Positions 1 to 64,000 of a DNA stretch of 64,000 nucleotides are shown piece by piece. The DNA lies in NCBI GenBank assembly GCA_021613535.1, contig CP075496.1, positions 10,726,001 to 10,790,000 on the forward strand. The letters are read 5' to 3'. Every line of letters begins with the position of its first letter. The stretch's first letter is position 1. The notes beneath the pieces were generated by a model, which made no database searches, was not told the DNA's origin, and worked only from the letters and a program-made list of their open reading frames with translations. The stretch comes from Adineta vaga (Eukaryota > Animalia > Rotifera). Position numbers and translations under genes: made by a program.

Positions 1-236
1 TGCATATAATCGTTTTTTATTATTAGATGACTCTTCTTCTTCTTCTTCCACTTCTTCCTCAGCATCAATAGGTAATATTGTTTGATCATCATTTTCAGTT
101 TGACTTAAACGAAAATCGTTTAAACGTTCATAAGTTGGAGTAATACGACTATATCTATGATAATGATTGCCTTCGACTTCATCTTCATCGTCACCACTAT
201 CAATATCCCAAAGACGTTGTGCTAATGAACGGTGAT

Positions 237-2169
237 CTATAGGATATCGACGATATGTATATGGTTGACGATGAGATGATAGTACCTGGATTGCCATGTA
301 TGACTACTTGCATAGGATGGTGCTACTCGATAAGGATCAACAACAAAATATTGTTGTTGTGTGGGCGATGAATAAAATGCTGGTGTTGCAGGTGGAAGTG
401 GTAGACGAGAATTACGTACACGTGGATATGGATATTGTATGTATCGATGATCTTGACCGGAACGAATACGACGAGTTTTTGGTAAAGATAAAGGTGGTGA
501 TTTAACGAGTATACGCATTTTAACGGGTGTTGTTTGGTAATTTTGTGAACTACATAAGATTGGTATAATCGATTCATCGGGACGTGATGGTACATAGGAT
601 GAATAATATATTGAAGAAGTTGATGGTGGATGTACACTTGAATGATATCGATGAGAATAATTAGATCTTAATGTTGGATTTAGTAATGTAGATGATGTAC
701 TGCTTGAAGTTGACTAGAAAAAAACAAACAAATAATTCGTGATTTTGTTGATAATTCAAATAAATAAATAGAAAGATTCATACCTGGCGTTTTAATGATA
801 GTGATGGTACTTGTAGACGTTGTTCAGATTGATGAATGGATGTATTCATCTTAATTTCATTCTTCATTGAATCATTTGGTGGATTATTTGATTTATACAT
901 TGTATTAGAATGTTCGTTATCAACTAAAATATCGATGATTTCAGTTGGAGTTGTTTTGTCTATATTTCTGACTTTAAATGGACCTCGAGGTGTTCGTGTA
1001 ATAGGTAGAAATGTTCCACTCGCACCTAGTTCATACGATACTTCACTATCATTTGATAACGTTTGTAATTTATTCGTGTCCATTCTATCTTTATATTTGT
1101 CATGAAGAAGAGAATCTTCATCTCTAGCATCTTCATTGGCTACTAATTTATTACTAAATAAAGTTGTTTGAGTAATATTAATATTATTCAAATCAATTTT
1201 TGAATAGAAATAAATTTGTGGAATTAATATGAAAAATAGACATATTGTACCGATTGTAAACATACCAACAATAATTACAGGAAATACCAATGATGAATGT
1301 GTATAATGATACATAAATGTCCATAATAACCACGCAATATCAATTAATATAAAAGCAAACATATTAAAACATGTCAAAGATGTTTTGGTCTTATATATTC
1401 TTGATGATTGTTCTTTTTGAATTTTACTTCGATGATGACAACGACGACAAAGAAATAGACATATTGCTATTAACGTACATACTAATAATTCTATCATTGC
1501 ATAGGTGTATGTCCCATAAAATCGATAATCAACAATACATTGAAGTGAACATGATTTCATCGATGATGTTGATACACTATGTTTTTGAAATGATAGGTCT
1601 AATTTTGGATATTCATCAATTGTTTGATATGGACAAGCACGTGGAAATGTAAAATACCACCAAAGTATTCCAATTGGTATTTGTACAAATACAAGTAATA
1701 AATAAATCAATAAAGCTGTCATTTGTTTTGTTCGATTGGATAGAATTCTTGCAGCTAACCATTGCATGATATAACGACATAATAATGCTGAATAAAGTAA
1801 TGCATATGCTAATTGAGAAAGAAATTCTCTTAAACTACAAAATAATTCATTGCCACGTATTAGAAAAAAGATGACAATAAGATAGATAAAACAAACACTG
1901 AAACAAATAAATACATTAGTTAATATCAGATGATTATTTAAATAACGAATTGAAATACATAGAAATATGAATAGAATGATTATTGTAATTAAAATTCCTA
2001 AGATTGAGAGAATAAAAATTGGAAATATCCATGGATTATGAAAGGATATAAATGAAAATGTTTGATTATCAATTAATTGTATATTATAATTAGAATTATC
2101 AAGGGAATTCGAAAAAAAATAAAGCGATTGTGATTGTATGATCGAAGAATTTAATAATGGTATATCCAT
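237..2169 (-). CDS. Class C (7tm_3-type) GPCR-like seven-transmembrane protein with a short N-terminus (no Venus-flytrap domain) and a long Ser/Pro-rich C-tail
   Basis: ORF 778-2169 has seven hydrophobic segments with class C hallmarks (FCSLREFLSQLAYALLYSALL; LLLVFVQIPIGILWW; FFILIPQIYF). A phase-0 intron (donor CAG|gta near 783, acceptor ctag at 714-715) joins exon 713-237 (STSSSTSS...MRILVKSPP...). A probable 5'UTR intron runs from donor CAG|gtaag near 3678 to an acceptor at 2191-2192. The true C-terminus may continue in another frame to the window edge (see findings). Confidence 0.75.
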
Positions 2170-5100
2170 ACTGATTTCATTCAGATAAATCTAAATAATC
2201 AGAAAAAAAGAGAAATGAAGATATGATAATGTACATTTAGATAGACTAAATAGTTTCTTTCATATGGTCAGTTCATCAATAACAAGTGAAAAATTGACTG
2301 TAAACAATAGGACAAGATGTCTCTTCAGTCAACCCCGAGGGTGCATCGTCTATATTCATACATACATCTACATATATATATATGGCTCAACAATATCATT
2401 ACTACTATTATTACTACTACTACTACTACTACTATTTTTATTATCATTATCGTCTTCAAAAAAGCTAATGGAATCGATAACATTTGATATAGATATTTTT
2501 ATGTCTTGTTATTGTTATTGTTTAGTTCTATTTCGATGTTTTGATCTCCCTCTCGATTTCTCGATTTCTCTCATCAACAAGATCAAAATTCTCTTCAATC
2601 AAAAAGTTAAATTGAAATCGGAAATTGTATTTTCTTAATAATATGTATTTAAATCATGAAAAAAACGAAAGGTTGAGGCGGCGTTTGACACGCCTCATTA
2701 TGTCCGTCCTATTCGTATGCATTCATATTGTCTAATTTTCTCGCATGAAATCAACTCTTTCCTCCTCGTTATTTCGCATACAATTCAAGGTAGACTTCAT
2801 TAAATTGGCTACAGTTACTTCATGCGAATATACATATATATATATTTATTAGCATCTATTAGACTACTCATGATTCATTTGACAATCGATTGCATAAATA
2901 AATCTTTCTACACACCTATTGAAGATCTTCTCTCACTTCCTATTATAATATGGTGAGAAAATGTTGACTTCAATCTCTATATGTGAGGGAGAGAGAGAAT
3001 ACATATATAAATAGATGCAAGATGATCTAGAGAGATCTACATTAACATATAAACTGTATATTAGACGGCAACTGTCATAGTAGAAGACAGTTTGGTTTCA
3101 ATATTATACATTTCATTTGTCCTTGAGAAAGAGATGAATAGATAGTTATAGTTAATGAGAGATGTATTGAAATGAGATAAGATATATGTAAACAAATGAT
3201 GAATGCAACTGAATTAACAACGAAAGATTTTCAAAAAACGTTGTACTAACTTTTAAACTTACTTTAATAGATCAAATGAATAAGAAATTTATCTCCTTTC
3301 TCGACAATCAAAACATGACACATCTAAGAGATGATCAATATATAATAGTCGTACTCTTTGTTTTGTACACATGCACACACATCTATTAACATAATCTCAT
3401 TTTAAAATAGATACAAGATGCACACATACATTTCTTCACAAGTCAAAATTATAACTGCTATATCAAAATTGCAATCAATTTTCAATCGATTCTCATCTCT
3501 TTCATGTTGCTTATTTATCGATTATAAAATATGACAAAAAAAAAGACTTTCGTTTTGATAGATCACTTGACTATTTATCTGAATAGTTATGAATATGTAC
3601 GCATTATATCACAATATCGAAAAGATAACAATACATCATCGGACAATTGAAAGAAAAAAAATTATAAAAAAGCCTTACCTGATATGACTAATTCTCCTTA
3701 GTTGAATATGTTTAAATGAGTATTAAAGATGCCAATTGACGGACACTATAGATACATGTAGGCTCACATGTACATACATACATACACACATATATATATA
3801 TGTATGAAAATGTGTGTCACAGTCATTAACATTCATGAATGATAATAAGAAGAGAACGAGAAGGAGAAAGAGAAATCGACGAGAAAGGATACTTTTTTTG
3901 CATGGCGACTATAACTTTTGCAGTTTATTCAAAATGAGACAAGAAAAAGGAGAAAGAAGAAAAGGAACACCAGTTCTTTTTCTTCTCGCTGCCATTTACG
4001 TTATCAAGAGAGAAACAGTACCAATCACTGTTCATATGATGATCAATTACAAATGAGAATAATAAAAATTGAATGACAATCACTCTCACATTAGTCAAGC
4101 AATTGAAAAACAAAAAGGCACTCTATCACATCAAAGATTATAACCAGAATTATACAATCCACTCATTTGGTTCTATTTTAAACTTATATCGAATGACTAA
4201 GAAGGTCATTGATACAAAAATGTGAAAGTCAAATGACTTTGCCTCTTTCTCATGTCACTGCTAGTGTTAACATGAACGAAGATTTGATTAAAAGAAAATC
4301 TCCGGCATGGAAGTAAAAGATAATTCTCATACAATTAAACTGCTTGCATAATAGCGACAAAGACAATGAAGAAGTAGGAATGCAAATATAGGAAATTGAA
4401 TCAGATTTGTTAGATGAGATGAAAAAAGACATAGGAAGAGAGATGGAAAAAGACATTTTTTTCTCTCTCCATTACATTCAAGTATATGAATAATTCCAAT
4501 CAATAAGTATATTTATTTTCTTCGCTGAAAGTACAAAATGATTACATTTCAACTATTGCTTTTTTTTCTTCTCTATATATAATCAAGCAAAATCTTGTCG
4601 AGTGTTTTTTATCAAAGGTATGTTCAATAGAACATATGCTATGAAGTAAGCTTACACAAAAGAAAAATGTACTAATTAGAGATTCTGTATACATATGAGA
4701 ACAATGTTCATTACAGGCAAACAGATTGTCTGTACGGCTGACGCCTTTCTTTTTCTTCATAGTTGAATAATCGATTAGAATCATTCTGTCTTTCTTTAGT
4801 TCTCTACTCTTATACATTGCCCCCCTTTTTCCACTTAACAATCACATTCAATTAGATTGTTTTACATGCCTGAACATCTTACAAAAGTAAATTATTATTA
4901 TTATTATCATTGTCTACTATAAAAGAATGCCATATTAGAATGAAAATCATCAGATGTAAGACCGTCTATGTTGATTGCTTATGATAAAGTAAATCGAACA
5001 TATAAATAATGTCGATTGTATAGAAGTGAGTAAAGCCATAGAAACAATTACTTGATAATCGTATTCATCGTCATCATCTTTATGAAAATAAATAGAAGTA

Positions 5101-5192
5101 GAGCATATAAACACTACTTGAAAGAGATGAAAGTGTGCAAAGAACATCAATATAATTGATCAGAGATTTCTTTTATGTCACACAAATTCATC

Positions 5193-5590
5193 ATATACAA
5201 AAGAAAGAAAGAAAGAATGAACCAACAACTAATTCGAATTTTTCGCCGTTAAGCCTAGACTAAAACTTGTTGGTATTGATTTTTAAGAAACAAGTCTAAA
5301 CTTAAACAATGTTTCGATATTAACTGATCATCACACTCTTTTGTTCATATGCATTTGTTAATTGAAGTTTTTGTTCAATAAAGAATTTCTCGAAATAATC
5401 ACTAAAACAAAGAGAGATGGATTAGAAGAAAGAAATAAAAACTTGTTCAAGTAGATCAGACAGGATCAGATATATGCCACGCGAAAAAGAATGACTCAAA
5501 TGGAAACCTTGAAATGAAATTAAATCTGCATATATATATATATAGTATTATTGATTTAGAAGGTTATAGATTTGTTCTCGTGACTGTCAA
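5193..5590 (-). pseudogene. Degenerate local duplicate of the MIER1 last intron, last exon and 3' UTR
   Basis: 5339-5404 matches 6644-6709 with 3 mismatches in 66 nt. Flanking blocks are also collinear: 5193 atatacaaaagaaag...gaatga vs ~6358; 5281 ttttaagaaacaagtctaaacttaaac vs ~6556; 5500 tggaaaccttgaaatgaaa vs ~6747. The copy carries internal deletions. Confidence 0.85.
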
Positions 5591-6414
5591 ATATGATTTC
5601 AAAATAAAATTTTTCGATTATAAAAACAGTTTTATAAAAAGAATAAATACGACTTAGACGATATCTGATATTTTCATAGAAGTTTGATGTTTTACTGATA
5701 AAATGGTATTGTTAAGAAACTGCAGAAACAAGAATTTCTTAAGTATAGTTGGTGAAATATGACTGATCTTTTATTGCTTTCTAAACACTGAGGTGAAGAT
5801 TCCAGTATCATTGATTGACCATTATCTCGATAACTTCATCTAATTATGTTTAAAATGACTAGTTTTGATTTAGAAGATTTACTTGATCAAGAACCATCTA
5901 TACTAGGTTTTTTGTAGCAAAGCAGCTAACATCTCACTGTTTGATGATCCTCATAAAGAATGGATGGAATGTACGCAAATATTTCATAAAATAAGAAATA
6001 ATACTTGATTAAGCCAACTAAATAGCTACAATTAAACATACTAATGCTTTAAATAATCAAAGTGTTTGTGAGACACTTCCAATACACAAGAACATAACTT
6101 TCAGATCTTGATTGTACGCAAATATATGTAATATGTATTGCTTTCTTTGTATAGTCCCTCATTGTAATCTTATATTGTTTATCATGTGATATTAATTAAT
6201 CGATATTCCCTTATGTAATGGACTTCATTACTAGTGAACTCATGTCCTTGTCAAATGAGAACGTTATAATTTCTTTTCATTTCTTTTCTAATCGAAACTA
6301 AATGGAATACGGTCAGTACGATTTTTATGTCAGAGATATTTTATTATACAATAAAACATATACAAAAGAAAAGAAAGAATGAATAAACCAAAAATTAACT
6401 CGATCTCTTTCACT

Positions 6415-8220
6415 TTATTTATTATCTTCAATCGACTTTTTTGTGGCCACCACTGGACTTGAACTTGTTGTTATTTGTTCATTGTGACTTAGATCATGTT
6501 GATCAGTATCAGTTGAGTTCATCAATGGTTTTGTTCGTTTCATTGTTGACATTGGTTTTAAAAACAAATCTGAACTTAAACGACGTTTCGTTAATGATTG
6601 ATCACCACTTAATTGAGGGTTTAACAATGATGATGATGAATTATTTTGTTCATATGCATTTGTTAATTGAAGTTCTTGTTCAATGAAGAATTTCTCGAGA
6701 TAATCACTAGAATAAAAAGTTATTCTACTGCATTAGATAGAATTAGTGGACACCTTGAAGTGAAAGTAGATCTTTATATATATATATATGTTCGTAGGAT
6801 GAATAATATTAATGATTCGAAAGGTTATATGATTGTTTTCAACTTGTGTACGAAATTACTAACAACGAATATAAAAGTGATACAAAATACATAATGATGA
6901 CAGAGTCTCAGGAGAATACTTATGGAAAAAAGGACTTTTGAGAAGGTAATTGAACAAATATAGTTCAATGAAAATAATTTGATAAACTAACGTTTTGATA
7001 TAGTGTTTATGTAGTTAAATAATGAATTGGTATAACTTACGTAACATAAGGATGCAGATGAAAACGTCGTTTTTCAACACGATTTTGTCGAACAAAAACG
7101 TCATGACGAGCTGATTTTTTCCAAATGTAATAAAAAAATATAAGTTCATTCACCGTACGATTTGGAAGCTAAATTACATAAGATTTCCCATTTTTTTTCA
7201 AGTTAAAACTAAAAGTTAACCTTAAACGCAGAAAAATCTTTGCCATAATCTTTAAAACATTGTTCAAATTGATCACATTCCGATAATGTCCATGGTGCTG
7301 ATATAACTAAATACAGAAGATTTATGGTCAAAGAAGTAAGATTGACAGTTAGATTTACAAAAGTTCTTGTCAGTTGTGGGTAAACGAAGTTTTTCTAAAG
7401 CTTGCTCGATATTATAATTCGTTGATAGGAGTATTTCGAGTATCATCTCCTGATCAGCTGTTCGAACTAGAATAGAAATGAGTTGTCATAGATATCTGTT
7501 GTTCCTTATAAATAAACGTACATTCTTTAGCAGCTAATTTCAAATATTTATTTACTAACGTCGAATTCTCCTCTTGATTTGCATCCAAAGGCGGAGACCA
7601 AAGTAGTTGATCATAGAAGGGTTCTAGAACAATTCAAATAAGATAGATTTAATTAAAAAATGATCAATTCAAACCTTGATTAATGAGTTCAGTTAAAGCA
7701 ACTAGATCAGGAACAATTGCTTGATAATGGTCACCAATATTGATGGCCTGGCGAACGTGAGCAAGAAGTTATTTAATAATTTTATCTTCAATTTTTCTTT
7801 ATCCTGTCACTTACTTTTTGCCAATAAAATGGAAATGATGAATCATCGATATCTTCTTCATCTCCGTTTTCATCTAGAATACAATCAAGTTTTCAGTAGG
7901 TTATTTTCACTGAATTCTGCTTTCAATTTTTACTTAAGGTCGGATGTTCAGCAATTAATAAACGTTGATAACCATTATCTTCTTGATCACTGGAATCTTC
8001 TTCCTCTTCAGAAGATGAAGAACTTAGTTCTTCCTGCTTTGATACAGTCACATTTGCTATATTTGATGAACTTGTATATAGTTTCCTTAGATCTTCAATT
8101 GGCATATCACTTTCCTAATAAATGAAATGATATATTTTCATATTCTCTTATTAAACATTTATCTTACTACTGTTAGTTTAACAATTTCTGTTTGAATAAA
8201 GTCATCAGTAACATCTGTTC

Positions 8221-8251
<31 letters not shown>

Positions 8252-8338
8252 TTCTTCATTATCAATTTGGTTTTTTATCTCATTTAATAGCTGTTCTTCT
8301 TCAGTATGTTCTGATTTTGAAGCTTGATTTTCAGCCAT
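6415..8338 (-). CDS. MIER1: Mesoderm induction early response (MIER) family ELM2-SANT transcriptional corepressor, multi-exon
   Basis: The spliced translation gives ESDMPIEDLRKLY, an acidic tract, WQK|AINIGDHYQAIVPDL (ELM2 start), DQLLWSP, and PWTLSECDQFEQCFKDYGKDF...LPNRTVNELIFFYYIWKKSARHDVFVRQNRVEKRRFHLHPYVT|DYLEKF (SANT plus the MIER-specific tail). ATG at 8338. Confidence 0.9.
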
Positions 8339-8775
8339 CGATAAAATTTTATCTAAATAATCGAAGCAAACTAAACAATATCACATGAGATCAGAGAACA
8401 TCTTCTACTTGTAAAAAGAAAAACTTTATTTTTTAATTCAATGAACAAAAAACAACAGAAACATGAGTTTAAAATGTCGATGTCACATGCATCTGCGTTT
8501 TGTAAAGATGAAAGTGTTTCAATATCATTATCTAGCTGGATTAAAATTGTGCTAAACTCGTATCATTTTCATGACTGAAAATCTATGACTAAATTGCTTT
8601 TTTTGTATTTTTTTTAAAACAAGAATTTAGTCAGTTTGTCTAAGTAATCGAATATGAAAACATCGAAGTCAAATTCGATGTATAATTATGCTTGATTAAA
8701 TAGTTGTATATATGTTAAAAAGTAAGTACATGATACAAAACGAAACATAAGATATTATATTGTAAGAAGCGATAT

Positions 8776-10746
8776 TTAATCAGTTGTTGATCCACTTCCA
8801 AGATCTGAAAGAACTGATCGTTTAAATGAACCAACCATATAACGAAACTATAGAAAAGAAGAAATAATTTAATTATTAACTTGTGAACGATAAAATTAAC
8901 ATACTGCAATGATAGCCACAACGCTTCCTAAGATGGCACCACTAAGGACATCTGTAGCATGATGACGATTATCTGTAATACGTGTGATGCCTTAAAAAAC
9001 AATAGGACATATATGAATCGGAAAGGAGATGAAAATGAAACGAACCAATATAAGCCGCTAAAGCAAAACAGAGCATTTCCATTACATATGGAAATAGACC
9101 AATATTACGGTAATTCCAGACTTTATGTATATAAAGCTAGAAATAATGAAGAGATCAACTACTTTTGAATATATAAAGGAAGAAGAAAACGTACAGCTAA
9201 GAATATCAAACCACAAAAAGCTGTTGAGGCATGACCAGATGGAAATGATTGACTGAAAAAAAAGTACAATTATTTATGTCATAACATGAATCTATAGAAT
9301 TCATCTTTCGATTATATACAAAGTCTCTAATATCAAAAAAAAGATATTTTAGTTTTCGTTGAAAGTCAAATATTAACTTAAGATTGTATTTCTAATCAAT
9401 TGATTTTGCTACATTAACTTTATGATCGTTCTATAAATCGACTCTACGCTAATCGATGATAAAATTTTCGTGAAAAGAAAAAGAATGTCTTCTGGCTACG
9501 AATTATATTCTCTTTACATACCGAATATCATGAGCACCATCTTTTTCTTTCACAATATCACTTGTTTCTCCCAGACATGTATAATTAACGAGCCATTCAT
9601 TAGGATCATTACAAAAATCTTTATAAGAATATTTTCCAAAACATGATGGGATAAAATGTGGTCGTAACCGACCAACAGTGACTTTGCCAACATTCGTTAA
9701 AAATGAATTAGCACAGTTTGCAAAGATGAATACACCTAGTAAACAACATAATTATTTTCTACTAAAAAATTCTAATCCTAAACATACCAACAATAATATA
9801 AAGATTACCCAACCATTCAGAAATATCGTACACATTTGTACGAATTTGAATTTTATAAACTACTTTTGCAGCTTTCTTTCGAATTAAATAATACCAACGA
9901 ACACCTTCTGACAGAATAATCTAAAACCAAAAAAAACTCAACCTATCTTTGCTTTTTTCAAATAATCTACATACGACAATTAATGGTATAATAATTGCAC
10001 ATACAAATAAAAGCCAAGTTGGAAAAACTTTTTTTTCGGGTGGTGGATGATAAAGATTTAAATCCGAACATAAAAATGCACGGCGTACAGGTTTTACAAG
10101 ATATTTAAACATTAACCATGTTAGAAGTACTATTGTAAATAAAAATCACATAAATATATGAAATTAATAAAGGAACACATACCAATGATAAGTGAAATAC
10201 CATCAAACACGATTTTCAATACTGATACTGGTTGTAAAATTGCTGTACGACTAAAATTAAAAACAGATGCGGTTGATGTATATACATAAATAAAGAATAT
10301 TTTTTAATCATAGAAAACCTTTTAGTATCTGCCGATGAAATCTCCATCGAACCATAGGACATAACTGAACCGTCAGATCTGAGTGCATTAGTTCTCATTG
10401 TAGAGGCAAAAAAATGATTCAACAACTATTCGTTGAATGGTATTTTTATATCTTTTTTCTTCTTCTTCTTCTTCTTTATTCTGTTCTATATGATCATAAA
10501 GAGAAAGAGAGAAAAAAATCGAATACCTTCGTACTGCCACATTTGGTGTTGCAAGCCATTTTCTTTCAGGTGAATCATCGCGATAGTTTTGTGGACGTGC
10601 TGTATCGCTTTTCATTTTTTGTTTGAAATCGGTTGGTGATGGTCGTTGACGACAGGACGAACTTTGTTCTAAACCAAGTGTAGTATCCGAATCAGTATCA
10701 GCCACTGCGAGATTAGTTTTTATCCTATTCTGAATCGAATTTATAT
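8776..10746 (-). CDS. Phospholipid phosphatase (PAP2/LPP, wunen-like), downstream paralog A, multi-exon
   Basis: All three PAP2 catalytic motifs are present: KVTVGRLRPHF (C1), QSFPSGHAS (C2) and TRITDNRHHATDVLSG (C3). Also RRAFLCSD and several TM helices. Stop TAA at 8778-8776. The first exon begins at an acceptor (10747-10748) and its 5' end is uncertain. Confidence 0.9.
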
Positions 10747-10786
10747 CTATAAATGATCGAGAAAAAAGCTTGATGTAAGTCAGATA

Positions 10787-10792
10787 TTTATT
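10787..10792 (-). terminator. Putative polyadenylation signal (AATAAA) of PLPP paralog B, about 40 nt upstream of the acceptor of paralog A
   Basis: tttatt on + at 10787-10792, lying between stop 10824 and acceptor 10748. Confidence 0.55.
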
Positions 10793-10823
10793 GTTATAGG
10801 AAAGAAAAGCAAATTAAAATAGT

Positions 10824-12303
10824 TTAAAAAGTATCAGATTGTTTATTGAAACGATTCATATTATTCATTGAGAGATCTCCATTTTGCGTTAGTGATGTTT
10901 TTGGACAGCCATGTGCTGCAGTATAAGGTAAAAATCTTGGATCATAATGACGCCAATTAAGAATAAATTTAAATGTAACAAAAGCGATCAATGAACCAAC
11001 TACACCACCAACAAACACATCATTCCAATGATGATGAAAATCACTGATACGTGTATATCCTAAAAGAGATTCAATGGATGAGAGATGATTTTCAAACAAA
11101 AAACAAACATAGTTTTATTTACCAACATAAAATCCAAGAATAGCAAAACCTGTTTGAAATAAATGACCAAGAATACCAAGATGACGCCATGACCATGAAA
11201 CATGAATATACATTACTAACCAACCCAAACCAACTAGAACATCAAAGAAAAAAAAAGAAGAGATATTTTTGTCAGTAATTTATCTTCAAATGTCTATTCG
11301 AAGTTTTTTTCCAATAGAAAACTTACAAAATAATGGTGCAGTATGTCCACTAAAAAACGATCGTCTAAATGAAATAGAGAGAAATATTTTCTACTTATAT
11401 TGTTTCATTTGATAATACAATATACCGTGCTTCCCGAACAGCTGTATAATCTGTATTTAGACATGTATAATGCTGATCAGAAATTTGATATGAATTATAT
11501 ACGTCGATGGGTGCAGCTGCTGCACTTGAACAATTAAAACTCGGTTGACAAACAGCCAAAAAATGTGGCCGTAATTCTCCAACAAAATTTTTTGCTACTT
11601 CCGTTAATACCCATGTTGATAGATAACCATATGCAAATACCACTAGATAAATAATAAGAAATGAATTTTCTTCAAGAGAAAAACATAACAAATTTCTTCA
11701 CCTGTAAGAATATATAAATTACGAACAAAAGGAGAAATACGAATTGTTTTTGAATGACATAATTCGAGACGAATTAAAAATACTTCTTTGGGATATCGTG
11801 TAAAATAGAATCGTTTACAGAATTCTGTCGCCCACATCTATTAATTGATTATTATTATTATTATTATTATTAAAGATAGAAATTCATTCAATTACCCAAA
11901 TTAGTGGAAGAGCAATCGACAAAATAACTGCTGCATATGTTGGTATAGTATTGTCTTTATAAGGATACTTTATTGATGTATCCGAACAAAAGAATCCACG
12001 TGAAAATGGTACGGCAACATAATGTGAAATAACTGTAACGACCAATACTAAATAATCAAAACCAAATCATCAATAATATTTTCTTTGAAAAAAGGATATA
12101 TCATTTACATATGCTAAGACTGATTACATCGAGTATAACACGCCATATTGTTTCGGTATGATGATATTGATCAGTTGCTAGTGGTTCTGATGTAGGTACA
12201 GCAATAGCTGTAGACGATGATGGTTTTCCGTTTCTCATTGGAACTATAGTTTTTTCTTCTGTTCCAATTGGATGAATGTCGTTTCGATGGTGTGATCCGA
12301 GCA
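10824..12303 (-). CDS. Phospholipid phosphatase (PAP2/LPP, wunen-like), upstream paralog B, multi-exon
   Basis: Motifs [39 protein letters not shown] (C1), RSFFSGH (C2) and [18 protein letters not shown] (C3). Stop at 10824. Possible small upstream exons at 13348-13296, 13189-13091 and 12976-12942. Confidence 0.9.
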
Positions 12304-13715
12304 CTATGTATTAACGAAAAAACAGAAATATAAAAAGAAAACAGAACGAAAGAGAAAAAAACGAGAGAGTTTATACGACATCTAAATGTATATATGCATA
12401 ACAGCAATGTTACTAACATTGTTTCATTTACGTATTTTTGTGTACGAATAAAATTGGCATATACTGGATAAAGAAAAGTTTGACGTCAATTCAATTCAAA
12501 TACAAGAGAGAATCTCACGTTACAAGATGAATTATTTTTTCTTTATGAATAAAACAAAATGACGATGATGAATAATCTTAACATATGGCAGAAATTTGTC
12601 ACGAAGAAAAACAACAAATCATATGTATGGTATTTATTCTAGACAAATTATTTAACGGAGTTTTCTTGAAAAAAGTTCATGACTCAACTACATTGCCGAA
12701 TTCTCTTTAAATGAGATATAAAAAAAAAGTGGCATACTTTGTAAATGAATGTCATTTTTAATGTTCTTTACTCAAGTATTCTATCATGCCTAGTAACCAG
12801 AATGTACTATTTTCTTTTCTCAAAAACAATTCTTATATTATTTGGTTTTGACGTCGTTTTATTTTCTACTGTCAAGTTGATATAAGAGAATTACAAACGT
12901 ATGGTTGTATGTCATTCTTTCAAATTAAATTAAATATTTACCGCTTTTAGTTCCCACTTCAATCGATAAAACTTTTCTAACATAAAATAATCAGACATAA
13001 ACAATAAAGTAATTATTCTTCTCTAGATTTTTGCGCGGATTTATAGAAATCGTATTTGAAAGATTAGAAGCTCTCAATCTCAAATCGTACCTTTTCCTTA
13101 TCAACTGGTATTTGCAAGAAAAAGAAAAACAAGTTAACAATTTTTTTCGTTCTTTCGCAAGAGAATTTTCTACGACACGTTGTCGGTTTCTAAGGCAAGA
13201 AAAAAAAATCTAAAGTTGTTGGTGACATTTATATTATATTCAGCGACGCAGATACCGAACAAAGAAAAAAAGAATTTTTATGAGTGTTATCCTACCTGTT
13301 CTTGCGTCGACATTCGAAAATAATATGTGAAGTCTTGGAAAAGCTCATCTAAATGAAGAAGAATAAGTATTCGAATGAATTGCATTGAATATGATAAATA
13401 CTTGATAAGAATACCTAAGAAATATCTTTTGATTACTTTCAAATTCGAAGAGGCTCCTTTCTTTGTTCTGTTTTCCATATTTTCTATATTCATCAACCAA
13501 TCATCAGTGAAGTTTTCTTTAAAAAATAAAAATAAATTTTCTTTGAAGTTTTGATGAAAATAGAACGTCAGAATCTGTTTCCTTAAATTTATATTCGAGA
13601 AAAATTATACTAGATGTCGCCATGTACTTTCTCTATTTGACCGGCACGAACAAAGAGCCACAAGGAACGAATGCTTTGATTCACGTTCATTTATTCATTC
13701 ATTCAATCGATCAAC

Positions 13716-16173
13716 ATGTCATCGATGATTTCTTTTTCATTAAATATTAATATTCAAAGTACTCATGCTCATCAGATTCGACCTGTACTTCCGAAAATTT
13801 CGATAGCTAGTGATATTAAACAAACGATAACAATGAATAAAATATCTTCATCAGCATCGAAGAAATATTTGAATAACAAAGGTTATCAACGGTTAGAAAC
13901 AAAACAATGCTTCTTACCATTAACTCCAACGATTGTTAAAATACCTTCACCAATTAATATTGATATTCAATCTAAACTTGGTATTTTAATGAAATATATT
14001 TCAATAGAAGAGTATCTTTTGTCTGTTTAGAATCGATTATTTTAAAAACGGTTGACTGTGAAATGATTGATCTATTTAATCAAATGGTAAAGATAAAAAC
14101 ATCACTTCATGTTCATTTCTTTTTTTTATTTAGAAATCGAAACCAACAACAACTGCTTTCAATGATAATTTAGCAACTATTTTAGCAAAACTTCTACCTA
14201 GTGAACATAAATATTTCTTTGGTAGTATTGTAATTACGGATAAAATCGATTCATTATCAGATGATGCAAATAATTCTATGTCTCAGGTATGCAGAAGTAT
14301 CACTAAGATTCATAGTGAAAAATCACTTTCAGTATACTTTCTTATTATTCAATGATCATATATGAATTATGTTAAAGTAATTATGTACGATGAAATCTTT
14401 TTCTTCAGGAACGTCGTATTGTTATGGATCAATTACGTACACTTGAGTTTGTACAACTTCAAGCATTTGCACGAGTTCTACAACAACAAAATAAAAAGTA
14501 TGTCGATTGAATTGTCATTTCTTTTATTCTCAAATATGTTTATTGTAGATCTCAAACAACGATTGATAAAATACGGCAACAAAATAATCGAATGCCACCC
14601 GCTCAGTTACTTGCTGAATCAATAAAAGTAAGAGTTTTTGTTGAACTATATACATATATATATATATATGAAAACTTTCTTTTGATATTTAGAAACAATC
14701 ATTGGATAAAATAACATTTTCTCTTGTTATAGAACGTGTATTAAGCAAAGTTGATCATCTTTTATCAACTGTACGTGATGAATGTTATATGTCAGCTGTT
14801 AGTAATGTTCAATCATTGGTACAAAAAGATTTTGGTACAACTACAATGATGACAAAGATTGATCAAGAACTTGCTCGATTACGTAATAAAGTCAATCATT
14901 TAACAATAGGTATTAATAGATTTAAGAATATCTACTATGCAATCAATGCTTTTTGTTTTCTAGTTAATGAAAAATATAGTCAAATAATAACTCGATTAAT
15001 ACAGTAAGTAATCGAATGTATGTAATATTAGAATAAGTATTTATCATTTTTATAGAGATACACAACATGTTCATGATGTAGCACAACATGATGGAAAAGA
15101 AGCACATAATATGCGATTATTTATTCAATCATTACATGATACGGCATATGAACATCGACTTGAGTAAGTTCTTAATTCTAATTGAATTGAATAGATAATT
15201 TCAGGAGAGTATGATAATATACGTGATATTGATTCATAGGAGAGAAAAGATTATTGTTAGCTATGAACTTATTATTTATTTTAGTCAAAGCGAATGTAAG
15301 ATAATAAAACGATCCATCAATCAACTCGAACTTGGATTATTTGACAATCTTATTCGTATTCAAATCGATGGTAAAGCAATTGGTCGTGTTATAACTTGGT
15401 CCAACATATCCGATGCTAATGATGATACAATTGAATGTAAAATTATCTATTCTACTGAAGGTAAAATAACATAATAGATCTTTCAATTTTCTTTTAAACT
15501 TTCTTTTCTTACTAGAAAATCTAAATCCAAGTCAACAATTAGCATATGAATTACTTAAAAACGAAATTAATACATATTGGAATCGTCCATCGACAAGTAC
15601 AATATCCATGACATATCTTGTCGAATTTGTACGTAAATTAATTGAATATTCACTTATTGCAAATAATTTATCGCGAACATTGATCGTTTGTCTCGAAACA
15701 TTACCTTGTAAATTAAGTGATAATAAGTATGTCTGTTCAATATATTATTTCTTAGCTAGATGTTTAATGATATTTTAGATTTACTATTGATTGGTCAACT
15801 TCACATATACGATTAGATATTGAATGGGAACTTGATGAACGAATATTTCGAGATTGTCCATTGAAATCTTCATACTGTTGTCAACCACAACATAATGGAT
15901 TGTATGATTGATTATTTGAGGATAGATTTTTTTTCATTGTCACGTTTTTTTTTGTATTTATTTAGATGTAATGATCTTCAAATTCTTCTTGATCGAATGA
16001 AACCTATCAATGGTTCAATTGCAAGTCTTTATGATCAAGTAGAAAAACACGTACGACCATGGATCAAAATTCTAGATGGTAATCAAGATGAAAATGTTGA
16101 GAAAATTCAAGGACAAATATCATTACAAAAATTGAAACATTCATTAGAAAAATTATTGCTTGAACATAATTAA
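13716..16173 (+). CDS. KNL1/Spc7-like kinetochore protein: coiled-coil plus tandem RWD-like C-terminus, about 580-600 aa, ~12 exons
   Basis: A multi-exon model keeps frame through canonical GT-AG introns. C-terminal blocks line up by eye with recalled KNL1 RWD segments (CKIIKRSINQLELGLFDNLIRIQID; NPSQQLAYELLKNEI; FTIDWSTSH..FRDCPL; NDLQILLDRMKPINGSIASLYDQV). Confidence in the gene is high; confidence in the family is moderate. Confidence 0.55.
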
Positions 16174-16305
16174 TTAAAATGTCAAATATTTTATTATAGA
16201 AAACAAAATGTATCTATTGAATTGTATTAAATCTTCTTGTATGTTCTATTGTTTGCATAAATAATCTCAATAAAATAAATATTTTTCGAAGAAATTTCAA
16301 GCACT

Positions 16306-16442
16306 CAAGATTTGTAGAAAACGCCAAAAGACAAACGTAAATTTCATAAAACATGGATGTGTTTTGCTCAAAATCAAGCTTCTCGATTTTCAATGTTCCA
16401 CGTTTATTTTGCTAACTCTTTGTGCGTTTTCTACAAATCTTG
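16306..16442. mobile_element. Small non-coding inverted-repeat element (MITE-like)
   Basis: caagatttgtagaaaacgc (16306-16324) is the exact reverse complement of gcgttttctacaaatcttg (16424-16442). Imperfect symmetry extends on both sides. No ORF and no clear target-site duplication. Confidence 0.55.
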
Positions 16443-16968
16443 TCTTCTTGGAATGAGTAGAAACTATACACTATACCATATGTCATGCAGAATAAGGATC
16501 AACTATTTATAACATATGTCCTCAGATAAAAGTCATTTCCTCCGGTATCACAATGACGTCAATTTCGTTAACTGAATTACAAATAGTTATCTAGATCAGT
16601 AGTTTTACATTTCCTTTTCAATGTTGTCCTTCAACCAACAGAATTATAAAAAAAACATGATATTTATTCGCAAATGTAATTACTTGATCACATTTTGCAA
16701 TAATGAACTATTGATTAACTTATCATTTAAGCTGAAAAAGATAATGTGTGAGTCGTCTTGATTAATAAGACTCAACGATGAACGTTACACCATTATGGAT
16801 GAATCCAATCTTTGAAAAGTGCGATGCCTTCCTTCATACAATGTCTTACTCAGCACTTACGAATATTATTTTATAAAAAAACTCCTTTATTTGATGTTCC
16901 TCATCATTTGTGGTCATTTATGCAAAACATTTTCAATTTTCTAATGAAAAAGGAAAAGAAATCATCCA

Positions 16969-18208
16969 TTACAATGAAGTGATGTCTAGATCTTTTTGTA
17001 CAATAGCACACCAGTTGCCATGATCATAATAGGATTTGACTATTCTCGATCCGATGATAGTTTTTGCTGCTTCTTCAATAAGCATTTCTAATTCTCCATG
17101 TTTGAATACATGATAAAAACGTTTATTATATGGATTGGTATTCAATGATTCATTTTGACATGAACTCATTGGAAATGGACGAATACGAAATGTTGAGAGA
17201 TCTTGATGAGATAATATTGGTGTGGACGGAGTTGATATTGATGGTTTAATAATTCGTTGAAATAAATTTTGTACTGAGGTAAGAATTGATGATGTTGTTC
17301 TTCTTTCTGATAAATCATGTTTATTACTAAGTAAAGAATTTTCATCCATAGAATATGGTATAGTCGATAGAGAATTTGTATCTGGAATAATATCTAATAT
17401 CATATGAATAAGATGATAAGAAATTTATTAGTTACGATCTATGTACCTGAACGTGCTTGGTGATTAACACATGGAATTAGAACATCTTGACTAGAAAACT
17501 AGAAAAGTAAGAATGCTCTAAAAAGCATTTATGATTCTATTGAAATGATTTACTATGCGATGTTTTTGTTCCAATGCATAAGTATATATCAGCAATTGAC
17601 CACCATTTGGACTTAAGATTCGTAAACATTCTAAAACAAATATTCATGGAACATAAAAAATAACAATTGTTAGATAACTAAAAATAAACCTTGAATAGCT
17701 TGTACACGTCGTTTATGTGTTGCTAAATGATGAATAACTCCAATAGAAAGTATAGCATCGAATAAATTGTCTCGATATGGTAAATGAAGATTATCTGCAA
17801 TTACAATTGGTATTTGAACATATTTTTCTCGAGCCATTTCACAGATTTGTTCACTACGGTCACAACCAATTGTAAATAAATCGGATTTAAGTTTTACATA
17901 TTTTCCATTTCCGCAACCTTGAATAATAGAATAAAGAGAATAATTAAGTCTATTAGAGAAAATATTTCAACAGACCAACATCAGCAACTAATGCATTTCT
18001 ATGTTGTAATTCTATTCGATTGAGAAATTTTCGAACTTTTGGCCAGACTGTTGTATCTTGTGTCAATGTTGTTGAACCAAGTCTATTATAAACATCATGT
18101 CTAAATAGAAAAACATTGATTAAAATTTGACAGAAATAATATAAGAAATGATATGTACACATAAATCTGTTCTAAAACACCAGTCTTTGATCTATTTTTG
18201 TCATCCAT
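16969..18208 (-). CDS. TRMT9B: Trm9/ALKBH8-type SAM-dependent tRNA methyltransferase, TRMT9B (KIAA1456)-like, multi-exon
   Basis: Motifs LEQIYVHDVYNRL..WPKVRKFL, VADVGCGNGKY (SAM motif I), ADNLHLPYRDNLFDAILSIGVIHHLATHKRRVQAIQECLRIL, SSQDVLIP, a low-complexity insert, then KRFYHVFKHGELEML..SYYDHGNWCAIVQK. No AlkB or RRM domain. Confidence 0.8.
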
Positions 18209-20195
18209 ATTTGTTCTTGAAATGATTCTGAAAAAAAATAAATAATAAATTCCATACAATTAAAAGAATAATATGTTTAAACAGGCAGAAAGACGGCTTA
18301 GACAACGTATGCTCATGTATGGTTAGAAATAGCAGAGAAGGAAGAAAAAAGAATGAATGAATGAATGAGAAAAAACATGAGCATAAGTAACTCGTTTTGT
18401 GAATGGATGAATGTCTTCTATGTGTTACCATTTAAATTCGACATGTCATAGACATAGAAAAAAAAACGTTAACAAACAATTGTTATCTACTTTCCTGAAC
18501 AATAGGCTATATTGACTATAGAATAAAATTCTATACTTTTTTCTTTGACAGGATTTTTATGAACCCCTCGAGAGTCAGGTAATTGTCGTAAAGTACTATA
18601 TGTAAGCAGAATAATAATAATAACAACATGTTAGAGCGACCAAGAAGAAACAGAACAACCAAGCGAAAGATTCTTGATTGTGCACCATATGATGATGATT
18701 ATGTTACTACTACTATTCGAGGTCAAACAAGCGTAAGATAGGAATATTTATGACGAAAAAGAAAAATTAAATTACAAAACTACCGATTGGAAAATCAAAA
18801 GAATGTCAAATAAACAAAGAAATGAAAGAGCATGTTACTTATAAAGAATTCTATCTGTTAAAAACAATCTTTTTTTTCCTCACATCAGTATTCATTATAA
18901 CATGTATTGAAGACATACCGGAAAGAAATTCTCGGGAGATTTTTCTTCCACAACAAAGAGCTTGTTTCTTTCATACTTGAAATTTGAGAACCCTGGATAG
19001 AAACAAAAAGAGAACTTGCTCTTCTTTTCTCTCTTAGGCTTTAAATTTCAATTATCCTCATTGACGAGTTTTTTTTTATATAATTTATTTAACACACTAT
19101 CGTTTTCTTCTTCTTCTTTTTATCAAATTTTCTGTTTTAATAAAAATGCGCTCAGCTCAACCGAGTTTCCTTTTCTACTATACCTCATGTTACCTTGCTC
19201 CTTGTTTTTTGCCTATGAATGAGAGAAGATGTTAAATAATATAATATAATACTAATTTAAAAAAATGTGTCACACGTTCTCAAGTATGATATTGACCGTT
19301 ACGTTTTATGTGTTTCTAATCATTGTCAATTATTTTATCATTTCCGAAGGAAAACTCCTTGAAGAAAAACATGTTATTTCAGTGTGGTAAGTCATGAAAT
19401 AGTTCATAATTGAGATATATATATATAAACACGACTTACAGTATAGTAGATGTTTAATATGAAAATAAGAGACTCATTAAATTATTAATTATATTGCAGG
19501 TTGTAGATACATGACTAACTTATGAATGTTCGAGGAAAAAATTGAGTACGAGGAAAGCAAAGGAAAGAATTTCCAATGCTCGATTTATTTGTCTGTAATA
19601 ATCCAATCAAAAAATTTCTACAGAAAATATAAACAACAAATCCAATTGATAAGATTGAGTACTCTTCTTCTCGATCGTTCAGTTCTCTTAATCAATTTTC
19701 TAACTCTCAATTTGTCTTATTCTCGCCGGAAATAATCTGAATAAACTTTTCAAAATCCATTTCCATGTTTTCTTCTATTCTGATTTATCAATGATATTCA
19801 TTCCAATTGATCATACTCAAGTGTCGAATCTTCTGACTATTTTCATCAATATTCATGATCAAAGAAACGACGTTAATCTTATTCTTTACAATTCTAGTCA
19901 TGAAATTTTTACCAATACAATCGTATTCTATCATCAACTATTACATTTTTATTTGATTAATCATGTACCATATATAAAAGAAATGAATGAACGAAATATT
20001 TCGATTAAACAATATCTAATTTAGCAGATCAGACAATAAAGAAAACACAATGATTACATAGAGTGCTTATTAAAAAAAGCAAAATTCCTGCAGTAGAAAA
20101 ACCTGGAATGTATAAAAAAAAAGAGAAGATAACGAATAAGAAATACAGATCTGTACAAAAATTCAAGAGATTCTTTGCTTTATTAGACTTTAAAT

Positions 20196-21052
20196 TTATG
20201 CGTATTGATGGAGATGAGTTTTGCTTCCACCATTCGATGATAATCCACGTTCTGATGATGGACGACTTTGATACATCGGTAATGGAGGAAATTTTAATGT
20301 TGAACGATTTTCTAATTCTTCATGAGCTCGTTCATAATCGTACATGTCATGTAAATATCTGTGAAAATATACGATTGATGTTTTGTAAAACGAAATTATG
20401 TTTCTTTTTCTTTTTTGCTTACTTATTTGATCCTTGATAACCAGCCACCATTGCAGTAAGTAAATGAAGGATACAACTTACAATTGCTATTTGAAAACTC
20501 CAACCAAACCAATTAAATTGCCAATTCATCATCCAATCACGTCGTTTACCATCGATACCAAAGAGAATAACAGTTGCTAACATTAATACTCCTGCAAGAC
20601 CATGTAATATAGCTGCAGTAAGAACTCTTTTTGATGATTTAAAACCGTCAGCATTGCGTAAAACAAGTAATGCAGCAATAACCGCAAAAAACGACGTAAT
20701 TAACGAAAGTGTTGATAAAGTTTGTACCCAACGAAGCCAATTATTCGTAATCCATGAACGTAAAAGACGAATTTCAGGTGAGAAAAGCCTACAAATATAT
20801 ACTTCATTACAAGAAACAATCGAATTCAATGACGTACCACCAACAACCATGATAAATTTTTCCATAATAATCAAAACGATGACGATACATATTGAAACAA
20901 ACTTGCCAGAGACCAGCTCTTATAAAAGTTTTTTCTCCGCCATCTTTTGCATTAACCCACCAACGATCACTACTATTTGCAGTTAAATTCAAAACAAATG
21001 CTGTAAATGATAAAACTTCCCAAATTATCGCTATAATAAAACCTCGTTTCAT
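20196..21052 (-). CDS. Invertebrate claudin / PMP22-claudin family septate-junction protein (kune-kune/sinuous/megatrachea-like), 3 coding exons
   Basis: W...GLWQVCF...GCWW|LFSPE signature, four TM helices, and DWMMNWQFNWFGWSFQIA. A terminal exon 20358-20196 (YLHDMYDYERAHEELE...HQYA*) is reached through GT-AG introns. Confidence 0.85.
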
Positions 21053-22840
21053 CCTTTTTTCTTTTGTTTATCTAAATACAAATAAGAATTCAATTCACTT
21101 TGTTTCAATCACGAAAACATACTATAGTGATTAGAGAATAAAAATTAGAATGCAAAAGTATTACTAATAGTATTTAGTTATAGACAAATCGATAACAATG
21201 TATAACTATGTATGAACGAATTCTTGACATACATACATTAAGTTAAGTTGAAATATAAATAAATAAAAAAAGAACAACAGGTATGAACGAATTGTAGTCA
21301 CTATCGAAAGAGGGCGTTAGAATTTGTTCATTCATTATCAATAGTCTTTCGATCAATATCGTGTATATGTTTTTTTAATAATTCAATGTCTCTTGATCAT
21401 ACACAGTATATTCAATTGGAAATGACGTATATAATATTTGAGCAGAAATCCGAAGCATAACATCAGAGAAATCGATTTTATTTTGTTTTGTTTATGTTGG
21501 TATTGACAGATGTTTCTTTGTGGTGGTTGAACGATCACATTATCATTTCGTTTATATTTCAACACACTTTTTGATCGTAAAGAACATAAGTCAAGTTGTT
21601 CTGAGAAATGCACTGAATATTTAATAAAAAGTCTGTTTTTGATCAAATTGTATAAGAATGTGTTGATGTTAATCAGACTATCTGAAATGATCATATACTA
21701 TCACATATTGATATGAAATTATAAAAAAAACCTTGAAAAAAAAAGTCATTCTTATCTTCTCATTCATAAAGAAGTTAATCAAGACATTGTAATGATCGTA
21801 GTTTAGGGCAATCTATTCTTTCCTAATATATCTTTCAAGATATATCACATACATGTTAAGGTGACAAATAAATGTAAAATATAGAGAATAAGTGAATAAC
21901 TATCTAAAATGATTTTTTTTTCTATCATTTATTAGTGTTAACGGAAAATCTTCATATATGTATCTTAGGCATTTAAATGCATGTAATAAGCGAAAATAAT
22001 ATTTAGATGAATTTACTATAATCCACAAATTAATAACCGATACTCACTGTTTACTCTATAATTATATCTGTCTACTGATTAAAAATCATAAGGAAGAAAA
22101 CCTCTTATTTTTCTAGTCTAATAGACTTGATTAATTTTATATTGAATATGAAAGAGAAACTAAACCTATCGAATCAATCAATTCACAAGACTGAAATACT
22201 TTCGTTTTCTCATTTTTTACTATAAAACAAATTTCCTTGATCTTCAAATAAGTCTAATGAGTAGCGTCATCTATATTGATTGATTTACATATGATATTTA
22301 CTAAAAATTCAAGAGAAAAAGTCAAAATCTTTCTTGAATTATTAAATTAATGACAAAATATATTGGTTGTACTGATTGATTCAATGGAAACCATTCTATT
22401 GGTAGAAGTAACCTACTTCAAATAATAAAAAATGAACAGTTTTTTCACCTAGAAATCAAGTTTGGTTTTCTAGGTCGATAATGTAATAAGGATATTTCTT
22501 TTATATAGTTGTTTTTTGCTTCTTAAAATGATGAGATATAATTAAGAAAGTTATATTCATTATCAATATATTTGTGAAACTACTGACTATGGATCGTTTT
22601 TCTCATCGTAAAATATATTTCTCTTATCTAAGCAGATGTGAATAAGAATCGACTAAAAAAAGAATCATCTTATCTAATGACACTTATTTTTATCTACTTC
22701 TACAATCAGAATAAACTAAAGTTAAGTCTATTTACGTACGATACCCGCTCTCTTTTCATTACTTACAAGTGTTCTCATATCAGATGTATATAATCAATGT
22801 ATTTAATATAACATTTCTCTGATGTTCTCTTTATTTGAAG

Positions 22841-24861
22841 ATGGAAGTGGATTCATCTATAAAAGAACGATTAACAAAAGCAAATCAAACACATTTACTT
22901 GATTATTGGTCAGAATTAACTGATGAACAACGAAAAATATTATTACACGATATAAATGAGATCGATTTTGATCGTGTAACAAAAGCTTATAATGGTATCA
23001 AAGATGAATTACTACCGAATAATGAAGTTCATAATCAAAATGATACTAATGAAAAGATAGTACAAGATAGTATTGATGATCTTATGGAACCAGTTCCTGA
23101 TAGTGTTACAGGTTCTATCAATGAAACATCGAAAGAAAAGTTGGAACATTACCGTCAACAGGGTTAACTTTTATTTCTATTTACTCAATAGTATTAAATT
23201 CAATTTCATATAGGTTTGAAAGCTATTTCTGAAGGTGCTGTATGTGTTCTATTACTTGCTGGTGGACAGGGAACTCGTCTAGGTATAATTCTTATCTTTT
23301 TTTAAATTAATCCAATATCTTTCTTTCAAAGGTGTTGATTATCCAAAAGGAATGTATGATGTTGGTTTACCATCGAAAAAAACATTGTATCAAATTCAAG
23401 CTGAACGCATCCGTCGTCTTGAACAATTGGCGAATGAAGAATTCAAAACGAATACATCAATTATTTCATGGTAAAAATAAACGAAATTCTATTCGTTTTA
23501 TTTATCCTAATCATTCAGGTTTATTATGACAAGTGAACATACTCAAGAACAAACGGAAAAATATCTTCATTCAAATAATTATTTTGGTCTAAGTCGAGAG
23601 AATATCATTCTTTTCGAACAACATATATTACCAGCATTGGATTTTCAAGGGAAAATTTTAATGGATGAGAAATATAGATTAACAAAAGCAGCTGATGGTA
23701 ATGGTGGTTTATATCGTGCATTAACATCAAATAAAATATTAAATGAAATGGAAAAACGTCATATTAAATATACTCACGTCTATTGTGTTGATAATATTCT
23801 TGTTCGTCTAGGTGATCCCATTTTCATTGGATTTTGTATAGAAAAAAATGCGGATTGTGCAGCAAAGGTAAGTTGTCTTATTTTATTTTTGTTAATTTCA
23901 CTAATCAACACATGAACTTTTTAATTTAGGTAGTGAAAAAAGCAGTTGCTAATGAAGCTGTTGGAGTTATATGTAAAGTTCGTGATCGTTATCAAGTTGT
24001 GGAATATTCTGAAATTTCACAGAAAACGGCTGAACGTACAAAATCAGAGAACAGTGGAGATTTATTATTTAACGCTGGTAATATTTGTAATCATTTTTTT
24101 ACAGTAAAATTTCTTCAAGATGTTTGCAAGTATGTATATAATTAAAGGAACAAATTTGTATATATTTCTTTGTATTTTTAGACATCATGACGATGAACTT
24201 CGATATCATATAGCTAAAAAGAAAATTCCATTTATTGGTAAAAATGGTAAACGTATTGATAAGCCAACGGATGTTAATGGAGTTAAATTAGAAAAATTTG
24301 TCTTTGATGTGTTTCCATTTTCGAAGTGAGAAAAGAAAATGATTTTGAAGAGTTTAATGATGTTTTGTTTTTTCTTTGGAAAATAGAACGTTTGCTGTTT
24401 GGGAAGTTCGTCGTGATGATGAATTTTCACCATTGAAAAATGGTTCAGGAACGAAAGATACAGCTGAAACATGTCGAAGAGACTTGATATTTCAACATAT
24501 TCGATATCTCAAAAAAGCTGGTGCTAAAATACAGTATGCTTTATTTGTGAAACTAACCATAGAATACAATTAAGAACGGTAACATATTTTCTTTCTAGAA
24601 AAGAAGCTGAAACGATATGTGAAATCTCACCTCTTGTTTCCTATTCTGGAGAGGTAAAATTTAACTTTTATTGAAATTTATTTCATGAATAATTTCTTTT
24701 CTTCTGTATAGAATCTTGATTTTATCAAAGGACAAACATTAAATTCACCAATTATTATCGATTCCAATAAACAAACACAGAAAGTAATTCGTTTGTTTAA
24801 TAGTCATATAAATATAAAATAATTTATTTCTTATTTTTAGCCTGAAATTAAAACATCTTAA
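22841..24861 (+). CDS. UAP1: UDP-N-acetylglucosamine/hexosamine pyrophosphorylase, multi-exon
   Basis: Motifs [97 protein letters not shown] and [12 protein letters not shown]. Ends PEIKTS*. Confidence 0.95.
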
Positions 24862-25039
24862 AATTCTTTTTAATTTAAATCGTGCAATAGCATATTACAC
24901 AATTCTTTCTTTTTTTGTTATTCAAACGATTTGTAATTCAATTCTTTTTTCTTAAAAAAAATTTAACGTTATAATAATAATTATTAAACTATGTAATAAA
25001 TATGAACGGATAGGTAATGATACATGATCACATTTGTTT

Positions 25040-26577
25040 TCAATCGTTGCTGATGGGAACAATTGACCAAGTTGAATTTATTGGTGAGATTTTTCGAGGA
25101 CTAGAGCAAACAAAAATGTTCTTTTAACTAAAAGAAATAACTTTGTCTAAAATTACCGTTTTTGTAATTTATTTTTCGATTTTCGACCAGTTAATTTCTT
25201 CTTTGTCGAACTTGAAAATTCAAGAAAAAAAAAGTTACTTAACAGTAGTCGAATTCACCTTACCTGCTGATTGTTGATGTTGCCATCAGTTGGAATGCCG
25301 GTGTATTTGGTGCAAGATTCTCTAAGCCATACACTTGTTTTAATACTTCATATCGTTCACATAGACCACAAAGACGCGGACATTCCAATGGTACATTAAC
25401 AGCAATACAGGATGCAACGGATTGATATGGACATGGAGGCAGGACAGAGCAATTTACTATGAAGAATAAATGTTTAATAGATTCATTTTGAGTGAAAAAT
25501 AGAAATGAAATTTTACAGTGTTCACATTGTGAACCAGTTGCATATGTTGAACATTGGCATTGACAAGTTTTTAGATTTAGAGTACCATTATATAGACATA
25601 CTTTACCTTGACAATCTGAAAAGGATATTTTATCTACTTTAATAAATTACAAATTGAATGACAATTACCATTTAAAGGTTGATCTTCAATTCCTTGATCA
25701 TAGGGTCTGTATAAATTGCTGTTTAACTGTCTAGAACATGTTATCATGTGTTTTTGTTAGTCAAGAGTTTATTTGAACTTACCCCGTAACATAATTACAT
25801 ACATAAAAAGGCCATTTCATATTGTAGAGTTCAGAAGGTGGACACATTGTAGCTGCACAACCAACTAATACTACTGAATGCCAAATCATCTACATTGAAA
25901 ATGAAAATTCTTACTTTTTTTTTCAAGAAGCATTACTATTTTGACTTACCTGTGTATAGTGGCCGACAATACCAGTAGCTGGATAACCATGAAAATAATA
26001 TTCTTTTTCTTCAATCCAACCATCAATGGCTTGTGTCCAATTTTCATATCCCATAGCTAAATTTTGTCCAGTTGAAAGAGGAATTCCTATATTATAGATT
26101 GAATTTTATCTAATAAAATGAAACTTTCGTATATAAGCTACTTGGTACATTGCGTTGGCTGGCTTTATCATGAGCAAATATACATCCACGAGCATAGCGA
26201 AGAGCTATTTCTGCTAAATCATCATTCCAATACTATTCAATTATTGAATATTAGATCTTTACATATTTATATTCATACAAACTAAATCTCCATACCATTT
26301 TTTCTATATTGGTTCCACGAACAAGTCGCCGTTCATGATTATGCATTTCAAGAATCGCTGTACGTTCATTTAGACTAACTGGTTGATCAATTACATTTGG
26401 AAAAGGTTGCGAGCAATATGAATGATTTTCATCCGTTACATAGTATTCAGATGGACACAATTCTAAATTGTTGATCAATAAAAATGATAAATTTGGAAGA
26501 AAAAATTCTTCTTTTACCATAAGATTTGAGAAGATAAGATAATAATAAACCATAAGTGAATATCGCAGACATGTCAT
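25040..26577 (-). CDS. CAP/SCP (CRISP-like) secreted cysteine-rich protein with EGF-like and ShKT-like modules and a basic tail, multi-exon
   Basis: Hydrophobic N-terminus; AILEMHNHERR; YWNDDLAEIA; TGQNLAMG..WTQAIDGW; VGHYTQ|MIWHSVVLVGCA..FYVCNY (CAP signatures); CQGKVCLYNGTLNLKTCQCQC..TGSQCE (EGF-like); CPRLCGLC (ShKT-like end). Stop TGA at 25042-25040. Confidence 0.85.
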
Positions 26578-27300
26578 AGAAATTCAAATGAATGATCACA
26601 AAACAAAACTAGTAACTATTCGATATTTCTCTCGTTTTAGTTTATTCTCGCATTATCAATGTCACGTACACAACAATTAAATTCAAATGGATATGTTTAT
26701 ATGACAAAGTATTTGATAACATGATTCATCATATGAGAAAAAATGATATTAGCATATATATCATCATCATTCTCATTCAATTGATTCAAAGAATGGAATG
26801 TGTTTACGAAAATTATGAATCAGACGAAAACTATTCGATGAGAAATTTCTTAGTTCAAATTCAAATATGCATATATATATATATATTTATCTATTGTCCT
26901 GATCCACCCGTAGTTTTTTTCCTTGTTTATAATAACAGAAAGAAATGAACAGAAATCCAACATCATTGCAAAGAGCAAAGGAAAGATAAGATAAAGATGA
27001 ACACAACAAGAGAAAGAAAAGAAACGTAGTTGATATTCAGCTAAAAAATGAACAAGAGAGAAGGAAAATGCAAGAACATACGAGAGTAAAAGAAAAACAT
27101 AAAACCAAGCGTCACTCTGAGCACACATTTCAGAGATCTAAACACGAGTGAATGATGATAAATGTATGAGAGCGAGAAATAGATGGAGAACAAAATCGTG
27201 ACTAGGATGATAAAAGAAGAGGAAAAAAATAGAACATAGATGAATGAAATAGCAATAATAATAAAGGTAATGAAATTGATAAGAAAATGTCTTTGGTTGA

Positions 27301-30300
27301 TTAGGAATTCTTAGTTGGTGCAGATCCATTGGTTGTCTTTTTATGTCGAGTAACAGGTAATGGAAGTTTACTTGGTCGTCGCTGTTGGGCAGAAGATGTC
27401 GATGCAATAGAATGTTCGGAAAGAACACTTTCACGACTGGATGTTCGGCTCAATGTTGACGCATTTGGAGTAAAAGAAGCAACGAGTACTGGTATATGTG
27501 ATGGTCTTGCTTCGGAATCACCTATTTCAAAATAATATCAATTAAAATATATACTTTTCGTTGAAAATGAATTGATTCTTACTAAGTAAATGTGGTGATG
27601 TGGAAATATCATCACCTGATGCAGATAGATCTCCAATTGATGAAGAATTTGTTGCTGTTTGTTGTTGAATAAAAGAATTAATTGATGAAGTTCGTCGAGA
27701 TTTATCTTTTGATCCCTATGAAATTGAACCATAATTAAATATATCAGTAAGAATGCAATCCAAGTATTTACTCGACTGGGTGTTAGAACTGGTGATTGTT
27801 TAGCTGCTGCTACTGCTGCTGCTGCAGCTGCTAATTGTTGTTGATGAAAAAGACATGTTGGTCGATGAACCGTAACAAGTCGTGGTTTGAATAAGGTCAT
27901 TGTTTGTGCTACACCATCACGTAAAGCATAATTTTCTGGATGTAATTCATAATTTGTACGACCTTTAGCTAAAAAATACGAATAAAATTAGTTATAATTT
28001 CAATAATAAAACCATCTAGCGCAAACATAGACAACAAACACAACACAACAAATCGTGCTAACACCTACTGTCACCTGATTGATATTCTGGCACATAATAA
28101 AGACGTCCTGCAATAAGTGATTAGACAGAGAAGCAAAGCAAGATAAAGCACACATGAAATTTTCAAGGAAGAAAAACGAAGAAACGAAGGTACCTGCAGC
28201 AACAGTCGCCAAAAATCGACTGTAGACATGCATGCCTGTATAGAAGATGATTTAAAATTGTAAAATATACTACAAAGATTTTTTTGTTTGATCTTTTGAT
28301 ATTCAGATTCATATCTGTAAAATGATATCGATAACGTAATCTAGTTTCTCAAAAAAAGATTTTTAATCATTTAGTCTCTGAAAATCGTCTCCAGTAAAAC
28401 TTCGGCAATCGTATATGTATGTTAAAATAAGTTCAATTTGAATACAACTTACCTCGACATGGATCGTGTCGGACAAGAAATTCATCCAATGCCGTCCAAC
28501 CACCTCCAACTCGAACCATAACTGTTGATCGAAGTATTCGAACGAGACGAAGACTTTGTGATTCACCAAACTAAATATCGAAACATATTTCAATTGCAAT
28601 AAAAGATCGAAATCATGTTCATTTTACTCGATATCGTCCTTCTGCAACTTGCTGCACATCGTATTTCTTTGAACATGTACATAATGAAGCTTGTCGATTA
28701 ACTTCACTTTTAATCCTATCAATATCTGTGACATCTGGTCGAATATCCTATGGAAAAACAAAGAAGAATATTTTTTGAACATTCCAATCGATAAATTTCT
28801 CATATTTCGAAAGTACTTTTTTAGCATCTTGAAATGCTTTTTGTAATTCTTTTGTTCGTTCAGTTGTTCGCGCTAGGATTTTTTGCCAACGTGTTTGTAC
28901 AGCAATTAAAGAATTTCTTATATAAATCGAATCAGGTTTGGGTGAAACAAATTTTAAATGTGTTGCTAATTTATCTAAATCAATTAGATGTTCTTTATAT
29001 GTTTGTAATTGAATTTGAAAAAATTTATGATCATCAATTTGTTTTAATAAAGTTTGAATTAAACCAAAACGACGTTGAACTGGTTTTTGATGATTTAAAT
29101 AACGTTCAGTATCATTTAACCATTCCGTAAATTTTTGTAATGTTGAATGAAATAGTTCGATTGACTGAGCCAATTCAATTAATTCTTGACCTTTTGTTAA
29201 TGTTCGTTGTTTAACATCGATTAAACGTTCTAAATTTCAAAGAAAAAGATTTTCAAGATAAAAATTCATTGTGTTTGTTTTGTTTTATTACTTTTTAAAT
29301 CGATTATTTGTTGAATATTATTCTCATTGGAAAATTCTCGATTGATTTCAATTTCAATATTTTCTAAACGTTCAACAAGTAATGGAAACTTTGTATTTAT
29401 CGTACTATCATTGACTTGTTTATCAATCACATCAAGTTCACGATAAATATGATCGATCGTTTTTTGTTTTAATTTCATTTTTTCTAATTTATTTTCTAAA
29501 TAATTGTATTTATCTGTTGCTTGTTTGAGTAAATCTTCCCATTGTTTATTAATTGATTGAAATAAATTTTGATGTTCACTTGAACTTTGTTTTAATTGTT
29601 CAATATCATAAGATATTAATTCAATATCATTGAGAAGAATACGAAGTTTAGCAATAGATATTTCAATTTGTTTCATATCATTAAGATTTGTTGGTATAGG
29701 ACTATTTGTTAGAGCAGATAATTTCGATGAACAATCATCTAATGATCGATTTATATCAGCAATAACATCGCCAACACGATTTTGATGAAGTGCTGTTTCA
29801 TAAACAAGAGTTTTACTAAAAAAATTAAAATCAGATGAATATTTGAAAAGAAAGGTATTTACTGTTCTTGAATTTTGCCATTTAATTCAGTCCATTTAGA
29901 ATCAATATTTATCAATTGTTCTTCAACAAGATTTGTTTTTTGATTTTCGTCCATATCATGTTGATCTTGTTGAATTTTTCCATCGCTTCGTTGTTGTTTA
30001 TGTTGTTCAATATCTGTATAATCTTGTTTTAAATTAACAATATCTAAATATTTACAATCTAAATGTTCTTTATATGTTCGTATACGATCAAATTCATCAG
30101 TATCATTAACTGATGTTGGAATTGATGTATCATCAAACCATGTGGAAACACGTTCTAATTTTGAATTAAATTCAGCTGATTCAAGCATTGCTTGTTGTAA
30201 TTCATGTTCACATGTTTCAAAATTTGTTTGAATACGATTCCATTCTTGTTCTAATTCCTGAAGATTAAGTTGTAGTTCATCACTTTCTTCAGGATTATTT

Positions 30301-33300
30301 GCAATTAATGTTAACAATTGTGCACTTTGTTCGTGAAGAATTTCATGAAATTTCGTTTGTTGAACTGAAAATTCATTAACTAGTTGATTATATTTTTGTT
30401 TTTCACGTTCGATATGTTCACGTGATGTTGAACGTGGACGAATTTCTAATAATTGTTTTTCAACATTATTAAGAAATGATGAAAGTTCTGAATGTTGTGT
30501 CCAAAATGTATTCGCACATGCTTGAGTTAAGAGAAGATTCTCCGTACGAATATCATTAGCTTGTTTCATTATTGACCAATGTTCATTCAAAAGATTAAGT
30601 TTTTCATCAAGAGCTAAGAAGAAGAAGAAGAAACATATTCGAAAGTATTCCTATTTTCTTGTAAACTAACCTTTAATGGAATCGGTATCTTGTGAATTTG
30701 GTATCATTTGTTTTAATGTGTCAATATTTGAATGTAATTGATCTAATACAATTTTACGTCGTTCTAATTCACTTTGTACGGCAACATTATCAAGTAATTG
30801 TTCATTTAATTTAATAGGTTGAGTTGAAATGATATCTGTTGCTGATGATACTAATAATTCGGATAATTCATTCATTGCAATATCAGTTTCTTCGATATGA
30901 TGTCGAAGTTCAGCTGTTAATTCATTTGCTATCATTGGAGAAAGCTGAAACAAGAAATAATCATTATTATTGTCTGCATTTTTAATAATATTTCATCTTA
31001 CTGTATCTTGTTCTCGTACGACAGTTGCTGCTGTTGCGGGCGTAGGTGTTGGTGTTGGTGTTGTTATTATTGTTGGTGATATGGGTGATGGTTGAGGTTG
31101 AGCAATAGTATCGAGATTGGTTTTAGTTTTAACTGTTAAATTGTCATAATGACGATTGATAGCTTCTAATGAGCGTTCAATTTGATTATCGGTATCATCA
31201 TTTAAATTTGTTGCTGAACTTTGTAATAAAAGTTCACCTTTTTGATTTACTAATTCAATTTGTTCATAAATCTTTTCTAAATCATTATTAAAACTTTTTA
31301 ATTCATTTTCATTCATCGTTTCAAATTGTTGTTGTCTTTCATTCAATGAGCTTGTTAAATCATTTGATAATTGTTGAAATTCACGTAGATCTTCTTGATG
31401 CAATTGAATATAATCAAGTGTATCAAGAATATATTCAACATATTCCGACCATGATTTATCTAAATAACAAAAAAAAACAATCGAGAAATGCTACAATTAT
31501 TTTGTATTCTATCTTACCAATGAAAGCGACTTCATTTTGAATAGGTTCAACATCGACATATCGTTCAGCAGTATTGATTAAAATCAAACCAATTGTTTTA
31601 TATTCGTCAATACTTGAAGACATCCCTTTGAGTTGATCAGCAATACTCTATTTACAATAAATCAAAAGTTTAATCTATATTTACACAAGATTCCAAAAAA
31701 GTTGTGTATGAAATACTGATATCTACATTCCAGGCTTGTCTTAACGATATTTCCTCTATGAAAACTATTCTCGTTCTATCATGCTGTCAGTAGTAATGAG
31801 TATCTTTGTACGATTAACTGATTTCAATGTCATAGACAAGATCGAGTGGTAGCTATTCATATAGATGAGTTTGCTCATTCTGTGAAACTTACTTTATATT
31901 TCTGTAACATTGCCTCGATTTGTTGATTATCTAATGGAAGTATTGTATTTTCTTCTAATGTTACTAATTCTTTTGCTTTTTCAATTGTATTTTCTGCTTT
32001 TTGTTTAGCTATTTGATATTTATCTGTTTGTTGTTGAATTTTGTCTAAGATTTCTATATGTTGAAGAATTCTTTCTTTCATTGAAATATAATTTTCAATT
32101 AATTCATCAGTTTGTCGTTGAAATACTTTTGTTATATTCGAATGTTCATTGATTTGTTTTGTCAATTTCAATTGTTCATATAAATTAATCAAATTATTCG
32201 ATGAATAAAAATGAATCAATTGTTGATTTAATGTTTTCAATTGTTCAATTGGCATTTTCGAATGTTCATCTAATAATTGTTTACATGATGTTATAGTTAA
32301 TTCATTCGGATATTGTTTCAATAGACGATCAGTCGATAATAACCATTCTTGTAAAATATTCTTTTTTGCTTCATATTCATTTAAAATTTCTTGTCGATGA
32401 GAAAGAATTGATTTTAAATCATTTTGGAATCTTTCATATTGTTTTCTATATTCATTAACTTGAGTTTGATATTGAAGAATTTCATTTTTATCTTCAATAT
32501 GATCAGTTTCAAGAAGATCTTTGATTAATTGTTCATAGAATTGATGATCAATCGGTGTTTCATTATCATTATTTAACAACAATTGTAAAGTAGAAAAATT
32601 TATATCATCATTATGTTCGATATGTTCACTATATAGACGTAAACGTTTCGAATAATTTTCAATTAAATGACCATGTTCCAAGTGAAATTCATTCAAACGT
32701 GTTGATAAACGATTAATACGTTCATTGTATTGGTTTGCTTGTTCTTCCAATGAATGTAACTGTTGATTAAGTGATTTTAAAGTATTTTTATCTTCAATAT
32801 CTAATAATTGCTCGAGATTAACAGTTGTATTGATATCAGAATCAAATGAATGACGACGTGTACGCAATTGTGCATGATAGTGACGAAATTGTATGATTTG
32901 TTCATCAAGTTTCGAACGTTTTAAAGATAAGGGTTTTGAGAATATTTCATTGGAAGTATCCGAATCTTCAATATAAGTTTGTAACCAATGATTTAATTCT
33001 TCAATACGTTCTTTAATAGTTTGACGTTCATGATTATAACGTTCTAATAATTCAAAATTATGCATTAAACCTTGTTGAGCTTGTTCATATCGTTGTGTAT
33101 GTGAATCAAGTAATGTACAAAGCTAAACATAAAGGAAAACAATAACAGATGATATAATTTCTTTTCACCTTCATCAGAGATGTTTTTTTTCTGTTCTACA
33201 GAGTTGCCCGAAGGCATATGAGGAGAGTCATCCGACGAAATCGTTTTCTTTTTCTTAGCAGCTCGACAAGGATGTTAATATTAGGAAAGCAAAAAAATTG

Positions 33301-36300
33301 TTTTTCTGTCTGATATCGAGGAAGAAAAAAGGAGAGGAAAAACTAGAGAACGAAAGAAAAAATTATACATATATGAAGAGTTGATATATATATACATGTA
33401 CTATTTAACTTACATGTTCCTTGATTTGATTTTGAATATGATTACTTGATGACATGATAGGTGATGGTGAAGCTGGCTCGTGAGTAGCAAGCATACTTAA
33501 TTTGTCCAATTGCTGTTGAACGTTGAGAAGTAAAACTTGTAATGCGTTATCGTCCTATGAAAGTTTTGTTTTTAATGAAGAAAAAAATATGAAATAAATA
33601 TGTTATTGGAAAAATGTTTACTTGTTGTTTGTTGTCGATCGAGGTTAGATTTTGATCGAATTCATTCATTGATTTAAGAACTTGTTCGTTCAAATGATTG
33701 ACTTCGTTATAGGTGATTAAATATCGTTCACATTGATCGGATATTTGTTTGGAACGTTTAAGAAAATCGGAATAATTTGTAGTTAAATTATCGAAACGTT
33801 GTTGAAGTTGTTTGTACATATTAGCAGATTTACCACCATCTGTATTTCCAGTTGCTTGTTCAAAATCTTGAATTGTAGAATCAATTGATTGTAATTGATC
33901 TTGTAATGATGTAATTTCAGGTTGTAAGTGGATTGCAGTATTTAGAATTGTTTTAAACTTTTTACTATCATCATCTAATGTTGATAATTGAAGAGTTTTT
34001 TGCATTTCTTTATCATTCGTATCGAGCCATTCAGTTAAATGAGCGTGTTCATTATTGAATTGATCCGTTTGAATTACAAATCGTTCGATGATATTGCTCA
34101 AACCACTATTGATATCAGAAATCTAATTTTAAAGAAAAAGAAACAATGATTACGATCTTTGAAATGTTTAATGTCTTACTTCAACTCGTTTTTCTTCAAG
34201 ATCTTGACTCAATGTTGCAAGTTGAGGATTGACTTCATTTGCTCGTTCGACAAGATGATTGATCGCTGCCTTTTCCTTTTCCACATTTGTATGTATTGTC
34301 TAAAAAAAAAGCAACCAAATTTAAATGTATTTTTTTGTTCTTTATTTTTCTTAACATACTTTTATCTGATCAACATTTGCACGCAATTCATTCAAATTGT
34401 CAGTTAGATAAACATATTGATTCAATTGATCATGTAAAGATGTTAAACGAATAGCAACCGTATGCATATCATGAATAACACGATTATCATCATTCTAAAT
34501 ATACGAAGAAAAAAAAGGAATTGAATGTGAAAAAATAACTATTTGTATTTATTATTAACGAAAACATGCATAGAACGAGCAGCGTTTAATTATTTCAAAA
34601 TAGAATTTGATTTTTACTTGAAATTACTATGATTGAAGAATAATAATTTTTTTTCTAAGTGAAATCGATCAATATGAAACTAGAAAGAATCGCTTATTTA
34701 TCAGCGTACATACGAGTTAAACGATCTATTAGAGTTAGAATTTTATTTTGTGTATATTGGTTAATGGAATGATTGAAATAAAAATAAAGATGTAAAATAT
34801 TTTACCTGATTGGATTCCACATTATCTTCTATTTTTGATGAGCGATCAACATCATCATCTGGTTTTTTGTCTAGTTTAGAGTCCGTAAGAAATTGTGTTG
34901 GAATAAATGAATATAATGAATCTTCATCGTAACCACCTTGTTTCTTTTCAAATTTAGATTCTATAACAGATTGTGTTGGAATAAATGAATGTAATGAGTC
35001 TTCATCAAAACCATCTTGCTTTTTGTCAAGTTTAGATTCTGGAAGTAATTCTGTTCGAATAGAAGATTTTGAGAGATCTTCACCTACATCATTTTGTTTC
35101 TTCTCAGATTTAGATTCTGGAAGCGATACTGTTGGAATAGAAATATGTAATGGATCTTCATCATCACCGCTTTGCTTTTTGTCAAGTTTAGATTTTGAGA
35201 GATCTTCACCTACATCATTTTGTTTCTTCTCAGATTTTGATTCTGGAAGCGATACTGTTGGAATCGGAGTATGTAATGGATCTTCATTATCACCATTTTG
35301 GTTATTACCAACTTTATATTCTGGAGGTGATTCTATTCGAATAGAATCATTCAAGAAATCGTCATCGCTATCATTCTGTTTGTTGTTAAGTGTAGAATCC
35401 GTAAGTGATGGCGTTGGAATCGGAGTATGTAATGGATCTTCATCATCACCGCTTTGCTTTTTGTCAAGTTTAGATTCTGGACGCGATTCTGTTCGGATAG
35501 AAGAATTCAAGAAATCTTCATCTTCATCGCTTGTACTTCCAATTTTGGATGATGATGATAATGGTTCATGGGATACTTGTGTAGCTGGTGGAACATAATA
35601 TGACATTTCAGATTTATGTCCAACAAGTTCATGAGATTTGCCATTGTCGTTAGTTATCGTCGATGACAACGGAGGTTCCTGCAATATAAAAGAGATTATT
35701 ATTGCAATTTTATTATAGAAAAATAGAACTATCTATCTATATATATATATATGTATGTCAATGTGAATGATCGATAAATGATATGATAGTAAACCATGCT
35801 ACACGCTAAGCTAAACACACACACACACACACGCATTGGTGGGCGATTGTGCATGCATTGTGATTGTCTTTCATGAAAACAAACATAGAGACAAGAAGTA
35901 TAGAGAATGATAATGTACGTTGAATTTCAATACTATTCTAGCGGGATAATCATTGAAAATAAATACATATATACATCTGAATCTTAGTTTCAGAGAGAAA
36001 AAGACATTTTATTTTACTTATCAAAAACTTTTATTGAAAAAAAAGTAGTTTACATTCTATTCAGTTGTTCAATCATAACATTGAGATCATTGATAGATTT
36101 GTGTAAACTTGTTTTAAATGGTCGTATAACAAGTTTGTGTCTCTTTGCGTCAAACCTCAAATTTTATTTAAGAAAATAATATAATTCTATGTCATATATT
36201 ATAATTGAACAATGAATAGAATGTAATGAATTGATATTCTAAGAAAACTTCCTCTGCATCTGAAATCGTATCTGAGACTATAAGAAACTTTAAAATATGT

Positions 36301-39300
36301 CATAGATAATCCAATTCAATCTCATACAGACTAATCTTTCTCTAGAAATATACACAGAAATTGTCAAAAAAAGTATCTAAACATTTCGATATATCTTTCC
36401 TGAAACATTATTTTCTACTTATCGAACCTAAACAACGACACACACGTTCATGAAATCGTTTTCTTCACATATAGAAATGTTTAGATACTCTTTTTAAGAA
36501 TTGCTCGAATCATTTTTCCTACCGTTATTCTAATATTATTCTAAAAACAAAATATTTTTTCTATGAAATCAAATGAAAAAACATAAAAAGCAAAATTTTA
36601 TTTATTATTCGTTCTACTTTTTAGAGAGTGATGGATAGTTCACTTTGTTTTTTTTGTTCGTATATATATATATATATATGTTCCTATATGTATATATCTT
36701 TCTCTATCTTCTTGTCTCTCTATGTTTGTTTGTTTGTTTTTTTTACGAGTCGGTTGCGCATGAAGATGAACAAAAAACATGTATACAATTGTGATAAAAG
36801 AAGAAAAGAAAGGGAAGAACACACACACGCACACTAAAAAAGAAACAAATATAATCTAAGACACAAATCAAATAAGAAACGAACATGGTGGGCTTGGAGA
36901 AGTTTTGCTCAAATACTAACACGATGATAATACAAAAAAATAAGTTCTAAACGTTTTATACACAAAACGCTTGTCATATCATAATATGAGAATAACAAAC
37001 AACAACAATAATAGTAAAAGGAGATTCTAATTATTTGCGTCAATGAAGTTCATTTTACAAAAATAGAATGTGATGATGGTAAATAATGAACAAGTGTTAA
37101 TAAATAAAAGTAATATGAGAGAAAGAACATAGAGGAAAAAGATGGTATGCTCAGATTTATCATCTGATCATAGTCATTAAGCAGACGGACGATGGATGCC
37201 ACCGAACTCACCTAGAAAGAATAAACACATATTTGTTTTATTTGATTTTATTTTTATCAAAATGATTAATTGATGCAAAAAATAAAACGGAAGAAGATGT
37301 AAGCAAGAAAACATTCTAAACACTTGTGACCATCACCGTCGCTATTAACTCACATTTTTAATATTTGATATTGTATAAGTGTGTGCGTATGAATGTTTTT
37401 TTTTCAACCATTTAACATGCATTGGTGATATTTTATGTTGTATAAACAGATGCGCATAAGTACAATTATTAAAACAAGAGAAAGAAAGATCAACAGATGA
37501 TAGAGCGTGCAATTATTAAGAGAAAAAAAACAAACAAACACACATAAGTGCATCAGATGAGCATGTTTATATATAGGATGAAATTAACTATCTGATATGG
37601 TTGGTTTTTTTTATATAATCAAACAGAGGTTATCTTACCTTGGCAGTTACTGTTGGTAAATTAGAATAATTTTGTTCTAGAATTAGAAGAAAAAGTTCAA
37701 AATGAGAATTTGAAAGGAAAACGAGTGAAATCAAATTACGTTTTTGTTGGAAACCAGATGATGAACGTCCACTTTGATATCGATTCGATGAATCATTGTT
37801 ATCATGTGTACGTATATTTGATGTTGTTGATGTACTTGAAAAATATGAATTACCACCTATTCTTCTTGATCCACCACCACCAAATCTATCATGATCTTCA
37901 TCATCATCATCATTATTTCCTCCTTTCCATCCACTTCTCCATTCATCATCTCGACATCCAACACGACTACTATTTCCCGATGGACTTGAACCTGTACGTC
38001 GTCGAATACTTCGTTTACCATTAGCAGATGTAGGACTATTAGCACGATTTTTTGCTGTAATACGATGCCAACCACCACTTCCATGAGAATCTTCATCAGC
38101 TGAATCTGGTGCACTATTATAATCAAAATGTAATGAACTTTTAGCTAATGAATGTCGTCGACGATTTCTTGATGTAATTTTCGCAGCAACTGTTTCATGA
38201 TCAGCTTTAATTGGTACAAGTGGTGCACCAACAATGGCAACAATACCATGACGTATAGCTTCACGAATCGAATAAGTTGTACGAGAATGTGAATCATAAA
38301 TTAAACCTGATTCATGATCGATTAAACCACGTTCAATTGCATCTTGTATAGAATATTCTCGGCTAGTTTTCGGATCGAATAATTTTATACGATTGTTATC
38401 AAGTAAATTTTTTCGTACAGCTTTTTCAAAACCAACAGATTCATTTTGGGCAGGAAGAAAAACTTCACCAGCATTAACATCAAATTGAGAGAATAATTTT
38501 CGATGATTATATGCTAATTCTAATGTTGTTATAACTTTATTTGAATATGAATCAACAACTTGTCCTTCATGATCAATTCGAATACCATCTAATGCTTCTT
38601 TTAATGTCATAAAACGTCCAGTAGATGGATTTTCAATAACAGTACTTTGACCATCGATCAGACCACGTTGAATAGCTTCTTTTAAATTTAATTGTTCACC
38701 ACTATGCGGATGTTTATACGAACCAGTACGAAGATTTAATAAACCACAACGTATGGCATCTTCAACATTCATACGATGTAGTTTTGATTCGACTAATTGT
38801 GCACGATATAAACTCATTTTGGCTGGATTCAGTTTACCACCATCACGACGATTGATTAAACCAAGTGAAAATGCATCATAGAGTGTTATTGGTCCTTGTT
38901 CACTATCTGCAAATGCAACACCATTTACATGAATATGACCACGTTCAATAGCTTCCATTAATGTCATATAATGTTCAGTAGCTGGATCACGGAATGTACC
39001 TACGAAAAAAAAAACAGAAGAGAATTAGTTGAGACAAAATCGTCAGATCAATAGACGAAATTCGAACCTGTTTCAGGAACATAAAAACCGAGTCGAATGG
39101 CATTTTGCATTGATAAACCTAATGGTTTACGTTCTACATGTTCACTTATATCAGCTTGAATTAAATTTCTATTCACAGCTTCTTGAATAGACATGATTTC
39201 ACCCGTTGCAAAATCTGTATAAGTTTTCGCTTCTGTATCAATCATTTGATTTTTAATAGCAACAGCACCTGATTCCAAACGATCTAATGCATTATTTTGA

Positions 39301-42300
39301 ACGCCATGAATCTTATATAATGTAATACGTTTTTCTGTAATTGTATCAGTAATCAATTCTAAATCATATTCTTCAAATTTCTTTTGACTAACAAGTTCAA
39401 CATCGAGTAATTTCTTTTCAATAGCTTTATCAAGTGGAATTTTAACGCCATATTTTCGATCATGATAAATACCTTGAGCATAATTGAGAATACCAACAGC
39501 TTGTGCTTCTAAACCACCAATCTTCTCGCGTGATTCACTATCAAGAGCAACACTTTTAACAATAAATTTCTTAATAATTTCTTGTAATGATGATGTCATC
39601 ATTTCTGTATCTTCTTTTGTTTCAATTATTGTTGCATAGACTAAACCTTCATTGATGGCTTCAGCTAATTCATATTGAGCATTCGTTACTAAATCACGAT
39701 AACTACCTAGAAAAGAGAACAAGCAATTTGTTTTTATTCAAATATAATTCTTAGTCTTGTTCATAAAGATTAAAAACAAATAAGAAAAGACAAAACATAT
39801 ATACGGTGCTATACATCACCAAAATGTATGTATATAAGTATCAAGAGTAGAATACAACGGACTTGCATAGTGTCTGTCGTTAGTATGATTGTCATAGGTG
39901 AAAGAATCTGTTGAAATTTTTCGTATGTACATGAATAGAACATGAAACAAATTTCAAATTATGTTGATTAAATATTCTTATCAGTCTTTCAAATGTTTAG
40001 AAGAAAAATAGTCAATTGTGAATTAATTTTTTGAAATTCGTTTCATGTTTGATCATGAATCGAAACTTAATTATACTATTCTTTGAAAATCACTGACATA
40101 TTCATGTGTATATTTTTTAGGTGAGATGTATATTCTTTCGTGTGCATTCCTTTCTTTTTTTTTTGCACGATGGCAGTAATAAATTATAACAATCACCAGA
40201 TATGATCTTTTCTCGAAAGATCAAGTAAACAATAAAAATCCCTGATACCCCTCATAATGACTTGTTGTTTTTATTTTATAGATATCTGTTTCAAAGGGAG
40301 GTGCAGAATACATATGTAAGTTTTTATCACCAGGTCAAAGCAATAAGAAATGAGATAACCTACTGATTTCCATATTGAATTTTCGTACTATTAGGATCAA
40401 TAATTAAATAGAAATGATCAGAAAAAGCAACGAAAAAACAAACTTAAGCATTTTTATTTTCTTACCTGTTTCTTTGTCTAATATACCCAAATCAATAGCT
40501 TCAGATACTTTAATTTCTTTTTGTGTAAGTGGATGTATAACTGATGTAATCACATATGTTGCTGTTTTTGTTGCAATTGTTAATTCATCTTCATCAACAG
40601 ATATAATCGAAGGTGGCCGTACACTATTATCAGATGACGAATCATCATCATTACAACGTATATAACCAGCTTGTATAGCATCAAAGATCGTCATGACATC
40701 ATTAGTGTCAAATTTACGATATTCATTCTTTTGAATATCTAAAATACCTTGTCGTAATGCATCACGTGGTAAAATTTTCTTCATATTTCGTGTATCATAA
40801 ACCCATTTGATGTTATATGTTTGACCATTGAGTGTAACAGTAATAGAATCATTGCTTGAACCATATTCTGTTGCACCAATAAATTTCAAATGTATAGCTT
40901 CATGTAATGATACTTGTGATTGATTAAATGGATTGATATATCGGCCGTGTTTAGCATCAAGAATATTTTTTGCAACAGCTTGTCGAGGAAAGATACGACG
41001 TTTTGTTGATGAATCTAATACCCAATGAATCATATAATCAATACCATCAACACGAATTGGTAAAGAAGCTGTATCTGGTTCAATGCCCATATAACCTAAT
41101 TCGACTGCTTTTTCAAATGAATATGCTTGACGATTTAGTTTTTCATCAAAAAATAAACGTTGTTTTGTATCAACTAAACCACGTTGATATGCATTCTGTA
41201 ATGGTAAACGATCACCTGTTGCGGTATTCATAACCCATACAACACGATATGGTTTATCTTTAATCATCATTGTACAATGCCATTGTTCCCATTCATCTTC
41301 ACTCCATGATTGTTGTTGTTCGTCCTGCCACTCTTCGGGACGTTGTGGTTTCGTTCGACTATCAATTTCTGTTTTTATAATTTCTTCTCGAATGACCGTA
41401 GTTGAAGGTCGTGGTGGAACAGGAGGTTGTGGACGTTGATTTGTAATCACTTGTGTCTATAAGAAAGCATTATTTATTATTTTTTTTAAAGTAAAAACGT
41501 TGTGAAAATAATATTTACATGTTCTTCTCGATGTGAACCATTAGTAGTTATTTCGTCTCTGAATGGCGGTGGTTTAGGTCGACCAGAGTCAATGTGAATT
41601 TCTTCATGTAAATATTCTCGTTTTTCTTGAATATCAACTGTACTTGGTCGAGGTCTTGTATTTCGATCATCAATGATAACTTCTTCGATATGTTTTTGTT
41701 TGACTCTTTCAGTTGAACGTGGACGAGTAATATAAATTTCTTCGTCAACGACATTTGTTGTTTGTTGTTCAATAATTTCTTCTTCAGTTGTTGTATGATG
41801 ATGTCGACGATGTCGTGGTGCACGTGGAAAAGATTCAATTTCAATAATTTCTGTTTCACGTTTCAAAGCACGCGATGATGGTCGTGTCGTATGTGGTTGA
41901 GATTCAATACGTATTGATACATTTGAATGTGAATTAGCCGAACTTGACTGTTCAACAATTTGAGATGAAACTGCTTGAACTTGTACAATACCACGTTTTA
42001 CAGCATCACCGATATTAATTTCATCACCAGTAACTGGATGAATATAAACACCTCTTCTATGATCTAATAATCTTTGTTCAATACCTTCTTGAAGATTATA
42101 AACTCGATCTGTACGAAGATCAGTAACACTTGTAATAGAATAAGATGTTTGTTGTTGTGGATTACCGATGAATGATGATGGTCTTTGATCAACAAATCGA
42201 CCAATAATTAATTCTTGTTCATAAGCTTCAAGTATAGTCAATTGTCGTTGTTTTACTGGATGATGATATGCTGTTACAGTCGAATTAAGTAAACCTGATT

Positions 42301-45300
42301 GAATGGCTTCTGTTACACCTAAACGGCGATTAGTAATCGGATCAACAACTTGTTCAATAATTAAAGTTCTAGCAAATCGTTTCGAATGTGGTTGATCCAT
42401 TAATTCCGTAAAGATTAAACCTTTTTCAATTGCAACACTGATTGGAAGATTTTCACCTGTAATACTATTCACATAAAAACCTTTAGCATGATCAATAATT
42501 CCTTCATCAATGGCTTGTCGAATAGGTATTTCTTTATTTGTTCGAGGATGTATAGCACTTTTAAGCGTATAAGTTTTCGTTTCCTTAACTGTGCCACGTT
42601 TACCATTAGATGTTGCAATCGTTTCATGAGTATTATTTGTTGTTGTTGCTGATGATGTTGATTCAACTGGTAATGGTTGAGCACGTATATGTCCTTGTGC
42701 AATAGCTTCAGAAATTGAAAAAATTTGATTTGTCTTTTTATTAATATATTGCCCATTTTGTTTATCTAAGATTCCTAAACGTATAGCTTCTTGAACAGAT
42801 AATTCTTTATCATTAACATAATCACGAACACCTAATAGATGATATGAACGTGTTTCACGTATCAATGAAGTTGAAATAACATATTTATCATTATGTGGAT
42901 GATTTGCTGATGATTGTTGTTCGACAATAATTAAATTCTTATTCATAGCATCATCAATCGATATTGATTCTTGTGTTAAATTATTTAAATATAAACCATG
43001 ATAAGGATCAAGAATACGTTTTTTTATGGCATTATTTGGATCGATATAAGTATCAGCATGATGATCATAGACACTTGATATAACCAATGATTCAGTTTTG
43101 GATATAATATTATATGCTTGCGAATCACCCACTTTTAAGATACCCATTTTTAGTGCATCAGCTAGATTTAATTGTTTATCTTTAGCACGATCAACAATAC
43201 GATGATTATTTGATGTAATTAAACCACGAGAATATGCTGTACGCAAATCGTAATTACTAAGAAAAAGTAAAAAAGAAATGATGATTTTCAAGGATTTTTT
43301 TATTATTTATTTCTTTTTTTTTGTTATATGAATAGAGAAACAATAGTCAATTAGATTTGATCTTGTCAATATGTCAAAAGATGAATTTTGTAAATCGAGA
43401 TAATGTCTTTGTAATATCCTTTCTTTTTATATTTATAAATGAATGAATAAATGAATGGATGCAAGAAAAAGTAATGTTCGTTTTTGAAAAATTTCCGATT
43501 CGATTTCTTCTTAATCAAGAAAAGATTGACAGATAAGACAATGTTGTACTCTCTTCTCGTATGTTTTTTTTCTTCTCGTCATTTAAATCATTAAGGTATA
43601 TGAGAGTATAAACTTGTCAAGAAAAATAAATTTATAGGTTTTTCGTTATTCTTTTTGTGGTATGAGAAAAACATTATTTTCTCTCCTTCTTTTTTCTTTA
43701 CATATTCCTTTACTTACCGTTGCTCGAGCGTATCGACAACGTAGGCGCTATGTGCGTCTAAAATATTTGTATCGATCGCCTCTTTCAATGAAATGGTCGC
43801 CGATGTTTTATTGGTATTGGTGTCTATACCGACGGGATGATGATGATGATGATTATTCACCGATAGTGACGACGAGGACGTAGCAAGATTTTTATTATCG
43901 GTTGCACTAATAGTCGTATGTGGCGTCGATGACGAAGAGGAAAAATGAGTATGTGGATGGCGGTGTTGATCGGACGATAATGTCGAAGAAAAAGATGAGG
44001 AAGAAAGAGCAAGAGGAAGAGAAGAAGAAAAAAGACTCGATGACAAATCGAGTTGTTTGCTATTGACCGCCTCAACAAAGGAGAGAGTTTTACGTTGAGT
44101 CATTTCGTTTGTTTTTGTAGTTGATATTACAATATTACTATTTGATGTTGCAGGTGATATTGACGAGGATGATGACGATGATGTTGTAGTTGGTTGTTTT
44201 TGTACAATAAATCTTACTTTCTTACTAGCTGATGAATCATTATCTGTTGTTGGAATAACATACGTTGTTTCAAGAGAAACGGGATTGTCCAATGGTGATA
44301 ATGGATTATGATGATAATGTTCAACAGTGACCTTTCCACGTGACAAGTCAATTAAACCTATGAGAAAAAGAAAACGAAAGAAAAGACAACAGCTTGTAGA
44401 AACGTCATCATAAATCTATATGTATATATGTATATACACGTATTTGTATAAAGCAAAGGGCGAAGAATATATTTATTCTTCACTATAGACTTCGAGATTC
44501 CATTGAAAAACGATAAGAATAAAAACAACAAAAGAACAGATGATATTAAAAAAAACGAAGGATATATAAACAAACTGCTATCAAGCCAAGGAAGGAGATG
44601 ATGAGTATATATGTAAAATCAAAAGAATGAATATGAATAAACTACTATCGGTTGTATATTTTTGTTCTGCAGGGCTCTTTCTCTCATTTCACATGCACAC
44701 ACATACATACATATATATATATATATCTATATAGATGTAGATATACATATGTATATGCATATATATATATTCATCCACACCCTTAAACTCACTCATACAT
44801 ATGCATTCACTGTCTTCCTTTCCTTTTCTCGTCTCAATGCAAAATGACTATACTAGCTGGCTCAGCGCCACACATCCATATACATACACAATAAGCGAAG
44901 AGAAAAGAGATTAGATCTTCGTTAATATCGTGATTGCACATCTATCTCATTATAGTCCTTGGCTCGTAGATGTACATATGTATGTCGATGTATGTAGATG
45001 TGTGTGACGATGCTTATTGTACACAATAGATGAGAGGTTGAAGTTTGATGATACAGCAGCAGCCAGAGTACTTTTTTCTCTTTTATACACTATGAACGTC
45101 AAGCAACCGTGACCAGAAATGAAAAGAAAAGAAAAGGACAACAATTAGTGTATAGAGGGAAAAAAAAGAAACGAACAGAAAGAATACAATGTCGTCTAGT
45201 CCACCTATCATTACTTTCATTCAACCTTTGTCGCACTTTTTTTTGTATACTGTATTCTTTTATTACAATGAATAAAAGAAAGGAAAAAGAAACGAGCAGA

Positions 45301-48300
45301 AATCTGCCTGTTGTCATATGCATGTACATAAAAAAAAGTAGCCACAAATGTCACCCATGGAAAGATAAATTGAAGTGATAACGATTGCTTAATAGAGAAA
45401 ACGCATAGTTTGCGTCGTGTGTACAAGCAAAGAGAAATGAAACATTGTCGTTATCAGCTGTCCTTTATTAGTATGTCGATTGTCATAAACAAACATGGAA
45501 TCATATTAAATGAATATTGTTACAGGAAGAAACAAAGAAAAGAGATATTCGCATAGTATCGTTTCTTTCTTTGTTAATAAGATACGACAACTAAATCAAT
45601 CAACATCGATTGTACATATACATTGACAACTGGATTAGAATAGTAACAAGAAAAATTGAGAAGAAGACGTTCAGATGAACATCTCGTTCAACTACGCTTG
45701 AACTCATGTGAAAAGAAGGACAATTGTAATAGAGCCCATCTCCATTTACATTATTTGACCTTGTTCATGTTCATTTGATCAGAACAAAAAAGAACCGAAG
45801 AGGAAAAAACGCTTGAAAGTGTGAAAACGAATATGCTCCTCATGATTGGCCTTGCTCACACGCGAAGAGGGTATCTTCTTATCTTATATTCTCTACTCTA
45901 TAATTACACTAACCGTATGGATTTCTCTAGTTAATTTTCTCATCATCGAAAAGAACAAGAAAACCAAATATCAATTTAAAACAACGATAATATCAAAGAA
46001 GAAAAGAAAAACACAGAAACGAAACGATTAACTGTAATTCACATTCTTACCTGGTTTATTATTATTATTATTATTATTATTGTTATTATTATTATTTTGA
46101 TTCTGACGATTACGTTTTGTCGATGAAGATGAATGTAAAGATTGTGTATCAACATCACCATCATCATCAGATGATGAAAGAGAAGATTGTAATGTAATAT
46201 TGTATCGTGAAGCGATCGTACTACGATAAAGATGAACAATACTCGATGCCGAATCTACTGGAAGATTAATCGTCTAATGAGAAAACGAAAGTATTAGGAT
46301 AATTAATTAAAGAAATTATCAATATTTATAGAGTACTTGGCCTGTTGCATTGTAATTTTTAACAAATAATCGTGTATATTGTTCCATCTTTGCTAAAAGA
46401 TCTGCATAACGTCTAGAAAAATAAAAGTTTATACATAGGTGAAGATATATAGTTTATTTGTTTACTTATCAAAGACTTCAATTTTTTGTTGAACTGCTCG
46501 ACTAGCACGTTGAACATGAGTTGGATATTGTTGCCGTCGTGTAATTGAAACAGATGCTTCAAGACTTGGATGTAAATCGCGTAATGACACACGAAAATTC
46601 TTAAGATTTTTGTCATGCATCTACATGATGATTGTGGCATGACATTATTCGAATAAATATGTAAAATATCAACTACTAGTTCTAGACGTGCATCAAGCAT
46701 TAATTTCATCATGCTTAAGCAATTAATCAAACACACGCACACATAAAAACTGAACCTACGCTCGAGTTCTTTTTTTTTGTTAGACTTTTCGAGATGAAAA
46801 CAAGCAAGTGTGTGATAGTATTACCTTAGTTTCTTCTATAAATTTGACAGCAATATCATTCATATGTTCAATGGATTGTGCACGCGAAAGAATTTCATTA
46901 AAAAGATCCTAAATTTTCAAGTGAAAAGTATTCGAAGAATAGAATTTGATTTCATACCGAAACATTCTTTCCTGTTTGTCGAAGTTTATTCGTATCAGTT
47001 GGTACGGGTTCAAGTGCTTCAACGCGTTTTTGTAAATTATCAAGTGTACGTTCTTCTTGATCATGAACTGTTTGAAACGATCGACGTGTTTCAAGACATT
47101 GAGTTATCGATCGTTTACTAAAAATTATCAAATATCTTTGAAAAATCTCCATTTAAAAAAAAGGAAAAGAAACAAACCGTTGATTGATTTCAGAATTGAT
47201 TTGTTTCCATCTTGCAATTAATTGATCGCTGGTACGGCTTAATTTCTCATTACCTAATTGTTTACTTTGTGTGAGAAGTTCCTTGATAGACTTCTCAAGT
47301 GATTGAGAACGATTATAAAGTTCATTAAGATCAGCCAATTGACGATGAATTTGTGTTTCATCGTCAAATAAAGGCGTTTGAGATGCTAAACGAGTTTCAA
47401 GCTCGATTATTTGAGATGTCAGATCAGTAACGAGACTTAATGCAGTATCAACGATATCCAATCTTTTAGAAAAATAATACATGAAGCATTTTATCGAATT
47501 ACAACTATTTATCATACTTATCAGAATAATTTTTCGATGATGTAAACAGATCTTGAGCATGATCGGACGTTTGATTAACTAGTGAACGTAATTCTTGATG
47601 TGACGATGAAGCATATTCTTGTCGAACAACATTACGAATATCTTTAATATGACTTGCTTGTGATAGAAGATCGTTTTCGTAATCCTATAAAAAAAGGAAA
47701 AAAACAAAAATTAATAAAAACAACGAATTTAATTTTTTGAATTAAAAGCTAAATCATTCCTCTTCTTCTTGAATCACACGAGAAATAACTGGTTTAAACA
47801 TCGAGTGTGTATCAAGTGGAATATGTTTTATTCGTGTATGTGCTACTCGTGGTGATGGAGATGATGATTGACGACCAATAAGTATTGTTGATGAATGATT
47901 TTTTTTATTTAATTGATCATTTGAATGACCACGAACTATAGATCGAGTTTCAATATAATTTATATTGGACGGATGTTGTTGATTCGATAAATTTACTTTC
48001 GAATTTGAAACATTTTGATTCAAAACTGGACATGAACCATAATGTTGTTGTTGTTCTTGTTCTTGTTTTGTCGTCTCTCGTTCACGATAATGTTCATATT
48101 CTTCTGTATGATGATGTTGATGGCGTTGATGGTGTGAACATCCATGTGGACGTTGAAAACGAATGCGTACATTGATACCACGCTTATTAGCGGTAATTAT
48201 CGCAGGTTTTTCTATTATTCTATCTGCGGATGAATAACGCACTGGTAAAATACGATAATTAGCGCTACCCGCCGAACTCGATGAACAAAAACTACTTGAT

Positions 48301-51300
48301 GAAGATGCTCGTTGAAGGTATGTTTTCTGATGAATATCTGTATCGGATAAATAAGAATCATTATTAGTCGTCTTCGTCGTCGTGTTTTCAAGTCGAATAG
48401 GTACAAATCGACTTGTTGTTTCTGTTGGTCTATTAAAATGTTGATAATTGGCAGAGGATGTTGAAAACGATCGTTGCATCACTTATGTATTAGAAATTCT
48501 TCAATATGAATAAGCTCTTAATATACACCCGGAAAATGCACATACATGCACATATACAGAAGAGATGACAGTAATTGAAATATAATATCAATGGAGAAGA
48601 AAAAAATAGATCGACGTGGCTTATGGTGTACTTCTGTTGTTTTTGTTTACGAACTACCATCAACTACCACTAATGTTACCGCCAATAAGTCTGTTATATC
48701 TATATTCTTCGGTAGTTCTCTCGTTCGCTCTCTCTCTCTCTCTCTCTCTCTTGTTGACGCTATGCTGGCTGTTTGTCGATATTTTTTTTCTTTATCATTC
48801 CCTTTTATAACAATATTTTTCCTAAGATATTTGTATGCATGAATAATAAATATTCCACAAAAGGACGAAAAATCGTATATGGTATGGTTCCATCGAAGAA
48901 AAAAAAAAGACGAAGAAGAAGAAAACCGATATTACTAGGACTGACTTGTATTGATGACTTGTTATTTTTCTTTCAAATCAATTATCTCTATTGATCAAAG
49001 GTTTTCTGTCTTATAATTATCCTTTTGACAGAATAATACATATCATCGCTTAACAGTATGACTTCTTTTTCTGTGAATAATCAAACGTATTTTGTTGATA
49101 GGAATATTAGTTTACCTTATGTTCTTGATAAAGTAAGAGAAGTTCATCATTTGATGTCGGAAGATTTGATTGTAATAAACGAGTAGTACGTTGTCGAAGT
49201 GTTTGACTAAGTCTTGTTAAATTTTTAGCAATTGAACGAAGTTCTTCAACGAGATTATGTGATATTGTCTCGTTGTTTAAATAATCTGTATCTATACAAA
49301 AAAAAATGAAATCAAATGAAAATATTTCCATGTATTTTACATACCATTAACCATTGATTTTGGTCTTGTTTGTTGTTGTTGTTGTTGTTGTTGAGAATCA
49401 CTACCACTTCGTCTATAATCACTTGTTACAATAACATCAAGTTGTTCAATACCAGTCGGTGAATTTGTAAAGAAGCTCGATGGTTGTTGATTTGAACGAA
49501 CCTAGATAAAAAAAATCGTTGTTTAACAAATAAGAAAGCTCGAAAAGAAAAAATTCGTAGAAAACTTTTCTATATCTCACCAAATGTGAGCTTCTTTGTT
49601 TGTATTGATTAGAACTACTCATCGTCAATGAAAAGAAATGCACATATGAGAAGATGTCAACGTTGAACGTATATTATTATACAGACAGAAAGACAAATGC
49701 GCATGCATGCGCAAAGAAAAAGAAAAAAGTAAATTAATGATTTGTCACCTTTATTGAACATTTGAAAAAGAGAAAAAAATGTATTTGATTTTCATCCTGT
49801 CACTCTTTTTTAACATTTATTTTCATTAAGCATGAATAGTGTTCGATAAATCTTTTTTTCTTCGTAGTGATCGTTTCACATTTTACGCCTGTGCTCGAGT
49901 GAGTCTCAAGGATTGTTAGAGGCCATTTTAGTAATTAATTAAAGATGAAGAAGTAGTACAAAATGCCGATACATATGGAAAGTAATCGATCTCTGACCTG
50001 TACAATTCATTTTAGTTTACTTTACTTACTTATTTGATATCAGTTATCTAGTTTGGAGATCTTTCATTCAAGTTGAATATTACGCAAATAAACTTTCTCG
50101 TGTCTTTCTTTCTCTCACATATAGCTCGAAAAATCGATCTTTACACATCTATCTATGTCTATTGAGTAATTCGAGAGATTGCAATTGTACGGATATTGAA
50201 TGACAACGGTAAATTGAAGTTTAATGAGCGCAATAGTGTAGACGAAGAAAAATAACTTGTCGGGTCTCATTTGTCCCTCGTCAAAAAACGATGATAGTCA
50301 GCATGTGAAGTGATAATATAGGGAAAAAAAAGAAAGATCGATACTTTTTCTCATCAATTAGCACGAACGATCGCAAGATCTGTTTGCATAACTCTTCTCC
50401 TTCTTCTTCTTTTGATATTCTTTACCTGTCGTTTTGATACATGATGAACACCATTGGTTGCTGTTACCGATGATGAATCGAGAATATGTATTGTTGTAGG
50501 TGATGAAAGTTTTGTTATCGCTGGCGGAGGAGGACTTAGTTGAATATGAAGATTATCAATACGAATATTCAATTGATCAATTCTATATAAAATCATTTTT
50601 CAATCAATAAATTCAATGAAAATTCTAATATTCTTACCTTTCTAATGCAGATTGTACTTGTTCAAATGGTAACGATAGAGTTCGACAATTATTTAATATA
50701 TTATCTAATTTAATCTGTAGATCATTCAATTGATTTATCGTTGATACAATATCTACTTGTCTTGACTAGAAGAAAAGAAATAGAGAAAATCGTAAAATAT
50801 TGGTTTTGAAAGATAATTTTTGTTCGTACTTTTATTTGAACTAATCTTTCAATTTGAGCAATATCACGTTCGATTAAATCTAAATCATTATCAAAATTTG
50901 TTTTTAACTTTTTATATTGTTCAATAAATTGTTTTAAATCATTCTCAACACGATCAAGAGTCATTTCTAATTTATTCCATGCAATATTAATTGATTCAAT
51001 ATCTGGTTGTAAAGTTTCATTCAATTGTAAAGTCTAAAATCAACATAAACTTCATATTAATCAGTAAATATTCGAATAAATTTTACTTCAAATTCAGCAT
51101 CAATAGATCTCATTCGATGTAAAATTTTCTTAAATCGATTCATTTCATCGTGTCGAATTGCTTGAAGAATATTTCTATATGTTTCAATTTCATTTGAACT
51201 TTTAAATTTAATTTCAGTATTTAGAAAATCTAATTTCGTTTTAATCCATTGAAGTAGATCCGAAGCTAGATTTGTATATTCATATGCTAATTCGCCTTCC

Positions 51301-52666
51301 AGATTTATCTATTGTGAAAGAAAAGAGAGAAGTCGACATATAGAAAACAAGAATCTTTTCATTTTTAAATAAAATAACAAACTCGATCATGTTGTTGTTG
51401 AAACGGATGTACAGGTAGTGTTGAACAAACTTTATATAGATGTGCAATATATAATAAAATACATTTTTCATCAGGTTCATCGGTGTCAACGTCTAATGTA
51501 ACGGATGTTTAGTTTTTCATTCAATTGACTAATGTTTTCTTTACCTTCAGGATCAATTAATTGCATGATACCATAATGTTTTTGTGCAAAATCAAAAGCT
51601 TGTTTGAGATTTTCGCGAAGAATTACGATATGCATTTTTGATATTGATCAAATGTGGACTAAGAAATAAAATAAAAAGTAAGAAGATTCTTGTTTTTTTG
51701 CTTCTGTGTCTACTAACTTATGTCGATGGAGAATTGCAAGAAAGGCTCGACCATTACGCCATGAATGTGTAAAGTTATCGACGTAAATTCCTGGATAACC
51801 TTGACATTGTTGTCGTGCCCATATTAACAACATATTACGATAGTTTGATGAAATTTGATCAAATGATGATCTTCGTTTAGTGTTAGATGGGATTGAAGAG
51901 ATACGAATGGGTGTGATTGGAGAAGATGTAGCCGGTTCATCTATTGGAATTGGTGGAATCGTTTGTTTAACAGGCTCTGGAATGTTCTCTTCAATTACTG
52001 GTAGAGTTATATCAGAAAACTAAAAAAAAACATTTATTTTTCGTTCGAATTAAAATTGAATAGATATTTACTTGAAAATGAAGAATAATTCGCCAAATTA
52101 ATCCTAATGTCAACTTAGGATTTCCATTAACTAATTCTTCTGGTCGAATATTAACCAAACGAATCTATATAAAAACAATAAATCAATCGGTCAATAAACA
52201 ATCGAAATTCAATTGATCATTACATTATGTTCTTGTTCAAGGCATTGTAGGCACTGTTCAATATTTTGTAGAGCATGAAATTTTGAAGTACCTTTTTCAC
52301 GGGGCTAAAAGAAAACAAATGTTCAAATATAAAATAGAGAATGTTATGTTTTGATTGATAATTTACAATGATTTGATTCGTAAAGATTTCTAATAAGGAA
52401 ATAAGTATATGTCCATCTCTTAAATCAAGAAATAGATCATCAACATGTAAACCATGTCGTTTTGATAAATGAAAATTAATCCATTTTGTAAATGTTTTCT
52501 TTTGTACGGCATCACGTTGATCAGCAACTTTTAAAACACGTCGATCAGCTGGATCCAAAGCAAATACAGATATTGGTTTTTCTAAGATCCAATCTTCATC
52601 ATCAATTTCATCAAAGATATTATTATTATTGTTAATATTCTCTTCATTATCGGCTATCATCTCCAT
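27301..52666 (-). CDS. Spectraplakin (short stop / MACF1 / dystonin / VAB-10 family): CH1-CH2, reduced plakin region, plectin-repeat region, spectrin-repeat rod, GAR (GAS2) domain and SxIP tail; many exons
   Basis: [44 protein letters not shown] (CH1) and [33 protein letters not shown] (CH2). Plectin-type repeats (EAIxxGLID) span ~38200-43750 and spectrin-like repeats ~28820-34500. GAR: [31 protein letters not shown]|[39 protein letters not shown]|AKGRTN. The tail has PSHIP and PSKLP. Stop TAA at 27303-27301. Confidence 0.92.
34806..35678 (-). repeat. Coding minisatellite: 873-nt phase-0 exon of the spectraplakin made of degenerate ~26-aa acidic repeats
   Basis: Recurring [25 protein letters not shown] and [18 protein letters not shown] units, with near-identical DNA blocks at ~35065-35190 and ~35190-35290. 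Acceptor at 35679-35680, donor at 34805-34804. Confidence 0.85.
44697..44772. repeat. Compound (AC/AT)n microsatellite tract in a spectraplakin intron
   Basis: acacacatacatacatatatatatatatatctatatagatgtagatatacatatgtatatgcatatatatatat is read directly. Similar short tracts occur at ~3770-3803, 35814-35832 (CA)n, 36660-36696 (TA)n and 48728-48751 (CT)n. Confidence 0.8.
47754..48479 (-). CDS. Probable alternative first coding exon of the spectraplakin (isoform lacking the actin-binding CH domains); Ser/His/Gln-rich, disordered
   Basis: A 242-codon ORF lies inside the intron between exons ending 49116 and starting 47684. It follows an acceptor (ataag) and an ATG and is in phase 0 with the next exon. 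Confidence 0.6.
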   Translation of the reverse strand: MQRSFSTSSANYQHFNRPTETTSRFVPIRLENTTTKTTNNDSYLSDTDIHQKTYLQRASSSSSFCSSSSAGSANYRILPVRYSSADRIIEKPAIITANKRGINVRIRFQRPHGCSHHQRHQHHHTEEYEHYRERETTKQEQEQQQHYGSCPVLNQNVSNSKVNLSNQQHPSNINYIETRSIVRGHSNDQLNKKNHSSTILIGRQSSSPSPRVAHTRIKHIPLDTHSMFKPVISRVIQEEEE

Positions 52667-55215
52667 CTGTATTTCTATCTAGAAGAGGAATAAAAAAGAC
52701 GTCAAATAACCTTGAATAGAAGAAATAAACAACAATAGTGACAGTTGGCACCCAGACAAATGACCGACCTTTCGACCGTTTGTTCATATTCGAAGTGTTT
52801 ATTTTAAATCTTCAATATATGAAACAACGTTCGATTCGTTTACTTGCATCACTTTCTCTTCAAAATTCATCTACATATATGCATATATAGTTTTAACATG
52901 TCTCGTTTTGAAGACAGACATCGTTAGAAGAAAGAGAAGAAAAAAAGAAAAGAACGTATGAGCTGTGTTTATCGTTGTTGGTTCATTCAATCGTCTATGG
53001 CTCAATTCATTTTCAACGAGACTAGTGCCAAGCAAATACAGCGAGGTGGTAGTGGCACTGGTACACACGTGTATGTACATATAGACGATATATAGCCCAT
53101 TATATATGTATGTCTATCCTATGTACAGACGAGACGACGAAGCAAATAAAATCGTGCAGAGAATGAAGCACTTCGACCATAAGATGAATTAAGCCAATAA
53201 GATCAATCCGATTCAGTTGGTGATAACAGATCTTTTCTTTTTATCAATGTCCGATCAATTGTTTTGTCCAAAGCAATGAAGAAGAAGAAAAAAGAAACAG
53301 AAAGTGTCGAAAGATAATGCGATGTTCTACTAGCGAGAGAAGAAAAATAGAAACCATTCAGGTAGAAGATAAATATAACACGAAATCAAGACAATATATT
53401 GGAATATTTCTCTTTGTAATTTATGAAGTTTTCTTTTCGATCAAAGACAAAAGAATGTTTTTAAAGGTTTCCATTAACAACTGATTTTATTCATAAAAAG
53501 TAAAACAAATGTTTTTTTTACGATCTGACTAAATAATCGGAATAAAAAATGATTAATTTTCCATGTTCTATTTATATTTCCACGACAACTATAATTACTA
53601 TATAAACAGAAATTGAAACTTGTCAAGAAGAAATACAAAACTATTCTCGAATAATATGACATGACATAACAATTGAACAAACTCGTTATTTTCTTTTTTT
53701 TTCGACATAAATTAGTAAAAGTATCAAATTTATCAATTGAGATGAAATTTTGAAATTTCTTAATCGTCGATAGTCTCGTTACTTAATCAATACAAATATT
53801 ACTTCTTAGATTTATAATCGAAATTCAATGACATATGTTATCTGTGAAAATATCATATTTATCTTTTAATCGCGACATAAATTTTCTGATTAGGCAAGCT
53901 ATTTGTTTTTCCTTACTTGTTCACCTTGATATTCAACAATGAAAAGAGCAAATAATATTGATATAACAGACGATAAACATATTTTTCTAATAATGTTATG
54001 TAGAAATTCTATTCAACTACTTACTAGAAAATATTCTCGAAGTCTAAGATATGTTGACAGATGTAAATACTTTCTTTTCAACGAATATAATGTTACGGTT
54101 AACAGATAACAAAATAACAAGAACTACTTATTGTCTACAATAACATACAACTTATTCTATAAAATACAGTTTGTTAGTATCGCATGATTATGAATAAGTT
54201 CGCAAATATTCCAATAGTTATATAGACACAAATCATGAATACATACCGGTATTTCCAAACTACTACAATAACATAATGCTGTATTCTCATGTTTTATTTT
54301 ATGATGAATAGTATATGAAATTCCCAAGCGTATTGACCAGAGTCAGGGTTTACTATGAGTTAGTTTTTGAAGTAATTGATTTAGTAATAAAATGATCTTC
54401 TCTTCTATAGAAAAGAAAGAAATCGATTAACATTAGTTCATGCAGAACATTGATTATAAATTATGTTTCAAACAACACAATAAATTTCTTCAAGGTTTAA
54501 ATGACACTAAGGAAAATTATGTAATAAACTTACAACAATGATTAGTTTTCTATAACATCAACAGCTTATCCCCAATGTAAACATCATTGTTTAAGAACAA
54601 GCACATATATATATATATAATATTGAGCATTTCATCACATTGCTAACTCGATTATTTCAAAACACATACACATCATTGCTTAGAAAATCTCTCCTAATCA
54701 AATCTATTCAAGTTAAAAGAACATTCTGTTTCTATTTTTTTCTCTATCTAACTAACTAACAACAACAGGATACGAATGTAATAATATTTATCAGTAAATA
54801 AATTTCTACATGCAATTCACATTCACTCAATCATGCTTAATTCAATCAACGAAAAGCACAATCATGACGAGACACATCGACAAAATAATACATACAGTAG
54901 ACTTGATTAGTGGTAGAAATTAATAATCTGATGTAAAGAAGGGAGAAATTTCCATCACCGGGTATTAGTTAATTAGTAAGAAGTGATCTATAACAAGCAG
55001 AGAAGGCGAGTTGAAAGAAAAAAAAAACAGAATATGAAGAAATAAGCAATGAATGAAAAAGTTTTGCTATTGTTCAACTGTCATACGTTATCGATATTTA
55101 TTTTATTGTTTATTCTTTTCATCTTTATCGACATGTTGTTGTTTTTTTTCTCTGTATGACAAATTAAAATAAAAACAACAAAGACAAAAAAATATCTTCT
55201 TTTTATTTTATTTTC

Positions 55216-55957
55216 TTAAAGTTGATAACCATATTTTTGAAGTACGGCAAGATGTTTAGCAACTTGTGGTTTTGATGCTAATTTTTCTTTGGCATTAGTT
55301 TTCAATTTCTTTAATTCACGTTGTCGTAAATAATAATGTTTCGCCTTGATTTTTCTCTTCTTTTCTAATGTGGCAACAACTGTTTGATATTGCCAACCAA
55401 CTTCAGTTGATAAACGACCAAGTTCAGTAAAACGACGACGTGGTTTCAAACGTAATGTACGTAGAGCACTTGGCACAATCATACGTTTCTTTTTATCATA
55501 TGGTGTTGGAATACCTTCAAATGCACGGAGACGAACTAATGCTTGTTTACCACGTTCAGTTTTGTGTGGAACCATACCACGAACGATACGTGTAAAGATT
55601 TTTGATGGTGCACGAAAATGAAATGGACCACGTGCTGGATTGATGTTACAACGTTTACGAAGAAATTCCAGATATTTAAGTTTATTACGATAGAATGATC
55701 CACTGATATTTAGACCTTCACATCGTACAATGACAACATTGTGACCTTGAAGAATGGTTTTAGCTACTGTAGCTGCTAAACGACCAATTAAATGACCACG
55801 ACCATCGATGAGGATTGATTGTGCGCGGAAACCGATTGGTTGCATCTAAAACAAAACAACATTGAAGAATGAACATGAAATCATGAGTTTGCCTTCTTTC
55901 TTTTCAAGAAATAAAGCAACTTACAGCTTTTTTTCGTGCAAGGACCGTTTTTGGCAT
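55216..55957 (-). CDS. RPL13A: 60S ribosomal protein L13a (uL13), two coding exons
   Basis: Motifs [60 protein letters not shown] and [11 protein letters not shown]. Exon 1 ([11 protein letters not shown], 55957-55925) splices in phase 0 to 55845. Confidence 0.97.
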
Positions 55958-57098
55958 CTTTGATTTAATTCGGTTGATTGAAAACGATTTCTAAAATACA
56001 GTTCAATTAAATATTTCAATGAAAAACAAATCTATATTTAAATCATTCTCAATTCCTTTCAACATGAATCTCTCATCCTAATCTGACCATGAAATGACAT
56101 ATGAAGAGAGAAATACTTTAAACTTCTTTTATCATCTACTTTTTTCATCGTCTATTTAAAAAAAAGTAAACAAAAATAAGAAAACAACATCCATTCTTCT
56201 TCTGATCTTATTGGTTAGTTTTTCACCATACATATAAAATCTACATTGACTAAATTGTTTTTTTAACAGTAGAATAAAAACTTGAAAATTTATTTCAAAT
56301 CTTTGAATAATAATTTCTTAAATGAAATGATATTTGAAAAAAAAGTATCTATTATTATTAGAAAAACTTTTCTTTCTCTTCGAGATTTCATTGAGTGAAT
56401 TCGAGTGACCTCTATTTCAACCAATAGAATAATATTTCTCTTTTTGTCTTGTCTCTCTCTTTCCGATAGAAGACAAATCAGTTGTTAAATTTCCATTTCT
56501 ATGTTATTACGACTGATTTTTTTTGCTTGAACAAATGCTTGTGAGCTTGAAAAAATGTCGATTTTCATTTTTTAACTATATTTTCTAAGCAAAACAAATT
56601 GATCCATATCAGTCAGATGATAAAAACGGCAACATTAGCCTTGATTGACAATATAAAACCTCTATATTCTTATTTTTTTCTCGATTTTATATAATTCTAG
56701 GTACGAATAGTAATTAAATTAAGTTATGGTCTATTCATCTATGTCGATCGAATCTTTACTGACAGTCAAATGGATACTTATTTTTAGTTTTATTATTTCC
56801 AAGTAGGTCATTTATTCGATTGAAATTTATTCTACGGTAAGCAATACTCCTGATTTTGCCTTCATTTATTATAAAATTTTCTCTTTTCTTTATAGAACTA
56901 CGATTGTAATCGATAATAAACATAAAAAATTGGAAATTTTCATCGAAAATATTCTCTAAATTATTTCTAAAAAAAACATATTTGAAAACAGAAACCGACT
57001 TGTCTTTTTACTTGTTCGATTCGAACTTGAATTGCGAATTGTTTATTTTCTAGATAATTTATCCATCTCCAACGTGTCTCATTATGAAAAAATGAACG

Positions 57099-59686
57099 AT
57101 GAGTAATACAAATGGTTTTCACCCACCATCATCATCGATGGTATACAATGGACCAAATGGTTTGTTCAATATTTTTTTAATATTTTGAATAATAAATATT
57201 TTCTTTCATTGTAGAAACATCAAAACGGTTGCCAAGTACAAGTAGTACAAGTAGTACCAGTAGTAATAGTACAACTACAACAAATAAGCGTTTAAAAGCA
57301 AAACTTCTTGTGTCAACAGTAACTGAGACACGAACAATGAAAAGACATAAAAACAAGAAATCAAAAGGACCGATTGAAACAACTAAAAAACGTCTTAATC
57401 ATAATGATTCGAATAATAATTCAACGAAAAAAGTTACACAATCAACACACTCTCAACATCTTCTAACACATTCAATTATTCATAATCATCAAAAAAAATC
57501 TTCATCCCAAACAGAAAATCTTTCTTCGACAACAAATAAAACTGATCAACGGCAACATCCTCTTCATCATCATCATCATCATCACCATCATCATCATCAT
57601 AATGTTATTAATAATGATCATTGTGATTCTTGTGGAGAACTATACGGTGAAATGATATCCTGTGATACTTGTCCAGCAACATTTCATCTTCTTTGTGCGA
57701 ATCCTCCATTGTCAAGAGAAGATGTACCAAAAGGTTCATATTTCTGTGAAAATTGTCGAACAAAACCCGCTGAAGATGAATTAACAACCAAAGATAAACA
57801 AATGAAAACATTTGTTCAAACATCCAAACCATTTTCATTGGATCCAAAGACGAAATCACATGTCAATGGTTTCAAAAAAAATCCGCAACGAAATTTAACC
57901 CTAGAACAAATTAAAATACCATCAGGTAATTATTCTTCAAAATTTCAACATCGAAACTTGAATGATTCTTCTTTTAGCATCCAATGGTCGATCATTGGTT
58001 CAACCATCTGGTGAAATTAAATTTCGTGCAACAAATAGTACTATAAAACCTAAATTACCATCATCGAATCTCAAACGAAAACGAAATGATTCATCATTAT
58101 CTCCTCCGTCTACAACAAACATAAATAATATTCATTCTGTAAAAATTCCTACAACACAAATCGAAGCATTACGTCGTCTATTACTCTCATGTCGACCAGA
58201 AGAATTTCGTGGACCAGCATTACCATTTGATGAACCAACGTATAATCGTGATAATTATTTTCAAACAAATACATTATCATGGCAAAGATATTGTTTTATA
58301 TGTCGAAAATCTTCAACAAATCATATTCCATCAATTCATTGTGATTATTGTCCTTTAACATATCATTTAGATTGTTTAAATCCACCAATGACATCATTAC
58401 CATCATCAGCAGATAAATGGATGTGTCCAAATCATATCGAACCAATTCTAGATCGATATTTATTACGAAGAAAGAATTTTTCAACAAGTGAACGTGTTAA
58501 AATCTATCAACAATATTCACAAATTGAACATAAAACAATTATACAAGATTTTACATTGATGAGACAGAGAAAATCTCATTTATTATCGAAAACAATCGAT
58601 AATCATCGATTAGAACGTATTGACATTAGTCAAATACCAAAAGTGATTGAAGAATTTTATTTCAATGCAAATATGAACTCAAAACAGATCTGTTTGGATG
58701 AAATTCACGAAGACATCGAAGAAGATGAAAAAGAAAAATGTGTACAGGTAAAGCTTTATGCATGTTTTTAAATAAGGAATCTTTCATTAATTCTACTGTA
58801 GATTTCCATTCCCACTAATGAATCTTCATCGATATATGATCCATGTGTTTGGGATGTTTTACAAGCGATATTAAATCAAACTATTGATGGTCAGAAATAT
58901 GAATTCTCATCAATAGTTGATTCATCGTTATCGATTGAGAATGATCAACTAAAAAGAAGATTCGAAACGAAACAATCGAATATTCTAGATACCATCGATA
59001 GTCTATTAAATGCATTGAATGAATCAAATTATTCAAATGAACAAATAAAAACAACTAATGATGGATTTGCAGCTCTAATTGCTGCAGCTGATTCATGTTC
59101 TAAAGAAGAAAATTCTTCCATAACAATTAAACAAATTCCGTGTGTATTTTCAGCATCAAACTTTACATTATTCATTTTGTTGTTTTTATTTTCTAGAAAT
59201 TCTCTTTCACTTCTAATTGATCTTTCACAATTTCGTTTATCTCATGCAGCTCTAATTCATACACGTACTAAACATGTGATTTATATTCGTAAACAAGTTA
59301 TCTGGTTTGGAGCATCGAAATCGAATGATATTTGTTTGAAAAATTTCAATAATCAACAAACATGTCAATATGTTACAGAAAAACATGCATGTTTATATTA
59401 TGATCGTCGACGTAATATATTTGAATTATTAAATTATAGTGAATATGGAACAATTGTAAATGGTCTTCGATATGGTTTAGGAAATTTATCTGATGATGAA
59501 AGTGATTATGATGACGATGTTGAAAATGATGAGACGAAAAATGAGAATGAAAATTTACAAAAATGTTTTTGTTTAACAACACCAATGTATCATTCAGCAT
59601 GGGATGGACCTGCCCAACTAGAACAAGGAACAGTAGTTCAAATTGGTTGTCATGAATTTCTCTTTTACCGGCATGTTGTCCGATAG
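57099..59686 (+). CDS. PHF12: PHD finger protein 12 (Pf1; Sin3/HDAC complex): two PHD fingers plus a C-terminal FHA-like domain, 5 coding exons
   Basis: PHD1 NNDHCDSCGE..ISCDTCPATFHLLCANPPL..FCENC; PHD2 CFICRKS..IHCDYCPLTYHLDCLNPPMT...KWMCPNHIE; C-terminal CQYVTEKHACLYYD..FELLNYSEYGTIVNG..WDGPAQLEQGTVVQIGCHEFLF. A His12 tract lies at 57565-57600. Confidence 0.9.
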
Positions 59687-62156
59687 TACAAACAATAAAA
59701 ATCAAACAGAATTACATTCTTTTTTCTGTTTGTTTGTTTTCTCTATGTCGTTACTTTTTTGTACATAGTTTACTTGTGAGTTGGCATGTCATTGATAAAG
59801 AACGAAATCATCTCGATGATGAAGTTAAGAATTAACAGCATAGGTGCGCGCTAAGATTCTTTCTCTCTTCTTATTTTTTTTTCGGTTTTCCTCTGTTTTG
59901 TTTCTCTAACGCATTTCATTATATATATATATATATACATAAATATATAGCTTAGTGCCCGTGATCGACATTTGTTCTCATTGTCTATTTTTTTGTGTGT
60001 ATGTTCTACTTTGTTTTTTCTTTCTCTTTATTATGTGTAAAAGTAAAGAACTATGCGCGACTCATCCTACAAATATAATAAGCTTTTCTCTTTTCAATAC
60101 GAGAAAATCAATCATTTCATTATGGTAACAAATAATTCTGTGCAATGTTTCGTACTGATGTCAAAATAGGAAAACATGACAATCTAAAAACTTGTATAGG
60201 CTAATAAATTAAATTACTATAAAAAAGAATATGCAATATGCAATAGAATGAATCTAGATGTTTGAGTGAAGATGTACAACTAAAATAAAAAAGATACATG
60301 GACACTGTTGATTTATTTGATCTATACAATTTGTTAAGGTCGAATCACTGAAAAGAAAATGTCTACTATCGTCATTTACAGTATTCATTAACTCGATACG
60401 CCTTTGGCATAAGTCGTCCTCATCATGTTCAATGATAGGACTGACATAGAAAAAGAAGCGTATCAGATACAATTGAACGACGATAAGATATAACCTTCGA
60501 CTTCTCGTGTAGGATGATCATGTTCAAGGTAGTCATTGGTGAGATTAGTCAAGGTTATCTTTCAAACATCGATGTCGCATTAGTCGACTTCAGTCTTTTA
60601 TGATTGTTCAATGATCCTTAATACGACTAGAGACATTCTACTGATGTTGTTTTTGTCTGATCAATCTTGAATAATCTACGAACACTATTGATTTGCGATC
60701 GATGTGGCACCGTTCATTTATTTATTATCATAATGCACAATTGTTCAATAAAGAGAATAATAGGAGACCAATGTTAAATTTCTTTTTTTTCTTCCTTCTA
60801 TAAAATGACCATACGGCACCTTTTCCTCTTCTCGCCTCAGCATGATATTTTTTTCCATAAAGTGACAAGATACGTAATAAGAGTCGATCCACGTGTTGTT
60901 ATTATTGAAAAGGCGTAGCCAAGTAGGTTAATATACATTCTATTGTTACAATAAATATATGATTTTTGTTTCCAATGTAACGAAAGTTGATAGTCATTGA
61001 TTAAAATTTTTAACAAGCGTGAAGTGAAATCTCTTGCAGTTCCAGTATAAAAAAGTCGTACCTGCTGTGAACTTACCTAAATGATCTGTCTACACGAGCA
61101 TGAATATTGAGGTGTCTCTATTTCCGCACATCATTCTCTCTTTCTCTCCCTCTCTTAAACAATAGACAAAAAAGTTAGTAGTTTTTGTTACTATATAACT
61201 TTTCCTTATATTGTATGTCTGATTGAATGCAGGTGTAGCATGCTATGATTACTGTTTCCTATATCCGAATGTTCATTCATTGTACAATGATGAGTAGGAG
61301 GGCAGAAGGTATCGCGTGTGGAAAGAAAGGAGGAAAAAATGGCTAGACAGACTACTCAAGTGTGAGAACAATGGTGATCACGCTTGTTTCTGCAAGAGAA
61401 TATGTTGTTCACAATCTAATTGTTTCTATCCGTATATAAACTGCGGAAATGAAGACGAAGAAGAAATCATCTGAAAGAAAGATTTCGATTATTGATTTTC
61501 TATCTTAATATATTTCATTAAATTGTTTGTATTGTCAAAGCTGACAATATTCATTCAAGTAGTCGCAGTTTTAAGACGTTCGTTCTTTTTTTGATGATAG
61601 ATATGGATTCGTTTTATCATCATTCTTTGTTCTCTTCTAGAGATGTCAAGTGGCTCTTTGTCAACCGAAAAAATTCTTTTTTTCTTTGTGACATCTGATT
61701 AATACACTTCTTTTCATCGTTTTCTTTTAATCTCATTTCACCTCTCTTGAATTTACACGATTAATTACACAATAACAAATCAATAATGACGAAAGTGTCG
61801 TTTTGATATTGTTAAACAAATAAAAAAAATCTTTATAGCAATAAGCAGTCTTTTACACAAAGAAATCGAGAAAGTTGATTTCATTTCTCTAGATGATGTA
61901 ACGGTTATGCACGTAATTGTTTTGAAAAAAAAAGGGAAACTTATCAGATTCTAATTAAAACAATCTTTCTTTTCTCTCTGTTCTCCAATCAAGCGAACTT
62001 TCCAATTTTTTTCTTTCTTTCCTGTCAACTGATTTTCTCTTCATCGTTCTCCTCTCTCTTTCTGTTTCTCTTTCTCTTATACTTTCCTTCTCATTCTATC
62101 ACACTCATTCATTTTCCATTTTCGTTTCAATCAATACATCGTCATATTCTAAGACA

Positions 62157-62637
62157 ATGACAACAAAAACAGCAACTACCTTATCACCTATAAAACGATG
62201 TCATGGATCACCTAATCTTAAAAAACGGCGTCTATCATCAATCTCAATACATCGTAAGCAACAAATGAATTTATCATTATCAATTCCAACAATGCTATCA
62301 GTACCTAAAACGATCACAGTTACTTACGAAAAACAAATCCTATCATCAACTCAATTGCCTGATCTTATTCATGATATATTCATTGAACAACAACGTCGAG
62401 AAACGATTGTTAATATTGCAACAATATTACGAAAAGTTGGTGATCAAATGGATGAACGATTGCAAGTAATAATCCTTGAAAATTCTATAAGAAAGAGCTT
62501 TTTTTTTATTATAAATATTTATCTTTTAGATAAACAGCAGTTCATCATCATCGTCATCGTTAATAGATCACGTATTCGGTCAACGATCCATCACATTAAC
62601 TCATTGTTTATCTTGTATTCTTCATCTTTTCTTGTAA
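62157..62637 (+). CDS. Candidate BH3-only (Bcl-2 family) protein, 138 aa, two exons (62157-62465, 62530-62637)
   Basis: ETIVNIATILRKVGDQMDERLQ fits the BH3 consensus. A phase-0 intron of 64 nt (CAA|gtaata...ttttag|ATA) gives a Ser-rich linker and a hydrophobic C-terminus (ITLTHCLSCILHLFL*). Confidence 0.65.
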
Positions 62638-64000
62638 TATTTATACATAATTTGTTTTATTCTGTTCACCGGTTCATGGTGCTATACTATGTAGCCCTTC
62701 CATGTACATAAAACATTTTCTTATTGTTCAACTACTATTTATTTTTTACAATACAATATTTAAATGCATTAATAATCTATTTCTCATTCATTTGAGTGTT
62801 TTTTATTTGTTCAATGAAGAACAACATTTTGTTTTCATTGATTAAGTCAAGATCTGATTAAATAAAGGAAATATGATTTATCACCTTGAAAAATTTTAAT
62901 TCGATCAACGATTGTAATGTGATTGACTTATCACTTTTTTTTTCCTTCACGATTGACACGCGAACATATTTATTTTTAGTCGAATGTGTCAAGTATCCAC
63001 TGATTAGGTCATCGGAAATGGTCAAGTAGTGATCATCAACACCTTTTCATTTGTCTTTCTCGTATTCTTTAAAGTACTTATTTGTCTACTAAAGTTAGAC
63101 AATCATTCATGAAAATGTTTTTTTTGTATTTTGAAAAGTGAGACTCTTCAATTGTTGTCGATGGATGAGACGCTCTTCTACCATCAAAATCATTCCCGCC
63201 ATTCTGTTTGATCAACAATCGATAAGTGTCTTGTATTCAATGTCAGATCAATTTCATTGCAGTCGATTGTTCATACACTTCATTTATTTTCTATGGTAGC
63301 GGTAATGGTTGCTTTCCTTCTTATTTTCATGGCATTTTTTAAGTCTTTGTTGATATTCTAGTATTGTTTTGATCTTTTCTTTTTCATCTTTGTCAATGAA
63401 GGGAAATTAAAAGTGGCACGTGCGTTTCAGATTTCAATCCATTTGTAGATATGTACGACAAAACTAATGTCTAGTCAATGGATAATGACATATTTCGATT
63501 TGTATACATGAAATTACCAATTATATCATTGTTGTCGTCTGTTGTTATTGGATATTATCCTGTATTTGATAAGTAATTCATTCTTAAAAAAATTGATCTT
63601 TTTCCTTCTATAAGACTCATATATATATATATATATATATGTATAATTAATAAAGTGTTATTCGATTTGTGATAGATGCCTTGCGGCATTCAACGATGCA
63701 GGTGATGTATTTGTCTTTTCGTTAAGTCATTAGAAAAACAAGCTTGTATGATAATGAAGGGATTGATATATGTTATCGCGTGTTTGACGAACAATACTTG
63801 TATATGTATCACGTTGATCGACTGATTACCTCATAGATATGAGTGGTCAATTAAAAATTAGCTTTCGTTGACAGTATGAGGTGTTAACTATCCTGCTGTG
63901 ATGGACAGTGAAATGGAGAATTCTTCTCTCTGCATGTGATAGTTATGCACCTGTATGCTCATGGTAAACTGAACTATTATTCATTTCTTTTTACTTGTTG

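Follow-up and report, generated by a model that had tools for sequence, protein, structure and literature searches.

In the bdelloid rotifer Adineta vaga, a two-exon gene encodes a 138-residue protein whose conserved amphipathic helix finds its best structural-database match in the BH3 of mouse BID. We consider it reasonably probable that this protein is a bdelloid-specific BH3-only-type ligand of Bcl-2 proteins, which would tip their balance toward cell death. BH3-only proteins, a polyphyletic functional class, act as sensors from which mitochondrial cell death is set off. To our knowledge, few of them have been recognized outside vertebrates (in hydra, C. elegans and schistosomes), because such proteins are short, disordered and fast-evolving. 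In a 2022 survey, A. vaga is entered with three Bcl-2 proteins and no BH3-only protein is named for rotifers (PMC8998228), and a 2024 study of lophotrochozoan apoptosis covers neither rotifers nor BH3-only proteins (PMC11463336). Full-text literature searches combining bdelloid or rotifer with BH3 found nothing relevant.

The window, by which we mean the whole 64,000-nucleotide stretch analyzed here, corresponds to G000:C4:10726001-10790000 in a genome of 100.8 Mb, six contigs and ~30% GC. A first-pass annotation of the window, made from the letters alone, had proposed a spliced two-exon gene, and the translations agree with it: those of exon 1 and exon 2 together are identical to the database protein P0001 (A. 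vaga hypothetical protein I4U23_020601, 138 aa), the record on which all full-length protein analyses are based. The unspliced reading frame runs through the intron to 184 residues and hides the true C-terminus, as had also been suspected. In RNA contigs assembled from four public runs over the region 61300-63300, which carry neither strand nor expression level, the predicted intron is skipped exactly, with the joint 62465>62530 present in contigs of X6 (510 nt), X7 (356 nt) and X8 (401 nt) from three studies. A search of the assembly found no intronless DNA copy of the gene; the joined exon form is therefore RNA-derived. Together, the contigs span at least 62124-62839, and no contig in any of the four runs falls within 61300-62123. 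The features of the locus are collected in Table 1.

Table 1. Positions of the gene, its protein modules and a neighboring conserved block, numbered from the first letter of the window.
Feature	Position	Strand	Description
Upstream conserved block	61893..61928	+	ATGATGTAACSGTTAT .. gap .. TAATTGTTTTGAAAA; near-identical in the DNA alignment of the C4 and C1 homoeologues, flanks diverged
5' UTR, minimal	62124..62156	+	spliced X6 contig starts at 62124
Exon 1	62157..62465	+	ATG at 62157; 103 codons, last residues ..MDERLQ; residues 1-103 of P0001
N-terminal module, residues 1-25	62157..62231	+	two Ser-Pro sites; KKRR cluster followed by Ser/Thr; conserved
LPDLIHD, residues 67-73	62355..62375	+	invariant Pro-Asp; start of the long helix; motif common to the second family (hhalign)
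BH3-like core IATILRKVGDQMD, residues 87-99	62415..62453	+	hydrophobic I87, L91, V94, M98; small G95; acidic D96
Intron	62466..62529	+	64 nt, GT..AG, phase 0
Exon 2	62530..62637	+	35 codons plus stop (62635-62637); helix end, poly-Ser linker, C-terminal helix
C-terminal moderately hydrophobic helix, residues 113-137	62557-62631	+	AF2, pLDDT under 60
3' UTR, minimal extent	62638..62839	+	X1 contig 62570-62839; X6 contig to 62697

AF2, run with the family alignment, leaves residues 1-67 without regular structure (pLDDT under 50 at 26-47 and 54-65) and places a long helix at residues 68-106 with a pLDDT of 77-85, followed by the poly-Ser linker and a low-confidence helix at 113-137. The two helices do not assemble into a helical bundle, so the model shows no Bcl-2 fold. 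Likewise, PF00452 (Bcl-2, BH1/BH2) finds no match in the protein at E-values up to 10, in line with the earlier statement that BH1 and BH2 are missing.

Homologues of the protein appear to be confined to bdelloid-type sequences, as had been anticipated. A word-index search with exon 1 retrieved 69 of them, from Adineta ricciae, A. steineri, several Rotaria species and metagenome contigs, and none of the 69 contains a Pfam domain. An exhaustive profile search of 1.84 billion representatives at E-values up to 1e-3 returned 21 matches, all belonging to the same family, and neither search found relatives beyond rotifer-type sequences. The most divergent member, P0116, is located in NCBI assemblies GCA_905250885.1 and GCA_905249995.1. 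Four further matches within the A. vaga genome, L003 and L004 (E 0.2 and 2) and L013 and L014 (E 4 and 8), were dismissed as noise.

Across 59 aligned homologues, the invariant positions are M1, T5, S10, R24, R25, P68, D69, L91, R92, G95 and D96, while T2-K4, L9, P11-R14, S18, L21, I84, I87, A88, K93, V94, Q97 and D99 are conserved in at least 90% of the sequences. Position 98 is occupied by M, I, V or L and is thus hydrophobic throughout. The helix carries four spaced hydrophobic residues, a small residue and an aspartate on one amphipathic surface with a hydrophobic moment of 0.46, which is the arrangement of a BH3 motif. Judged from the alignments, the conserved core exceeds a chance motif, being invariant or nearly so in 59-69 homologues, and the four central positions L91, R92, G95 and D96 bear out the expectation that the motif would be retained in orthologs. 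The BH3-like helix is also the most constrained part of the protein and the tail the least: comparison with the homoeologue on C1 yields dN/dS values of 0.09 (dS 1.17) for the helix, 0.44 for the N-terminal part and 0.60 for exon 2. The first-pass annotation had asked whether only the helix and the tail are conserved. The answer is negative on both sides, in that S10-P11, R24-R25 and P68-D69 are also invariant or nearly so and the tail evolves at the rate just given. We infer that the N-terminal module is a regulatory region, possibly subject to phosphorylation, and that the LPD motif acts as a helix cap. Neither module is explained by a pure BH3 role, and their conservation counts against such a role.

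That the locus is non-functional, a spurious reading frame or transcriptional noise, is scarcely credible. The small size of the protein and its lack of a Pfam domain are all that could be cited in favor of this explanation, which is refuted by splicing in three studies, conservation across genera, the low dN/dS of the helix and paralogues that keep the intron position.

With a motif as short as BH3, false positives are a familiar problem, and this speaks against the BH3-only reading. We compared a profile of 44 positions, built from 53 helix segments, with the whole PDB. Its best match is the BH3 of mouse BID (2voi_B) at an E-value of just 6.6e-4, a modest figure that counts against the BH3-only reading, and BH3 peptides make up about 16 of its 18 best matches. 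Mouse BID is followed by designed Bfl-1/Mcl-1 binders, full-length BID, the PXT1 BH3, human BID peptides and BNIP5, with BIM and Noxa lower in the ranking. As a single sequence, exon 1 matched only a viral fusion glycoprotein in the PDB (E 0.83) and no BH3 peptide. The ranking is not automatic for any amphipathic helix, because a comparable helix profile from the second family described below did not bring up BH3 peptides in the same way. Additional indications come from Pfam and from protein language-model clusters. Sub-threshold matches to the BID family (PF06393) occur in 12 of 20 members and fall on BID profile positions 78-104, the BH3 part of the model; the whole of P0001 scores 12.9 bits (E 0.082) relative to a cut-off of 25, and the best E-value among the 20 members is 0.0037. 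The nearest named language-model clusters, which serve as leads only, have similarities of 0.80-0.87 and include PXT1 (0.87, the top neighbor), BMF, BIM, BIK and a PUMA-containing cluster.

The protein also attracts weak matches of other kinds, and these suggest a different explanation, in which it is a small bdelloid-specific helical protein whose likeness to BH3 is coincidental and whose conserved helix would serve another partner, perhaps as an SHD-like adaptor helix, a coiled coil or a membrane-regulatory peptide. GIT_SHD (PF08518) falls just short of its threshold of 21.1 bits with exon 1 (21.0 bits) and with the full-length protein (20.3 bits), covers residues 62-83 and is below threshold in 8 of 20 members. 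The SHD repeat usually occurs in pairs within large scaffold proteins, and assignment to this family was rejected on these scores, on the single copy of the match and on the 138-residue length of the protein. Amphi-Trp, which gives weak matches in 13 of 20 members, was likewise rejected as a family, along with further weak Pfam matches. A rough estimate of ~100 minimal BH3-like matches per six-frame translation of a 100-Mb AT-rich genome also favors coincidence, as does the failure of the second family's profile to yield a BH3-peptide ranking. The SHD match, however, covers the start of the helix and lies outside the invariant L-R-x-x-G-D core, whereas the invariant residues coincide exactly with BH3 contact positions. 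Four independent lines, namely the PDB profile, the position of the Pfam BID match, the language-model neighbors and the complex model with its controls described below, point to BH3 instead, and we judge a coincidental likeness to be unlikely.

Comparison with known BH3-only proteins places the resemblance at the level of the motif. The helix had been described as BID-like, and this description stands for the BH3 motif, through the PDB profile and the position of the Pfam match, and does not extend to the fold, as modeled by AF2. The family consensus RRETIVNIATILRKVGDQMDEQLQ aligns with the mouse BID BH3 (2voi_B), and the A. vaga core is closest to that of BID. In contrast, BID is a globular, helical protein of ~195 residues that is activated by cleavage, while the A. 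vaga protein has 138 residues, a single long helix and no BID fold. Nothing aligns between the two outside the BH3; the likeness is one of motif. Membership in the BID family was accordingly rejected, given a sub-threshold PF06393 match restricted to the BH3 and an AF2 model without a globular fold. BIM, BMF and BIK share with the A. vaga protein a disordered N-terminus, one BH3 helix and a hydrophobic or amphipathic C-terminal segment, but show no detectable homology beyond the motif, and the A. vaga tail is less hydrophobic than a classical anchor. No dynein-light-chain-type motif was seen in the A. vaga protein. PXT1, the top language-model neighbor, matches the profile in the PDB at E 0.008, with EIIHKLAMQLRHIGDNIDHRM aligned to the core; it belongs to chordates and bears a signal for peroxisomal targeting, and its likeness is again at the motif level. 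The C. elegans proteins EGL-1 and CED-13 and the schistosome BH3-only proteins are comparable in being small, lineage-restricted protostome ligands, although the profile search of 1.84 billion proteins found no sequence relation to them. Protostome BH3-only proteins are reported not to be findable by sequence searches across phyla (PMC8998228).

The C-terminal segment differs from expectation. A hydrophobic tail had been noted, together with the remark that BH3-only proteins are often tail-anchored, yet the Kyte-Doolittle mean of the tail is only about 1.0 over 18 residues, as against 2.24 for the best 18-residue window of P0070, a Bcl-2 protein of the same genome (2.03 for its last 18 residues), and 1.87 for the best window of the second family. 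Most members of the first family average 0.5-1.1 over the last 18 residues, and the divergent P0113 and P0116 reach 1.3-1.5. A tail anchor consists of one transmembrane segment at the C-terminus, with about 18-22 strongly hydrophobic residues. Because the segment is too weakly hydrophobic for a classical anchor, the tail-anchored class was rejected. The weakly hydrophobic helix may nevertheless support peripheral membrane binding.

A. vaga carries related genes at other loci. The homoeologue on C1 (L002:1432-1801; G000:C1:3488072-3488441) consists of exon 1 at 1432-1647, a 55-nt intron and exon 2 at 1703-1801, and encodes 104 residues. It has lost ~30 N-terminal residues and has kept TIVNIATLLRKVGDQMDEQLQ, the intron position and the tail, and its helix is nearly identical to that of the C4 gene despite a dS of ~1.2. 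A search of the genome with the helix profile revealed a third locus, L012 (C4:4571616-4571756, E 0.005), ~6.15 Mb before the window. The gene at this locus (1354-1855), with exon 1 at 1354-1653, a 58-nt intron and exon 2 from 1712, corresponds to P0118 (I4U23_018519, 148 aa), which contains LPDIVND, the core IAQSLRLVADQVD, a phase-0 intron at the matching place and a more hydrophobic tail. P0118 represents a second family, which has 49 homologues among bdelloid-type sequences and a core that is nearly invariant; the homoeologue of P0118 is P0147 (I4U23_002578). The C1 homoeologue and this second paralogous family with its own homoeologue bring the number of such genes in A. vaga to four.

Comparison of the two families by hhalign gives a probability of 93.8% (E 1.7e-7). 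The second family resembles the first in its LPD[IL]VND helix start, its IAxSLRxVADQVD core, the place of its phase-0 intron and a hydrophobic C-terminal tail; the intron position is common to the gene in the window, its C1 homoeologue and the second family, and lies one codon later in the P0116 gene. The second family differs in having alanine in place of glycine before the aspartate, a more hydrophobic tail and another N-terminus. Alanine for glycine in the BH3 core also occurs in Bmf. Full-length and helix profiles of the second family matched GDNF and designed coiled coils in the PDB, together with one designed BH3-type peptide at E 0.27. Since these profiles gave no BH3 ranking, the BH3 status of the second family rests mainly on its relation to the first.

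Comparison of the homoeologous copies also draws attention to the flanks of the gene. Conservation between the C4 and C1 copies marks the block at 61893-61928, which precedes the ATG by ~230 nt, as a candidate promoter element. It contains a TAACGG core, which resembles a Myb-type site, and the central base pair of this core is flipped between the two copies. Downstream, a block at 62881-62990, ~245-350 nt past the stop, is shared with the homoeologue (TCACCTTG .. TTTTAATTCGATCA .. ATTGACTTATCACT .. ATTGACA). It starts past the last RNA contig end at 62839 and may belong to a longer 3' UTR or to the promoter of the gene that follows. On the same strand, ~2.4 kb upstream of the gene, the ORF 59015-59686 (+) matches the FHA domain (PF00498, E 1.7e-4, 22.4 bits at a cut-off of 20.7) and is probably one exon of a larger gene.

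Potential partners are available in the A. vaga genome, where C2 and C5 together carry at least five Bcl-2-family loci. One of them, L009, encodes P0070 (I4U23_025922, 183 aa), which has a strong C-terminal anchor and, among PDB entries, comes closest to A1, Mcl-1 and Bcl-2. The BH1 of P0070 reads W-G-K in place of the usual W-G-R, a feature that is invariant in 31 orthologues. L009 was found in one copy, with no homoeologue among the five Bcl-2 matches. L007 and L008 are nearest to BAX. L006 (L006:1108-1689; G000:C2:9733826-9734407) and its homoeologue L005 have the best Pfam Bcl-2 score in the genome. L006 carries a BH3 exon, IAYRLRLIGDQLD, with a core in the style of that described here, followed by an exon with BH1 (YNWGRIV), and is probably a Bak/Bok-type effector. 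Compared with the PDB, its BH3-bearing exon matched only a designed MCL-1 binder (E 0.95) and gave no Bak/Bok typing.

Modeling of the helix with an A. vaga Bcl-2 homologue, which the first-pass annotation had suggested as a check, predicts binding in the canonical groove. With the chains folded without alignments, residues 1-160 of P0070 and 62-106 of P0001 score 0.88 (0.89, 0.88 and 0.87 in individual runs), and the best of three controls scores 0.01; in the calibration, which included neither peptides nor disordered chains, 51 of 78 solved complexes attain this mark, as do 2 of 108 mismatched pairs. At least 91% of contacts recur between runs, with a partner pLDDT of at least 77. The modeled interface involves receptor helices 2-5 and 8, including BH1, and the helix takes a register and orientation that are canonical for Bcl-xL/BH3 structures. 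In the model, the contacts of lowest error connect I84, I87, A88, L91, V94, G95, M98 and D99 with receptor residues 83-91 and 98-108, helix 2-3, and residues 148 and 151. The contacted receptor parts include helix 4 and the BH1 stretch W99-G100-K101, T104 and F108, which are invariant in 31 orthologues. The model supports groove binding by the helix, with the proviso that its score may reflect memory of solved BH3-groove complexes.

From these features, we propose the following mode of action. The disordered, basic, Ser/Thr/Pro-rich N-terminus probably bears regulatory sites, and the weakly hydrophobic C-terminal helix, following the poly-Ser linker, may keep the protein at membranes. The amphipathic helix at 68-106 would insert its core (I87, L91, V94, G95, D96 and M98) into the groove of the same animal's multi-domain Bcl-2 proteins. 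The groove of the pro-survival-like I4U23_025922 would thereby be occupied, and the Bax-like and Bak-like homologues would possibly be engaged as well. An occupied groove would then shift the Bcl-2 balance toward mitochondrial permeabilization and cell death.

The last of these steps is where a ligand of the same groove with a non-apoptotic function offers an alternative. Such a ligand might act in autophagy or mitophagy, calcium handling or mitochondrial dynamics, comparable to Beclin-1 and BNIP3-type BH3-like proteins, and would draw on the identical binding model. The strongly conserved extra modules suggest a protein in everyday, regulated service more than a trigger that seldom fires. A 2024 transcriptome paper further reports that p53 is absent from the A. 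vaga genome, argues that apoptosis after irradiation or desiccation is unlikely and describes bdelloids as eutelic (PMC10809525). The reported absence of p53 and the argued lack of post-irradiation apoptosis count against a pro-death reading. The motif, however, is nearest to the classical killers BID, BIM, BMF and PXT1 and not to Beclin or BNIP3, and the retention of Bax-like and Bak-like loci argues that the death machinery is still in use. We accordingly regard a non-apoptotic role as rather improbable and favor the pro-death BH3-only ligand.

A broader proposal is more speculative, and we hold it with more doubt than conviction. It states that bdelloids keep a private set of four BH3-only genes (two families, each with two homoeologues) that are subject to strong purifying selection and arose independently of those of vertebrates, nematodes and flatworms. 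This set would be gated by N-terminal Ser-Pro and Arg-Arg-x-Ser/Thr sites in place of a p53-type switch, and the death pathway would be retained yet silent in damaged somatic cells. Bdelloids withstand desiccation as well as DNA double-strand breaks in the hundreds (PMC10809525). With an expressed BH3 candidate and a modeled partner from the same genome, the bdelloid intrinsic death pathway and its restraint become testable, and the candidate adds a data point on whether BH3-only ligands have originated convergently more than once. If the proposal is true, the four-gene ligand set would be the control point for the silent mitochondrial death pathway of an extremely radiation-tolerant animal.
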